From IMG/VR virus record IMGVR_UViG_3300044501_000030: DNA of 49,461 bases; one strand, 5' to 3'. The translations under genes and the position numbers were made by a program. Positions 1-49,461 of this stretch are shown here, piece after piece; within the stretch, counting starts at the first letter, position 1, and every line of letters begins with the position of its first letter. The notes beneath the pieces were generated by a model. It was not told the origin of the DNA. It did not search any database and saw only the letters and a program-made list of their open reading frames with translations. The DNA comes from a virus.

Positions 1-127
1 AGCACCTTCCGGATGTTGCTCGCCGCAAGACCGTTCTCATCCTCCCGCAAGAGCTGCTCATGATACCGCCAGAGACACTGTCGCACGGCCGCTGCCGCAC
101 ATTCCTTCATGTTGTCGTAGGCCGGTG
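1..127. repeat. Terminal direct repeat, copy A (identical to 49335-49461); circularisation overlap
   Basis: Read directly: 1-127 matches 49335-49461 base for base. A 127-nt overlap is a typical assembler k-mer overlap. Confidence 0.95.
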
Positions 128-1376
128 CAAAGCGATTCGACTGCTGCTGGAGCAGTGAGGCCGTCGTGAACGCCGGGGTGCGAGAGCCGAGCACCTGACT
201 TGGTCGGGGGGTGTTCAGCTCGTTCACCCCGACCCGACGTTCTGCCAATGAGAGGGTGATACCTTCACTTGCCGTGGCGGACGGATAGATTTCTCCAAGC
301 TGCATCGCGACGATATCTTCTCTGGGGTTGCCCTGCGTTTCGATGTTTCGCCCTGCCCACGCCGCGATCGTTGCTTCGTCGATCGTCCCCGCTTTGGTCG
401 CAAAGAACCGCATGTTCGCGAGCTTCATGTTGAGCATGCGATCGTTGTGCTCTTCGGTGAGTTCCTCTTGGTAAGGTTTCAACATCTCCAACACGCCGAG
501 GCCGTTCAGCAGGTGGGCACGGGGATGGTAGACGCAATAGTTGATCGGCCGCGTGTCGTAGGGCGCATATCCGCGCCACGCGATCTTTCTAGAAGTACGG
601 TCCCATATGCAGAGGATCTCCTCATCGAAGCCGTCGTTGTCGTAGTCGAACGTGACGAAGCTCATGTGCATCTCGTAGAGCTTCGCGATCATATCCATAG
701 TCGTCGACCGACCTAAGGCTTCCCGGCGTTGGCGCACATTGTCAATCGAGGAGACGGCTTGGAGCCCCTTCAGCTTCCAGCGCTCCTCTTTGTTCTCGAC
801 GCGGCCATACTCGCGCAACTCGCCCTTCGTCATCCACATGCGGATGTCGACCCATGGGAGTTCATCCAAGATCGCCCCCGCCCCACCGGGTGCCAGGAAG
901 TCTTCGATCGGCACCACGCGGATGCGTGGCCCATAGTCGATCACCGTCCGCGTGGCGGTCCGTTTGATGATGTGGACGAACGGGGTGTAGAGCACGCCCG
1001 TCCCAAGTTGGACGGCATCCAGGAACGCATGATTACAGGCGGCGCGAAGCCCAAACTCGTTTCCGATACCCCATTCGGTAAAGTCTTGGAGCCCCTCAGC
1101 GGCGGCATCCATCTGAGGAAACTCATTGGCACGACGCGTTGGGCGGACCGTCAAGATCGGAGCCACCGCGAAGATATTGGACATCACCTGCGCGTAGAGG
1201 GCGTCTGCCGCGATCGCACCTAAGGTGATTTCGATGTTCGGGGAGTTCTCGATCGGGACGTTCCGATAGGGGTTCTTCGGCACACCTTCGTACTGCCGCA
1301 AGCACTCCAACCAGTTCTGCTCTTGCTGGTAGCGCGCCGAGTAGGCCATCTCGATCTCCGTCGAGAGGTACTGCAT
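1..1376 (-). CDS. Portal protein, N-terminal part (gene wraps across the window edge and continues in 48887..49334)
   Basis: The minus frame with codons at 3-5, 6-8 and so on has no stop from 1376 down to base 1 (checked codon by codon). ATG at 1376-1374 gives MQYLSTEIEMAYSARYQQEQNW... The frame is continuous through the overlap into track ORF 48887..49444. Joined length is 1824 nt (607 aa). It sits directly upstream of the scaffold and capsid genes. It is absent from the ORF track because it runs off the edge. Confidence 0.75.
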   Translation of the reverse strand, partial: MQYLSTEIEMAYSARYQQEQNWLECLRQYEGVPKNPYRNVPIENSPNIEITLGAIAADALYAQVMSNIFAVAPILTVRPTRRANEFPQMDAAAEGLQDFTEWGIGNEFGLRAACNHAFLDAVQLGTGVLYTPFVHIIKRTATRTVIDYGPRIRVVPIEDFLAPGGAGAILDELPWVDIRMWMTKGELREYGRVENKEERWKLKGLQAVSSIDNVRQRREALGRSTTMDMIAKLYEMHMSFVTFDYDNDGFDEEILCIWDRTSRKIAWRGYAPYDTRPINYCVYHPRAHLLNGLGVLEMLKPYQEELTEEHNDRMLNMKLANMRFFATKAGTIDEATIAAWAGRNIETQGNPREDIVAMQLGEIYPSATASEGITLSLAERRVGVNELNTPRPSQVLGSRTPAFTTASLLQQQSNRFAPAYDNMKECAAAAVRQCLWRYHEQLLREDENGLAASNIRKV

Positions 1377-1444
1377 GAGCCGGACGTCGTTGTCCTCCGA
1401 TTGCCGAAGCGGCTCGACGACAGGGATGCGCTGGAAGAGGCGCA

Positions 1445-1849
1445 CTAGCGGTAGCCTCCAATGATGTACTGCACGATCACGCTCCCTGCCGAGAGGTTCT
1501 CGACACGACACCAGGTTGTGGTTGTCTGGATGTTCCACGCGAGGAACATCCCCCCGGTGTTGAGCTGCACCTTCGGTGCGGTCGTGCTCTCTAGCTGCAC
1601 ACGAAGCACGACGCCGGTGAGGTTTGTCACCGAGGTAGCTAAGAAGACCACGAAGGCGATGCGCTGCATCTCCCCAAGACGGGTGTTCAAGTTGAGTGCA
1701 GCGCCAGCCGTGATCGTGAACTCCCCGCCAGGGAAGACATCGGGCAATCGCAGGCTGTGTTCGTAGGACCGGTCGCCGAAGACTGATCCCCCATCGGCTT
1801 CCACGGCCAACGCGAGTTGGACATGCCGAAGGCTAGCCGACGGTGCCAA
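1445..1849 (-). CDS. Hypothetical protein (134 aa, beta-rich)
   Basis: Track ORF, co-oriented and overlapping the upstream ORF by 17 nt. No motif recognised. Confidence 0.55.
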   Translation of the reverse strand: MAPSASLRHVQLALAVEADGGSVFGDRSYEHSLRLPDVFPGGEFTITAGAALNLNTRLGEMQRIAFVVFLATSVTNLTGVVLRVQLESTTAPKVQLNTGGMFLAWNIQTTTTWCRVENLSAGSVIVQYIIGGYR

Positions 1850-2186
1850 CGACCGCTCCGTGGATGGTGGCCGCTTCGCCGACCATCCGCATCGTCAAGG
1901 CCGGGATGTCGAAGCTCCCATCGACGATCGCGAAGACCCCTCCCGCACGCAGGAAGGGAAGGTCGGTCGCCGCCACGCCGTCCCACGTCATCGCGAGATG
2001 GCCGTCTGACTGGAGCACGAGGCCGGACGCCGCCGTGATCGGCGCGTGAAGACTCCCCGTCAGGATGTTCTCGTACACGTGAAAGAGGTGACCCGCAGCG
2101 GCGCCATCTACACGACGTTCGAGCGGCATGTGGCTGAGCGGCCGTCCATCAACGGTCAGCGTGAGCGTGAGACGGAGGCTCGCCAT
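1833..2186 (-). CDS. Hypothetical protein (117 aa)
   Basis: Track ORF. ATG at 2186 abuts the stop (2187-2189) of the upstream micro-ORF. Confidence 0.55.
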   Translation of the reverse strand: MASLRLTLTLTVDGRPLSHMPLERRVDGAAAGHLFHVYENILTGSLHAPITAASGLVLQSDGHLAMTWDGVAATDLPFLRAGGVFAIVDGSFDIPALTMRMVGEAATIHGAVVGTVG

Positions 2187-2357
2187 TCACACCTTGGTGC
2201 CGTTCGGCGTGCTGTTCGGGATGAAGTATACGAGGAGCATGCTGAGCAGCGTGACCACAGCCGCGAGCTGCTCCGGCGTCAGCGGATGAAACTGCTGGAG
2301 CACGCTGGCAGCGGCCCCGGCGATCATAGGTGCCCCTGCTTTGTTGACCGTGGTCAT
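2187..2357 (-). CDS. Small membrane protein (56 aa; MTTVNKAGAPMIAGAAASVLQQFHPLTPEQLAAVVTLLSMLLVYFIPNSTPNGTKV)
   Basis: Hand-translated (below the track cutoff). ATG at 2357 lies 8 nt after AAGGAG (reverse complement of 2366-2371). It has a hydrophobic segment and exactly fills the gap between flanking ORFs. Confidence 0.5.
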   Translation of the reverse strand: MTTVNKAGAPMIAGAAASVLQQFHPLTPEQLAAVVTLLSMLLVYFIPNSTPNGTKV

Positions 2358-2369
2358 GCACACATCTCC

Positions 2370-2774
2370 TTACGTAGGTGTCGGTGTCGGAGTCGGTGTC
2401 AACGTCGGTGTTGCCGTTGGCGTGTCTGTGGGCGTCGCCGTCTCCGTCGGAGTCGGGGTTGGGGTATCCGTCGGTGTTGGTGTTGGGGTCGGAGTTGGCG
2501 TTGGGGTAGGGGTCGGTGTCGCGGTGGGACCCAACACGAGCGCACGGTACACGCCCCCGTTGCAACTCACGCGCAGTTCGTCCGCCGTTGCATCGTCATA
2601 GAGCGTGCACATCCCACTCGGGGAGAGGTCCGGGGCCGCCATCTCGCTGAAAGGAATCTTCACGATGTGCCCCATCTGGTCGAGCATCTGTTCGAGCGTC
2701 CGCTGCGCCGCGTTGGACAGCGCGAGCGTGACCGCAGCTACTAGAAAGAGCAGCGGGAACGCGAAGCGTCGCAT
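2370..2774 (-). CDS. Secreted small protein with C-terminal Pro-Thr repeat tail (134 aa from internal ATG)
   Basis: ATG at 2774 shares 1 nt with the stop of the upstream ORF. N-terminus MRRFAFPLLFLVAAVTLALSNA looks like a Sec signal. The C-terminus is about 40 aa of (T/P) repeats ending TPTPT. Confidence 0.6.
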   Translation of the reverse strand: MRRFAFPLLFLVAAVTLALSNAAQRTLEQMLDQMGHIVKIPFSEMAAPDLSPSGMCTLYDDATADELRVSCNGGVYRALVLGPTATPTPTPTPTPTPTPTPTDTPTPTPTETATPTDTPTATPTLTPTPTPTPT

Positions 2775-3163
2775 CAGCTCGTTTGGCCGTCTGGCGTCTC
2801 GCGGAGGTAGACGACACCGGTGAAAAGTGTATCCGCGTTGTTTGACGCCGTCCCTGTCACTTTGATCTTCATCCACGGCGCCGCCACCGTCACGCCAGGG
2901 ATCGTCTTCAGCCCCTCCGCAGTGGGGACCGCGTTGGACGACGCGACGAGGTCGGTGTTGTCGTCGAAGGACCCGAAGTTGGTGCCATCCTCAGAGATCG
3001 CGTACTCGATCTTGACGTCTGCGGTGCCCGCCACCGAGGTCGCCTTGTAGAGGATCGACTCGAAGTCCGCCCGGCTAAGCGGGATCGGCGGGGAGGTCAG
3101 CGTGGCGGTACTGGCGATCGCTGTGACGTCCCACAACGGTACACGAACGAGCCGATCAGCCAT
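2774..3163 (-). CDS. Hypothetical protein (129 aa, beta-rich)
   Basis: Track ORF, co-oriented and tightly packed. No motif recognised. Confidence 0.55.
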   Translation of the reverse strand: MADRLVRVPLWDVTAIASTATLTSPPIPLSRADFESILYKATSVAGTADVKIEYAISEDGTNFGSFDDNTDLVASSNAVPTAEGLKTIPGVTVAAPWMKIKVTGTASNNADTLFTGVVYLRETPDGQTS

Positions 3164-3172
3164 GCGAACCTC

Positions 3173-3352
3173 CTAGTGGAACTTCTTCAACGTCTGGGCC
3201 AACCGTGCGCGCTTGCCAAGCGTGCCACCCTTCGACGCTGCTGCGGCGAGCTTGCCGGCGGGGATCTTCTTGCCCATCGGCACACCAAGCGATTTGTGGA
3301 GCGCCCCAGGGTGCGTGATGGCACCGGCGATCCACTTCTTCTTTGCTGCCAT
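3173..3352 (-). CDS. Small basic conserved-looking protein (59 aa, MAAKKKWIAGAITHPGALHKSLGVPMGKKIP...)
   Basis: Track ORF 3173..3400 trimmed to the ATG at 3352, just after the stop of the upstream micro-ORF (3357). The sequence resembles a widespread small basic bacterial protein family whose name I cannot recall. Confidence 0.5.
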   Translation of the reverse strand: MAAKKKWIAGAITHPGALHKSLGVPMGKKIPAGKLAAAASKGGTLGKRARLAQTLKKFH

Positions 3353-3356
3353 GGTG

Positions 3357-3509
3357 CTACCGCGAGAGCTTCGGCCGGGCTGGCGACTTCTTGGTGCCAC
3401 CCGTGGCGCCGGGTCCCTTGTAGTTTCTCGGTTCCTCGACGTTGCGTCCCTGCTTCTGGTTGTTCATCTCACGACCGGTGCCTGGATCGTCGCTGTACTT
3501 TGCGGTCAT
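3357..3509 (-). CDS. Small hydrophilic protein (50 aa, MTAKYSDDPGTGREMNNQKQGRNVEEPRNYKGPGATGGTKKSPARPKLSR)
   Basis: Hand-translated. ATG at 3509 is preceded by a strong SD (minus strand ccAAGGAGGcaacgATG). Confidence 0.5.
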   Translation of the reverse strand: MTAKYSDDPGTGREMNNQKQGRNVEEPRNYKGPGATGGTKKSPARPKLSR

Positions 3510-3589
3510 CGTTGCCTCCTTGGTTGGGTGCTCAGCAGGGCTGTAGCACGGAATCGCTCAGCAGACTAGGGCCGTTGTGGGGGTCCTAG

Positions 3590-4312
3590 TCATGGCGTCG
3601 CCGTTGGTACCGGACCGCAAGTGAACGTACCGTCCGCCGCAATCGCCTGGAGGAATTGCCATGACGGGCAGGCACGCGTCGTCGGTGTCGGCGTCGGGGT
3701 CGGGGTCGGCGTGAGGCAGGCGACGGCGCAAACATTCGCCAACTGCGCTGTCGGAACCAAGCCACCTGCGTCGAGACCGCAGATGCCGTCCGCGACGTTC
3801 CGATTGATGGTGATCGGCGAGAAGTCGTCGCCAGGGGTCACCGTGAAATCTTCAAGGTCAAAGTCCGGTGTCGTTGTGACCTGAACGAGGATGCCACCGG
3901 CGTAGATGTCAGTGAACGCATCCGTGTTGGCGTTATCGATATAGTTCTCGCCGGCATCCTGGACCCCATTGCAATTGATGTCGGCGAAGAGCTTGTCCGT
4001 CACGTGCCGACAGATGCACGACGCCGACCCTGCGATCAGCGAACCGATTTGGACACACTGCGTGGTGGCGATCTGTGACGTACTGGTGATGGTGTCCTGG
4101 CAGTCAAAGGCCCCCGAGGTGGAGATGCCACTGATGTAGAAACCCGACACGCACGGTACCGGGGCGTCCGGCAGCGTGAAGTCGATGGCGCTCCATGGGA
4201 GCATCGAGCATCCCGTCGGGTTGGTCGCATCGCCACACATGACGGGCAAGTTCTGGCCCCCAGCCGCTGTCGCGACCAGCAGGAATGCCACGGCGAGCGT
4301 GAATCTTCTCAC
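3590..4312 (-). CDS. Secreted Cys-rich protein with PT linker (240 aa)
   Basis: N-terminus (M/V)RRFTLAVAFLLVATAAGG is signal-like. It has about 14 Cys, a TPTPTPTPTPTT linker, and a C-terminus PVPTATP. The start codon is GTG. Confidence 0.6.
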   Translation of the reverse strand: MRRFTLAVAFLLVATAAGGQNLPVMCGDATNPTGCSMLPWSAIDFTLPDAPVPCVSGFYISGISTSGAFDCQDTITSTSQIATTQCVQIGSLIAGSASCICRHVTDKLFADINCNGVQDAGENYIDNANTDAFTDIYAGGILVQVTTTPDFDLEDFTVTPGDDFSPITINRNVADGICGLDAGGLVPTAQLANVCAVACLTPTPTPTPTPTTRACPSWQFLQAIAADGTFTCGPVPTATP

Positions 4313-4379
4313 GGTGTAGCAGTCGGTGTGGGGGTGGCGTCGGCGACGGAGAGCAGCAGCGCCAGCGCAAACCAGATCA

Positions 4380-7300
4380 TCATGGCGTCGCCGTGGGGGT
4401 CGGCGTTGGGGTGGGCGTGGGTGTTGCGGTACGTGTCGGAGAAGGTGTTGGCGTGATCGTTGGCGGCGTCACGGTAGGCGTCGCGGTCCTGGTCGGGGTC
4501 GCAGTAGGTGTCGGTGTGGCCGTACTCGCGGGGGTTGGGGTCTCACCGGGCGCAGGCCCCGCACACGCATAACTCGCGCCCATCATCACGGCCTGTGACC
4601 CAAAACTTGACGCCGTGCAGGGATGCGTATTCGGCGCACAATCCACACACGGCCCAAAGGAACCATTCGCGGCATGACCAAACGTGGCTTTGATATTCGC
4701 GAGTGTTTCTGCTCTCAGCCAGCGCAGCAGATATCCACCACCCCAGCCCAGCGCCCAGCTTTCGACCTGGTTGTCGAGAATCTCCAAATTCGTGAGATTC
4801 GTAGACGTTGGGATATTGATGCCGGCGGTCGCATGCCCACGGCTGATATTCGCCTCCAGCTTGACCGCGGTGCTCGCGAGCGCCGTCCGTACAGTGATAC
4901 CATAGGCTGCCAGCGGCGGTGTGGTGCAGGTGCTCGCTGCGCAGTCGCCATCGACATGGCAGAGATCACCTTCGGCCGTTCCGCCCGCACAGAATCCCGT
5001 GCGCTCCAAATAGTTGTGATGAATGTTCGTTCTGTCGGCCGCCAACAGACAAATATCACCGATCCCACTGGCGGTGGTTCCCTGTGGGTTCGTCCATCCG
5101 GAATTCGTGAGCGTATTATCTGCGATAATGTCATCCGTACTGGTAGTCACGATGATCCCGCATACACCACTACGATCGACATGATTCCCAGAGACCACAG
5201 ATTGATTGCCTGAGACGGTGATGCCCATATCCTGGCCACCGATGATGACATTATTGGTGATCTGACATTGCCCGCTCGAGCAGGATATGCCATCTGCCCA
5301 TGGGTACCAGATGCGGTTTTCCATTATGCGCACGCCTGGCGCATTACCCTCGATCTGGATGGGGTAGTTCGGATGATTCTGTGTCGTTTCATACAAGGCT
5401 CCCGCGGCAGGAATCACCCGGTTGCCTTGAAGATCAAACCAAAGAAACGCGGAGAGCGTGATGCGGCTGGATGTTGCAGAGGACCATTGGCCGAGAAGAA
5501 CACGATAGATCACATACCTCGTGTTAGCGACCGGTTCGGGCAAGGGGAGATACGTGGTGCGATCATACCAGCCGTCGACCCACATCTCATCGGCATCCTC
5601 GACGAATCGCACAACGGCGAAGGCATTGCCGGTATCTGTGTAGACCAGATCGCCCGGAAGGACATGGCTGGTCACGAAGTTGGGACCGCCTGTAGCGAGA
5701 GCATCCACAATCTTCGTGCCAGGGAAATAGGTAACAGCCACGCCACTCACCGCGCGCACCGGAAGCACGCGAATCGTATCGTTAGCCGCCATGCCACTCA
5801 GATCCACAGTCGGATCGTCGAGCGTGTTCTCTGAGTAGGTCGCATACTGGCCCCCACTCACCTTGCGTCGTGTATAGGGCCATCCGACAAGAAACGTATT
5901 GTCCACAATCTGGAGATCGCGGGACGGCTCCTCGCCGGCCGTGCCGGTGTCGCCAATGACTCCATCAGTCAAAAAACGAAAGAGATTATGGCGCACGGTC
6001 ACGGATTGGCTTGCACGTTGAATAAGCACACCGCGCCCGGCGCCATCAGCATCGCCGGACAATATCGAGTCCTCGATGCTCGCATCGTGGATCGCATCGA
6101 ATGTAACGCAGCTTCCCCCCGCGCGCGCGTCGCAGTTAATGCGTGCAATCCGTATGTCGGTGAGAATCCCCCCGGTGGCCGCAATACCTGTCGCTCCAGA
6201 ATGCGTCCCCATAATCAACCCAAGGTCTTGAATCGCCACATTCGCGGGCGTGATGCCACTGACCAATGTCGGTTGCGAGAGCAAGGAAGTCGCATCCGTC
6301 CCATCAAGTACGGAGGCTGTTCTCCCCTCACCTTGGAAGAGACAATTGGAACAGGTGATGCGGACACCAGAGCCGGCGGGAGTCCCCGTCGCGGACGTGC
6401 CGGTATAGGTCCCAGCCGGAAAGAAAATCACTCCTCGGCCGGCGGTGCGCACGGCATCGACTGTCGCTTGGATCGCTACGACATCATCGAGGCCATCATT
6501 CGGGATGGCGCCGTAATCACGTACATTGAATTGTGGTGAGACCGAACGGAGGTGTGCCGACCCATCGCGCCATTGCAACCGCCCGTCATCCATCACCTGC
6601 GCCGTGCCAGTGCCGGCGGGGAGGTCGGTCGTACCGCCGTCCGGAAAGGAGAAGTCGCGGCAGATGAACTCCTGCCCCGGCGGATCATTGTTGGAATCGC
6701 GGTATTCGATGTGCTGATCAGGTCGGCACTCGAAGATTTCAAAGTTGGTGTAGCCTCCTTGCGCGTTGGTGACGGGGATCATGTCCGCGTCGCCCACGCC
6801 GGACAGAGTGAGGCCGTTCGCGACCGTGACGCATCCGCCCTCACCCGAGAGATATTCGTTTGCTTCATTACACTTCGTGTCGACGACGCTCATGTTGCTG
6901 ATCGTCCCGCTCACGTCACCGGCCACCGCAGCAGAGATCACGCCCGCAGAACTCACACCCATGCCGCCGGTGCCCGTCACCGCCACCGTGCCGTTCGCGT
7001 CCGGCCAGTTGATGTCCTTCACACCGCCAATCGAAAAGGCAGGTCCGTTCACCCGCACACCAATCGCGTTGATGCTGTCGACGAACGTGAGCGTGTGCCC
7101 GCTGACGCCACCGGAGAAGCACGTCCCGCTAAAACAATCCCCGACCGCAGTGATATCCCCGAGCGCAGCGGTGGCCGTGGGCGTGGGCGTTGGACTGAGC
7201 GTCGGCGTGGGGGTGGCGGGCAGACAGGCGAGCACATCGGGACAGCCGCCCACCATGCCTGTGCCACCTCCTCCTGCCGTCATCGTTGGGGTCGGGGCGG

Positions 7301-7388
7301 TGCCCTCGGGTGTAGGCGTCTCGAAGATTTGTGGCAGCGCCACAGCGGGGAGCAACAGGAAGACCACCACCAGAAGGAGAGTACGCAT
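4380..7388 (-). CDS. Secreted right-handed beta-helix / pectate-lyase-superfamily-like glycanase candidate (1002 aa) with PT linkers
   Basis: Signal-like N-terminus MRTLLLVVVFLLLPAVALPQ. PT-rich linkers occur after the signal and at the C-terminus. FNVRDYGAIPNDGLDDVVAIQATVDAV...GVIFFPAGTY matches the N-terminal signature of pectate-lyase-3-type beta-helix proteins. Later repeats have NxxI/GN-type periodicity. Confidence 0.65.
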   Translation of the reverse strand: MRTLLLVVVFLLLPAVALPQIFETPTPEGTAPTPTMTAGGGGTGMVGGCPDVLACLPATPTPTLSPTPTPTATAALGDITAVGDCFSGTCFSGGVSGHTLTFVDSINAIGVRVNGPAFSIGGVKDINWPDANGTVAVTGTGGMGVSSAGVISAAVAGDVSGTISNMSVVDTKCNEANEYLSGEGGCVTVANGLTLSGVGDADMIPVTNAQGGYTNFEIFECRPDQHIEYRDSNNDPPGQEFICRDFSFPDGGTTDLPAGTGTAQVMDDGRLQWRDGSAHLRSVSPQFNVRDYGAIPNDGLDDVVAIQATVDAVRTAGRGVIFFPAGTYTGTSATGTPAGSGVRITCSNCLFQGEGRTASVLDGTDATSLLSQPTLVSGITPANVAIQDLGLIMGTHSGATGIAATGGILTDIRIARINCDARAGGSCVTFDAIHDASIEDSILSGDADGAGRGVLIQRASQSVTVRHNLFRFLTDGVIGDTGTAGEEPSRDLQIVDNTFLVGWPYTRRKVSGGQYATYSENTLDDPTVDLSGMAANDTIRVLPVRAVSGVAVTYFPGTKIVDALATGGPNFVTSHVLPGDLVYTDTGNAFAVVRFVEDADEMWVDGWYDRTTYLPLPEPVANTRYVIYRVLLGQWSSATSSRITLSAFLWFDLQGNRVIPAAGALYETTQNHPNYPIQIEGNAPGVRIMENRIWYPWADGISCSSGQCQITNNVIIGGQDMGITVSGNQSVVSGNHVDRSGVCGIIVTTSTDDIIADNTLTNSGWTNPQGTTASGIGDICLLAADRTNIHHNYLERTGFCAGGTAEGDLCHVDGDCAASTCTTPPLAAYGITVRTALASTAVKLEANISRGHATAGINIPTSTNLTNLEILDNQVESWALGWGGGYLLRWLRAETLANIKATFGHAANGSFGPCVDCAPNTHPCTASSFGSQAVMMGASYACAGPAPGETPTPASTATPTPTATPTRTATPTVTPPTITPTPSPTRTATPTPTPTPTPTATP

Positions 7389-7669
7389 CAGTCTTTCCTC
7401 CGAAGGGCCATCACTGCGTCGATCGTCTGTTGATCGCTTTGGAGGCGGACCGTGGTCGCCGTGGCCGCGTGCGCGGCGGCAGAGGCGGCTGCGGCGGAGG
7501 CGGTGGCTGCCGCACGGTTCAGTTCGATCAGTTCGGCTAAATGTCCATTCATCTGGATCGTCAACGTTGCCACGCGACGCGCGTTCACGAGGGCCGTAAC
7601 CAACGCAGCAAAGGCCATCAACGTAGGCGGCATCGCGACGATTAGCGCAATCCAGATGTTCTCAGGCAT
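7388..7669 (-). CDS. Small membrane protein (93 aa; MPENIWIALIVAMPPTLMAFAALVTALVNARR...), holin-like by position only
   Basis: Track ORF 7388..7756 trimmed to the ATG at 7669 (GAGAGGGGAAAGA upstream). It has one N-terminal hydrophobic helix and an Ala-rich tail. Its stop overlaps the start of the 1002-aa ORF. Confidence 0.5.
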   Translation of the reverse strand: MPENIWIALIVAMPPTLMAFAALVTALVNARRVATLTIQMNGHLAELIELNRAAATASAAAASAAAHAATATTVRLQSDQQTIDAVMALRRKD

Positions 7670-7895
7670 TCTTTCCCCTCTCGGTGATGTGGTGGAGGCG
7701 GCGCAGCACGACTTCGCGGGTATTTGTTGGCCGTTTCTGCCACACGACGGGACCACACGAACCGCAGCGTCGACAATGACTGAGTTCGAGAATCACCTCG
7801 GACTCTGGCACGTCTTCGCCACAAGTGACGCAGCAATACTGGAGATGGCTGTACTTCAGCGCCGTTGCTCGGCCACCCGCACTTCCTGGCTTCAT
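7662..7895 (-). CDS. Zinc-ribbon-like small protein (77 aa; CCVTCG...CRRCGSCG)
   Basis: 3' part of track ORF 7662..8057. ATG at 7895 forms an ATGA overlap with the TerL-nuclease stop. It has two CxxC pairs. Confidence 0.45.
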   Translation of the reverse strand: MKPGSAGGRATALKYSHLQYCCVTCGEDVPESEVILELSHCRRCGSCGPVVWQKRPTNTREVVLRRLHHITERGKNA

Positions 7896-8539
7896 GCCCA
7901 TCTCCGGTTGGCGCGGCCGAAGGCTTCGAGCCGGCCTTGGGCGATCGCGGGAGGCACGTTGGCCCGTTTCAAGTAGGTCGCGAGCCCTTCGAGGGACGCA
8001 TCTCGGCTTCGTTGCAGTGACCGCCGAGGGAGCGCGCGCACTGCTGAGGCGAGACAATCGATGATGTCTTTCAACCGCAACTCGGTTTGCGGAAACGTGA
8101 GGATCGCTTTGCGCAGCTCGTCGTGCTGCTTCTGGATGAAGAGCTTGCCAAAGGCGAGCATCGGCTGAAGGACCATGCGGATACGCATGTCCTTATCGAT
8201 CCGCGTCGACTGGGCCACGCCTTGGAGCGGGAGGCGGATGTTCCGGCTCTTCAAGATGATCTGCGCCGTCCCCGCGAAGAGTTCTTGCATAGCGTTCGAC
8301 TCACAGCCGAAGGACCGCATCTGTGGGTAGCGTTGGCCCAGTTCCCCAATCTTCTCCACGAACTTGTCGATCGAGACCCGATCGTGCCACGCCTCCAAGA
8401 CGAACGCCCGGCCGAGGACATCGCCCCCGACGATGGTGATCGCCTGTGAGGAGCGTTGCTTCTTCAGGTGCTGATTCTTGGTCCCAGCCGGATCGATGAA
8501 GCCCACGATCGTCAAGGATTTGAGGTCGAAGGTGGTCAC
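7892..8539 (-). CDS. terL: Terminase large subunit, C-terminal nuclease domain encoded as a separate ORF (215 aa)
   Basis: RNase-H-like terminase nuclease motifs in order: IVGFIDPAG, FGCESNAMQ, DIIDCLASA. There is no ATPase motif in this ORF. Confidence 0.7.
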   Translation of the reverse strand: MTTFDLKSLTIVGFIDPAGTKNQHLKKQRSSQAITIVGGDVLGRAFVLEAWHDRVSIDKFVEKIGELGQRYPQMRSFGCESNAMQELFAGTAQIILKSRNIRLPLQGVAQSTRIDKDMRIRMVLQPMLAFGKLFIQKQHDELRKAILTFPQTELRLKDIIDCLASAVRALPRRSLQRSRDASLEGLATYLKRANVPPAIAQGRLEAFGRANRRWA

Positions 8540-8793
8540 GTACGCATGTCCCCAATCTCGTCGTGGAGGGCAAGTGAGAGGTATGTGATCTCCTCTGACC
8601 GTGTGACACCTGCGCGCAGCCTTCCCAGTTTCAGTTCTCCGTTGGACAACTCATGGACGTAGACCACAAGGAGGTGTTTCGTCGAGTCAATCTCTTCTTG
8701 GCTGAGCAAGTCTTCAAGCGCCTGACGTGCGGACCATGTCTTGTTGTCGTCCGACTTCTCAATCAACGGGACGACTTTGAGATGCTTCGTCAT
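8536..8793 (-). CDS. Hypothetical protein (85 aa) inserted between the TerL halves
   Basis: Track ORF with 4-nt ATGA overlaps on both sides. Hand-counted GC of 60-nt lines is 47-57%, lower than its neighbours. Confidence 0.6.
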   Translation of the reverse strand: MTKHLKVVPLIEKSDDNKTWSARQALEDLLSQEEIDSTKHLLVVYVHELSNGELKLGRLRAGVTRSEEITYLSLALHDEIGDMRT

Positions 8794-9026
8794 GTGATCT
8801 CTAACGTTCTCATCTTGCGGCGCAGGCGTTCACGACCGATGCCGAGCATCCGCGCCGTGCGGCTCTGGTTCCCCTTCGCGGCACGAAGGGTCTGCTGGAT
8901 GGCGTCGCGCTCCACGGTGCGGAGGATAGCACGAAGATCCACGCGACCGTAGACCAAAAGCTCCGCACCGACGTCGAGCGGCGGACGCCCCGGCCCGCCT
9001 CTAGGCACGTAGACGAAGGGCAGCAT
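8790..9026 (-). CDS. Fis/NtrC-C-terminal-type HTH DNA-binding protein (78 aa)
   Basis: ERDAIQQTLRAAKGNQSRTARMLGIGRERLRRKMRTLEI is a textbook Fis-family (HTH_8) helix-turn-helix. Confidence 0.7.
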   Translation of the reverse strand: MLPFVYVPRGGPGRPPLDVGAELLVYGRVDLRAILRTVERDAIQQTLRAAKGNQSRTARMLGIGRERLRRKMRTLEIT

Positions 9027-10326
9027 ACCGACCGACTGTCTTCCGCAGCGTCTCGTAGGTCTCGGCGGTGAGCGGCATGCCGTACAGACTCTCAGCGTCC
9101 GGCATGGGGCCAGGGCTGTTCATCATCTCCGCCAAGGCGAGATCGCGCCCATCCTCCGTGAACCGCAGTTCACCATTTTCGATCGCGAACGTGCGGAGAT
9201 CGCTTTCTTGAAAGTCCGTAAGATCAGGATTCGCGGCGGAGTTCATGTAGAGCAAGTTGAACAAAATCCCCATCTCTTTTCGGAGACGATCGATCGTGCC
9301 TCCATCGCCATTTGGATCGAAGTGCTCGGGCCAAATGATGTGGCCCTCCTCGATCACCGCGCGCGTCACGACGTGGACAGAGGGATCGTTTTCGATGATG
9401 TAGGCGTTGACGTCGTAGATTGTCCACCGCGTCGAGATGTTGAGTTCGATACATCCCGGCTTACCAATCAAGGCGCGGCTCGCGACGTGCCAGTCGAGTG
9501 CCGATTGCATGACGACGGGAGAGTTTGCAGCCTCCCATGTGGCGATGTCGTCCTTCGCGAGCGCACTTGGGTGTGTCCCGGTCGTGGCCCCACCAACGCC
9601 AGAGGCCCAGATGGTAGGGTCCGGCCACGGTCGAGGACCGTAGGGATAGGGGAATGTGAGCGCCTTCGCGTTCCAATCCCGCTTCGGCGGTGTGCGCCAG
9701 AAGCACTCCGGCCAGAGCGCACGAAGGAGTTGGTTTCCATCGGCGTGCGCCTGGATCACCGAGAGGTGAGACATCGCGCGCAGCTCCGTCTCCCCCGCAA
9801 GGAAGATCCGCTGATCCAATCCGCGTTCGTTCGGAAAGTAGATGTTGTGGTCCTTCGGCTGGATGACAACGTGGAGTGGCCAACTGCGCCCCACGATAGT
9901 TGATTTGCCTGATTCACGTGGTGCCAGGATGAGGACACGCCACGGCTCCGGTCGCGGGGTCTGCACTTCTTGGCACAGTTCTTTGTGGAAGGTCGTGAAG
10001 AACTCGTAGCCGAGGACGACTTTGGCGAACACGTAGAGATGGCGTTCCGCTTTCGTGCGAAACGACGTGACCCAACTATCCTCTGCGGTTGTGGCGCCTG
10101 CCTGACGGACTTGCTCGTTTGGTTGGACGACCAACTCCACGCGTGGGGGGACACCGTCTGGGAAGAGCGCCGCGTCCTCAGGGAGAAGATCGTATCGCGC
10201 TCTCGGCGCCTTCTTCCCAAACACCCGGTCGGTCGCCCAGCCACGGACAGCGGTGACTGCGGCGTCGCCCCGTGCAGTGGCGACTTCCGCAAGCACTTTA
10301 GCAAAGCGAGATTGCTGGCTCATCAA
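9001..10326 (-). CDS. terL: Terminase large subunit, N-terminal ATPase domain ORF (441 aa)
   Basis: Walker A LILAPRESGKST. It also has a TerL-type coupling motif ISTRWTIYD and a downstream ...NLLYMNSAANP... linker. It ends where the nuclease domain normally begins. Confidence 0.75.
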   Translation of the reverse strand: MMSQQSRFAKVLAEVATARGDAAVTAVRGWATDRVFGKKAPRARYDLLPEDAALFPDGVPPRVELVVQPNEQVRQAGATTAEDSWVTSFRTKAERHLYVFAKVVLGYEFFTTFHKELCQEVQTPRPEPWRVLILAPRESGKSTIVGRSWPLHVVIQPKDHNIYFPNERGLDQRIFLAGETELRAMSHLSVIQAHADGNQLLRALWPECFWRTPPKRDWNAKALTFPYPYGPRPWPDPTIWASGVGGATTGTHPSALAKDDIATWEAANSPVVMQSALDWHVASRALIGKPGCIELNISTRWTIYDVNAYIIENDPSVHVVTRAVIEEGHIIWPEHFDPNGDGGTIDRLRKEMGILFNLLYMNSAANPDLTDFQESDLRTFAIENGELRFTEDGRDLALAEMMNSPGPMPDAESLYGMPLTAETYETLRKTVGRYAALRLRA

Positions 10327-10907
10327 TCTCCCTCGCGCATCTCTTGCTGGCGCAGTTCGGCAACCACGTCGTCGAGCGCCCGCACCACGATGGGCTCAGG
10401 TGGCGGGGGACTCCATTGAAGTTGGTCGTCGACCACGACTTCACTGTCTTCCACGTGCGTTGATTCCACGTCGATCGGATCGCCGATCTCGTCGCACACC
10501 CGCTGCGCCAGTTGCTTCTGCGCATGCTCGACGGTGATGGTGAGGCTATTCTTCACTCCGTCTTCCGACTTGCGGGGAATCTGGCGATCGAAGAGCATGC
10601 CGGCGGCGGAGAGACGCACGCGGGCATCTTCGGGGTCCGCAAACTCCCCATCGCGCACGCTGCGGATGAAGTCGACGTTGTAGGGGGCATCGCCGAGCAA
10701 CTTGTCCATCGCGTTCTTGACCCCGTAGGTCGTCATCTCCCGCTGGTGCTGCGCGACGAGGGTCTTGAAGAGCGGAGAGGATTTGATGACCGAGATGCGC
10801 GCGGCGTTGCAGTGCAATTGCTTCGCGATCTCGCTGTTCTTCATGCCGGCCGCGACCATGAAGGCCATCAGCTTGTGGTTCTCCGAGAGTTTCGCGGGGA
10901 CGCTCAT
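10323..10907 (-). CDS. HTH protein, small-terminase candidate (194 aa from the internal ATG)
   Basis: Track ORF 10323..11216 trimmed to the ATG at 10907 (ATGA overlap with the upstream ORF). It has an HTH-like MKNSEIAKQLHCNAARISVIKS and a 4-nt overlap with the TerL ATPase ORF. Confidence 0.45.
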   Translation of the reverse strand: MSVPAKLSENHKLMAFMVAAGMKNSEIAKQLHCNAARISVIKSSPLFKTLVAQHQREMTTYGVKNAMDKLLGDAPYNVDFIRSVRDGEFADPEDARVRLSAAGMLFDRQIPRKSEDGVKNSLTITVEHAQKQLAQRVCDEIGDPIDVESTHVEDSEVVVDDQLQWSPPPPEPIVVRALDDVVAELRQQEMREGD

Positions 10908-11341
10908 GCGACGACCTTCCCCCATACAGGGACGGCGGCCGGTCCGTGGTACGTGCGCCGCCGTCCCTTCTTTTTCTTCGGTTGCACCACTCGCGTGGGT
11001 TGCGTCTGCGCGAGAAAACGCACCCGTGCGTTGTGCAACCCCTTGCGGCGTTCGAACTGTGCTAGATGTGCACGGATTGCGCTGCAATCCCACGGTGGGC
11101 CGAGCCATTGGCAGAGTTCGTCGAAGTCTCGCGAGAAGAACCACCGCCGTGCATTCCACCCGTCCATGTTGGATTGCCCCAAGCACGAGAGGGCGTCGGC
11201 GATGACCGCGAGCCAAAGCTTACGCTCAGGGCTGAGCGATGGGGAGGACTCCGGCGTGGTGAGAATGTTCGCTTCGAGCAGCTGTGCCGCCGCGACGTGC
11301 AGATTCAGTCGTGGGTCGCCAGCGTTCCACGCCGGATGCAT
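10904..11341 (-). CDS. Hypothetical protein (145 aa)
   Basis: Track ORF with protein-like composition (…KLWLAVIADALSCLGQ…ARRWFFSRDFDELCQWLG…), translationally coupled to the next gene. Confidence 0.6.
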   Translation of the reverse strand: MHPAWNAGDPRLNLHVAAAQLLEANILTTPESSPSLSPERKLWLAVIADALSCLGQSNMDGWNARRWFFSRDFDELCQWLGPPWDCSAIRAHLAQFERRKGLHNARVRFLAQTQPTRVVQPKKKKGRRRTYHGPAAVPVWGKVVA

Positions 11342-11617
11342 GGGCTGAGCAGTACACCGTTCTGGTGCTCAGCACAAGAGGAACACACTGGACGCACGGA
11401 GGCTGTGGGTGCGTGCCACAGCCGTGGTCCGTGCAGGAGGGGAGGCGAGAGAAGAGAATGCTACGCCGAACGCTTCGGTGCTGTCAAGGGCTTCGCCGTT
11501 CGCTAGAGCAGCACGGGTGGGCAAGAACCATACCACGCGCGAGACGCCATGGAGAGCGACGCAGGACCCTCGGTTGGGGCTGGAGTATCAACTTGGAGCG
11601 CTATGACCCACAGCCGG

Positions 11618-12151
11618 TCACTGTGGCGCGTCCCCCTGCCTGAGCGGCGTGAACCACGGCGTATGCACGACGAACGCAATGCGGAGCGGCAAGGTGTGTC
11701 CGCTGGCCGGCCCTGCCGGCAGCGCAATCGGTGTCCCCTCGATCCGCGCCCGATCACGGATCTGCTCCAACAGCCGGAGATCGCCGATCTCAAACGGCGG
11801 TGTGCGCCCCGTGACCTGCACCACGTATGACTGCGCGCCCTCCACGGTCAGCACCCCAGTTTGGTCCGTGAGGAACGCGAGTGACGCCTTCTGGCGGAGC
11901 TTCCGTCCTGCCTCGTCGCGTTGCAGGAGTATCCGATCGTGCGGCCCGTAGAGGCCGGAGACGCGTAGCTGCGTCAGCTGTGACGGGATACTATTGCACG
12001 CCCCGAACGCGAGTCGCGCCCCGCAAGCGCCGATGAGGAATGCTGTCACGATCCAGCGCGCGCGCAGCAGACCGGCGACGCCGATCATGTAGGCCACAGC
12101 CCACCGTGGCGGCAGGAGCGCGGGGGAATGCATCATGAGGCCGATAGTCAT
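11618..12151 (-). CDS. Membrane-anchored hypothetical protein (177 aa)
   Basis: Track ORF 11618..12208 trimmed to the ATG at 12151, preceded by AGGAGG. The N-terminal region is hydrophobic. Confidence 0.55.
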   Translation of the reverse strand: MTIGLMMHSPALLPPRWAVAYMIGVAGLLRARWIVTAFLIGACGARLAFGACNSIPSQLTQLRVSGLYGPHDRILLQRDEAGRKLRQKASLAFLTDQTGVLTVEGAQSYVVQVTGRTPPFEIGDLRLLEQIRDRARIEGTPIALPAGPASGHTLPLRIAFVVHTPWFTPLRQGDAPQ

Positions 12152-12260
12152 AACGCCTCCTGTTTTCCGGTCCGCGCCTGGAGCTGCGCGAGGAGTGTCA
12201 GGCATCACGCACTGGGGAGAAGATCACCCATGGTGGGATCATGGAACATGCGTCCGATGT

Positions 12261-12593
12261 TCATGGTGCCTCCCTGCCACAGTTTTCCACACGATCACAG
12301 ATGTGGTCCACGATGGTTTTGGTGTCTCGTGCCCACCCGAGGCACTCCAACCAGTTCGTTGCGATCTCCGAAAGGCACTCTCGCTCCGCGTCGCGACCGG
12401 CTGCCGTGCAGACGTCGAGATCCTCGGTGCAGGTGTCCAACTCCGTGACATTCTCGTCGGCGCAGTCACGGCGATCGAGTGCCACGTCCGCCCGACAGTC
12501 GAGACGGTCGACGCGGTACTGCGCCGTGTTCTGCGCGAGGCAGAGCGTGTGAGCGTCGGCGCAGGTGAGGACGAGGAGCAGGGAGAGGATCAT
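12261..12593 (-). CDS. Cys-rich secreted/lipoprotein-like protein (110 aa, MILSLLLVLTCADAH...)
   Basis: Only the 3' 110 codons of track ORF 12261..13217 look real. ATG at 12593 forms an ATGA overlap with the upstream ORF. It has a signal-like N-terminus and 11 Cys. Confidence 0.5.
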   Translation of the reverse strand: MILSLLLVLTCADAHTLCLAQNTAQYRVDRLDCRADVALDRRDCADENVTELDTCTEDLDVCTAAGRDAERECLSEIATNWLECLGWARDTKTIVDHICDRVENCGREAP

Positions 12594-12913
12594 GCCTTCG
12601 GCACGTCTAACCAGGCCGCCACTGTCTCTGCCCCGGTCTTGCTGCACCAGACCCACCACCTTCCAGCAGGGGCAACCGTCGACAAGGCCAACTCTCCCCG
12701 CGCGACGCCGTCCTTGATGTTCATGGTGAGGAACTCTTGGCGGAGTTCCTGGGCGGGAGGCTGGATGAGTCGGCAGTTCATCGTCTTCGAGGCAACGGGT
12801 GTTCCGTCGATGTTGGTGACAGGACAGGTGACGCGGACGAGACGGGTGCGATGGCCAGTACCACCAGGGATCACCTCTGCGGTGATCGGACCCAACGTGG
12901 ATTCGTGTTGCAT
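12590..12913 (-). CDS. Hypothetical protein (107 aa), first gene of the leftward block
   Basis: Track ORF with GGAGGG upstream of the ATG. Confidence 0.6.
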   Translation of the reverse strand: MQHESTLGPITAEVIPGGTGHRTRLVRVTCPVTNIDGTPVASKTMNCRLIQPPAQELRQEFLTMNIKDGVARGELALSTVAPAGRWWVWCSKTGAETVAAWLDVPKA

Positions 12914-13466
12914 GGTGTGCCCTCCTCGCCTTGGCGTACTCCACGCTGGAGCCGAAGGCTAGAGAAGAAAAAGCGAAACAGTCACTTAGAGCACCACGAG
13001 GGCCGTTGGGCACAGCGAGTGAGGGAGGGCCACACGAGGGTGGGGCCGAAGGCCAGCCACTTGTAGTCACTGTCGTACTGTGGCTCGTGTCCACTACACC
13101 CTGAAAATGGTGTCCACGTATTTCACGTCCTTTCACGCATAGCGTGAAAGTTCGCTGGGGGGTCCCCCACCCCCTCTCTGAGACCGTGGTAGGATTTTTG
13201 CAGTTGCGAGGGAACACCGAGATAACTGACTGACTGGGTCAGTCACATGTAGCATTGCTCAGCACTATTCAATTGCTCAGCAACAGCGAACCAATCAAAC
13301 AGGCGAACATCCAGCAAAAGAGATCAATTGCTGAGCTAGCAAAGCTACGTCTACCAAGGCGTAGCCAGCATTCCAGTTGCTGAGCGAATGAGGCGAACAA
13401 GGGGCGAACATTGAGCGATTTGCCTAGAGCCGCAAGGGTTGAATTGCTCAGCATATGATTATCACT

Positions 13467-13475
13467 ATTATACCA
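13467..13475 (-). promoter_or_regulatory. Extended -10 promoter element (TGGTATAAT), leftward
   Basis: The reverse complement of 13467-13475 reads TGGTATAAT (TGnTATAAT). It has AT-rich upstream DNA and mirrors the rightward element. Confidence 0.5.
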
Positions 13476-13567
13476 GAAAAGTCTATAAATAAATCTGTCT
13501 CTGTGTCTATATATATATATATATTTATTCATATACAGATTTATTTACAGATTTATTCACACTTTCC

Positions 13568-13576
13568 TGGTATAAT
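13568..13576 (+). promoter_or_regulatory. Extended -10 promoter element (TGGTATAAT), rightward
   Basis: TGGTATAAT read directly, with AT-rich upstream DNA. No good -35 was found. Confidence 0.5.
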
Positions 13577-13935
13577 GGTGATAATCACCTGCTCAGCAAT
13601 TCCAGCCACGTCTACCAACGAAAACAGCACCATTTTCGCCCCATCTTCGCTCCAATTGCTGAGCACTACAAACCACGTCCACCAACGATTTGCGCCCTTT
13701 CAAGCGTATAACGCCACACGCGCTGAAACGTTGGAATTCTCTGCGATTGAGGCCAAAGTGAGGTGACACCGCCCGCAAGCGGTATATGTAACAAGTGACG
13801 CAATTGCATTCCTGTCGTGCACAACTGTCGAATCACGCACAAACGCACGAACGTGAAGTGAGCAAAATCACGGTTTCGTGCTGGTACACGAATTGCAGTA
13901 CAAGCAGACAGTGTCTACCAAAACGGAGGGCGACC

Positions 13936-14277
13936 ATGATCACAAAAGCACAAGCAATGGCAGCACACAGCAACCAAGAATTTCACCACACCGGTCGGCA
14001 CGAATGCACGCGTACAGTCGGATCACGTGGTGGCATCACAGAGGACATCGTGAAGGTGCGTGTCTCCGGCCAGTGTCAAACGTGGAAGACGCGGCCCGAC
14101 GAATTCCGACTCCCCGTGAAGTATGGCCTGTACAAGTCGGCCGCGATCGACCATACGAACGCACACGAATGGCACACACTAGCTGACTGCCCGCTGCGCC
14201 AACAAGAGCGCTGTACCGTGCCACACGCACATGTGAGCAGCGCATATGATTGCGCAAACAAGTATCACAACCACTAA
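13936..14277 (+). CDS. Hypothetical early protein (113 aa)
   Basis: Track ORF 13795..14277 trimmed to the ATG at 13936, preceded by GGAGGG. Confidence 0.6.
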   Translation: MITKAQAMAAHSNQEFHHTGRHECTRTVGSRGGITEDIVKVRVSGQCQTWKTRPDEFRLPVKYGLYKSAAIDHTNAHEWHTLADCPLRQQERCTVPHAHVSSAYDCANKYHNH

Positions 14278-14432
14278 GAGGCACGCGATGGCAGGCACAG
14301 TCCTCATGCTGGTATTGTGGATCTTGATCGCAATGACCGCTGGCCTGCTGTGATTCCACACGGCTCCGCCTTTCACCCGAAGGGCGGCGCGGCGTGCAAT
14401 CACGCACGAGAAAACGAAGGGAGCGAAAACCC

Positions 14433-14627
14433 ATGAGCAAGAAAGACTATGAGGCCATCGCCAACGTGTTGGCCCTTACTGCTGAGAAGTCGCCTGCCGG
14501 CTTCTCCTCAAGTGAGTGGTCCGACGTCATCTCTATCTTCGCGCAGCGACTCGCGGACTGCTTCGCCCAAGACAATCCGCGCTTCGACCGTGCGCGCTTC
14601 CTTCGCGCGTGCGAGGTGCTCTCATGA
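14433..14627 (+). CDS. Hypothetical early protein (64 aa)
   Basis: Internal ATG preceded by GAAGGGAG. Its stop overlaps the next start (ATGA). Confidence 0.55.
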   Translation: MSKKDYEAIANVLALTAEKSPAGFSSSEWSDVISIFAQRLADCFAQDNPRFDRARFLRACEVLS

Positions 14628-14980
14628 GTGACCGAGCGACCTACAACGGGTGGAGCAACTACGAGACCTGGTGTGTCAAGCTGTGGATCGACCAGTATCG
14701 GAACTGGCAGGAGCAAGCACGCCAGGTATGGGACGCGACCGACCCCGACGAAGTGTTCAATGAGCGCTCGGCGCTGGCACGCCTCACACTCGCAAACCAA
14801 CTGCAAAGCGCCCACGAGGACGCCCGCGCAGAGTTGTTCCACGGGAATGCCAACGTCCTCAGTGACCTGCTCGGCGCCGCGCTCTCAGAAGTTGACTGGT
14901 CCGAGATCGCAGACGCGATGCTCCAAGCGACGTCTCGTCGAAGCCGCCGGCGACGATCGAGTGGGAAGACGAAAAACTAG
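14624..14980 (+). CDS. Hypothetical early protein (118 aa; MSDRATYNGWSNYETWCVKLWI...)
   Basis: In-frame part of track ORF 14516..14980 with an ATGA overlap. The NGWSNYETW-type N-terminus recurs in phage hypothetical proteins, from memory. Confidence 0.6.
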   Translation: MSDRATYNGWSNYETWCVKLWIDQYRNWQEQARQVWDATDPDEVFNERSALARLTLANQLQSAHEDARAELFHGNANVLSDLLGAALSEVDWSEIADAMLQATSRRSRRRRSSGKTKN

Positions 14981-15006
14981 AAGGCTACACGCCAGAGCGC
15001 TAGCGC

Positions 15007-15036
15007 TTGACACTGTGGGCCACACTGTGCTAAGAT
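15007..15036 (+). promoter_or_regulatory. Sigma70-type promoter TTGACA-18 nt-TAAGAT
   Basis: TTGACA at 15007-15012 and TAAGAT at 15031-15036, in a 155-bp non-coding gap. It is flanked by palindrome AGCGCTAGCGCT (14996-15007), hairpin 15038-15058 and CTGCATAG repeats. Confidence 0.5.
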
Positions 15037-15134
15037 TGAGTCACTCCGAGCGTGACTCTATGCAGTACGCCTTTTGTTCGCCTGATTGGTTCACTGCATA
15101 GCATTGCCTGCATAGCAAGCAAAGAGGAGCGACC

Positions 15135-15521
15135 ATGCATCAAGACATTGACAAGCTGGCCAACCAAGCGGCCGGGAACTGGTATTCGTTGATGAAACTG
15201 CGCAAGGACAAAGGCAGCATGCTCTACTTGACACACAAGCAGCCGTCGTGGTACACACACGAAAGGAGCCTCACCATGTCGCAAGAGTACAGCGATCCAA
15301 ATCGAGCAACCGATCCGCTTCCGAAACCGATTGACATCACAATCGAGAACCACAGAAGCGTGTTCCTGTTTCATCTACATTCAGACGCCGCACGAACATG
15401 GGTCGAGGACAACGTGAGCACCGAATCGTGGCAGTGGTTCGGTCAGGCACTTGCGGTCGACCACCATTGTGCGCGGGACCTGGCGCAAGGCATGCTCGAC
15501 GACGGCTTCACAGTCGAGTGA
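15135..15521 (+). CDS. Hypothetical early protein (128 aa; alternative start at 15276)
   Basis: Track ORF with AGAGGAG upstream of 15135. A second SD+ATG at 15276 is also possible. Confidence 0.55.
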   Translation: MHQDIDKLANQAAGNWYSLMKLRKDKGSMLYLTHKQPSWYTHERSLTMSQEYSDPNRATDPLPKPIDITIENHRSVFLFHLHSDAARTWVEDNVSTESWQWFGQALAVDHHCARDLAQGMLDDGFTVE

Positions 15522-15526
15522 ACCCA

Positions 15527-15736
15527 ATGGACCCCAACGAAATCCTCACAGAGATCCGCAACCTCACAAGGATCATCGGCTACGCGCCCGCCGCCGACGC
15601 ACCGCATCGGCTTGCCGAACTAGTCGACGAGCTAGACACGTGGATCACTCGGGGCGGGTTCCTACCAGACGCGTGGTTTGGTAGTGCACTGAAGACCGTC
15701 ACGACAGTACGAAAGGACCCCAATGTGTGTTCCTGA
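15527..15736 (+). CDS. Hypothetical early protein (69 aa)
   Basis: In-frame ATG within track ORF 15398..15736, 6 nt after the preceding stop. Confidence 0.5.
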   Translation: MDPNEILTEIRNLTRIIGYAPAADAPHRLAELVDELDTWITRGGFLPDAWFGSALKTVTTVRKDPNVCS

Positions 15737-15805
15737 CTGCGACCAGCCCTTCACCGCCGTGTACGGGATTTGCACGATGTCCACATGCTGAACGAGGTCA
15801 CGGTG

Positions 15806-15913
15806 ATGCGTGAAGTCTTTTTGAATTGGCTGCTCTTCTTTTTGGTGGGGCTCTACTTCCTCATACTTAGCCTCGCGCTGTTTTCACTCTTCGCAGCAAT
15901 CGTCCTCCCATGA
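15806..15913 (+). CDS. Mini membrane peptide (35 aa; MREVFLNWLLFFLVGLYFLILSLALFSLFAAIVLP)
   Basis: Hand-translated. It ends in an ATGA overlap with the helicase start. Its C-terminus AAIVLP is shared with the peptide at 18962..19048. Confidence 0.45.
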   Translation: MREVFLNWLLFFLVGLYFLILSLALFSLFAAIVLP

Positions 15914-17523
15914 TCGAACCGCGCGACTACCAGCGTGACGCCTTGGCCTCGCTGAGCGAAGCGCCAGAGCGCCGACCTGCGATCGTGCTTCCGACCGGGA
16001 CAGGAAAAACGATCATCTTCTGTCACTGGTTGAAGCAGCTCCGAACACAATCAACCAACGGTCTGCGATCGCTGATCCTCGTTCATCGTGATGAACTGGC
16101 GCAGCAAGCCGTAGAAAAGCTCAGCATGATCGACCCCACGACCACCACAGGCGTCGTCAAAGCGGAGCGCAACGAGGTTAGTGCACCAACGGTGGTCGCC
16201 AGCGTGCAAACGCTCGTGCGAGAGAAGCGCTTTGCACAGTACATGGCGGGGGGCGCTCCACAAGCGGTCATTGTCGACGAGGCCCACCATTCGCGCGCGG
16301 ATTCTTATCACACAATTCTCCAACGTCTCGGTTGCTTCGAGGAGTATGGACCGCTCACGCTCGGTGTGACAGCCACACCCGAACGCAACGATGGTCGTGC
16401 GCTCGGCAAAACCTTCGAGCGCATCGTCTACCACCTGCCCCTGCTCGAAGCGATCCGCAAGGGCTACCTCTGTCCGCCCAAGGGATTGGCGGTCAAGCTC
16501 AACTGTGACTTCCGCACGCTGCGCTCCGCGCACGGCGAGATCCGAGATGATGATGCGGAACGCATGATGCTCGCCGCGATGGCCCCAGAGAAGATCGCTG
16601 AGGCAATTGCTGAGCACGCGAGTCAACGGAAGTGTTTGGTGTTCACGCCCACGGTGGAAGTCAGTAAGCAAATCATGCATGAATGTTGCGAGTTGGGCAT
16701 GGAAGCCCACCATGTCGACGGTACCACGCCGATGGACGAACGACGTGTCCTCCTGGCGTGGTTTGACACCGCGACTGCGGAGTATCCTACCAAAGTGCTG
16801 AGCAACTGTGCGGTGCTTACTGAGGGCTATGATTGTCCAAGCGCCAGTTGCATCGTCATGGCCCGCCCCACGAAGTCGCGAATCTTCTACACGCAAGCGA
16901 TCGGGCGCGGCCTCCGGCTGTTTCCTGGTAAGCAGGATTGCTTGATCCTCGATGTGGTCGGCGTGACCCACCGACACGATTTGCTCAGCATCAAAGACCT
17001 GATGACGGAGGACGTAGAGCCGGCTGCGGGAGAGGAACGAGCCGGCGAGGTCCAAGAGCACGAGGAAGAGGAACAACCGGAAGGCGAATTGACCTTCGAG
17101 CCGGTCGACCTCTTCGCCAGTCGACCGTTCAATTGGATTCGCTCGGAGTTTGGCTATGTCTTGGACCTCGGCAAGCAGCACGGCTGGGTGGTCCTCATGG
17201 AAGTGCAGCAGGGGTGGGCCGTCGACCGCCTGACCCGTGTAGCGGGTCGCGCGGAACGGGAGGAGATCCAAGTGATCCAACAGCTTGGCTACGCGCAAGG
17301 CATGGCCGAAGACTATGTACGACGCTTAGGTGTCGAGGCGCTGGCGAAGCGTGACGCTGGCTGGCGGAAGGCTCCCCTGACCGACAGCCAACGGTGGATG
17401 CTTGAACGTTGGCGCATCCCACACCGAGGCGACTGGACCAAAGGCGAAGCCTCAGACGCCATCACCAAGGCGGTAGCTGGCGCCGCGATCAAAGAATGCT
17501 TGCGTGCGGCTGAAAGCACTTGA
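15910..17523 (+). CDS. SF2 DEAD/DEAH-box helicase (537 aa)
   Basis: Motif I LPTGTGKT, motif II VIVDEAHHS, motif III GVTATP, and a later QAIGRGLR (motif VI). Confidence 0.85.
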   Translation: MIEPRDYQRDALASLSEAPERRPAIVLPTGTGKTIIFCHWLKQLRTQSTNGLRSLILVHRDELAQQAVEKLSMIDPTTTTGVVKAERNEVSAPTVVASVQTLVREKRFAQYMAGGAPQAVIVDEAHHSRADSYHTILQRLGCFEEYGPLTLGVTATPERNDGRALGKTFERIVYHLPLLEAIRKGYLCPPKGLAVKLNCDFRTLRSAHGEIRDDDAERMMLAAMAPEKIAEAIAEHASQRKCLVFTPTVEVSKQIMHECCELGMEAHHVDGTTPMDERRVLLAWFDTATAEYPTKVLSNCAVLTEGYDCPSASCIVMARPTKSRIFYTQAIGRGLRLFPGKQDCLILDVVGVTHRHDLLSIKDLMTEDVEPAAGEERAGEVQEHEEEEQPEGELTFEPVDLFASRPFNWIRSEFGYVLDLGKQHGWVVLMEVQQGWAVDRLTRVAGRAEREEIQVIQQLGYAQGMAEDYVRRLGVEALAKRDAGWRKAPLTDSQRWMLERWRIPHRGDWTKGEASDAITKAVAGAAIKECLRAAEST

Positions 17524-17554
17524 CACGCAAATCCCACAAGTGTATGGAGGACAC

Positions 17555-17749
17555 ATGGCGATCATCAATATGGATTTCACGGAGAACATTACACCACAGG
17601 TCGTGACCGAAGGCGGTTACTGGAGTGTGCTTCGCAAAGACACCGAGACGAGTGTGCTTGCCGGCCTCCGCTTCGACCTCGCGATCAAGGCTGCTGCCGC
17701 GCTGAGCAACCTTGGCATCGCCTGTATCGTGCGAAACGGAGGACGATGA
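17555..17749 (+). CDS. Hypothetical protein (64 aa)
   Basis: ATG preceded by GGAGG. Its stop overlaps the next start. Confidence 0.5.
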   Translation: MAIINMDFTENITPQVVTEGGYWSVLRKDTETSVLAGLRFDLAIKAAAALSNLGIACIVRNGGR

Positions 17750-17955
17750 TGTACCACTGGAAGCGTGAAGCAGGCCTCTACCTCATCCAAGACGTGGAAG
17801 GCCACACCTTGGCTTACTGCATCGACCTCCACGACGAAGCCCGGCCCAACGCCGAGAAGATCGTGCGGGCGCTGATCCTGCAAGAGATCATCGACCAGCG
17901 CACCGAGATCGCCAAGTCCATCGCCGAAAAGTGGCGCGACGGGAGCAAAGTATGA
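17746..17955 (+). CDS. Hypothetical protein (69 aa)
   Basis: Track ORF with an ATGA overlap to the upstream gene. Confidence 0.55.
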   Translation: MMYHWKREAGLYLIQDVEGHTLAYCIDLHDEARPNAEKIVRALILQEIIDQRTEIAKSIAEKWRDGSKV

Positions 17956-18013
17956 CGCCGAAACGTGGTCGAGTAACCCATACGTTTGGGTGCTCGCATT
18001 TCGCCAACTCCAA

Positions 18014-18026
18014 GGGGGGGGGGGGG
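18014..18026. repeat. G13 homopolymer tract
   Basis: Thirteen consecutive G read directly, ending 4 nt before the ATG at 18031. Confidence 0.9.
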
Positions 18027-18030
18027 TACG

Positions 18031-18285
18031 ATGGAGCACTTCACGATTGACGAAGCCGACTGGAATGAACTCATGCGCCTGAGTCGTGAGGCTCAGGACG
18101 CACCCGTGATGGCGCTCAGTTCGGCCGATGCGCTCAGCGGTCGCGACTTTGCGGGCGCGGCCCGAGAGCGCGTATATTCGTACTGGCGCGAACTTGGCTG
18201 CAAGTACGGATTCGACGCGAGCGAGATTCGTCCCGTGGACGAGAAGCGGCGCATCATCGCCGCTCGGCGAGGCGCGCCCCAGTGA
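18031..18285 (+). CDS. Hypothetical protein (84 aa)
   Basis: Track ORF 17986..18285 trimmed to the ATG at 18031. The G-tract would serve as the SD. Confidence 0.55.
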   Translation: MEHFTIDEADWNELMRLSREAQDAPVMALSSADALSGRDFAGAARERVYSYWRELGCKYGFDASEIRPVDEKRRIIAARRGAPQ

Positions 18286-18307
18286 CGAAGGAGACGCGAG
18301 GGAGGCG

Positions 18308-18628
18308 ATGATGACCGTCGAGGTGATTATGCATGTGCTCCACGCGCTCATATTGGTCAGCGTTGTCACTGGCTGCGGTGGGGTTCCCGATTCCTTCCGC
18401 TGCGATGGCGAGTCGGCGGAGCCCGCACCGCAGGCAACCTGTATGCCGGTATGGTCCTGCCCAATCGGCACGGACGCTCCGGCTAAACCGCCGGACATAT
18501 GCCCGGCGAATCGCTGCTGCCGTTCGGACACTGATCGCGACTGTGTGGTGCTGGGCGCAATGATTGAAAGCGTGGACGGGCGCGGGCAGCATCGTTGGTG
18601 GGGAACTTGTTGGAGCACAAACTCATGA
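18308..18628 (+). CDS. Cys-rich lipoprotein (106 aa)
   Basis: GGAGG followed by ATG at 18308. Signal MMTVEVIMHVLHALILVSVVTG|C has a lipobox V-T-G-C. The mature part has about 8 Cys. Confidence 0.6.
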   Translation: MMTVEVIMHVLHALILVSVVTGCGGVPDSFRCDGESAEPAPQATCMPVWSCPIGTDAPAKPPDICPANRCCRSDTDRDCVVLGAMIESVDGRGQHRWWGTCWSTNS

Positions 18629-18749
18629 CTACCTCCCCCACGCAGACCGCCGACGCCCACCCCCGAGACTCGCGGACCAGGCGCGGGCCGCCGGGAGCCG
18701 CGCAATACGTCTTCACGGGAAAAGAAGAACGAGAGCGAAACTGAGACGG

Positions 18750-18965
18750 ATGTTCGCTGAACGACTCACAGGTGTTCTCGCTGGCAAGTCTGAGGACATT
18801 GCGTGGGTGAACAACGACTCGACAGCCGAAGGCTCGCTCTACTACTTTTGCGAAGTCTTGCGCCAAGATCCACTAAAAGTACGAGCGCAGTTTGTGAGTA
18901 GTCAGTTTGCACGAATGACCATGCGAGAGAAAATGCGTATGCTTCGTGCTTTGGAGGACGTATGA
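18750..18965 (+). CDS. Hypothetical protein (71 aa)
   Basis: Internal ATG of track ORF 18564..18965. The upstream part of that ORF overlaps the lipoprotein gene and looks non-coding. Confidence 0.45.
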   Translation: MFAERLTGVLAGKSEDIAWVNNDSTAEGSLYYFCEVLRQDPLKVRAQFVSSQFARMTMREKMRMLRALEDV

Positions 18966-19048
18966 GTCGAGATCGCACAGCCTTGGCAATCGGCTTCTTC
19001 ATCGGTTTTTGGCTAGGCATCGTGATCGCGGCGATTGTCCTTCCATGA
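18962..19048 (+). CDS. Mini membrane peptide (28 aa; MSRDRTALAIGFFIGFWLGIVIAAIVLP)
   Basis: Hand-translated, with ATGA overlaps at both ends. It is a paralogue of the peptide at 15806..15913. Confidence 0.45.
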   Translation: MSRDRTALAIGFFIGFWLGIVIAAIVLP

Positions 19049-19251
19049 GTGCGCTCACCAAAGCCCTTCGCATCACAGCCCTGCTGAAGATGGTGAAACT
19101 CGGCCACCAACCGACCCCGTGGTCCTTCATCGCGCAGGCGGAGGCTAAAGGCAGCTATTGCTCAGCATGTTGGGCCATGGTGTGGGTCCTCGCCGATCCC
19201 CCTAAGGTGGGAGGGCAGGCGATCACGGTAGCGTGCCTGGCGAAGCCATGA
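19045..19251 (+). CDS. Hypothetical protein (68 aa)
   Basis: In-frame ATG in track ORF 18946..19251, translationally coupled. Confidence 0.5.
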   Translation: MSALTKALRITALLKMVKLGHQPTPWSFIAQAEAKGSYCSACWAMVWVLADPPKVGGQAITVACLAKP

Positions 19252-19622
19252 ACACCACCCGCATCAACAACGTCCGCAACCGACTGCGCGAGCAAGACCG
19301 GCTAGAGCGGAAGTACGGTGTGCCCCTTGGCCGCCGACTGCGCCGCATCCCTCTCGACCTTCTCGGCGAACTCTTCCCCGAGCCACTTTCGCGTCAATCT
19401 GTTGGCCGAAAGAATCCGCTCCACGAAGGGACAGGCGACACCGAAGCGGAGCGAAAGCTGTTCGCGGTCCGACGCGAGATCAAGCGTGTGAAGCGCTGTA
19501 TGAATGGCAGCCAGTCAGAAGAGCAAGAGATCGAACTAGAAATGCTGCGCGACATGCGGGACGATCTGATCGCCGCTGTGGTCGTGATCCAAGCGAAGCG
19601 AGAGCAAAACCACAATGACTAG
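19248..19622 (+). CDS. Hypothetical protein (124 aa, coiled-coil-like C-terminus)
   Basis: Track ORF 19233..19622 trimmed to the ATG at 19248, which overlaps the preceding stop. Confidence 0.55.
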   Translation: MNTTRINNVRNRLREQDRLERKYGVPLGRRLRRIPLDLLGELFPEPLSRQSVGRKNPLHEGTGDTEAERKLFAVRREIKRVKRCMNGSQSEEQEIELEMLRDMRDDLIAAVVVIQAKREQNHND

Positions 19623-19696
19623 CGGCCCACAGCATCACACGCCACAGCCGCTAGCGATTGACAACGGAACGAAGCAAAACGCATAAGGAGGCCCAC

Positions 19697-19915
19697 ATGG
19701 CACGACAACGAACGCATGTTCCCGACGGCATCGAGCGCTGCAAATTCAGCAGCCGCAACTTTCGCCGTGACCTGCTTGACCAGCTCCGGGTAGCCGCCGC
19801 GTGGGATGGCTGTGCGCTCGAAGAGATGTTGAACCGTGCTTTGGCGGCTGGGCTCCCTATCGTGAAAGTCCCGGCCCTCAAGAAGTACAAAGCCCGCAAA
19901 GCGAAAGCAGCGTAA
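19697..19915 (+). CDS. Ribbon-helix-helix (Arc/CopG-like) DNA-binding protein (72 aa)
   Basis: AAGGAGG followed by ATG at 19697. A beta-strand-like KFSSRNF is followed by two helices (RRDLLDQLRVAAAWDGCALEEMLNRAL), the RHH pattern. Confidence 0.5.
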   Translation: MARQRTHVPDGIERCKFSSRNFRRDLLDQLRVAAAWDGCALEEMLNRALAAGLPIVKVPALKKYKARKAKAA

Positions 19916-19935
19916 AGCGAGAAAAGAAACGACGT

Positions 19936-20010
19936 GCCGCCGTGGCGAAGTAGTCGGATACTTCTCAGGAAAAAAGACCGACTGCGCCTGTTCCCGGCGG
20001 CTTTCTTTTG
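19936..20010 (+). terminator. Long interrupted hairpin plus U-tract: intrinsic terminator of the RHH gene and/or a small structured RNA next to rsr
   Basis: GCCGCCG (19936-42) pairs with CGGCGGC (19995-20001). GGCG (19944-47) pairs with CGCC (19985-88). GUCGG (19953-57) pairs with CCGAC (19978-82). The loop is 20 nt, followed by UUUCUUUU (20002-09). Confidence 0.45.
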
Positions 20011-20089
20011 GTGGGTGGATGGTGAAGGACTCAGCTACTTCATGCATTGCTGAGTGCGCATGTTCCTCCGCCCAATCTTGGAGGCTGAG

Positions 20090-21424
20090 ATGAAAACGAA
20101 CCAAAAGACCGTGTCGACAGCGCGCACCCATGAGGGGGGTCGTGCAGCGCGCCAGTCTGCGCAGACAGAATTGGAGCGCACGGTCGCAACCTGCCTCTTG
20201 TGGGAGCCGACGTTCTACGAGAGTGGCAGCCAGATTGCGGATCGCATTGTGTCGCTCTGCCAAGACGTTGGTATAGCCAACGCTGAGATTGCGGACTTGG
20301 CCGTGAAAGCACGCACCGACTGGAAGCTCCGGCACGTACCGCTGTTCCTTGCCCTCCAGCTCACACATAGAGCGCGAAACACCGGCGATGCACACCTGAT
20401 TCGTGAGACGTTGGCAGCCGTGATCCAACGTCCCGATGAGATGACAGAGTTCCTGTCGCTCTATTGGAAGAACGGTCGCATACCACTCGCGGCACAAGTC
20501 AAACGCGGTCTCGCAATGGCGTTCACGAAGTTCTCAGCGTACCAGCTCGCGAAGTGGAATCGCGACAAGGACGTGAAACTGCGTGACGTCTTGTTCCTCA
20601 CACACGCGAAACCCAAAGATATGAAGCAGGCTTCGCTGTGGAAGAAGCTCGTCGACAAGACGCTAGAGGCCGCTGACACGTGGGAGGTCGCGCTGTCAGC
20701 AGGGAAGGACAAGAAAGCGACCTTCGAGCGCCTCCTGAAAAAGGGTCAACTAGGCTACATGGCCCTGTTGCAGAATCTTCGGAACATGGAGCAAGCAAAC
20801 GTCAACCGCAAGCTGGTAAGAGAGGCATTGCAGGCTGGGGCCGAAGGCTCACGAGCGCTGCCATTTCGGTTCATCGCAGCGGCCAAAGCCGCGCCGAGCT
20901 ACGCCGCAGATCTCTCAGACGCAATGGTGGCAGCTATTCCTGCTGGCCTGAAGCTGGACGGAGGAACCACCGTGGTGGTCGACGTCAGCGGTTCGATGGA
21001 CGACCTGTTATCGACGAAGTCAACGCTTTCAAGGTTGGAAGCGGCGTCCGCGCTGGCCATCCTCATCAGTACGGTGAGTCAGGTGCGCGTGTTCACGTTC
21101 TCGAATGCAGTCATGGAGGTCCCGAATCATCGTGGGTTGCCACTTGCCGACGTGATTACGCGGAGTCAACCGCACGGTGGGACCTACCTCGCGGCTGCGT
21201 TGCGCGCAATTCAAGGACTTGGAATCGACGCCACGCGCCTCGTAGTCATCACCGATGAACAATCACACGACGGGACGATCCACCCGTGGGCCAAGCACAG
21301 CTACATCATCAACGTCGCACCATACCAACCGGGATTGGTGACACATGGAGGGTGGCACAGGATCAACGGCTGGAGCGAGCGCATCGTCGACTGGATGATT
21401 GCGCAGGAAGGAGATGTCCGATGA
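20090..21424 (+). CDS. rsr: Ro60/Rsr-like protein (TROVE domain + vWA domain), 444 aa
   Basis: GGAGG followed by ATG at 20090. TROVE-like N-terminal two-thirds (…CLLWEPTFYESG…, LALQLTHRARN…, GYMALLQNLRNM…, LPFRFIAAAKA). The C-terminal vWA has MIDAS VVDVSGSM…T…ITDEQSHDG. Confidence 0.7.
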   Translation: MKTNQKTVSTARTHEGGRAARQSAQTELERTVATCLLWEPTFYESGSQIADRIVSLCQDVGIANAEIADLAVKARTDWKLRHVPLFLALQLTHRARNTGDAHLIRETLAAVIQRPDEMTEFLSLYWKNGRIPLAAQVKRGLAMAFTKFSAYQLAKWNRDKDVKLRDVLFLTHAKPKDMKQASLWKKLVDKTLEAADTWEVALSAGKDKKATFERLLKKGQLGYMALLQNLRNMEQANVNRKLVREALQAGAEGSRALPFRFIAAAKAAPSYAADLSDAMVAAIPAGLKLDGGTTVVVDVSGSMDDLLSTKSTLSRLEAASALAILISTVSQVRVFTFSNAVMEVPNHRGLPLADVITRSQPHGGTYLAAALRAIQGLGIDATRLVVITDEQSHDGTIHPWAKHSYIINVAPYQPGLVTHGGWHRINGWSERIVDWMIAQEGDVR

Positions 21425-21651
21425 GTCGCTTCGATGGCGATCCGTTCGACGAGTCATCGGAGGACGACGTGCCTCTCCCCAACTGCAAAGCGATACACGA
21501 GACCGACCGCGCGCTGCGCGTCCTCATCGATGGCAAACCCACCTGGATTCCCAAGAGCCAAATCACCGAAGACAGCGAGGTGTGGAAGAAAGGCGACGAA
21601 GGCACGCTGGTCGTCACCGGCTGGTGGTACGAGAAGGAAGGGTTGGGCTGA
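21421..21651 (+). CDS. Hypothetical protein (76 aa)
   Basis: In-frame ATG forming an ATGA overlap with the rsr stop. Confidence 0.55.
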   Translation: MSRFDGDPFDESSEDDVPLPNCKAIHETDRALRVLIDGKPTWIPKSQITEDSEVWKKGDEGTLVVTGWWYEKEGLG

Positions 21652-21797
21652 TGATGCGCCAATGCCCACGATGCAAAGGTTGGCTCTTTGAATGGCAGCT
21701 CGGCCTCGACGATTTCTTACTCGACGATTTCTTACTGGGTAAATACATTTCCTACGTGGCCCTTGCGTGCAAACCTTGTGGTGGGCGCGGGCGTTGA
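21651..21797 (+). CDS. Zinc-ribbon mini protein (48 aa; CPRC…CKPC) with an internal LDDFL duplication
   Basis: TGATG overlap with the upstream gene and two CxxC pairs. It contains a perfect 15-nt tandem duplication (21706-21735). Confidence 0.45.
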   Translation: MMRQCPRCKGWLFEWQLGLDDFLLDDFLLGKYISYVALACKPCGGRGR

Positions 21798-22051
21798 TGA
21801 CCGCCAACTTCGGCATCGGCAGTCGTACCTTCTTCATCGTTGCGCAGCAGGGCAAAGCCCATATGCTGCTCCCTCAACCGGAGTTCCGGGTGCACCCATA
21901 CCAAGTCGTCTGTGGGGGTACCCACTGCTGGTTCATCGACATCGCGGGCACCGTGATTGAGTTAGGCTGCGTCTGCCACCATGACCCGAACACCGAACTG
22001 CTCCGCATCGTGCGTGCAGGCGCCGCGATCGACGGAACAGTAAATAGCTGA
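21797..22051 (+). CDS. Hypothetical protein (84 aa)
   Basis: In-frame ATG in track ORF 21767..22051 that overlaps the preceding stop. Confidence 0.5.
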   Translation: MTANFGIGSRTFFIVAQQGKAHMLLPQPEFRVHPYQVVCGGTHCWFIDIAGTVIELGCVCHHDPNTELLRIVRAGAAIDGTVNS

Positions 22052-22055
22052 AAAT

Positions 22056-23837
22056 ATGACACCCACCCTGGTCAGCAACAACTCGCTCAACTGCGTCGCA
22101 ACGTGCTCGACGAAGACGATCCTCCGGTACAACTTCTTCTACACCAGCCCAGAAGAGTCGGCGAACCTCAAAGCGGGAAGCGCCGCGCACGAAGCACTCG
22201 CCATCTACTTTCGGGGTGGCACCACCAAGGAAAGCCTTCGTGCGTTCCGCAAAGCCTACAAAGCATGGGCGCTGGAGAACATCGATCCCGCGGACAAGTA
22301 CCTCGCACGACTTTCGTATCAGAATGTGCGCCTGATCCTGAAATACTGGATGGAGCGCACCCCGCTCGACGCCTTCCCGTTCACCGTTGAGCCTGAGCAT
22401 GTCGAGGTGAAGTTCTTGTACCCCCTCACGAAGTCGGGTGATCTCGTGATGCAGGGCATCCTCGACGCGGGTCCCGTCCGCGCGCGTCAAGGCGGCGCCG
22501 TTGGCGTGCTCGACCACAAAGCCCAGCCCGTGTGGTCAAAAGTACTAACCCCGCATGGCTGGCGCGCGTTTGGGTCGTTGAGCGTCGGCGATGAAGTGGT
22601 TGGTGTTAACGGTGCGCCAACCAAGGTCGTCGGCGTGTTCCCGCAGGGTGAGCTGCCAACCTATCGTGTCTCGTTCTCTGATGGGGCAGTAACACACTGT
22701 GCAGCGGACCACCTCTGGACGGTGTATTCGTCTTCGGAGAAGTCACGGGGATGGCGCACCTTGCGGCTAGACCAGATCATGAAGCGCCCAACTGACTTTG
22801 CTATTCCAGTGTCAGGACCGATTCAGTTCGAAGCAGACGACGAACTGCCTGTTGAGCCCTACGTACTCGGAGAGGTGACGAAGGCCGGTAAGCAGGCTGT
22901 TAGCCTTATGTGTCCCCACCATAGGTGCTTTATCCCACCACTGTATCTTCGTGCCTCGGTGGAAGCTCGAACCGCTATTCTTCAGGGATTGCTTGACACC
23001 GATGGCAACGTCTACAACGGCCACGTTAGCTTCACGACAGTAAGTAGAAGGATGGCAAAGGACGTCGTCTATTTGGTGAGGTCCTTAGGAGGACTTGCAC
23101 GCTACCGCTTGTCACAAGGGACGAAACAACAAGCCTACAAGGTTTCCATTCGCCTTCCAGCGGCGACGTTGCCATTCCGCTTACCACGGAAACGTGGTGC
23201 GATCGTCGTCAAAGGTCGACGCGCAATCCTACGATTCTTCGAGAAGATCGAAGCCGTCGAGCCTGCCGAGATGCGTTGCATCCAAGTGGAATCACCTGAT
23301 GGGCTCTACGTAACAGACGATTTCATTGTGACGCATAACACAACCTACCAGATCAACGCAGCATGGATCGAAGCGTTCCGGCTTGACAGCCAGATCACCG
23401 GCTACATCTGGGGCCTCGGCCAGCACATCACCGAATCGGTAGAGAGCGGGTACATCAACGCGCTGGAGTTCTCGAAGCTCCCTGGTTTGGAAGACCCAGG
23501 GAGGAAGTGCCGCGATCCACAGCACGGCGGCGTGACCTACGAGGAGTGCCAGCCTCTCCATGTCAAAGCCATGGTGGTAGGGCCGATCGGTCGCACACGC
23601 CACGCTGTGGCGCAGTGGAAGCGCGACGCCATCCGTTTGGGTCGAAGGCTGGAGGCGTTGAAACAAGACTACGCAGACCTGGACGCGCTGCCGAAGGCAC
23701 CGATGGAAGGGACGTTTACAGGCAGTTGTCGGTTCTGCGAATTTCGCCAGTTCTGCCAGACCGGGCGACAACTGGAAAACCTTGACCGCATGCTCGCGAT
23801 AGATGAAGAGCGCAAAGGAAAGGCGGGTGCAGCGTGA
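22056..23837 (+). CDS. Cas4/RecB-like PD-(D/E)XK exonuclease (Fe-S type) interrupted by an intein; the mature extein would be about 320 aa
   Basis: Extein motifs are GILDAG, VLDHK|T (D-x-K-T) and a C-terminal CRFCEFRQFC plus N-terminal Cys (Cas4-type 4Fe-4S ligands). A 273-aa insert lies between K155 and T429. Confidence 0.75.
   Translation: MTPTLVSNNSLNCVATCSTKTILRYNFFYTSPEESANLKAGSAAHEALAIYFRGGTTKESLRAFRKAYKAWALENIDPADKYLARLSYQNVRLILKYWMERTPLDAFPFTVEPEHVEVKFLYPLTKSGDLVMQGILDAGPVRARQGGAVGVLDHKAQPVWSKVLTPHGWRAFGSLSVGDEVVGVNGAPTKVVGVFPQGELPTYRVSFSDGAVTHCAADHLWTVYSSSEKSRGWRTLRLDQIMKRPTDFAIPVSGPIQFEADDELPVEPYVLGEVTKAGKQAVSLMCPHHRCFIPPLYLRASVEARTAILQGLLDTDGNVYNGHVSFTTVSRRMAKDVVYLVRSLGGLARYRLSQGTKQQAYKVSIRLPAATLPFRLPRKRGAIVVKGRRAILRFFEKIEAVEPAEMRCIQVESPDGLYVTDDFIVTHNTTYQINAAWIEAFRLDSQITGYIWGLGQHITESVESGYINALEFSKLPGLEDPGRKCRDPQHGGVTYEECQPLHVKAMVVGPIGRTRHAVAQWKRDAIRLGRRLEALKQDYADLDALPKAPMEGTFTGSCRFCEFRQFCQTGRQLENLDRMLAIDEERKGKAGAA
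22521..23339 (+). mobile_element. Intein (273 aa), apparent class 3 (Ala1, Trp/Cys/Thr signature) with a LAGLIDADG-type remnant
   Basis: Block A is AQPVWSKVLTPHGW and block B is AADHLW. DOD motif ILQGLLDTDGNVY is present. Block F is EMRCIQVE and block G is FIVTHN, followed by Thr+1. GC is lower than in the flanks. Confidence 0.7.
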
Positions 23838-24613
23838 AGTGTAAGACGGTGGCTAACCTGCAAGACGACTATTGGCACGCCATCGGCTACGGAGATCCTG
23901 GGGCAGGCAAGTCTGAGTTCGCGGCGAGTATGCCTAAGCCGTTGATCGTCTTTTTCTTCGACGGGCGTGGCAAGGATCGTCCCTACTTGAAGCGCGGCAC
24001 ACCGACGGAGATCACCGAAGGCCCCAACGGGGTGCCCTTCCGCGAAGTGCTCAGCAAGAAGGGCAAACCGATCATCCGTTTGGAGTACTACTACGACACG
24101 ATCGCCGACGATCCACATGCCGGCCGGACGTTCACCAGTCGCATGAAGCACTTCGTCGATGAAGACATTGACGAGTACCGATCGATGTCCATCGACAGTT
24201 CGACCATGCTCGAAATCTGCGTCCGCAAAGACCAACAGTACCGGCTGAACAAGAGGGCAAAGGACCCCCGCCAATGGTGGGCCGCAGCCACGGATCAGCT
24301 CGAAGAACTCTACATGGTCCAGTTCGCCGGCTTGCCCATCAACATCTTCGTCGCGATGCACATCAGCCCCGACAAGGATCAAGTCTCTGGTCGCATGGTG
24401 TTCAACCCCGCTGCGCCAGGGAGGCTCCAGACGAGGCTTGCGGCGGGCTACAGCGAGCTGTACCGCTTCTTTGCGAAGGACGACAAGGAGACGGGTGACC
24501 GGAACTATCTCATCCAGACGCGCTCAGACTCAAGCTACAACTGCGCGTCGCAGATCCCCGCCCCTGATCCGTGCGAGAACAACTGGAAAGCGCTGTTTGC
24601 GGAGGCTGAGTGA
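23834..24613 (+). CDS. Sak4-like RecA-superfamily ATPase (AAA_24-like), 259 aa
   Basis: Walker A YGDPGAGKSEFA near the N-terminus. Size and neighbourhood (nuclease upstream, SSB-like downstream) fit a phage recombination module. Confidence 0.65.
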   Translation: MKCKTVANLQDDYWHAIGYGDPGAGKSEFAASMPKPLIVFFFDGRGKDRPYLKRGTPTEITEGPNGVPFREVLSKKGKPIIRLEYYYDTIADDPHAGRTFTSRMKHFVDEDIDEYRSMSIDSSTMLEICVRKDQQYRLNKRAKDPRQWWAAATDQLEELYMVQFAGLPINIFVAMHISPDKDQVSGRMVFNPAAPGRLQTRLAAGYSELYRFFAKDDKETGDRNYLIQTRSDSSYNCASQIPAPDPCENNWKALFAEAE

Positions 24614-24882
24614 TGCGCAAATCAGCGAAATTGACACGCTATCGACGTGAGAAAGTTCGCATGCAGCAAAAGGTGGATGCCGCCTTCGACCGTGGCGTGG
24701 CTGAAGCTCGTCGCTGGACTGCGAACGAACGCGAAGCAGAGAAAGAGAAAACCGACGTGAAGGCGCGCGAGCAGGTGGAGCATCAACGGGAGTTAGAGGC
24801 CGTCGAACGCCTCTTTCGGAGCCACAGCCAAGTCACTGAAGCGCTCGCCCAGATGTTCATGTCGTATAAGGGACATAGGTGA
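24610..24882 (+). CDS. Hypothetical charged coiled-coil protein (90 aa)
   Basis: Track ORF with an ATGA overlap. Confidence 0.55.
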   Translation: MMRKSAKLTRYRREKVRMQQKVDAAFDRGVAEARRWTANEREAEKEKTDVKAREQVEHQRELEAVERLFRSHSQVTEALAQMFMSYKGHR

Positions 24883-24896
24883 AAGGAGGTGGTTTG

Positions 24897-25082
24897 ATGG
24901 AGACAGCAAAGAAAGAGCCACGCGTCATCAAGACACGAATCGTGTTGAAGTTTGATGTGTGGTATCGCCAAGGAGAAACCGTCCAAAGTGACATCCGTCA
25001 GAAAATGCGCAACGAGATACTTGGTAAACCGCTTCCGACAGGTGTTACAAACATCAACATCATTGATAACAAAAGGAGGTGA
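24897..25082 (+). CDS. Hypothetical protein (61 aa)
   Basis: AAAGGAGGTG followed by ATG at 24897, within track ORF 24879..25082. Confidence 0.5.
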   Translation: METAKKEPRVIKTRIVLKFDVWYRQGETVQSDIRQKMRNEILGKPLPTGVTNINIIDNKRR

Positions 25083-25087
25083 TCTGA

Positions 25088-25291
25088 ATGGCACGAGGAA
25101 CCGCGTATAGCAGGATGGCTCGTCTCGCCGCATTGGGCGAGAAGGTTGAGCAGTTGGTCAAAGGTAAACCCAAAGGGTTGCCACGCAAGCGCCGCAAGAA
25201 GAAGGAGGTCGAGGAGAAACCGAAGAAGAAGATGAAGAGGGCGAAGCAGGCGCCGGAGCCCGAAGAGGCTGACGACGACGAGTTGGAGTGA
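25088..25291 (+). CDS. Small Lys-rich protein with an acidic C-terminus (67 aa)
   Basis: Track ORF with AAAGGAGGTG upstream. It has …RKRRKKKEVEEKPKKKMKRAKQ… followed by EEADDDELE. Confidence 0.55.
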   Translation: MARGTAYSRMARLAALGEKVEQLVKGKPKGLPRKRRKKKEVEEKPKKKMKRAKQAPEPEEADDDELE

Positions 25292-25320
25292 CCGTCAACC
25301 ACGTCACGGAGGTGAGCTGA

Positions 25321-26073
25321 ATGGCAAAGAGTCTCGGAGCAACACTGAAGAAGGTGCCGGAGTCGAGCACCGTACCAGACGGTGGCTACCTGCTCGACAT
25401 CCACAAGGTGGAACCAGCAACGACCGGCACCGGGAAGAAATCCTACAAAGCCCAACTGAAGGTGCTGGAGCCAAAGAAGTACAAGGGCGCCATGGTGTTC
25501 GAGAACTTCACGATCGGGTCCGATGAGGACCCAGACGCGGACGAGCAGGACACGTGGGACACCAGCATGGGCGCCAAGCAGTTCAAGCAGATGGTCGAGA
25601 AGGCTGGCGTCGAACTTGGCGATCAGGACGAGGAAGACCTGTGTGGGGAGCTGAAAGGCTGCCACGTCTACGCGGTCATCGTCGAGGTGACACAGACCGA
25701 AGGCCAGTACAAAGGCTCCGTCCAGAACCGCGTTGCTCGCAACGGCTGGCACGCTGAGGGCGAGAAAGAGCCGTACACCGAAAAAGGTGGGGGCGACAAG
25801 CCGAAAGCCAAACTCGCCAGCAAGAAGGCTGCCGTCGAGGACGAGGACGATGAGGACGACGCGCCCAAACCGAAGGGCAAAGAGAAGGCGAAAGTGAAAC
25901 CAAAACCGTCGTCAAAAAAAGACGACGAAGACGAGGATGATGACGAGGAGGAGGAGGAAGACGAGGAGCCTGCACCCAAGAAGGGCAAGCAGGCAAAGCC
26001 CACCAATGACGAAGAGGAGGACGACGACGAAGAGGAGGAAGAGGAGGCCCCAAAAAAGCGACGGGCCAAGTAG
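25321..26073 (+). CDS. DUF669-like phage ssDNA-binding protein candidate with about 100 aa of alternating acidic/Lys-rich tail (250 aa)
   Basis: Position right after the Sak4-like ATPase is the usual pairing. The N-terminal ~150 aa are globular. The C-terminus consists of blocks of D/E runs and K-rich segments. Confidence 0.5.
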   Translation: MAKSLGATLKKVPESSTVPDGGYLLDIHKVEPATTGTGKKSYKAQLKVLEPKKYKGAMVFENFTIGSDEDPDADEQDTWDTSMGAKQFKQMVEKAGVELGDQDEEDLCGELKGCHVYAVIVEVTQTEGQYKGSVQNRVARNGWHAEGEKEPYTEKGGGDKPKAKLASKKAAVEDEDDEDDAPKPKGKEKAKVKPKPSSKKDDEDEDDDEEEEEDEEPAPKKGKQAKPTNDEEEDDDEEEEEEAPKKRRAK

Positions 26074-26186
26074 GCCCGAAGCCGAAGCCTGTGATCGTGC
26101 ACTGTCCGCTCTGTGAAAAGGACATGACCGACATGGAGTTCATCAGCTCTGCGCACAAGGCGTGCGTGGGGTAGGTTGGGGAGGGA

Positions 26187-26261
26187 CTTGGTCGTGGGTA
26201 TGGTGCGCAGGGAGATCCTGCGACGGGGTAAGGTTCCCCCCATGAAACACCCACGACCAAG
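26187..26261 (+). promoter_or_regulatory. Y-shaped structured element 15 nt upstream of the polymerase start (candidate RNA operator/leader)
   Basis: A perfect 13-bp stem pairs 26187-26199 with 26249-26261, and ATGG pairs with CCAT. The stem encloses two hairpins: CGCAGG-GAGAT-CCTGCG and GGGG-TAAGGTT-CCCC. Confidence 0.5.
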
Positions 26262-26276
26262 GTAGCGAGAGGTACC

Positions 26277-28745
26277 GTGCCGAAGCTCGTTAAGGATGAC
26301 GGTCCACGTAGCGCACGGGTTGTCGTTTGTGGGGAGGCACCGGGGCGCACGGAAGAGGCATACCGTCGCCCATTCGTAGGCGCTGCGGGAGCGATGCTAA
26401 CACGCTGGTTGAAGCGCGTCGGCCTCACACGCAAAGAGATTTACATCACGAATGTCTATCCCTATCGTCCGCCAGGAAACGACCTGAGGCGCATCCCATA
26501 TGCGGAGCTGCAACAGTGGACTGAGCAATTGCACCTCAGACTTGCAGCGCTTGACGGTCCTATCGTGATCGTCCCGATGGGCAATTTCGCGTTGCAGGCC
26601 ATCATCGGCAAGAGTGGGATCACGAAGCATCGGGGCTCCATCTATCAGTACACCGACCGGCGGGGCCGTGAGATCAAGGTCATCCCGACGCTGCACCCTG
26701 CCGCGATCTTTCGGCAGCAGAAGTGGGAGCGTCGCTGCATCCGTGATTGGCAGCGCATCGCCAGTGACAGCCAGTTTGCCGACCTTCGGTTGCCGCAGCG
26801 CACGCACGAGATCATGCCCACCATCCATGACGTGGAGCTGTTCTTGGTAGCTGCCAAAGCGGCTGGCACCGCGCTAGCGGTCGACATCGAGACCCCAATC
26901 AAATGGAAACGGAAGGTGATCGGCCACACCAAGAAGGGGACGCCAAAGATCAAGAAGGAGAAGGGCGCGCGGTTCATCGCCTGCGTGGGATTCGCCAACA
27001 GTGCTGAGCACTCGCTGACGATCCCCACCACACGCGCCTACTGGGGCGACAAGGATGAGCTAGCGCGAGCGTGGGAGTTGATTCGTGCACTGCTAGCGTT
27101 GCCCAACGAGAAGATTTTTCAGAACGGGTGGTTCGACACGTTCCACTTCAATCGGCTGGGGATGCCAGTGCGCAACTGGCGCTGGGACACGATGGCGCTC
27201 CATCACGTCCTGATCCCGAACGAGGATCACTCACTCGCGTTCATGGGCAGCGTCGACACACGCCAGCCGTACTGGAAGGATGACAGCAAGAGCCAAGACA
27301 AAGGCATCCCGGTCGATTTGGAAACCTACTGGCGATACAACGGCATCGATTGCTGTGTGACGTGGGAGCTGCACGCGAAGTACATCAAGGATCTCGAAGC
27401 GTGCGGCCGGCTGGACCTCTACTTGAAGCACCATCGTCGCCTCTTCAAGCCGCTCCTTCAGATGTCCGTCGAAGGCATCCGTTCCGACGAGCACCGGCGC
27501 AAGCAACGCTTCGCTCAGCTCACCGCCGACCTGATTCGCCTGCGCACCACGCTGACGGCCCTTGCGGGTGAGGAACTGTACGGCAAGAAGGGTAGCCTGT
27601 CGACGAAGAAGCTCCGCGCCTTCCTGTATGACAAGCTGGGCTTGCCGCCGATGACCAAGGGTGTGAAGGGCGAGCAGAAGATCACGACGGACGAGATCGC
27701 CGTTCGCAAATACCAACTGAAGTTTGGCCGGAAGCGTCCTGAGGTGAATGAGGCGTGTCAGTTGATCTTGGACCATCGACGGTCAGACAAGCTGCGTTCA
27801 TTCTATGCAGCGAAGACGTGCGATGAGGACAGTCGCATCCGGTGCTCCTATTCCATTGCGCCCGAGAGTGGCCGGCTGTCGTCCAGCAAGAATCCGATGG
27901 GCTCTGGCATGAATCTCCAGAATGTCGACCGCGAAGCGAGAGACCACTTCATCCCCGACGAGGGCCACATCTTGCTCCGCATCGACATGGCCCAGGTAGA
28001 GAGTCGCTACGTCTATATGTTCACGGGTGACGAAGAGCTGATCGAGAAAGCACGGTCCAAACCGTGGGAGTATGATGACCACCGAACTACCGCTGCAATC
28101 ATCTTTGGTGTGCAAGAATGCATGGTCAACAAAGACCAACGGTACTTCGGGAAGCGGGTCAATCACGCCTCGAACTACGACATGCAAGGCAAACGGATGT
28201 CTGACGAGATGCTGAAGGATGGCGTCGTGGAAACACCCGAACGCGGCCAGGCGATGATCGAGGCCCGCATGGATGCGGCCCCCGCGATTCGCTCCGTGTT
28301 CCACCGCGAGACGCGCCGCATGATCATGACGGAGCGCTGCCTCGTCAACAGTTGGGGCCATCGATTGGACCTCACCGACATCCGACTCGGCCCCGACGTC
28401 TTTCGTGAGGGCTACGCTTTCCGTGCATCGAGCGAAGCGTCGTTTACGATCAATCGCTGGGGCTTGATCCCTGCCTTCAAGTACTGCAAGGGTCGCGACG
28501 CCAAGCTCCGCAACCAGGTCCACGATGAGCTAGTCTTCAGCGTCGCGCCGGCTGAGGCGTGGGATCTCTACCAGTTCGTGAAGCAGTCGATGGAGCGTCC
28601 CCGTCCCACCCCCTACGGAGAACTGATGGTCCCGGTGACGTTGAAGATTGGGGTGAACTGGGGCAGCGGTCACGAGTGGCAGAAGCCACCCCAGAGAAAA
28701 GAATTTGAGGAGGTCATACGTGACACGCGAGCCAAAGCGAAATAA
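26277..28745 (+). CDS. polA: Family-A DNA polymerase with 3'-5' exonuclease domain, fused to an N-terminal family-4-like uracil-DNA-glycosylase domain (822 aa)
   Basis: UDG motifs are VVCGEAPG…PFVGAAG and IPTLHPAAIFR. Exo motifs are AVDIETP, QNGWFDTFHF and YNGIDCCVTWEL. Pol motif A is LLRIDMAQVESRY, motif B is RYFGKRVNHASNYDMQG and motif C is QVHDELVF. The start codon is GTG. Confidence 0.85.
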   Translation: MPKLVKDDGPRSARVVVCGEAPGRTEEAYRRPFVGAAGAMLTRWLKRVGLTRKEIYITNVYPYRPPGNDLRRIPYAELQQWTEQLHLRLAALDGPIVIVPMGNFALQAIIGKSGITKHRGSIYQYTDRRGREIKVIPTLHPAAIFRQQKWERRCIRDWQRIASDSQFADLRLPQRTHEIMPTIHDVELFLVAAKAAGTALAVDIETPIKWKRKVIGHTKKGTPKIKKEKGARFIACVGFANSAEHSLTIPTTRAYWGDKDELARAWELIRALLALPNEKIFQNGWFDTFHFNRLGMPVRNWRWDTMALHHVLIPNEDHSLAFMGSVDTRQPYWKDDSKSQDKGIPVDLETYWRYNGIDCCVTWELHAKYIKDLEACGRLDLYLKHHRRLFKPLLQMSVEGIRSDEHRRKQRFAQLTADLIRLRTTLTALAGEELYGKKGSLSTKKLRAFLYDKLGLPPMTKGVKGEQKITTDEIAVRKYQLKFGRKRPEVNEACQLILDHRRSDKLRSFYAAKTCDEDSRIRCSYSIAPESGRLSSSKNPMGSGMNLQNVDREARDHFIPDEGHILLRIDMAQVESRYVYMFTGDEELIEKARSKPWEYDDHRTTAAIIFGVQECMVNKDQRYFGKRVNHASNYDMQGKRMSDEMLKDGVVETPERGQAMIEARMDAAPAIRSVFHRETRRMIMTERCLVNSWGHRLDLTDIRLGPDVFREGYAFRASSEASFTINRWGLIPAFKYCKGRDAKLRNQVHDELVFSVAPAEAWDLYQFVKQSMERPRPTPYGELMVPVTLKIGVNWGSGHEWQKPPQRKEFEEVIRDTRAKAK

Positions 28746-28893
28746 GAAGTTTCTCCATCGTGATCGTTGCCAATGGTGCCTGCGCCGCATCAGTTTGGCA
28801 CCGATCAGGTTGCACGAACAGTACTGCAAAGCAGCACGGAAGCGGTTGATCCGACGAGTGGCTCTAATAGAGGACCGTGCGCAGAATCCTTGA
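28720..28893 (+). CDS. Small basic Cys-containing protein (57 aa)
   Basis: GAGGAGG lies 7 nt before the GTG at 28720. It overlaps the polymerase 3' end and has CQWC…C. Confidence 0.4.
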   Translation: MTREPKRNKKFLHRDRCQWCLRRISLAPIRLHEQYCKAARKRLIRRVALIEDRAQNP

Positions 28894-30109
28894 TGAGACG
28901 ACCGACCTGATCCGCCTGTATCGCCATCATGTCGGCAAGAGCGAGACACCGATCGACTACCATGTGTGGGCGTGTATCGCAGCCATCGCCGCGTGTGTCG
29001 CGGACCGGGTGTGGCTCACAAAGCTCGGTCGGCCGCTGAGCCCTGCTCTCTACGTGACCCTGCTGGGACCATCGGGGATTGGGAAGGGTGCCGCCACGGA
29101 GCACATGCTGAGCTACCTCGAAGACATCCCAGTCGTGAACACCTACAGCGGCGTCATCACGGCCCAAAAGTTCCTCCACTTCCTCGCCGGCACCAAAGTG
29201 AAGAAGCGTTCGGGTGGTGACAACGAAGTGATCGAGGTGAAGAAAGACCCTGCGAAGGTGTTCTTGGTGACGGAGGAGTTGACCTGGTGCCTTGGCGTGG
29301 GACCTCCAGCACTAGAGTTCGTACGGATGATTACGGGGATGTACAACAAGTCAACGACGATCAAGAAAGGGACGATCACCAGCGGCCTTCAGGTGTTGAA
29401 AAAAAGTTCGATCAACTGGCTCGGTGGCACCACCCTCGACTGGCTCACGGATGGCCTCCCACGCAGATCGATCGAAGGGGGCTTCATCGGCCGGCTCATC
29501 ATCGTCGATGCGGAGTACGATATGCAAAAACGCATCCGCGACGCGATCCTCCCTCCGGACGTCGAGGAAGTAACCGACCACATCCGGCGGCGCTTCCAAC
29601 GACTGACGGAGATCACCGGAGAGTTCGCTGTCACCAAACAGGCGCGCGCCATCGAAGATCAGTGGTTCTACGGACGGCCGGAGCCCAACGACGTACGCCT
29701 GATTCCCTCGTGGCGCCGCCAACATGATCATCTTTTGAAACTGGCGATGATCCTCTCGCTTTCCGAGAGCCACGATCTGCGGATCATGCGACGCCACATG
29801 ATCGCGGCGCGCGATCTCGTCGAACACACGTTTGCCGCGACGCTAAAGATCCTTGAAGCGTGCTACACAACGATTGAGACGGAAGGCATCGATATGGTAC
29901 GGAAAATCGTGCGGAACGCAAGCCAGATGAAGCATTCCGTGTTGCAACGCAAAGTCTCCCCGCGTGGGGTTGACGCGCGAAAACTCGCCGGCATCATTGA
30001 AACGCTCCGCGCAGGCCACGAGATCAAAATCTACTCGGGGGCCAGAAGGGGAAAGGTGTACGAATGGCAACGAACCAGGATCGGTGGGCAGAAGCCAAAG
30101 CAAAGCTAG
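28877..30109 (+). CDS. P-loop NTPase of the replication module (410 aa; helicase/primase-associated type, function uncertain)
   Basis: Walker A LLGPSGIGKGAAT and Walker-B-like VFLVTEE. The start codon is GTG. Confidence 0.6.
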   Translation: MRRILDETTDLIRLYRHHVGKSETPIDYHVWACIAAIAACVADRVWLTKLGRPLSPALYVTLLGPSGIGKGAATEHMLSYLEDIPVVNTYSGVITAQKFLHFLAGTKVKKRSGGDNEVIEVKKDPAKVFLVTEELTWCLGVGPPALEFVRMITGMYNKSTTIKKGTITSGLQVLKKSSINWLGGTTLDWLTDGLPRRSIEGGFIGRLIIVDAEYDMQKRIRDAILPPDVEEVTDHIRRRFQRLTEITGEFAVTKQARAIEDQWFYGRPEPNDVRLIPSWRRQHDHLLKLAMILSLSESHDLRIMRRHMIAARDLVEHTFAATLKILEACYTTIETEGIDMVRKIVRNASQMKHSVLQRKVSPRGVDARKLAGIIETLRAGHEIKIYSGARRGKVYEWQRTRIGGQKPKQS

Positions 30110-30231
30110 AGTCTCCAAAGTTGAATTGCTGCCTCGTGAATAACAACGAATGTCGTGGACCCTTGTGCAGCCACGGGTACTGTGAAGCCCACTGTGAAGA
30201 GCTGTGTGGCGAGAGCTGCCCATGCCGCTAG
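30064..30231 (+). CDS. Cys-rich mini protein (55 aa, 10 Cys)
   Basis: Hand-translated as MATNQDRWAEAKAKLESPKLNCCLVNNNECRGPLCSHGYCEAHCEELCGESCPCR. It overlaps both neighbours in a different frame, and its SD is weak. Confidence 0.35.
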   Translation: MATNQDRWAEAKAKLESPKLNCCLVNNNECRGPLCSHGYCEAHCEELCGESCPCR

Positions 30232-30485
30232 ACCGCACCCGTGTCACCGACTTCCATCATGCGCTCAACCGCATCGATCGCCTATTGGAGCAGTACGAAC
30301 CGAAGCACAAGGGCGCATGGAAGAACCAATTAGTAGCCGAGCATCTCGAACATGGGATCATTCACACGATCACCGCAAAGTACGAGTACCAGGTACTCGA
30401 AAAAGCGGTGATGATCGAGGAGGAACTAGCCTCCGCTGCCTGTCGTGCGCTGATGGCGCTGGAGCAGTGGTTGCAGCGAGGCTAG
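30222..30485 (+). CDS. Hypothetical protein (87 aa), last gene of the rightward block
   Basis: Track ORF 30204..30485 trimmed to the ATG at 30222. Confidence 0.5.
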   Translation: MPLDRTRVTDFHHALNRIDRLLEQYEPKHKGAWKNQLVAEHLEHGIIHTITAKYEYQVLEKAVMIEEELASAACRALMALEQWLQRG

Positions 30486-33274
30486 GGCGCAGCGGGGAGC
30501 TTGACGCCGCGTTCTTCGAGTAGCGCTTGGGCGTCAGCGGAGACTTGCTTCATCGCGAGTTGCTTGGCGAGGTCGGGACGCAACACCTTCAACCGTTCGC
30601 GGGCAACAGAGCGTGTCTCTTTGAACACTTGTTGGAGGATGATGATCTTCTCGGTGTCGGTGGCGCGTTGGTAGCGCGAGGCTGTCACCAGCCGAGGGAA
30701 GACGACTTGCATTTGCTCAGCAATCGACTGGTTGAGAACTCGATCGATCTTTGGCTCCCCGCTCTTCGCCATCACCTCGAAGGGAGAGAGATGGAGCGCT
30801 TGCAGCTCCTTCTCTAGTTGGTTAGCGGTTGTCAAGCTGAGCCCCGTGAGCTGCCGGAGCACAGGAGTCTCAGCCTTCGGGGGCTCCGCGCGCGTCACGA
30901 ACTGTTTCGGTGGCAAGGTCTGTGATAGCAGCGGGATGTTCTCTTCAGCGCGACCTAACAGCAGCTCTCGCGTGTCGCGGAGGATCGCTTCGTTGGGGTC
31001 GACGCCAGCCACGAAGTCTTTGACTGTGCGGAAGGGGACCGTGAAGCTGCCGATGTAGTTCGCCGCGAAGTCACGAAGGAGATTCGTCGCTTGCTCTAGT
31101 GGTTGGGGTTTCAAGAACTCGATGGCGACAAGCCCAGTGCCCGCGAGGCGGCTCATGGAGAGCATCCCCTGCGCAACATCGAGCCCTGTCATCCCACGTC
31201 GTGCTTTCAGCGCGGCGGTGAGGCCCTTGCCGTCACGGATCACGTCGACGCCGACCTCGGAGAGCGTCTTCATCACGTCAGCTATGAAGAGGTAGGTAGC
31301 GAGCGGAGCGAACGGACGGGCATCGATCGTGCTGTCACCCGCTTGGATCTGATACCACTTCTCCCCAGCGGCCGACGAGTTGCGCACCGCCAATCCAGCC
31401 CCAAGAAATGCTGTGCCCAACGAAGCGCGTGAGAGGATTTGGTTGCGAGTCGCTTTGCTCGCCCAGTTGTATTTGCCTGTTGGATCGCGCAGCATGAGCC
31501 GCGTGTAGCCAGCGGGCGAGAAGTCGTACAAGAACTTGTAGCTGTTCGCGAGGAAGCGAGGGAAGGGATGGATCTGCGTCAAGAGCGGCATGTCACGGTA
31601 CATGTTGAGGACTGCACGCCCGAACGTGCCTTGCTTGGGCGTCGCCGCGAAGGTTCCCTCCAACGCTGTTTGCACCGCCTTGTTGACGGCGTCCGCCGGC
31701 AACTGCGCCGGCTCACTGAGCAGCGCACCGACGTCTGCACCACGCGCCCGCAGCTCTCCACGCAACGATCCATCGAAGAGTGCGCGGCGGAAGAAGCTCT
31801 CTTGCATGACGTTGAAGGTATTGATGATCTTGGCATAGCGGCTGCCCAAGGTGATTTCGCCGGCTGGGGTGGCGAAGAGTTCGTTGACCAGTTGGGCATT
31901 CTTTGGCGAGGTACGTGCAAACTGATCCAACGCTTGCACGAGATCGCGACGCCCACTTGGCGTCAGTTGCCGCGCGAAGCTCGCCGTCAGCTCGAAGGAC
32001 CGCCCAAGGCCCTCCCCACCAAGCCCGCTTTGCACCGCCTGATCGAGCACTTCCGTCGAGTACCGCCCCGTCTGTGACAGGATGTTGCGGGCGGTCGTCG
32101 CAAACTGTGCTGTCAACGACGCTCGCCGGATGTTCTCGATGGGGCGGTAGAGGCGCAGGAAGCGCTGCCAGAAGTAGTCAGGCGGAATCGCTTGGTTGAA
32201 GGCGTTCAGCGCTGGGGTGATCGAGGGGTCGTTCGCCTCCATGGCCTTCATCGACTTCCGCAGTTGCGAGAGGAAGTTCAACTTCTGCGCATCCGAGCGC
32301 ACGGTGTTGCGGAAGAACGACACCATCTCTGGCGCGGCACCGGAGGCGTCCATCTCATCGGCGATAGCAAGGTAGAGCCGCTGCCGTTGGCTATTTTGTG
32401 AGATCGACTCCAGTTGGTCAGGGGCGTTCTGCAATCGGGTGTTCAGTTTTTGGAAGAACTCAGGTGTGAACTCCTTCTGGAAAAAGTCTGGTGGTACATC
32501 TTCAAGGCGGAAGCCCCCACCAGGTGGCTCAGGTGGTGCGCCAGGTGGCTTTGCTAAAGGTGGTGCCACTTCAGGTGGTGGCGTGTCGGCGACGATCAGG
32601 TCCACTGAGGGGCGCGTTGGGATTGGCTCAGCAGCACCCTCGGGCGTGAGCGGTGTCACTTGGCCCGGCGCGAACTTCGCTTGTGCTCCACCAACGGCTG
32701 CTCCGAACACCAACCCTGCTCCCGTTGAGAGCATGAGGTCAGCGGTCTGCGGTAGCTCACCATCCTTGATGAGCGATCGTGTGGTAGCACTGCCGGCCCC
32801 GAGCGCGGCCCCGCCGAGGGCACCTTTGATCGCACCGCGCACGAGTGTCCCGGCGGGCTTGCCGAGGAAGGGGATGGCACCGATCCCGCCGACTGCGCCT
32901 TCGGCGGCTATCGCCCTTGGCTGTTGCGGCTCACCACGGATCGCGGCGCGTGCCGCCTCGCCGGCTGCGCCCCCAGCGATGCCACCCGCGATGGCTCCCG
33001 GTGGGCCAGCAAGAGCCCCACCGCCAACGGCTCCTGCGATCGGCAACCCGACGCTGGCTGCCGTGGCCGCGACGTCGCCCATCGATGGGATCGCGATGGC
33101 CGGCGCCTCCGCTGTGCCCTCTAGTGGTGGCTTCTCTGCTGGCGCAGGCGCGACGTGTTCTGCCTGCAACTGACCGAGGATTGCCGCTTGCGCTTCGGCT
33201 GGTGTCGGCTCACGGTCGGCGATCAGCTCGAAGGTGCCTTTGTCGGTGACGACCTCGTAGGTGTCGAAGGGCAT
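30482..33274 (-). CDS. Large virion internal/ejection-type protein candidate (930 aa)
   Basis: Last and largest gene of the virion block. It has a Gly/Ala-rich hydrophobic N-terminal third. Its position is analogous to the large internal proteins of podoviruses. No enzymatic motif was seen. Confidence 0.55.
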   Translation of the reverse strand: MPFDTYEVVTDKGTFELIADREPTPAEAQAAILGQLQAEHVAPAPAEKPPLEGTAEAPAIAIPSMGDVAATAASVGLPIAGAVGGGALAGPPGAIAGGIAGGAAGEAARAAIRGEPQQPRAIAAEGAVGGIGAIPFLGKPAGTLVRGAIKGALGGAALGAGSATTRSLIKDGELPQTADLMLSTGAGLVFGAAVGGAQAKFAPGQVTPLTPEGAAEPIPTRPSVDLIVADTPPPEVAPPLAKPPGAPPEPPGGGFRLEDVPPDFFQKEFTPEFFQKLNTRLQNAPDQLESISQNSQRQRLYLAIADEMDASGAAPEMVSFFRNTVRSDAQKLNFLSQLRKSMKAMEANDPSITPALNAFNQAIPPDYFWQRFLRLYRPIENIRRASLTAQFATTARNILSQTGRYSTEVLDQAVQSGLGGEGLGRSFELTASFARQLTPSGRRDLVQALDQFARTSPKNAQLVNELFATPAGEITLGSRYAKIINTFNVMQESFFRRALFDGSLRGELRARGADVGALLSEPAQLPADAVNKAVQTALEGTFAATPKQGTFGRAVLNMYRDMPLLTQIHPFPRFLANSYKFLYDFSPAGYTRLMLRDPTGKYNWASKATRNQILSRASLGTAFLGAGLAVRNSSAAGEKWYQIQAGDSTIDARPFAPLATYLFIADVMKTLSEVGVDVIRDGKGLTAALKARRGMTGLDVAQGMLSMSRLAGTGLVAIEFLKPQPLEQATNLLRDFAANYIGSFTVPFRTVKDFVAGVDPNEAILRDTRELLLGRAEENIPLLSQTLPPKQFVTRAEPPKAETPVLRQLTGLSLTTANQLEKELQALHLSPFEVMAKSGEPKIDRVLNQSIAEQMQVVFPRLVTASRYQRATDTEKIIILQQVFKETRSVARERLKVLRPDLAKQLAMKQVSADAQALLEERGVKLPAAP

Positions 33275-33277
33275 AGC

Positions 33278-34477
33278 CTACTTCTTGCGGATAGTCTGGA
33301 TCGTGATTGGTGGCCCAGCTGGCCCCGCACCGGGATAGCCAGGTTCGATGAAGGGCTGCGTGGTGCCTGGTGCTACAGCTGATGGCGCTGCTGCACCTAA
33401 CAAAGCATCGGCGTTCTCGTCATCCATCAATGACTGCACGAAGCTCACCGCACCAACAGCGCCCTTTTTGATGTCGCTCAATGAGAATGCTGCGAGCTTC
33501 GGATCGCCGGAGCCAGGTGGTTGACCTTGCTTCCGCGCGGTGTACTCAGCAATGAAGCGATCACGGATCGATTCTTTGCGCGCCTTCAAGAGTTTCCCCA
33601 CTCTCTTTGCAACCTTCGGTGAGATATTGCCAGCCTGGATGTCCTCTTTCGATACGCCCTCCCCAATCAACGCGAGGTTCTGCGACGTTGCAATGAACTT
33701 GTTCGTGGTAAGGCCAGGCAACTTGCGTGGTGCATCGAAGATTTGATTGGCGTGGAAGTCACCGTTCGGATCGATCTGGATGGCGAAAGACTTCTTGCGG
33801 TCACCGTCATCAAACGTACGGAAGATTGTCTTCGACTGGCCTTGCTTCTGTGCTTGCAATGCGAGCTTCTTCTCACCGAGCGACAGTGTCCCAATCTTGG
33901 AGCCGAACGCCATACCGATGATCGCTGAGCCCTGTGGCTCCGCAGCGGTCTCTTGAATCCGACGCTTCAACTTTTGTCCAGCTGTCTCAGAGGCGGGTGC
34001 CGCTACTGGCGCTAGCGCTGTGGGAGCAGCGGGTGCTGAAGGTACGGGAGCCTGCTGGATCTGGATGGGGGCTGGGGCGGGTGCACCGCTTGCAGTAACA
34101 GCTGGGCCTGTCGGTGCTGATACACCACCAGCGCTGTTCAACAATGGTACAGCGCCACCACTGATGAGATCCGCTTGCAATGCTGATCCTGCCTGTTCGG
34201 TAACTGAAGGTGCCGTCAAGAACTCCGTGATGTCCTCTGGCTTCGACTTGCCCTCACCGATTCCGAGTGCATCACGGTATACCGCAACGAACTTTGGGTT
34301 CTTGAGCAGGTCAGGATTCTTCTCTGCGCGGCGACGGATTGCAGCTACTTCTTGTTGCTTCTTCTGGAGCGCTTCGACAGCTTGGATGCGTTGCTTATGC
34401 TCCAGGTGTGGCCCCAACACGGAGTTTAAGCCTTGCAAGAAGCCACCGACGCCTGCGAACGCACCGAGGTCAGCCAT
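33278..34477 (-). CDS. Virion internal-type protein candidate (399 aa, Ala/Pro/Gln-rich middle)
   Basis: Track ORF, assigned by position and composition only. Confidence 0.5.
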   Translation of the reverse strand: MADLGAFAGVGGFLQGLNSVLGPHLEHKQRIQAVEALQKKQQEVAAIRRRAEKNPDLLKNPKFVAVYRDALGIGEGKSKPEDITEFLTAPSVTEQAGSALQADLISGGAVPLLNSAGGVSAPTGPAVTASGAPAPAPIQIQQAPVPSAPAAPTALAPVAAPASETAGQKLKRRIQETAAEPQGSAIIGMAFGSKIGTLSLGEKKLALQAQKQGQSKTIFRTFDDGDRKKSFAIQIDPNGDFHANQIFDAPRKLPGLTTNKFIATSQNLALIGEGVSKEDIQAGNISPKVAKRVGKLLKARKESIRDRFIAEYTARKQGQPPGSGDPKLAAFSLSDIKKGAVGAVSFVQSLMDDENADALLGAAAPSAVAPGTTQPFIEPGYPGAGPAGPPITIQTIRKK

Positions 34478-35381
34478 GGTGCTCCTCCTGTTCGAGCAAC
34501 TGGAAGGCTTCGTCTTCGGTCAGGATCTTCATCATTTGGAGGGCATGGATCGCACTGGGTAGTGGGTTGGTCAGCGCAGCCGTGTTCAGAATCTCAGTTT
34601 GGACCTTTGGGCACCACATAAGCGACGATGCGTGTGGATCGTGACAGCGCGTACACCACCGCGCCGATGGTTCACGCTTGGTGTGCCCATCGTATGTGCG
34701 AGCGGAAACGGGAAGGCCGTGCCTCTCCAAGTAGTCCCAAACCTCATCGTCCGACCACCAGAAGAGCGGAGCCACCGCAGGCACACCTGGAGCCAGTTCG
34801 AAGCACGGTCCTTTTTTAGCGATGGTGTTGCGTCGTGCATTCCGCGCCTCCAGGGGAAGTTTGTCGTGTGGGACCGGGCACGTCGCTTTCTCGACATCAC
34901 TCAGCTTGAATCCGATGATGAGAAAGTCCGTGTCGACGGGTGACACGATCCCGCGTGTCGTCCTCAGCTCGTCGTCCAGGCAGACATAGCGTCCGGTCCC
35001 CTCCCAGCGGCGCATCGTCGTCGGGATCGGAGTGACAGCCCGCTGGTTCACGAACGGAAAACTCATGAATAGGGGTTGGTCCTTGAACGGCAGAAAGATC
35101 GCTCTGCCCAGGGCACATCGCGTGACGGAGAGCGAGTAGTGACCAATCACCCATTGGATGTACTCCTCATCGTAGACTTCGTCCAAATCCTGAATGTAAA
35201 GGACGTCGCGGATGTTGAACTGTGCTGCCAAGTCGATCACCGCGAGGCTGTCCTTCCCAAACGAACTCATGACGCGTGGATAGATTGGCCTCAGTCGCGC
35301 CAACTCACTCTCGATAATGAGCCGCGCGTCGAACACCGCGATATCGATGTGATCGACTTCAGATGGCAATGATGACTGCAC
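34470..35381 (-). CDS. PAPS-reductase-family (PP-loop ATP-pyrophosphatase-like) protein (303 aa)
   Basis: PP-loop-like VMSSFGKDS (canonical form is SGGKDS). It also has …PLFWWSDDEVWDYLERHGLPVSARTY… and WCTRCHD, typical of the PAPS reductase/DndC-like family C-terminal region. Confidence 0.6.
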   Translation of the reverse strand: MQSSLPSEVDHIDIAVFDARLIIESELARLRPIYPRVMSSFGKDSLAVIDLAAQFNIRDVLYIQDLDEVYDEEYIQWVIGHYSLSVTRCALGRAIFLPFKDQPLFMSFPFVNQRAVTPIPTTMRRWEGTGRYVCLDDELRTTRGIVSPVDTDFLIIGFKLSDVEKATCPVPHDKLPLEARNARRNTIAKKGPCFELAPGVPAVAPLFWWSDDEVWDYLERHGLPVSARTYDGHTKREPSARWCTRCHDPHASSLMWCPKVQTEILNTAALTNPLPSAIHALQMMKILTEDEAFQLLEQEEHHG

Positions 35382-35877
35382 CGATGACCGCTCCTCCGGC
35401 GGCGGCGCCCGCTCCGATCAATTGTTGTTGCGATTGTTGCCCCGCGATCTGTCCCTGTGCACCTCGTGCGGCGACACCTTGCAACGCCTGAGTGGCCTGT
35501 GCCGTCTGACCGAGTGAGGCAGACGGTGCTTGCTCGAAGAACTGACGGAAGATTTTGTCACGCGTCGCGGACTGCGCTTGGCCTCCCTGCACTGCGAGCC
35601 CGGTGCGGAGGCTCTGGGCGAACGGGGTGTTGCCAAGCCCTGCACGGTTGATCGATTCGTTGGCGGTCGCGATCGTACGGTCTTGGCCAAACTTCAGGCC
35701 TTCGAGTGCGGTGTTCAAAACAGGAACGTTGGTCGTGTTCCCGCCCGTCTTCAGCACGTCGTTCAGCTGCGAGAAGTACGCTTCGCGACTCGGGCGTGTC
35801 GCAGCGCGGATCTCCGCCGTGGTCTGTTGCAAGACCTTGCGTGATTGCTTCCCACTATCTTTGGCGCCCTTGCCCAT
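35359..35877 (-). CDS. Gln/Ala-rich protein with a C-terminal hydrophobic segment (172 aa); paralogue of the next gene
   Basis: SREAYFSQLNDVLKTGGN…NTALEG aligns with SRATRNTYFQQLTEALTTGNV…QRAVEG of ORF 35878..36519. It ends GAVIGAVIIAI. Confidence 0.55.
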   Translation of the reverse strand: MGKGAKDSGKQSRKVLQQTTAEIRAATRPSREAYFSQLNDVLKTGGNTTNVPVLNTALEGLKFGQDRTIATANESINRAGLGNTPFAQSLRTGLAVQGGQAQSATRDKIFRQFFEQAPSASLGQTAQATQALQGVAARGAQGQIAGQQSQQQLIGAGAAAGGAVIGAVIIAI

Positions 35878-36519
35878 TTACTGCCCTTCAAATCGTGGTG
35901 GTGGCGTTGCTGTACGAGACTGCGCGTTCAAGAAGGCCGAGGTTGCGGTACCCGTGAGGCCACCGACGCCTTGCGCGACGCTGCCGATCGCCGAGAGGGA
36001 TGCAGCACTCCGCGCGCGTTGGATGGACGCCGCAATCTCGCTGATCGCGTTCTGGCTCTCCAAGCCGATGCTTTGTGCTTGGCCGATCGTCGCAGCGGGC
36101 GCTTCGAGCAAGAGTTGGTTGATGAGATCCGAGGGCGCCGCTCCCGCACGTTGCTCAGCAATCAAGCGACTCTTCGCGAGTGCTTCTTGGCCCAGCGGGG
36201 TTTGCACCAGGTTGCCGCCGGCCAATTGGTTTTTGAGCACCCGCTGCTCATCGGAACCTTGAAGGAGCGCCCCTTCTACGGCGCGCTGTTCTGCGGGAAT
36301 CAATGCCTGGACGTTGCCGGTGGTGAGTGCCTCAGTGAGCTGCTGAAAGTACGTGTTCCGCGTGGCGCGCGAGGATTCGAGGATCTCCTTCGCGAAGAAC
36401 GCAAGTTCTTCGTCGAGGTTCTTCCCAGGTGTGCCCGGTTTCTTCGAGAGCTTTTTCCTTAGTGCAGGAGCTGCTGGCCCCCCCAAGGCAAGCTCAATAC
36501 CCTTACCTACGTCACCCAT
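35878..36519 (-). CDS. Gln/Ala-rich protein (213 aa); paralogue of 35359..35877
   Basis: See the paralogue. The two are adjacent and co-oriented. Confidence 0.55.
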   Translation of the reverse strand: MGDVGKGIELALGGPAAPALRKKLSKKPGTPGKNLDEELAFFAKEILESSRATRNTYFQQLTEALTTGNVQALIPAEQRAVEGALLQGSDEQRVLKNQLAGGNLVQTPLGQEALAKSRLIAEQRAGAAPSDLINQLLLEAPAATIGQAQSIGLESQNAISEIAASIQRARSAASLSAIGSVAQGVGGLTGTATSAFLNAQSRTATPPPRFEGQ

Positions 36520-37022
36520 TACTGCAACTCGCTCTCATCCATCAAGGGCGCGAAGTGTTTTGCAGCGCGCTCGAAAGCGGCGCGTGTAAGGAAGGTCACG
36601 TAGGTGCTCTCGTCACCGAGGATGAACGGGATCTCCCCAAGGCGAACGAAGCCGACCTTTTCGTGCTCCAACGCGATAGCCTCGCTGTTCGTCACGCCGA
36701 TGAGTACCGGGTAGAGCGAAAGGAAATGGGTGAGCGCAAGCATGACCGCCTTCGTCGCGCGCTTGGTTTGGCGTGCTTCGCTGGCGATCCAGACGTGCAC
36801 CAGTGCTCCACCGAAGGTCTGGGGCTCGATCCACGACGTGAACCAGATCCCCGTCTCGTTTTCTTCGTAGAGCAGTTGTGTCGGCACCTGCATGGCGTTG
36901 AAGAAGGCTGAGAGCTTGTCCATCCCGGTGTAGCCACGCTGGAGGTCGCCGGAGAGGACCATCTTCTCCCACCAGCGGTAGAGCTTCAAATCTTCCAGCC
37001 CGCTCGCCTTGTACTGTTCCAT
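36519..37022 (-). CDS. Hypothetical protein (167 aa; weak acetyltransferase-like impression only)
   Basis: Track ORF with globular composition. I could not confirm any catalytic motif. Confidence 0.55.
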   Translation of the reverse strand: MEQYKASGLEDLKLYRWWEKMVLSGDLQRGYTGMDKLSAFFNAMQVPTQLLYEENETGIWFTSWIEPQTFGGALVHVWIASEARQTKRATKAVMLALTHFLSLYPVLIGVTNSEAIALEHEKVGFVRLGEIPFILGDESTYVTFLTRAAFERAAKHFAPLMDESELQ

Positions 37023-37065
37023 CAGATCCTCCCTATCACAATGGCGGCCGGAAGGGCAGCCCTTT

Positions 37066-37365
37066 TCAGGTGTTGGCGACGACCGCTGCTGCGAGGTCTG
37101 CTGCCTTCGCCTTCAACTGATCCGCAGCTGCCTGGACGCGAACCGGATCACCAGAGGCGATGGCATCGGCCAACTGCTGGTGGAGACCATTCAAGAGTGC
37201 CACAGCTGCGGCCTCTGCGTCGCTGATTGCTGTGACCTGTACTTCGAGATCATCGATGGCTGCCATAGTCTTCGCTCCTTGCTTGGTGAGGGCATCGATC
37301 TTTTGTTCGATGCGGTTGAATTGATTTCGGAGTTGACGGTCGACCAAGTAATCAAAGATGCTCAT
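37066..37365 (-). CDS. Coiled-coil protein (99 aa)
   Basis: Track ORF with heptad-like Ala/Leu/Gln-rich sequence and a 4-nt overlap with the upstream gene. Confidence 0.55.
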   Translation of the reverse strand: MSIFDYLVDRQLRNQFNRIEQKIDALTKQGAKTMAAIDDLEVQVTAISDAEAAAVALLNGLHQQLADAIASGDPVRVQAAADQLKAKAADLAAAVVANT

Positions 37366-40037
37366 GTCAAGGCGCCACCTTCCTCTGGGAGATGCACGTC
37401 GAAGCCAACCTCGTACAACTCAAAGGGCTGGATCAAGTTCCCACTGATCTCCACCGAGATGACATCCGAAGGAAGAGCTAACCCATACTCGATCAATTGC
37501 CGCGCAGCAGTGTTCGCCGTCGCGATCGTTTGCACGCCAGGAATCGTCGGCGCGGTGTAGTGCAGTTTCACCGTCACTGGACCACCCTTCATGTCGAGGT
37601 AGATCCGCTGCACGATCTTGGTGGTACTGCTTTGATCCTCGATCTTGGTGCCAGGGACTTCAATGAGAAAGGGGATCGCCGCGCCAGCATCCAGGAAGGT
37701 TCCGGGGACTTCAAAATTCAAGACGTTGGTCAGCGTCGCGAGGAAGAGCCGTGTTGGATAAGACACACCCTGAATCACATCAGCAGGTTCGACGTAGAGG
37801 GCGTTCGCACCGACACCAAGATTTCGCCATGTCCCTGTGCGGAGGTTGATCGCGAGCGTGTCGGTGAAGTCCGAAATGATGTACTCTTCGTCCTTGTAAC
37901 ACGCCGTCAAGCCGATGAACTGCCGTGCGGATGCAGTCGGATCGAGGTTCGTCTCGCCACGGAGCAACGGAAGGATCGGTTCGGGAAACACGAGTTGGCT
38001 TCCCGCACCATCGAAGATGCGGATGCCGTCGATCGCCTGGTAGATGAGGCCAAAGGGTGTCGCGACGACAGTGTCAGGTTTCACGGTGCCAAGCACCCCA
38101 GTTACTTCAACAGAGATGAAGATGTCTGATCCTTGGATCTCGTAGAGATGCTCACGGCTGAAGCAGTAGAGGTTGTTCGCCCAGATGATGACACGCTGGA
38201 GCGGATCGTCATCGGTCGTGACATCAATGAAACCCTCGTTCGACTCCAACCGGCCGATGGCCGAAAAGTAGAGCCGCCCACGTCCACCACCCACCCGGTT
38301 CGCGACGGTGAACACCTTGCCATCGATGAAGAACATGCGGTTGAAGTGGGGACCAGCAATGTCCTTCATGGACTGGGGGAACTGCGCATTATCGAGTGGC
38401 AATTCTTCGTCCTGGATGTAGCGGGTCTCGCCAGCAACCAATCCACGAAGGTCGAACGCCTGAGCAAAGCTCTTTTGCACACCGGGGAAGTCTGCGATCA
38501 CATCGGTGTACCCAAGCGTGGCTAAGCCAGGAATGTTGTTCGCAAACTCGTCGGTCTTGAAATAGGCTGATCCGTTACCAACGTTCCGCCAGATTTCGAT
38601 TGTATCGACTTGAGGATCAGGCGACGGCGTGAGATTGCTGAGCACAACAGGGTCACGTTGGACACCGACGACATCGAAGTCAATTTCTGCTAACTGCCCG
38701 ATGGCTGGGTTAGACCGGGTACCAGTCTTCGAGTTCTTATACGTGTAGGCATACTTGTACCCACCAAGCATACCAACACCAAGATGCAGTCCCCAATCGT
38801 CGAAGATCAGTTGGACGGGGCCATTCGCGTTTGTCTTTGCCGTGATCTCAGCGCCGTTGATGTTCCCCCACGTAGGATTACCCACCTTCGTGAAGGATTC
38901 CTTTGGGATACGAAGTAGTGTCCACGTGAATGACGTCTTTGCCATCCGCGTTGAGCCAAGGTTGTTGTTAAGGATCTTCTCCGCTTGGATCGGTATGAGC
39001 TTTTTGACGAGCTTCTCTTTCTGCTTCGCGAGATCATTGAGTTGCTTTCGTTGCTTCTCTGGAGACGACTCTGGGGGCGGTTGGAAGAAGGCGGGGTCAT
39101 CACCGATGCCAGTGATCCCTGACGAAGCAAAGACAGAGTCTTCGACAAGGATCTGGAACGAAAACGTTGCGCGTGTAGCCTGTTGCGACACCAAGAGGAT
39201 CTCTAAGAAGTCGAGGTTTGCAGGTTGATCACAGAAGACGAAGAGCTGAATCCAATCCTGATCCGATGATGAGACAAGCCGTCCGTTGCCAACACCATCA
39301 CTAACATCCTGCAAGTTCTTGTTTGGTGAGAACGTTTTACCAATCGACGAGACGGTGTCTTCAGCCATGCCGAAGAACATCGCTGATCCATGCTGCGCTA
39401 GACTGGTAACATTCAAGACTGGTGCGGTGAAAGGTGGCGTCGTGATCGCGAGCCACCCAGCCGACCCGAGATCGAATGTGTCGAGGATTTGGCCCGAGTT
39501 CGTGAGGCTACGCGCAGTTGCGAAGAACGAGTTGTGTGCGATCGGCTTGGTGAGCGGCGGAAAGATCCCAACATTTGAAATGCTCTCCGTTGTGGACACC
39601 TTGAACATGTTTGACACACCAAGCGTGAACGAACTCGCTTCGTTTTCTTGCAGCGTAAGTCCACCACCGACCACGAACATGTGTTCTGGTCCCAGCGGGA
39701 ACTTCGTGTTGTCGATGTCAACGGTTGGGATACCCTTCGCGAACCGCAGCCGATGCCCACCCAGGCCAGTCTTGATCGTTGACGTCGCCGTGCCGCCGAG
39801 CACGGAGGAGTTGAAATCGCCAAACCGCGTGGAGCAGTAACGCGTACCGTTGAAGGAGAAGAGACTGTGCACATTCGCCTTGGCGATCGCCAACTCAGAA
39901 CCGAACCGTGAACGCGCCTGTGGGGTCGTGAACGCCCGGACGCCTTTGGCCTGAAAGAGTGTCCCACGGGGGATGGTGTCGCGGCCTCCCGCGAGCCAGA
40001 GACCCTTCGAGAAGTCCCGATGGCGAATGCGGGCCAT
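37362..40037 (-). CDS. Large virion structural protein (891 aa; tail tube/nozzle candidate)
   Basis: Track ORF 37362..40064 trimmed to the ATG at 40037, which shares 1 nt with the upstream stop. Size and position after the fibre-like gene support the call. No motif was recognised. Confidence 0.55.
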   Translation of the reverse strand: MARIRHRDFSKGLWLAGGRDTIPRGTLFQAKGVRAFTTPQARSRFGSELAIAKANVHSLFSFNGTRYCSTRFGDFNSSVLGGTATSTIKTGLGGHRLRFAKGIPTVDIDNTKFPLGPEHMFVVGGGLTLQENEASSFTLGVSNMFKVSTTESISNVGIFPPLTKPIAHNSFFATARSLTNSGQILDTFDLGSAGWLAITTPPFTAPVLNVTSLAQHGSAMFFGMAEDTVSSIGKTFSPNKNLQDVSDGVGNGRLVSSSDQDWIQLFVFCDQPANLDFLEILLVSQQATRATFSFQILVEDSVFASSGITGIGDDPAFFQPPPESSPEKQRKQLNDLAKQKEKLVKKLIPIQAEKILNNNLGSTRMAKTSFTWTLLRIPKESFTKVGNPTWGNINGAEITAKTNANGPVQLIFDDWGLHLGVGMLGGYKYAYTYKNSKTGTRSNPAIGQLAEIDFDVVGVQRDPVVLSNLTPSPDPQVDTIEIWRNVGNGSAYFKTDEFANNIPGLATLGYTDVIADFPGVQKSFAQAFDLRGLVAGETRYIQDEELPLDNAQFPQSMKDIAGPHFNRMFFIDGKVFTVANRVGGGRGRLYFSAIGRLESNEGFIDVTTDDDPLQRVIIWANNLYCFSREHLYEIQGSDIFISVEVTGVLGTVKPDTVVATPFGLIYQAIDGIRIFDGAGSQLVFPEPILPLLRGETNLDPTASARQFIGLTACYKDEEYIISDFTDTLAINLRTGTWRNLGVGANALYVEPADVIQGVSYPTRLFLATLTNVLNFEVPGTFLDAGAAIPFLIEVPGTKIEDQSSTTKIVQRIYLDMKGGPVTVKLHYTAPTIPGVQTIATANTAARQLIEYGLALPSDVISVEISGNLIQPFELYEVGFDVHLPEEGGALT

Positions 40038-40798
40038 CAGAGCACCACACCCACGACGATCCACTTCGAGCTGCTTCCATCGTAGAGGAACGTCGCGACA
40101 CCGCTCCCGGTCGTCACAATCCCAGCCATGCCGCTCACCGTGTTGATGCGGTTGTGGGGAAGCGAGAGTTGGCCTGCCGCGCTGGAGTTGTGCGCCACTG
40201 TCATTGCAGATCCCGTCCCATTGAAGAGGATCACGTAGGACCCATCTGGCGAAAGGTTGGCGATCGTTGCTCCGATGTGCAACCCGGTAACGACGAAGGG
40301 TGCCGTCGGTCCGGTAATACGATACGCCGAACCACCAGAAAGCACGATGTCGTTGTTGTCGCCATTCACGAGTGGCAACGCGGTGAAGGTGAAGGACGTC
40401 CCCGCTGAAGGCGTCGGCCCCGCCACGGCGTTGGTGATGAGTTCTTTCACTTGGTGCAGCGGCACGAGTTCGTTCGCTTGCCGCGCTTGGCGCTCGGAGC
40501 GCACGCCGTCCTTCGCGATGATCGAAGAGTTCGCGATGTGTTGCTTGTTGGCGTTCTCGAAGAGCGCTTTGTCTTCCAGTTCTCCGCGATTCGCGACGTC
40601 ACCCTGCGCCCGGCTCGCACCGACGTTGGTGATGCGGAAGCCTTGCATGTCAATGTTACCGCTGAAGGCAGGACGCTCCTTTAGGGCGTCGACATCCTGC
40701 CGGAGGTCAGCGAAGAGTCGGTTGAGCAAAGCAAAGACGCGACGGTCCGCGTCGGTCGTGCCTGGCGGAGCCAGGAGGCGCATGACTGGTTTTGGCAT
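40037..40798 (-). CDS. Tail-fibre-like protein (253 aa)
   Basis: Trimmed to the ATG at 40798, which overlaps the upstream stop. NIDMQGFRITNVGASRAQGDVANRGEL matches the common phage fibre N-terminal motif (…kI.nv..p…DavN…l). Confidence 0.5.
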   Translation of the reverse strand: MPKPVMRLLAPPGTTDADRRVFALLNRLFADLRQDVDALKERPAFSGNIDMQGFRITNVGASRAQGDVANRGELEDKALFENANKQHIANSSIIAKDGVRSERQARQANELVPLHQVKELITNAVAGPTPSAGTSFTFTALPLVNGDNNDIVLSGGSAYRITGPTAPFVVTGLHIGATIANLSPDGSYVILFNGTGSAMTVAHNSSAAGQLSLPHNRINTVSGMAGIVTTGSGVATFLYDGSSSKWIVVGVVL

Positions 40799-41385
40799 CA
40801 GCTGGTCCGCACGATGTAGTTCAACATCTCTTGCCCCAGCGCGCGACACGCTTTGGCGAAGTCCATGTCCCGATGGATCGACTCGCGCTCAAACTCTCGT
40901 GCAAGGACCAACATCGCGATGGGCAGCGCCATGACCTCTGGCACGTTCGTGGTGCGCACGGAAAGCGTGTGCAGCACACCAACTTCCGTATTCTGGAACG
41001 TGTCGTTCTTGGGATAAAGCCGCACGAAGCGGTCGCTTCGCTGATCGGTGGTGAACGCCACGGGTGAACCTGGGCGATCGTGCCAATGGCGGCTCCGCGT
41101 CTCGAACGTCGACTCCGCTTCGCGTGAGAGTTCACGGCCGTTGTAGAAGAGGGCGATCAGCCGAGCGAGATTGATCTCCGCAGGGAGTTCCAGCGACTCT
41201 TGATCGATTTGGCTGACGGTCGTCCCTGGATTGATCTGACTGAAGTTCGTGAACCACTGCCGCGTGTCGCTGCCGAGATCGAGGATGACCTCGCCGTAGA
41301 GGCGGTCGATCTCCGTGACGTCCGCCAGGTTGCACGAGAGCATCGACACGAGACTCAGGATGGTTGCCTTCGTGACGGCCATCAC
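40798..41385 (-). CDS. Virion adaptor/neck-like hypothetical protein (195 aa)
   Basis: Track ORF, assigned by position only. Confidence 0.5.
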   Translation of the reverse strand: MMAVTKATILSLVSMLSCNLADVTEIDRLYGEVILDLGSDTRQWFTNFSQINPGTTVSQIDQESLELPAEINLARLIALFYNGRELSREAESTFETRSRHWHDRPGSPVAFTTDQRSDRFVRLYPKNDTFQNTEVGVLHTLSVRTTNVPEVMALPIAMLVLAREFERESIHRDMDFAKACRALGQEMLNYIVRTS

Positions 41386-41404
41386 CCAAGCCTCCCAAAG
41401 AACG

Positions 41405-42013
41405 TCATGGAATCGCCAGTCCTTGGCTGACGCGTTGTGCCCGTTCTGCCGCCTGCGGGATGGAGGTGAGCAGCCGTTGGCGGAGCAACAGCACCGACTC
41501 GGCCAATGCGAGGATCATGGGCATGTGCTCATCGGGCAACTCGGTGATAGAGGCGGCTGTGGTGAGCGTCGCAGGCGTAACCAACGTCCGCCGAAGGATC
41601 GTGAACGGCGTTGTCCAGAGCGGCCAGAGGAGCATCACGTTCTGCCCGATCAGGTCCCAGTAGCGTGGACGCGGTGCGGTGGCGCGCAGCCAATGCGGGT
41701 CGTTCGCCGCCAAGGTACGCCAGTTGATCCGTGGGAGCGGTGTCGCAGCGATGGCCGCCGGCGTGTTCTTCCCGACGCGCACCTCAGTCATGCGCATCCA
41801 GTTGTTGATGAAGAGCGTCGTGAATGGCGTTGCCACCGGCGAAAGCAAAGCGGGAAGCGTGGCTTCGCGACGCACATCACCCGCTGCGTTCACCAACTGC
41901 TGACAGTACGAGAGAATTGGGTAGACGACCGTCGTCAGGTCGTGGGCGGTGTTCTGCGGATCACGGATGCGCCGACTGAGGACGGTCGCCAAGCTGCCAG
42001 CCGTTTCGGCCAC
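41405..42013 (-). CDS. Virion adaptor/neck-like hypothetical protein (202 aa, GTG start)
   Basis: Track ORF, assigned by position only. Confidence 0.5.
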   Translation of the reverse strand: MAETAGSLATVLSRRIRDPQNTAHDLTTVVYPILSYCQQLVNAAGDVRREATLPALLSPVATPFTTLFINNWMRMTEVRVGKNTPAAIAATPLPRINWRTLAANDPHWLRATAPRPRYWDLIGQNVMLLWPLWTTPFTILRRTLVTPATLTTAASITELPDEHMPMILALAESVLLLRQRLLTSIPQAAERAQRVSQGLAIP

Positions 42014-42016
42014 GGC

Positions 42017-42139
42017 TTACCATCCCCGCAGCAGCAATCGAAGGTAGGACGATGCCTCCACACTCCACAGGAAGGCCCAGAGGAACCACCCCACGAGGAT
42101 GAGCGGCCAAAAGAGCCCCACGATAAGGGAGATGGTCAT
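42017..42139 (-). CDS. Mini membrane peptide (40 aa; MTISLIVGLFWPLILVGWFLWAFLWSVEASSYLRLLLRGW)
   Basis: Hand-translated. It has an ATGA overlap with the upstream stop and fills the gap exactly. Confidence 0.4.
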   Translation of the reverse strand: MTISLIVGLFWPLILVGWFLWAFLWSVEASSYLRLLLRGW

Positions 42140-43065
42140 GGCCGGTTGCCTCGTGCGTAGATCTCATCGTGGGCGTTCCGGATGTCGAAGAACTGATTTG
42201 TACTGTGATCCCCAAGCATGAGATGGAGGTCTTCGATACCTCGGTCCATCTTCACCATGCGCGCTTGGGCTTTCTCCCATCGTCCCTCTTGCACACGGTA
42301 TTCGTTCCGCCAGAACGCGGCCATGTCGAGCTGCTTCATCTCGGCCGCTTGTGCCGCCTTGTAGCGCATGACGTCGATCAAGACCCCCTCTTTCAGGGCC
42401 TGGACGTCGACCGCGTGGGGCAACTCGTCGAGCAGATCAAAGCACTCCGGCACCGCTTCCCAGTAGATGTAGGTGACGGCTTCGATGGTGTTTGAGTACG
42501 GATAGACCTCGACCTGACGGACGCCATTCTCTTCGTTGTACTCTACGACCCAATAGGGGCCGCCACTACTGAACTGACGGTTCGGCTGAAGGACGTTGAG
42601 ATCGGCCATGTTGATATCTGTCCGGAGCGGACGGCGACGGCGTGGATGGGCGAACGTCCCGAGGAACGAGGCACGAGGGTCGAGCTTCGCATAGCGCTGG
42701 ACGATGCGATAGGTCGATGCGGTGTTGGTGTCCTCGGCGTACGGGACGTCCAGTTCCAACAGGTTGAACGTCGGGTCGAAGCCGATGATGCGATACCAGA
42801 CGGTCGCCGCTTGAAAGTAGCGCCCCACAAGATCGGCGGTCCACGTGGGTCCAGCGACCGCGCCGCCAGGCACCACGGGGTCGTCCCGTGTAACGTGGAC
42901 CGTTCCTGTCGTGAGCACGGCAGGGATGTCGAAGGCGCCGACGCGGCGCCGTTGCTTCAGCCGTCGGGTGTTGGCGAACTCACGGTACCGATCCGTGACC
43001 CAGCGTGCGGCAAGGAGAATGTTCTGGCTATCCGTCGCCAGGTCCCCGAGTGCTGCTCGTGCCAC
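42136..43065 (-). CDS. Virion structural hypothetical protein (309 aa)
   Basis: Track ORF, assigned by position only. Confidence 0.55.
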   Translation of the reverse strand: MARAALGDLATDSQNILLAARWVTDRYREFANTRRLKQRRRVGAFDIPAVLTTGTVHVTRDDPVVPGGAVAGPTWTADLVGRYFQAATVWYRIIGFDPTFNLLELDVPYAEDTNTASTYRIVQRYAKLDPRASFLGTFAHPRRRRPLRTDINMADLNVLQPNRQFSSGGPYWVVEYNEENGVRQVEVYPYSNTIEAVTYIYWEAVPECFDLLDELPHAVDVQALKEGVLIDVMRYKAAQAAEMKQLDMAAFWRNEYRVQEGRWEKAQARMVKMDRGIEDLHLMLGDHSTNQFFDIRNAHDEIYARGNRP

Positions 43066-43086
43066 GTGCTCAACCGTTGCCGTAGG

Positions 43087-43290
43087 TCACCCAATCTTCG
43101 TTGCGCGACCACGAACAGGCTGAAAGCGGTTGGAGGGGACGATCTGCTTCCGCGCGTAGTCCGCGAGCCGCCCCTCCTGGCGGAGGGCCTTTTGCACCGC
43201 TGGCCGATGCTTCTCAGGAACCTTGTCGAGCGTCGTCTGCCGCCGACGGATTGCCATCGCGGAGTCGAAGGGATTGAACTCTTTGGCCAT
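43087..43290 (-). CDS. Hypothetical protein (67 aa)
   Basis: Track ORF trimmed to the ATG at 43290. Confidence 0.5.
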   Translation of the reverse strand: MAKEFNPFDSAMAIRRRQTTLDKVPEKHRPAVQKALRQEGRLADYARKQIVPSNRFQPVRGRATKIG

Positions 43291-43424
43291 CACTTCTTCT
43301 TTCTGCTCTTGCCGGCGACCGAGTAGGCAATCGCTTCCGCTTGACGTTGCGGTTTTCCTGCACGAACTTCTGTCGCGATGTTCTGACTGATTGTCTTCTT
43401 GCTACTCCCTTTTTTGAGCGGCAT
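43290..43424 (-). CDS. Small basic protein (44 aa; [44 protein letters not shown])
   Basis: Hand-translated. It has 1-nt overlaps at both ends and resembles a conserved small basic protein family (…AGKPQ+QA.AIA.S…). Confidence 0.45.
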
Positions 43425-44839
43425 TAGAGTGTTCCTCCGGCGCCCGCCACGACGGCGCCCGTCGCATTGAGCGGCTCAAACCAACAGTGAAACACGATGA
43501 TCCCGCCGGTGAACGCGTCGGTCACAATCTGAAAGCCGATGTCGTTGCCGCTCTCGACGCGATCGATCACCGAAGAGAACGCCATGACCTTTGCCGGTGT
43601 CCCCGTCAGCCAGATCTCCCCTGCGTCGATGTCTGCCCCCGCTGTCGCTGCGATGAACGCCGTTGTGGAACCTTCGTCCCCCAATTGGATGGTGCCAGCT
43701 CCGGCGGTAGTCAGATCCGTTGAGCAGATAGGGATGATCCGGAGTCGGACCGCACCGGTCACGGTGAGGATCTCATGAGTGGCGACCGTGTTCCAGGTGG
43801 CCGAAGAGAAGTCCACCGAGACGGGGATGTAGTTGGCACGGAAGAAACTGGCCTCGTTGCCGATGATCTGATCGACGAGCCCCGAATTGACGGGCAACTG
43901 CGTCCCCACGAGTGGAATCGGTGTGGCAACCGCGTTGGCGGCGTCTGTATCGTAGCCGAAGTTCTCGATCGCGGCTGCGGTGTTGTTGACGAGCGCAATC
44001 GTGAGGTCATCGCAGAGTACGGTGTTGCGCACGATCAGCCCTGTCGACGCGGCGACGATGTTGATACCATACTGCGTTGAACCGTTGGCGGTGATCTCGT
44101 TGTCGTGGATGTAGAGGTTCGTGCAGATGCCCGTGTCGTAGATCCCCGCATCGGCGAAACTCCCAACGATGCGGTTGTACGCGATCTCGATCCCATCCGG
44201 TGTACCCACCAAGAGGACGGCGCTGTTCGGTCCAGCATCCGTCGAGCTGTTGAAGTAGTTCCCAATGAGCCGCATCCGGCTCGCGTTGCTGTCGGTCACG
44301 ACGACGTCGGCACACTGGCCGGCTGGGCTGGAGAGCAGGATCTCGCACGCAAACAGCGTGAAGTCCGCCGCGTTGACGTCGATCGGGGAGACCAGTGCGT
44401 CGACACCCGTGAAGTTGAAGATCAATCCTTGGAGGCTGACGTTCGCCGCGTTGATCGCGAGGGAGGCATTGACGCTCGCTGCAAACGTGAACGTAGGTCG
44501 GCTGCGCCCGCCGATCTCTGGCAAACCGATGATGCGGATACCCGAAACGTCGCAGTTGATGCCCCCAGCGCCGGTGATCGTCTCGGTGTGCCCAGGAAGC
44601 ACGAAAACAACATCCCCACGACCAGCGCCACACTGACCGATCGCAAAGTCGAGGCTCGCGAACGGAGATTGGGGACTCGTGCCGTGGAGGCTGTCATCAC
44701 CTTTGTTCCCTGAGGTGGAATCGACGAACCAGACTTGGCCCGTCGTCATGACCGAACCGCCACCGATCACCGGCATCCCGAACGAACTGACGCCGAGCGG
44801 GAAGTTCGTGATCTGAGCAACTGAGACTGGCGCCGCCAC
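43424..44839 (-). CDS. Right-handed beta-helix repeat protein (471 aa; tailspike/depolymerase-like)
   Basis: Periodic …I.GN / N.V / I..N segments are present ([50 protein letters not shown]). Confidence 0.5.
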
Positions 44840-45624
44840 TAGACGGCCTGGGTGAAGAAGGCCCAGTCGATCGTCAACACGCGCGCGGTGGTGCCCCCCT
44901 CTTGACCCACCAAGAATGTGGGGACGATGTCGATGTCATCGGGCGCGGTCGTGGCGGCAACCCGCACGCCACTCCCGAGAAGGGCATTGTTGGTCAAGAA
45001 CATGTCGTTCGGGTCTGAGGCACCGTAGAAGGTGCACACGCCAGACTTCACGGTGAATCCACAGAGGAAGAACGTGTCGAGCACGATAGTGATGCCCAGT
45101 GCCGTGGAACCGGTCGAAGTCGTGTTCTTCCGGACGTGACAAGTGAGGTCCGTCGCGGTCGCAGCCTTGAAGAAGCCAATGCCGTCATCAACCGCGATGG
45201 CGGAGGCAGAAATGGGCGATGTGTCGATGCCGAAGAGGCCAAACATGAAGTCGGTGGTGATGGCCGTCGAGAGCTTCACGCGGGCGAAACAGGCGATGTC
45301 GAGCGTGGCGGAGTATCGGAAGGGCGACAACATCGTCGTGTACTGCAATCCTGAGTTGTCCTCATCGGTCGTGCCACCCGTGAACACAAGCTGCCCCGCG
45401 TTGCTGATCGCGACCGTCGATGAGCCTGTGCCAACGTCGGTGAGGACCCACCCATTGGAACTCCCGGCTGTCAGCGGCCCCACCCAGGTTTGTCCCGCGC
45501 CGACGATGACTTCACGCGCGGAACTGGTGACGGCGCGCTGCATCAACGGGAGATTCAGCCCATCGAGCGGTGAGCTGGGGCGGGAGTAGAGGAGCGGACC
45601 ACGAAAGAACGTACTCATGTGCAT
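44839..45624 (-). CDS. Beta-rich structural hypothetical protein (261 aa)
   Basis: Track ORF with GGAGGA upstream. It is the first gene after the capsid gene. Confidence 0.55.
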   Translation of the reverse strand: MHMSTFFRGPLLYSRPSSPLDGLNLPLMQRAVTSSAREVIVGAGQTWVGPLTAGSSNGWVLTDVGTGSSTVAISNAGQLVFTGGTTDEDNSGLQYTTMLSPFRYSATLDIACFARVKLSTAITTDFMFGLFGIDTSPISASAIAVDDGIGFFKAATATDLTCHVRKNTTSTGSTALGITIVLDTFFLCGFTVKSGVCTFYGASDPNDMFLTNNALLGSGVRVAATTAPDDIDIVPTFLVGQEGGTTARVLTIDWAFFTQAV

Positions 45625-45784
45625 CCTCCTACGCGGCGGTCAAGTGCCACCCGGTGCTGCGTGTGAGGTGGAGAGCGGCCGGCCACTTGGGATGACTTCC
45701 GCCATCCTCACGTTCGGAACGGCTGTTCCGTAAGGACAACGGCGACCGCCCTCCAACGATTGACTAAGCTAAGTCCTTGATCTA

Positions 45785-46687
45785 TCAGCCCGTCGACCCG
45801 TCAATACCTTTCCAGCGGCCAAAGCCAGGGATGTGGCGCTGCCATACAGTAAAGACCGCGTTGCCGGTCCACGGGTCATCGAAGCTGTCGAATGACGGCG
45901 GTGTCCGGATGAAGAAGTTGAGATCGTGCACGCTCTTCGAGCACAGCCCGAACCAGTACGTCGCCGTGGTGAGGTAGTGGTTGACCATCCAGCCCATGTC
46001 CTCTTCAAGCAGGCTGTTGATCTCGTTGTCGGCGGTGAATGGCTTGTGCGCCGAGCCGAGGATCTCGCGGGCATTGAACTTGTTCGTCGGCGTGACGAGG
46101 AACATGGAGGGCTGCAACAGTTCCGTCAACCCGCGTTCGTTCACGAGGTTCTCGAAGCGGACGAGCAGCGCTTGGATACCCGTCACGCTGAAGCCGATGT
46201 CCGGGGAGGGCCGATTGGCCTGCGCGGCGCCGCCATCGATCCGGGCATGCGAGGTCGAGCAGAGGGACTCCGCCGCAATGAAGCCGACGAAGGAGGTCGA
46301 GAAGGCATTGTTCAAGAGGCTATGCGCATCGATCTCCATCCGCTGTCGACTCGATCGTCCCAACTCCTTGCCCATGTCGTTGATCGGACCGTAGAAGTCG
46401 TCTTCCCACATCGGTCGCGTGACCTCGAAGGCGCCACCATAGGGCACCGCCTCGTAGGCCTTTGTGCCCCCAAGGATGGGATTGTCGAGCGGGAACTGGG
46501 TGCCTTCCGGCATGCTCCCGACCGTGGTGAGCCCAGTGATCTGGCGATCGGTCACGGGATTCCATGGCATGTCGGGGACGTTGGCCCACGCGGAGAACTC
46601 CGGCGGACGGTCGACGCCGACTTCCATGACCACTTTGCGGATGCCCGGCGTGAGCAGGGCACCAAAGGTATTTCTGTTGGCTGGCAT
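45785..46687 (-). CDS. Major capsid protein (300 aa, HK97-fold type expected)
   Basis: It has a strong SD (AGGAGGG) and lies after the portal, scaffold and decoration-like genes. A 160-bp structured gap follows it. Size and sequence resemble Mu gpT-like ~300-aa capsid proteins. Confidence 0.65.
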   Translation of the reverse strand: MPANRNTFGALLTPGIRKVVMEVGVDRPPEFSAWANVPDMPWNPVTDRQITGLTTVGSMPEGTQFPLDNPILGGTKAYEAVPYGGAFEVTRPMWEDDFYGPINDMGKELGRSSRQRMEIDAHSLLNNAFSTSFVGFIAAESLCSTSHARIDGGAAQANRPSPDIGFSVTGIQALLVRFENLVNERGLTELLQPSMFLVTPTNKFNAREILGSAHKPFTADNEINSLLEEDMGWMVNHYLTTATYWFGLCSKSVHDLNFFIRTPPSFDSFDDPWTGNAVFTVWQRHIPGFGRWKGIDGSTG

Positions 46688-46696
46688 CGTTCCCTC

Positions 46697-47191
46697 CTAG
46701 TTTGTTGCGACCGATGTGTAGATAGTGGCTTCCGGCAGGATGACGAAGAAGACACGCCCGTTCACCGTGCCGTTGGGGTCTTTGAAGCCGACGACCACCA
46801 CCCGCTCATCGGTGGTGTCCGAGGAGTCGACGAACCAGTGGTCGCTGGTCGCATCGAGCGTGAGCCCGAACCGTGTGAACATGTGACTCGCGACCGAGAG
46901 CGCTGTGGTGCCGGACCCCGCGTCGAGGTTGCCTTCGAAGACGAAGTTAGGATGCGCTGGCAGGATCGGCACCTCGTGGCTTGTGGTGCCCGAGGCCGGT
47001 GCGGCAGCAACGCCCACGACCGTTGCGAGCGTCGGTGCGTTGTCTCCAGATGTTCCCTTGATGATGAGTCCTGACGCGACGGTGAGAATCGATCCACGCT
47101 TGTAGGTCTGACTTGCTCCTTCGTGGCCGGTGAAGACAGCATGCGCCATCGTTCCCAGCCCCGGTCCTGCCTCTATTGCCTGATAGCCCAT
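46697..47191 (-). CDS. Head decoration/cement-like protein (164 aa)
   Basis: It has a strong SD (AGGAGG) and sits immediately upstream of the capsid gene. It is beta-rich. The assignment is positional. Confidence 0.4.
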   Translation of the reverse strand: MGYQAIEAGPGLGTMAHAVFTGHEGASQTYKRGSILTVASGLIIKGTSGDNAPTLATVVGVAAAPASGTTSHEVPILPAHPNFVFEGNLDAGSGTTALSVASHMFTRFGLTLDATSDHWFVDSSDTTDERVVVVGFKDPNGTVNGRVFFVILPEATIYTSVATN

Positions 47192-47200
47192 GGTTTCCTC

Positions 47201-47872
47201 CTACCGTTGGCCGGGAGCGGCGACACCAGGGACGCGCCCCTCGCGAATTTGGTTGTCGAGCATGCGATTCGCTGTCTCGTGAGCTTCCGCGTGTTTCATC
47301 GCACGCTGCAAGACGGGATCGTTCGGATCGGTGTGCACGATCATCCTGTGCTCCCGCGCTTTGTCCTGCATCCCTTCCATCGCGCCCGTGCGCTGGCGTT
47401 CCGCTTTGCGCTCTTCATAGGCGCGGATGGCCTCGTAGACCTCCATGCGGCAGCGGAGCAGCATGACGTCACCGAGGCAACGCGTGGTGTCCATGCCGGG
47501 ACCCGTCGCTTTTCGCTCGATCGCTTCCGGCATGTTCCCACAGACGACTTCCCAACAGGGCAGGATGCCCTGGTTGGTCTTGACGGTCATCGCGAGCTTC
47601 ATCTGGACTTGGGTCACCCCACCCGCGTCGCCTTTGAAGCGTGCCCAGCAGTAGACGTAGCCTGGTTGTGCGTGGGAGACTTCGAGAGAGTTGAAGTGCT
47701 GCGCAATCTCACTCTCGATCACGAGTTTCTTCGGGTCGATCGCGCCGCGCTCCTCGGAACGCTCTTCGGCTTGCTGCGCCAGGTCGTCCGTGGCACGCGC
47801 CATCGCGTCGGCGCGCTTCGGGCCTTTGGGCTCGTCGATCGGACGGCCCTTCAGTCGGTGGCCGACCTTCAT
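47201..47872 (-). CDS. Head-morphogenesis-module hypothetical protein (223 aa)
   Basis: Track ORF 47201..47938 trimmed to the ATG at 47872 (ATGA overlap with the scaffold stop). Confidence 0.5.
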   Translation of the reverse strand: MKVGHRLKGRPIDEPKGPKRADAMARATDDLAQQAEERSEERGAIDPKKLVIESEIAQHFNSLEVSHAQPGYVYCWARFKGDAGGVTQVQMKLAMTVKTNQGILPCWEVVCGNMPEAIERKATGPGMDTTRCLGDVMLLRCRMEVYEAIRAYEERKAERQRTGAMEGMQDKAREHRMIVHTDPNDPVLQRAMKHAEAHETANRMLDNQIREGRVPGVAAPGQR

Positions 47873-48684
47873 GCGGTGCCTCCCATCGTTTCCTTGACGT
47901 AGGCTGGCCAATCTTTGTAGCCCATCTTCTTGGCCCACAGGTCAGGGCCACCCTTCCGGTCAACCTCTTTCGCTAGCTCCTCACCATAGAGTTGCTCGAC
48001 GGTCGGGATCGCATTGTTCCCCTGGCTTCGACCCGCACGACCAGGGGTGGGACCCCCACCAGGGTTGGGAGTCGCTTTCCGGGCGCGCCGTTCGATCTCT
48101 TCTTCGACCAACGTCTCGTAGTTGGCGCCGACTTCGTGGTAGTACGCGGCCTTGACGACCTCGGGGTTGATCTGTGCCTCCGCCGTGAGATTGACGAGAT
48201 GCTTTTCGATGCCCCCCCTCAGCCGATCAAAGTGCTTCAGCTTTGGATCGCGGGCGACGACCTCTCTGACGAGGGCAGAAATCGCCGGCATGCCGTAGCC
48301 GCCGATCTGCTGATTGATGGGGTCGATGGCCTCCCGGCGGAGCTTGTCTGTCGCGGCGGCGGTCTCTTCACGGATCATCTGGCGCGTGAGGCGTGCCGCC
48401 TTCTTGTTGTCGCCGGCCTCAACTGCGGCTTCGATGTCGTCTTCGGTGACGGTGAACTTCGGCGTGTCGTCCGCCGGGATGTTGCCCGCGTTCCGATTGG
48501 CGGCGAGCGCGTTGAAGATCCGCTGCTCGCGCTCTTCCCCTTTGGTGAGTGCCGCGCGGAGTGCTTCGAGTTCCTTGTCGCGCGGATCGGGCTCGGGAGC
48601 CTTCGGTGCTTCGACAACCGGGGGCGGATCGTCTCCAGCGATCGGCTCTTCGAGCGGCTCGTCAGGCTTTGGTTCGTCGGGCAT
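47869..48684 (-). CDS. Scaffolding protein candidate (271 aa)
   Basis: It has an acidic, Pro-rich N-terminus and helical charged sequence, and lies between the portal and capsid genes. Confidence 0.5.
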   Translation of the reverse strand: MPDEPKPDEPLEEPIAGDDPPPVVEAPKAPEPDPRDKELEALRAALTKGEEREQRIFNALAANRNAGNIPADDTPKFTVTEDDIEAAVEAGDNKKAARLTRQMIREETAAATDKLRREAIDPINQQIGGYGMPAISALVREVVARDPKLKHFDRLRGGIEKHLVNLTAEAQINPEVVKAAYYHEVGANYETLVEEEIERRARKATPNPGGGPTPGRAGRSQGNNAIPTVEQLYGEELAKEVDRKGGPDLWAKKMGYKDWPAYVKETMGGTA

Positions 48685-48883
48685 TGCGCTCTCCTTCTTC
48701 GACGACCGACTTCACTTTGCGCTGAAACTCCTTGACAATGCGAACCATACACTGCGCCCGCACAACGTCTTCGCCGCTGGCCGTTTCGAGTTCTCGGTGG
48801 GCTTCAGTAATCTGCTCTTGACAGAAGTCCTTGAGGGCCACCCTGGCCTCGTGGTTGTCCTTGAAGAGATCACCGAGCCGCAT
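48662..48883 (-). CDS. Hypothetical protein (73 aa)
   Basis: Track ORF. ATG lies 3 nt after the portal stop. Confidence 0.5.
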   Translation of the reverse strand: MRLGDLFKDNHEARVALKDFCQEQITEAHRELETASGEDVVRAQCMVRIVKEFQRKVKSVVEEGERNARRTKA

Positions 48884-48886
48884 GTA

Positions 48887-49461
48887 TCACTGTTGCTGAG
48901 CACTGGGAAGGCCCAATCCGTTGTCGGCGCCCCGCTGAGCAAGGCCCCCCACGAGGGCAGCAAGGCCCTGCAACCCACTCGCGTCCAAGTTCTTGACGTT
49001 GTCCAGTTCATCGCTGACCTCGACGATGAACGTGTGCGGATCACGGATCTGATCGAACGTCCGGACGGTCCGTTCAATGATGTTCGACCAGGCTTCGGCG
49101 ATCTTCTTCGCCACGTCGGCGATCGGCGGTGGAATGTTCGGCTGCGACGCGAGGGTGATGAGTTCCATGATCCGCTGGTAGTAGGTCCCAAGGATGTTCA
49201 CGAGGAGCATCGCGTTCTGGCGTTCCGCGTCGCGGTTGATCGTCGCGGAGGAGGCCGTCAGTTCGACGGAGACGTTCTGTTCGAAGTCGTCCGTCTTGAG
49301 GAGCGCGATCACCAAGGCGCCCTTCTGGTCGCCCAGCACCTTCCGGATGTTGCTCGCCGCAAGACCGTTCTCATCCTCCCGCAAGAGCTGCTCATGATAC
49401 CGCCAGAGACACTGTCGCACGGCCGCTGCCGCACATTCCTTCATGTTGTCGTAGGCCGGTG
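48887..49461 (-). CDS. Portal protein, C-terminal part (continues from 1..1376 across the circular junction)
   Basis: Track ORF 48887..49444 is in frame with the open frame of 1..1376 through the 127-nt overlap. The 'M' at 49444 is an internal Met. Confidence 0.75.
   Translation of the reverse strand, partial: PAYDNMKECAAAAVRQCLWRYHEQLLREDENGLAASNIRKVLGDQKGALVIALLKTDDFEQNVSVELTASSATINRDAERQNAMLLVNILGTYYQRIMELITLASQPNIPPPIADVAKKIAEAWSNIIERTVRTFDQIRDPHTFIVEVSDELDNVKNLDASGLQGLAALVGGLAQRGADNGLGLPSAQQQ
49335..49461. repeat. Terminal direct repeat, copy B
   Basis: Identical to 1-127. Confidence 0.95.

Follow-up and report, generated by a model that had tools for sequence, protein, structure and literature searches.

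The terminase large subunit (TerL) of an uncultured tailed phage (IMG/VR record IMGVR_UViG_3300044501_000030) is encoded by two genes, one for the packaging ATPase and one for the nuclease, and profile matches as well as structural superposition placed the break in the interdomain linker, as had been proposed in an earlier note on this DNA. The window analysed here, a stretch of 49,461 nucleotides, comprises essentially the whole genome of about 49.5 kb. Judging from the comparison with related loci, the split is old and inherited, and the two small genes lying between the halves, one for a Fis/NtrC-type helix-turn-helix (HTH) protein and one for an 85-aa protein (p85), would represent lineage-specific cargo and not the cause of the split. 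Taken as a whole, we consider it very probable that this phage possesses an inherited two-gene TerL of the T7/PhiV-1-like type with a hypervariable cargo slot between the two genes.

Inspection of the sequence revealed all four ORFs named in the earlier note between positions 7892 and 10326, located on the minus strand and chained by overlaps. The stop of the ATPase gene and the start of the HTH gene overlap by 26 nt, while the HTH stop and the p85 start (ATGA) as well as the p85 stop and the nuclease start (GTGA) overlap by 4 nt each. Between the two TerL ORFs there is thus a gap of 461 nt, which accommodates two genes. Though ORF 9001..10326 was rightly recognized as the ATPase, its start had been set at TTG 10326, and ATG 10323 is the likeliest start codon: it is preceded by a GAGGGAG ribosome-binding site, overlaps the stop of the TerS-like gene by one base, and leads to a product of 440 aa, which is the length of the protein stored in the database. 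Profile searches with the TerS-like protein itself yielded no more than weak matches (phrog_2538 terminase small subunit, E 0.0018; Pfam GerE, E 0.0014), and the positional counterpart of this gene in L049, the nearest of the fetched relatives, matched phrog_2538 at 9.5e-7. The four-gene chain showed no promoter-like site in its interior, and terminator-like matches there were no more than chance predicts. Based on the start/stop overlaps and the missing internal promoter-like site, the four genes and the TerS-like gene are most likely expressed from one late transcript, probably with coupled translation. The portal gene (3-1538) is located 6.4 kb downstream of TerL, beyond an island of other genes, and a scan of the 26 largest ORFs of the genome showed no second complete TerL. 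A misassembly or sequencing error was rejected as the origin of the arrangement, since the same ATPase protein was present on five contigs and the architecture recurred in 22 independent loci.

Table 1. Features of the packaging gene chain, with positions in the window
Feature	Position	Strand	Basis or remark
Candidate promoter	11458..11487	-	TTGACA-18-TAGCAT; sole sigma-70-like match 5' of the packaging gene chain; match to the consensus only, 1 found vs. 0.6 expected by chance
TerS-like protein, 297 aa, GerE/LuxR-like HTH	10323..11216	-	Weak profile matches
TerL ATPase subunit, 440 aa	9001..10323	-	phrog_38 and structural superposition
Stand-alone Fis/NtrC-type HTH protein, 78 aa, cargo gene 1	8790..9026	-	Pfam HTH_8
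p85, 85 aa, function unassigned, cargo gene 2	8536..8793	-	Without family match
TerL nuclease subunit, 215 aa	7892..8539	-	phrog_38 and structural superposition

The ATPase ORF matched phrog_38, annotated as terminase large subunit, at profile positions 266-535 (E 6e-27), and scored below the gathering score of Pfam Terminase_6N (14 vs. 22 bits). Its AF2 model (pLDDT 78.5) superposed on residues 2-294 of the TerL of phage PhiV-1 (8dgc_E) with a VIA-align Z of 23.5 (rmsd 2.6, 259 residues aligned) and on the ATPase of T4 gp17 with a Z of 19.1. According to this model, residues 1-78 form a poorly modelled N-terminal extension and residues 79-366 the ASCE P-loop ATPase domain with Walker A and Walker B, followed by a short clade-conserved tail of a beta-hairpin and three helices (residues 367-441), which one-chain TerLs do not have. 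The 441-aa ORF of the earlier note, which had been said there to stop at the interdomain linker, contains no nuclease domain. Within the ATPase, R137, K141, D259, D260, T299, and W301 were invariant among 27 homologues, K141 being the lysine of the TerL Walker A motif already noticed in this ORF, and in the tail the same was true for L369, D371, F372, R378, and D395. In fused relatives about 27-42 residues separate the matches to the ATPase and nuclease parts, whereas in the split clade this stretch covers about 90 profile positions, and on the basis of this wider spacing the tail is regarded as a clade-specific addition. None of the 65 nearest ATPase homologues exceeded 518 aa, and the sole longer relative was found to have intein domains.

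The nuclease ORF matched the following stretch of the same profile (phrog_38, positions 546-715, E 3e-16), so that the two halves represent consecutive parts of one TerL profile. Its AF2 model (pLDDT 88.6) superposed on residues 310-529 of PhiV-1 TerL (8dgc_E; VIA-align Z 14.4, rmsd 2.3, 156 residues aligned), and the next structural matches were the TerL nucleases of G20c, HCMV UL89, RB49/T4, P22, SPP1, and Sf6. Residues 1-171 constitute an RNase H-like nuclease, while residues 172-215 form a C-terminal helical extension conserved in the clade. The three acidic nuclease motifs that had been read from ORF 7892..8539 (IDPAG, ESN, DIIDC) correspond to D16, E80, and D158/D161, of which D16, D158, and D161 were invariant and E80 nearly invariant across 17 clade members. 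Alignment of both halves with an intact one-chain TerL, which had been suggested as a check of the breakpoint, thus located the break to PhiV-1 residues 295-309.

Comparison with related loci showed that the split is by no means restricted to this phage. In all 22 distinct related loci in which both halves were identified, they were separate ORFs, with a spacing of -4 to 1332 nt and with zero to about four small, mostly unrelated ORFs in the slot between them. Four relatives with an empty slot (L007, L056, L008, and L005) have the break at the same place; together with the 22/22 split relatives this indicates that the split predates the insert, and the view, implied by the title of the earlier note, that terL had been split by the two inserted genes is therefore not supported. 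In 22 of the 23 loci where this could be judged, the halves share an operon and keep their order. Adjacency is not universal: the ATPase gene of L049 precedes a lysis cassette and has no nuclease half within 4 kb, and some members may have lost the nuclease. The suggested search for relatives with an uninterrupted terL did detect fused forms, but only among distant ones, about 50 of 51 of which had a fused TerL where both domains were detected. Such relatives (about 25% identity) were one-chain in 37/37 metagenome loci with both domains detected, and in IMG/VR all of those with both domains detected were one-chain except L031.

In the tree, the clade consisted of 20 split rows, four rows without data, and no fused row (support 100/99), with a further split locus (L001) as its sister (support 94/83). 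Between clade members synonymous sites were saturated (dS not computable or >1) with frames still open, and dN/dS could consequently not be measured reliably. The closest relatives were P0002 at 84% and P0003/P0080 at 60%. Two clade members occurred in MAG bins of TA06 and Chloroflexota, an observation too weak for naming a host.

With regard to the slot of this phage, the assignment of one gene as a Fis/NtrC-type HTH was borne out by Pfam (HTH_8, residues 35-73, E 1e-13, 51.3 bits vs. a cut-off of 22) and by its ESM Atlas neighbours, which are bacterial stand-alone HTH_8 proteins. Orthology to the Fis nucleoid protein was rejected: against the NCBIfam Fis equivalog, which also covers the N-terminal arm, the 78-aa protein reached only 31.4 bits (cut-off 99), and only the C-terminal HTH aligned. 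A single homologue was obtained (P0068, 68% identity), and as its N-terminus is conserved, the ATG at 9026 is supported as start codon. One further HTH match, the only one in the IMG/VR scan (L048), turned out to be spurious, as it derives from an alternative frame of a high-GC contig. For p85, no match was found in Pfam, PHROG, NCBIfam, or PDB sequences, and no locus of its family was found in IMG/VR and JGI metagenomes. Eleven homologues were identified in 1.8 billion representatives, nine of them with 82-97 aa, and its Atlas neighbours are viral hypothetical proteins. Since the HTH homologue P0068 and the p85 homologue P0069 (69% identity) are each encoded on one Logan contig of an equal size of 4098 nt, the pair seems to be present in a close relative as well. 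When the two-gene cassette was looked for elsewhere, as had been suggested, no HTH or p85 homologue appeared in any fetched locus. Among 23 slot ORFs of relatives compared with each other, only two related pairs were found, and three of 21 scanned had a Pfam family, namely RNase_T, Peptidase_M15_4/VanY, and crAss001_48.

Two readings concern the origin and the fate of the break itself. The halves might be rejoined to a one-chain TerL through a group I or group II intron, through a complete or split intein, or through programmed frameshifting, for which precedents exist in the group I introns that split terL in Jug phages and are removed by splicing (PMC12880540), in the intein in TerL of Mic1 (PMC7156551), and in inteins in the ATPase half of the clade members L018, L056, and P0066; in L007, whose adjoining halves overlap by 4 nt, the geometry would at least permit a frameshift. 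However, no Rfam match was obtained at E <= 1 in the region 7300-11500 and no Hint/intein family in Pfam for either TerL half, including the junction. The 461-nt gap is filled by two overlap-joined coding ORFs, one of them encoding a genuine HTH_8 protein with sequence conservation in a relative, and the nuclease fold leaves no room for a C-intein, as its first beta-strand, bearing D16, begins at residue 10. Frameshifting as a general mechanism is further excluded by relatives with gaps of up to 1.3 kb containing unrelated ORFs. We thus regard rejoining as extremely improbable, in agreement with the earlier note, which had seen neither an intron nor a frameshift. Equally little probability is given to a recent mobile cassette of HTH and p85 that broke an intact terL, a possibility now largely refuted, although the slot content clearly turns over, the pair is missing from all fetched relatives, and the GC content of p85 is somewhat lower than that of the window (53.5% vs. 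59.8%). This low GC, which had been noticed before, proved to be marginal as a sign of foreign origin, as it corresponds to the 7th percentile of equal-sized windows and the GC3 of p85 (0.67) is within the range of the other genes (0.66-0.82). Nor does the suspected mobility find a counterpart in the sequence: neither direct nor inverted repeats flank 8536-9026, so that a transposon-like insert was dismissed, no transposase family was found, and a slot driven by homing endonucleases was discarded as well, with 0/21 scanned slot ORFs of relatives matching such a family. Relatives in which the slot is empty show the split at the same position, and the terminal extensions found clade-wide on both halves only make sense for genes that have long been separate.

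Two further readings concern the composition of the motor. Motors of the phi29 type translocate DNA without an active nuclease, and the ATPase chain alone might likewise be the translocating motor, as phi29 gp16 is, with a free nuclease joining transiently and no stable two-chain complex. L049, in which no nuclease gene lies close to that for the ATPase, would fit this, but the common operon and order of the halves in nearly all judgeable loci and the conserved clade-specific extensions on both chains, which could be contact surfaces, speak against it. In addition, the C-terminal end of T3 gp19 and of lambda gpA binds the portal, and a corresponding interaction would put the nuclease chain at the motor, so that we consider an ATPase-only motor unlikely. 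Still somewhat less probable, in our view, is that the Fis-type HTH protein, with or without p85, is a working packaging part, e.g., a DNA-bending factor at the pac site comparable to IHF at lambda cosB. Proteins of the Fis family bind and bend DNA, the HTH gene is translationally chained inside the terminase operon, and a relative seems to have retained the two genes together, at 68-69% identity. Against such a role stands that the HTH gene is missing from 22/22 fetched relatives with the same kind of two-gene terminase, that unrelated genes occupy the slot elsewhere, and that a separate TerS-like HTH protein is already encoded upstream, adjacent to TerL.

Under the preferred reading of an inherited two-gene enzyme, two separate polypeptides are predicted from the TerL halves, a packaging ATPase (440 aa) and an RNase H-like nuclease (215 aa), which would together adopt the T7/PhiV-1-like fold. 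A single event at the root of a clade of metagenomic phages, whose contigs measure about 45-55 kb, would have produced the split, which would have been retained ever since; the space between the halves would then have turned into a hypervariable slot for the uptake of small accessory genes, which in this phage are those for the Fis-type DNA-binding protein and the 85-aa protein. As to how the two chains assemble, we infer a non-covalent association on the portal, for which the ATPase tail (residues 367-441) and/or the nuclease helices (residues 172-215) might provide docking or portal-binding elements. The nuclease would act in trans on concatemers, cutting them at initiation as well as at headful termination, while the HTH and p85 pair, possibly including a DNA-binding regulator, would be dispensable cargo outside the motor.

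Whether the split is adaptive and not neutral is a different matter, and an adaptive role appears improbable to us. If it were adaptive, the tail and the nuclease helices would hold the chains together and the dosage of the nuclease would be set separately. A two-chain TerL might perhaps also escape host sensors of the Avs1-3 type; in PDB 8dgc, Avs3 is bound to a one-chain TerL, and it reportedly grasps this chain at its ATPase as well as its nuclease domain. The gap would then be a protected and co-expressed site at which cargo for counter-defence or regulation, such as HTH and p85, could settle. Models of packaging motors (T4, P74-26, HK97, phi29) assume an ATPase and a nuclease that are covalently linked and move against each other, and a clade keeping the chains separate offers a natural experiment on the contacts needed for translocation, portal docking, and the headful cut. 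Furthermore, terL is the usual marker by which phages are detected, scored for completeness, and placed in phylogenies, and a two-gene terL with cargo between its halves will be called truncated or be missed. The slot between the halves is also a place to seek small co-expressed accessory genes.

Compared with known systems, the locus shares with those of Jug phages (PMC12880540) and cyanophage Mic1 (PMC7156551) a terL coding sequence that is interrupted in the genome. While the Jug phage intron and the Mic1 intein are removed by RNA or protein splicing, resulting in one chain (PMC12880540, PMC7156551), the intervening DNA of this phage codes for independent proteins, with neither an intron RNA nor an intein domain at the junction. 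PhiV-1 TerL (PDB 8dgc chain E) was the best structural match of both halves and has the same catalytic motifs; the T7 gp19 models 4bij and 4bil, as one-chain TerLs of the T7 type, belong to the same comparison group. In PhiV-1 TerL, a short linker (residues 295-309) joins the domains within one polypeptide, whereas two polypeptides are predicted here, which carry an extra ATPase tail of 75 aa and 44 extra C-terminal nuclease residues. Most similar in organization are Arthrobacter phages of cluster AY, most of which have a two-gene TerL (PMC11920828). The annotation of BillyTP (GenBank PP978841) assigns TerL to genes 2 and 3, and since BillyTP is a cultured, viable phage, a two-gene terminase evidently works. 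As two-gene TerLs have already been annotated in cultured phages, the enzyme described here is of a known, mechanistically unstudied kind, and our case adds breadth and a well-mapped breakpoint, but no new principle. No similarity to the BillyTP halves was detected beyond the Walker A loop (BLASTP E 0.25; hhalign probability 0.3%), and cluster AY is thus regarded as an independent lineage, in which the split probably occurred independently. In both systems, ATPase and nuclease are encoded by separate co-oriented genes in the same order after TerS (in our phage the TerS-like gene), with the break at the linker and the genes coupled by overlaps (17 nt in BillyTP). In contrast to BillyTP, in which the two genes are directly consecutive, the gap in our phage forms a variable cargo slot, and its halves are longer than those of BillyTP (359 and 198 aa), with terminal extensions of about 45-75 aa.

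The window has a GC content of 59.8% and essentially represents the complete genome of an uncultured tailed phage, since the protein encoded by its ATPase gene was recorded on a contig of 49,476 bp compared with the 49,461 bp analyzed here. Apart from the genes listed in the table, it encodes a tail-spike-like protein, a helicase, a family A DNA polymerase, a primase, and a candidate major head protein. The four open reading frames (ORFs) described in the earlier note between 10326 and 7892 on the minus strand were all present. The ATG of the ATPase gene, preceded by a GAGGGAG motif, shares one base with the stop codon of the TerS-like gene, while the gene of the 78-aa Fis-type protein (HTH) starts 26 nt inside the end of the ATPase gene. 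ATGA joins the HTH stop codon to the start of the gene for the 85-aa protein p85, and GTGA joins the latter to the nuclease gene. The chain of overlaps extends beyond the nuclease gene into the 77-aa and then the 93-aa ORF. A consensus scan revealed no promoter-like site within the gene chain and a single one upstream of it; the four terminator-like sites in the chain represented no excess over shuffled sequence.

Coordinates of the terminase region and of further features of the window
Feature	Position	Strand	Remark
Portal gene	3-1538		runs off one window end
1002-aa protein	4380-7388	-	between terminase and portal genes
93-aa single-pass membrane protein	7388-7669	-	8-nt overlap with 77-aa ORF
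77-aa ORF	7662-7895	-	zinc-ribbon-like, CxxC...CxxC; ATG overlaps nuclease stop (ATGA)
TerL nuclease	7892-8539	-	215 aa
p85	8536-8793	-	85 aa
HTH	8790-9026	-	78 aa
TerL ATPase	9001-10323	-	440 aa from ATG 10323 (441-aa ORF from 10326)
TerS-like gene	10323-11216	-	297 aa
Promoter-like site	11487-11458		consensus scan
593-aa replication/recombination protein	22056-23837	+	

The 1002-aa protein displayed a signal-peptide-like N-terminus, Pro-Thr-rich linkers, and weak matches to tail-spike PHROGs. Portal and terminase genes are separated by about 6.4 kb in the window, compared with their adjacent position in GenBank phage MW202554.

Both halves of the large terminase subunit (TerL) matched PHROG 38 ("terminase large subunit"), the ATPase ORF at profile positions 266-535 (E 6e-27) and the nuclease ORF at positions 546-715 (E 3e-16). 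Structures were predicted from alignments of clade members, resulting in a pLDDT of 78.5 for the ATPase and 88.6 for the nuclease. For both models, the top solved structure was the one-chain TerL of PhiV-1 (PDB 8dgc chain E), followed by T4 gp17, HK97, P74-26/G20c, D6E, Sf6, P22, SPP1, and herpesvirus terminase domains. ATPase residues 79-366 aligned to residues 2-294 of chain E (Z 23.5, rmsd 2.6 Å, 259 residues aligned) and nuclease residues 2-171 to residues 310-529 (Z 14.4, rmsd 2.3 Å, 156 residues aligned), which places the break in the interdomain linker (PhiV-1 TerL residues 295-309), as the earlier note had proposed. The 441-aa ORF contained no nuclease domain; only a tail of 75 residues, modelled as a beta-hairpin and three helices, follows its ATPase domain. 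Residues R137, K141, D259, and D260 were invariant across 27 ATPase homologues, as were D16, D158, and D161 across 17 nuclease halves, with E80 nearly so. Altogether, TerL is truly split, and no intron, intein, or frameshift was found that would rejoin its halves. The 593-aa protein also obtained several "terminase large subunit" PHROG matches, restricted to its residues 155-280; these are probably cross-matches rather than signs of a second terminase.

Among 5.8 billion proteins, the 65 nearest ATPase homologues comprised 302-518 aa, none being long enough for a fusion. The sole longer relative (P0066, 1095 aa) harbored Hint, Intein_splicing, and LAGLIDADG domains, showing that inteins are present in the ATPase gene of some of these two-gene terminases. 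Some members displayed large in-frame inserts in the ATPase half, near profile positions 100 and 256 (L018:165-3920, L056:3923-6208, P0066). Related loci from IMG/VR, JGI metagenomes, GTDB genomes, and GenBank phages were scored in all six frames using HMMs from both TerL halves. In all 22 distinct loci holding both, the halves were located in separate ORFs in identical order, with projected gaps of -4 nt (L007, a start/stop overlap), 1, 10, 29, 60, and up to 1332 nt (L017), the gap in the window being 461 nt. The only GenBank phage match, MW202554 (30% identity), has two genes annotated as "terminase large subunit" with a 62-aa gene between them. In distant relatives (about 25% identity), a single ORF of about 450-570 aa comprises both domains. 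Among the loci with both domains detected, this applied to 37 of 37 from metagenomes and to the distant ones from IMG/VR except L031. There (1699-3347, about 23% identity), TerL occupies two reading frames broken elsewhere, within the ATPase core or directly behind it, which could stem from an independent splitting event or from a sequencing frameshift.

When the ATPase domain was used for a maximum-likelihood tree, 20 split loci, together with four clade rows without the region in the fetched piece, formed one clade (support 100/99) lacking any fused member; MW202554 was its sister (94/83), and fused forms fell outside. Based on these loci and their gaps down to an overlap, the split is ancestral to the clade, and the two inserted genes did not cause it, contrary to what the heading of the earlier note suggests. 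Between clade members, synonymous sites have reached saturation, with both frames still open and catalytic residues invariant, which argues for long-term selection on both genes. Two clade members, both with a split TerL, are located on contigs of 34 kb (L129, JADFOU010000002.1) and 51 kb (L130, DAOUCN010000125.1) that had been assigned to MAGs of candidate division TA06 and Chloroflexota, a weak hint on host range that may also be a binning artefact.

Comparison of 23 same-strand ORFs from the slot between the halves, two of them from the window, yielded only two related pairs (L012/L014 and L017/L018). Three of the 21 from other phages belonged to a Pfam family (RNase_T exonuclease, Peptidase_M15_4/VanY-type peptidase, and a crAss001_48-like protein), and none of the 21 matched a homing-endonuclease family. 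Homologues of HTH or p85 were absent from all fetched loci, and no repeats bracketed the insert. The lower GC of p85 (53.5%) is marginal, falling only at the 7th percentile of windows of equal size, and its GC3 is unremarkable. HTH and p85 appear to be cargo specific to this lineage, carried in a hypervariable slot. L049, the closest of the fetched relatives (48-52% identity), has an endolysin gene (phrog_7, 1.7e-22), a gene for a membrane/coiled-coil protein, and a lipoprotein-like ORF after its ATPase gene (region 3974-9110), and no nuclease half was found within 4 kb of the ATPase gene nor elsewhere in the 9.1-kb locus; an enlarged slot could account for this, as could relocation or loss of the nuclease gene.

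The Fis/NtrC-type assignment of HTH was confirmed by Pfam HTH_8 (51.3 bits, cut-off 22). It is a stand-alone protein with bacterial stand-alone HTH_8 proteins as Atlas neighbours; a Fis orthologue was rejected (31 bits, cut-off 99, the HTH alone aligning). ATG 9026 is probably its true start, because the N-terminal residues specified by the 26-nt overlap are conserved in its only homologue (P0068, 68% identity). Profile and structure-sequence searches gave no family or solved-structure match for p85, whose Atlas neighbours are viral-looking and whose 11 homologues mostly (9/11) comprise 82-97 aa. P0068 and a p85 homologue (P0069, 69% identical) were each recorded on one Logan contig of 4098 nt, and the longest contig was 52,722 nt both for another p85 homologue (42% identical) and for an ATPase homologue (60% identical). 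These matching records suggest that the pair, or at least p85, is retained in the immediate sub-lineage.

Across the clade, both genes are conserved and encode intact catalytic domains, and their ATPase and nuclease chains would associate non-covalently at the portal. In fused relatives, about 27-42 residues separate the two domain matches, compared with a stretch of about 90 profile positions for the split clade. L369, D371, F372, R378, and D395 are invariant in the ATPase tail, as is L190 in the C-terminal helices of the nuclease, with R191 nearly invariant. Since both extensions are conserved, yet without counterpart in the one-chain structures aligned, they would be obvious candidates for chain-chain or chain-portal contacts. 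T3 gp19 and lambda gpA bind the portal through their extreme C-terminal end, and by analogy the nuclease chain would sit at the motor. Next to this arrangement, an ATPase-only motor recruiting its nuclease transiently seems unlikely. A role in pac recognition, which the earlier note had considered for the HTH-containing insert, is slightly more doubtful still; co-expressed accessory cargo is the most plausible reading of the pair.

Other interrupted terL genes are known: in the Jug phages, splicing of group I introns restores the gene (PMC12880540), and Mic1 harbors inteins in TerL (PMC7156551). Two-gene TerL has likewise been annotated before, in cultured phages, and the record of the cluster AY Arthrobacter phage BillyTP (PP978841; PMC11920828) confirmed it as genes 2 and 3 with a 17-nt overlap. 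The BillyTP halves revealed no detectable similarity to those of the window. We classified the latter as a lineage of two-gene TerL that is independent in sequence, its breakpoint being well mapped and its terminal extensions specific to the clade. This clade offers a natural test case for the mechanism of two-chain packaging motors.

Follow-up and report, generated by a model that had tools for sequence, protein, structure and literature searches.

This locus raises the question of what a block of 273 residues, set within the catalytic motif of a phage nuclease, does there, i.e., whether it splices and whether it still moves. The gene is an ORF of 593 aa with an uninterrupted reading frame (22056..23837, + strand) in the window, meaning the whole 49,461-nt stretch of DNA analyzed here, which comes from an uncultured phage of ~49 kb with 60% GC. 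We consider it very likely, with a probability of about 0.88, that the insert is a class 3 intein with a broken homing endonuclease in a phage recombination nuclease; the class 3 assignment derives from the sequence signature of the insert together with its predicted fold. A first-pass annotation had proposed an intein at 22521-23339, and all motif strings that it quoted are located as described there; each element of its reading was borne out computationally, with the corrections given below.

The intein (22521..23339, + strand; 819 nt, 273 aa, 30.2 kDa) extends from Ala1 to Asn273, corresponding to residues 156-428 of the precursor, and separates an N-extein of 155 aa (22056..22520, +) from a C-extein of 165 aa plus the stop codon (23340..23837, +). 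Lys155 is encoded by nt 22518-22520, the codon for Ala156 starts at 22521, that for Asn428 ends at 23339, and Thr429 is encoded by 23340-23342. These boundaries are exact because P0121, a 320-aa allele that has no counterpart of the insert, aligns to the N-extein plus C-extein with no gap through GAVGVLDHK↓T (the arrow marks the junction). P0121 has exactly the predicted spliced length and is 79% identical to the joined exteins. It lies on a phage contig that is syntenic with the window, with 68-83% nucleotide identity in shared blocks, and so provides the intein-less allele that had been suggested as a check; at the nucleotide level, the alignment of the two contigs stops at window position 22519 and restarts at 23376. 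In the precursor, the match to Pfam PDDEXK_1 is broken into two stretches by the insert, while the in silico-spliced extein gives a single match (3-247 of 247, E 1e-15; 58.7 bits vs a cut-off of 22). As computed from sequence, a precursor of 66.1 kDa would give rise to ligated exteins of 35.9 kDa and an intein of 30.2 kDa.

The insert directly follows the invariant motif III Lys155 and precedes Thr429 in a PD-(D/E)XK nuclease with four Cys residues, in agreement with the original proposal that a D-x-K-T catalytic motif is split, the site being the Lys of the motif III (D/E)xK. The whole ORF has 1093 database relatives. Across 143 members of the extein family, no variation is seen at C17, D137, or K155, and position 153 conserves D/E; in spliced numbering, Q173 is near-invariant (137/143) and, with Y177 (141/143), forms the motif Q173-ITG-Y177. 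The four putative cluster ligands recur in 139-141 of the 143 proteins; they are C17 and, in 141 proteins each, C285, C288, and C294. In the window, the N-extein, which contains a PDDEXK_1 match, carries Cys17 (22104), the motif II Asp137 (22464), and the motif III Asp153-His-Lys155 (22512-22520), while the C-extein carries the candidate nucleophile Thr+1 (23340-23342), QITGY (23391-23405), and CxxCx5C in the form CRFCEFRQFC (23727-23756). Thus, every family-invariant catalytic and Fe-S residue is kept. The exteins are under purifying selection, with a dN/dS of 0.14 relative to the intein-less allele.

Among PDB sequences, the extein profile found nothing beyond weak MGME1 matches (E 0.005), and the nuclease could be placed only by its fold. 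A structural model of the intein-less allele (pLDDT 96.2) finds a match in chain A of the AdnAB complex (9np6 and 7sjr; E 1e-6, TM 0.50), with further matches to the Cas4-family ACE1, RecE, Dna2, the Cas4 protein SSO0001 (E 4e-4), and MGME1. Based on these motifs and the modeled fold, the extein is predicted to be a RecB/AddB/Cas4-type PD-(D/E)XK nuclease with a putative Fe-S cluster. The earlier label Cas4-like, therefore, holds in the broad sense of a RecB/AddB/Cas4 fold and motifs but not at the level of Pfam, since Cas_Cas4 (PF01930) does not match the spliced extein of the window and scores 13.7 bits against P0121, below its cut-off of 22.7. Also, no cas genes are present among the neighbors, which comprise a Sak4-like annealing protein/AAA_24, a UDG-PolA fusion, DUF3987, a TROVE protein, and a DEAD helicase. 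On these two grounds, we rejected Cas4 proper.

To classify the insert, we compared it with an intein family of 122 members (the window intein and 121 relatives) of the pattern K/R↓AQPL...LTPxGW ... DDFIVTHN↓T/S. The N-terminal part of the Hint domain (intein aa 1-112; 22521..22856, +) comprises blocks A and B and aligns to residues 4-72 of MchDnaB-1 (6rix); the C-terminal part (intein aa 236-273; 23226..23339, +) comprises blocks F and G. Block A (AQPVWSKVLTPHGW; 22521-22562, +) starts with Ala at residue 1, and block B (22683-22724, +), which contains AADHLW, has His64 at B10 (22710-22712) and Trp66 at B12 (22716-22718). In block F (MRCIQVE, +), Cys253 occupies the invariant F4 column (23277-23279), and block G (DDFIVTHN, +) ends in Thr271-His272-Asn273 (23331-23339), with IVTHN↓T spanning 23331-23342. 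The columns of His64, Trp66, Cys253, Thr271, His272, and Asn273 (B10, B12, F4, and G5-G7) are invariant in 122/122 inteins. Residue 1 is Ala in 108 and Ser in eight family members and is non-nucleophilic in 114; the +1 residue is Thr (109, including the window) or Ser (13), and the −1 residue is mostly Lys (62) or Arg (58).

A non-nucleophilic residue 1 and the WCT triplet (Trp at B12, Cys at F4, and Thr at G5) define class 3 inteins; both this definition and the mechanism derive from PMC2807308. The window sequence has Ala at residue 1, the WCT triplet, and Thr at +1. Moreover, the PDB sequences closest to the insert are the class 3 inteins MchDnaB-1 (6rix, E 9e-12) and Msm DnaBi1 (6bs8, E 8e-10). 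His64 and Trp66 lie opposite the block B H-x-W of MchDnaB-1 and Cys253 opposite its block F Cys, where the window sequence mRCIQVEsPdgLY lines up with vRCVEVDNPAHLY; the MchDnaB-1 residues in question are His65, Trp67, and Cys124, and its active site is a Cys-His-Thr triad (PMC7664689). The alignment to the 121 relatives and to MchDnaB-1 thus yields B12, F4, and G5 as initially assigned, along with Ala1 and Thr+1. NCBIfam models gave just local matches of the endonuclease region to intein-containing proteins, all far under cut-off. The triplet alone does not guarantee activity, since a class 1 intein into which WCT had been grafted failed to splice efficiently (PMC7664689).

With the steps borrowed from characterized class 3 inteins, we suggest the following model. 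The insert would be translated in frame within the RecB/Cas4-type recombination exonuclease, immediately following the catalytic Lys of motif III (D-H-K↓T). Ala at residue 1 would be unable to start splicing; rather, Cys253, activated by His64 and Thr271 with Trp66 packing against the His, would attack the Lys155-Ala156 peptide bond so that the 17-kDa N-extein is held as a thioester branch. Cyclization of Asn273 would then release the 30-kDa intein, and an O-to-N shift would generate the backbone ...VLDHK-TTYQ... of an active 36-kDa nuclease. We speculate that, in recombination and replication of the phage, the mature nuclease partners the Sak4-like annealing protein encoded next to it. We infer by analogy not only this chemistry but also that the window intein splices efficiently. 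The insert would formerly have been a mobile homing element; now that its endonuclease lacks one half-domain and two catalytic residues, it would represent a late stage of the homing cycle. It may persist because an imprecise deletion of it would abolish the active site of the nuclease.

An alternative to this model is that the intein is a decayed, non-splicing remnant, with the 593-aa product a dead nuclease and the gene being lost, as for Arth_1007 of Arthrobacter sp. FB24. The endonuclease part is plainly decaying, and two further features are unusual. First, block B position 7 is Ala61, the sole Ala among the 122 inteins (C in 79, S in 24, T in eight, D in six, and G in four), and this residue could weaken activation of the N-terminal junction; MchDnaB-1 and Msm DnaBi1 have Asp at this position, and the S62A substitution at the same position of the MP-Be DnaB intein caused no appreciable loss of splicing (PMC2807308). 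Second, the residues following +1 are atypical in that the +3 residue is Tyr, compared with Gly in 113/143 extein relatives. We considered co-conversion of this diverged C-extein stretch together with the intein but found no support for it because other intein-bearing alleles have ordinary T-G-R/Q-type sequence there. [quoted passage not shown] However, Arth_1007 has an extein of 66 aa, and Asp replaces its block F Cys (WDT; PMC2807308), whereas the window retains WCT, unlike this inactive intein, together with complete, conserved nuclease exteins. In the window, all six invariant splicing residues are intact and none of the 28 conserved Hint columns is altered, the frame remains open for 593 codons, and the exteins combine a dN/dS of 0.14 with a full set of invariant catalytic and Fe-S residues. 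Finally, the identical 593-aa protein is present on seven contigs, and the two loci compared, which come from different samples (L002 and L003), are 100% identical to the window at the DNA level. Altogether, we consider a non-splicing remnant distinctly unlikely and favor a splicing-competent class 3 intein.

The endonuclease differs from the splicing domain. The degenerate LAGLIDADG motif 1 (block C; PYVLGEVTKAGK, YVLGEVTKAG; 22857..22892, +) deviates from the family consensus PYaLGlLLGDGc by replacement of the catalytic Asp with Ala122 and of Gly with Lys121; the window is the sole Ala in a column with Asp in 114/122 inteins and the sole Lys in a column with Gly in 118/122. It is followed by a deletion scar with a remnant of block D (intein aa 124-142; 22890..22946, +), in which the block D Lys (116/122) is replaced by Cys136, again the sole Cys. 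The deletion removed about 58-64 consensus residues from the first half-domain, based on 58 majority-occupied columns that are gapped between residues 124 and 134 and on positions 131-194 of the family HMM, which are unmatched in the window intein. In the AlphaFold model, pLDDT drops to 54-79 across the scar, and no strands are present between helices H113-122 and H140-143. By contrast, LAGLIDADG motif 2 (block E; ILQGLLDTDGNV; 22977..23012, +) is intact. G156, L157, D159, D161, and G162 of its GLLDTDG core agree with invariant or near-invariant columns, and a complete second alpha-beta half-domain follows to about nt 23225 (H147-161, E162-173, H176-188, and E192-211 in the model); Pfam LAGLIDADG_3 matches insert residues 150-243 with E 1.7e-8.

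With 273 aa vs a median of 352, the window intein is the shortest of the 122, and 5 of 28 conserved endonuclease columns are altered, including D122A and K136C; by itself, the contrast to the 0/28 in the Hint domain is marginal (Fisher p = 0.051). The insert has neither two acidic motifs nor two complete half-domains nor the block D Lys of a double-motif endonuclease. Pfam gave no significant match to the four ORFs that overlap the intein in other frames, inside or opposite it. The suspicion that the endonuclease is decaying is thus borne out by the length of the insert, the missing positions, and the two unique replacements of motif 1 Asp and block D Lys. Class 3 mini-inteins have no endonuclease and still splice (PMC5222942). 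The endonuclease of the window intein is degenerate, and most likely the intein can no longer move.

Single-motif LAGLIDADG enzymes are homodimers, and the remaining half-domain could in principle act in this way, or with a DNA-recognition region of the Hint domain, so that the intein still homes. Motif 2 and the full alpha-beta-beta-alpha-beta-beta unit that would allow this are intact and confidently modeled. Nevertheless, the motif 1 helix remains and would take up the dimer interface, the deletion has removed the first DNA-binding sheet, Ala122 and Cys136 are each unique in their columns, and no endonuclease is encoded in an alternative frame inside or beside the intein; we regard ongoing homing as highly improbable and retain the immobile intein.

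The predicted structure is in line with this arrangement. The intein model (pLDDT 93.5, pTM 0.91) matches PI-SceI, MchDnaB-1, Msm DnaBi1, gp41-1, and the Hedgehog autoprocessing domain with a Foldseek probability of 1.00; TM values are 0.74-0.78 on the query for PI-SceI (E about 1e-13) and, on the target, 0.77-0.85 for MchDnaB-1 and 0.74-0.78 for Msm DnaBi1. As modeled, the insert has a Hint plus LAGLIDADG fold, and the proposed structural check rules against a non-Hint domain. That the blocks are mis-assigned, i.e., that W-C-T is coincidental and the insert belongs to class 1 or class 2 or to the non-intein Hint/BIL domains, has next to no probability, even though Pfam Hint models scarcely score (Hom_end_hint, E 0.26) and Ser comes first in eight relatives, because the triplet is invariant in a family with a non-nucleophilic residue 1 in 114/122 members, His64, Trp66, and Cys253 align directly to their counterparts in MchDnaB-1, the leading small-intein matches in sequence as well as fold are both solved class 3 inteins, Ala1 is incapable of an N-S acyl shift, and class 2 (KlbA) inteins do not have the triplet (PMC2807308).

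Because splicing would hang on the single reactive Cys253 and the insert adjoins the catalytic Lys, the intein might be kept as a conditional switch that renders the exonuclease active only under reducing, low-zinc conditions; the M. smegmatis class 3 intein DnaBi1 is redox- and zinc-sensitive. Such a switch, which would time or gate recombination-dependent replication, is an unlikely proposition drawn from this analogy. The retention of a perfect splicing core after the death of the endonuclease is compatible with it, but the lethality of imprecise deletion is a sufficient explanation as well.

Class 3 inteins had been called rare in the first-pass annotation; in phage and metagenome data they are not, and this exact site is already published. 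A class 3 intein in motif III of RecB/Cas4-like phage exonucleases has been reported (Kelley et al. 2016, PMC5050341; bioRxiv 10.1101/2025.01.02.630785), and the 2025 actinophage survey lists 138 cases (bioRxiv 10.1101/2025.01.02.630785). Class 3 inteins at this site are thus known, and the window intein adds one more. As in the window, the actinobacteriophage inteins are inserted directly after the motif III Lys and before Thr (published site E-F-K↓T; D-Y-K↓...THN↓T in Zeeculate gp67 and E-L-K↓...THN↓T in Shaqnato gp205), have the WCT signature and a LAGLIDADG endonuclease, and belong to a family also found in P-loop K↓T sites of terminases and helicases. The window intein differs from them in its uncultured host and its deleted endonuclease half-domain, is 29-33% identical to the mycobacteriophage copies over an aligned stretch that includes some extein flank, and resides in a separate 320-aa nuclease sub-family.

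The comparison made earlier with a mycobacteriophage helicase prototype holds for the signature but not for Ala1. Similarly to the window intein, the DnaB intein of Mycobacteriophage Bethlehem (MP-Be) has a non-nucleophilic residue 1, a phage origin, and a LAGLIDADG endonuclease inside the Hint fold; however, it begins with Pro, resides in a DnaB helicase, and follows a pathway shown by mutagenesis (Tori et al. 2010, PMC2807308), while that of the window intein is derived by analogy. It has 341 aa, and both LAGLIDADG motifs are present in a published alignment. MchDnaB-1 (6rix, 6riy) and Msm DnaBi1 (6bs8), the best PDB sequence matches, share the Cys-His-Thr triad and the fold (TM 0.74-0.85 on target) but are natural mini-inteins of ~139-146 aa in bacterial DnaB proteins and have no endonuclease, whereas the window intein keeps half of one. 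PI-SceI (VMA1 intein; 1vde, 1lws) is the best whole-model fold match, with an LAGLIDADG endonuclease inserted in a Hint domain, but belongs to class 1 (Cys1), is 454 aa long, has an active endonuclease with both half-domains complete, and is 12-14% identical to the window intein.

The distribution of the insert, like its base composition (below), bears the mark of a mobile element. Among the best 150 representative clusters of the nuclease family, the insertion is present in 5 and lacking in 145, and the same (D/E)xK↓T/S site is occupied by a member of the intein family in 19 other, metagenomic nucleases. A six-frame hmmsearch revealed no second intein of this family in the window. The differently called neighbors of the gene in L003 suggested mosaic transfer of the intein-bearing gene; we discarded this idea because the DNA of L002 and L003 is 100% identical to that of the window. 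A megablast search with the gene against 50,697 phage records gave no match, the phage has no close cultured relative, its PolA reaches no more than 28% identity with any of the phage records, and Rfam and tRNA scans of the window returned nothing. The (D/E)xK↓T site known in actinobacteriophages is here found in an unrelated, uncultured phage lineage; taken with the 19 metagenomic nucleases, this lends support to the published view that the targets of the family are K/R↓T/S motifs, nucleotide-binding or catalytic, in many different genes.

Overall, these findings leave the current understanding unchanged. In practical terms, the annotation of the gene should read intein-containing RecB/Cas4-like exonuclease, with 320 aa in the mature product, instead of hypothetical protein of 593 aa or LAGLIDADG endonuclease. 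The intein-bearing allele, whose endonuclease is dead, and the 79%-identical intein-less allele of a syntenic phage would together represent a natural snapshot of the late homing cycle, and the natural 273-aa variant could seed a compact class 3 splicing tool. Base composition sets the insert apart from its surroundings. The reported dip in GC below the flanks is real but mild, falling to 0.527-0.553 in 300-nt windows vs 0.58-0.63 in the flanks; over the whole intein, GC is 0.554 compared with a window mean of 0.598, within the lowest 7% of 819-nt windows. The signal is clearer at third codon positions, where GC3 is 0.59 in the intein and 0.79 and 0.73 in the two exteins.

The nuclease gene (22056..23837, + strand) is one uninterrupted frame of 593 codons, in which a 273-residue insert runs from Ala156 (from nt 22521) to Asn428 (last nt 23339), between Lys155 (nt 22518-22520) and Thr429 (from nt 23340); translation recovered every peptide string quoted in the first-pass annotation at its given position. 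Pfam finds PDDEXK_1 in two separate stretches on the precursor and LAGLIDADG_3 within the insert (E 1.7e-8), and in silico removal of the insert yields a single full-length PDDEXK_1 match (profile 3-247 of 247, E 1e-15). Using the in silico spliced protein of 320 aa as a query, we found the intein-less allele in a related phage that had been called for: P0121 (320 aa, 79% identity, 100% query coverage) aligns without gaps and has an unbroken junction (GAVGVLDHK-TS...). P0121 is encoded on L001, a 23-kb contig syntenic with the window (DEAD helicase, small ORFs, PD-(D/E)XK nuclease, AAA_24, DUF669, UDG-PolA, DUF3987; 68-83% DNA identity in shared blocks), and the alignment of the two DNAs ends at window position 22519 and restarts at 23376. 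The boundaries of the insert are exact. Two more contigs encode an identical 593-aa protein; because their DNA is 100% identical to the window, they represent the same phage.

A protein-database search with the whole ORF gave 1093 relatives, most of which share the insert alone. From 120 listed proteins among these relatives, we assembled 122 inteins, including the window's own, and classed the host proteins by Pfam domains and junction context. Among the matches listed, the hosts include PhoH proteins (intein after MRGR), P-loop proteins (after GK; among others RecA, DnaB-type and Snf2-type helicases, CpaF-type ATPases, and terminases), and PD-(D/E)XK nucleases (after (D/E)xK). Some metagenomic PhoH-like/P-loop proteins (P0006, P0008, P0009) hold two inteins of this family in one polypeptide, one located at the P-loop GK|T and the other at MRGR|T/S. 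In the 122 inteins from the matches listed, residue 1 is Ala in 108, Ser in 8, Gly in 3, and another residue in 3; residue +1 is Thr (109) or Ser (13); and residue -1 is Lys (62), Arg (58), or another residue (2). In the MAFFT alignment, His64 (B10), Trp66 (B12), Cys253 (F4), Thr271 (G5), His272, and Asn273 are present in 122/122, all of them in the window's intein. The top PDB sequence matches of the insert are the class 3 inteins MchDnaB-1 (6rix, 6riy) and Mycobacterium smegmatis DnaBi1 (6bs8), with H-L-W opposite their block B H-x-W and R-C-I-Q-V opposite their block F Cys. The Hint fold, for which AlphaFold modelling had been suggested, was likewise recovered: the model (73 aligned sequences as input; pLDDT 93.5, pTM 0.91) is confident except at residues 121-140 (pLDDT 54-79), and Foldseek matched it with probability 1.00 to PI-SceI (TM 0.74-0.78 on query, E about 1e-13), MchDnaB-1 (TM 0.77-0.85 on target), and Msm DnaBi1 (TM 0.74-0.78 on target). 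Class 3 inteins are defined by a non-nucleophilic residue 1 that co-varies with the WCT triplet (Trp, Cys, and Thr of blocks B, F, and G), together with Ser/Thr at +1 (PMC2807308). Because the family signature, the PDB sequence matches, and the fold matches agree, the insert has every sequence and fold feature of this class, as the first-pass annotation had proposed. From the signature residues and the homology to characterised inteins, we infer class 3 chemistry; transplanting WCT alone into a class 1 intein did not make it splice efficiently (PMC7664689).

The suggestion of a decaying endonuclease also held. At 273 aa, the intein is the smallest of the 122 (next 304, median 352). Opposite the family consensus ...PYaLGlLLGDGc...[about 60 aa]...tKFiP..YL..., the window has PYVLGEVTKAGK-QAVSLMCPH-HRCFIPPLYL; 58 majority-occupied alignment columns are absent between residues 124 and 134, and family HMM positions 131-194 have no match, a half-domain deletion in the endonuclease. 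Moreover, motif 1 has Lys-Ala for Gly-Asp and block D has Cys for Lys, each of these residues being unique in its column (n=122). The second LAGLIDADG motif (GLLDTDG) is preserved, as is its half-domain. Taking alignment columns with at least 90% conservation across the other 121 inteins, we counted departures in the window's intein at 0/28 Hint columns versus 5/28 endonuclease columns (Fisher p = 0.051). These comparisons indicate a broken endonuclease alongside an undamaged splicing core. The sole oddity of that core is at block B position 7: Ala here, not seen in other family members (n=122), and Asp in MchDnaB-1 and DnaBi1 (PDB sequence alignment); the S62A substitution at this position in the prototype class 3 intein still permits splicing (PMC2807308). 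Because class 3 mini-inteins without an endonuclease splice (PMC5222942), the deletion should leave splicing possible. At block B positions 6-7 (intein residues 60-61; 22698-22703), the window has Cys-Ala where Cys-Cys prevails in the family (84 and 79 of 122); this conserved pair near the catalytic His and Cys could be relevant to redox or metal sensitivity of the family.

When the spliced extein is aligned to 142 relatives lacking the intein (n=143; spliced numbering), Asp137, Asp/Glu153, and Lys155 are conserved in 143/143, Tyr177 and each of Cys285, Cys288, and Cys294 in 141/143, Cys17 and His45 in 139/143, and Gln173 in 137/143. This pattern of motif II/III/QxxxY with 1 + 3 Cys points to a RecB/AddB/Cas4-type nuclease, in which the intein lies directly after the invariant Lys155. 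When the intein-less allele was modelled (pLDDT 96.2), its fold matched the AdnAB complex (9np6 and 7sjr, chain A), Cas4-family ACE1, RecE, Dna2, Cas4 SSO0001, and MGME1. PHROGs labels the nuclease an exonuclease, and the next gene encodes a Sak4-like annealing protein. Because the nuclease scores below the Pfam threshold for Cas_Cas4 and its neighbours are replication and recombination genes, the earlier term "Cas4-like" is right only in a broad structural sense. The nuclease is under purifying selection (extein dN/dS 0.14 versus the intein-less allele), which argues that the precursor splices. The nuclease stretch most diverged from the intein-less allele is TYQINAAWIEA (23343-23375, C-extein +2 to +12; SGRLDSSWADS in P0121), with Tyr at +3 where 113/143 relatives have Gly; in other alleles that carry an intein, the residues after +1 are of the usual kind. 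This divergence could reflect adaptation to the intein, homing-site loss, or drift.

The lower GC noted by the first-pass annotation is real and modest (300-nt windows down to 0.527-0.553 at the insert versus 0.58-0.63 in the flanks); GC3 gives a clearer signal (0.59, against flank values of 0.79 and 0.73). The intein-less allele, searched exhaustively against 1.84 billion representatives, has 657 relatives, and among the best 150 the split architecture of roughly 600-700 aa occurs in just 5 (P0001, P0002, P0003, P0005, P0252). Because +1 is Thr/Ser in 108/143 intein-less relatives, most of them are potential homing sites. Among the matches listed, 19 other nucleases carry a family intein at the same (D/E)xK|T/S site, all <=48% identical to the window's intein; the closest relative of any host type in that list, at 48.5%, belongs to a PhoH. 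Under the homing-cycle model, an old and stranded intein is expected to be sporadically distributed, with foreign codon composition and a dead endonuclease, as seen here.

In cluster C1 mycobacteriophages, Kelley et al. (2016, PMC5050341) described "Cas4 RecB-like exonucleases" whose PD-(D/E)XK motif contains a class 3 intein (40 inteins). A 2025 actinophage survey (bioRxiv 10.1101/2025.01.02.630785) reported 138 class 3 Cas4-exonuclease inteins at E-F-K|T (RecB motif III), traced their origin to terminase P-loop inteins through "extein switching", and noted that some endonuclease domains are degraded and that class 3 inteins range down to 225 aa. Because site and class agree with these reports, the window adds another member to a type already known in phages. 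By alignment, Zeeculate gp67 (D-Y-K|...THN|T) and Shaqnato gp205 (E-L-K|...THN|T) have the same insertion site. What sets the window's intein apart is its uncultured phage without a close cultured relative and the distinctive half-endonuclease deletion.

The last 127 nt (49335-49461) are an exact copy of the first (1-127), the overlap of a circular assembly; therefore, the window probably represents an entire phage genome of about 49.3 kb (49,334 bp). Upstream of the nuclease, a 456-aa protein with TROVE and Ro60-type vWA domains (20054-21424, +) looks like a phage-encoded Ro60/Rsr-like protein. At gathering thresholds, the window has no Y-RNA, other Rfam family, or tRNA, and any RNA partner would be of an unrecognised kind. 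In a single 822-aa ORF (26277-28745, +), a uracil-DNA glycosylase (UDG) superfamily domain is fused to a 3'-5' exonuclease and a DNA polymerase of family A, an arrangement also present on L001. L001 additionally has a small gene (10217-10441) whose product contains an Acb2_Tad1_hairpin domain and is similar to an anti-CBASS/anti-Thoeris sponge.
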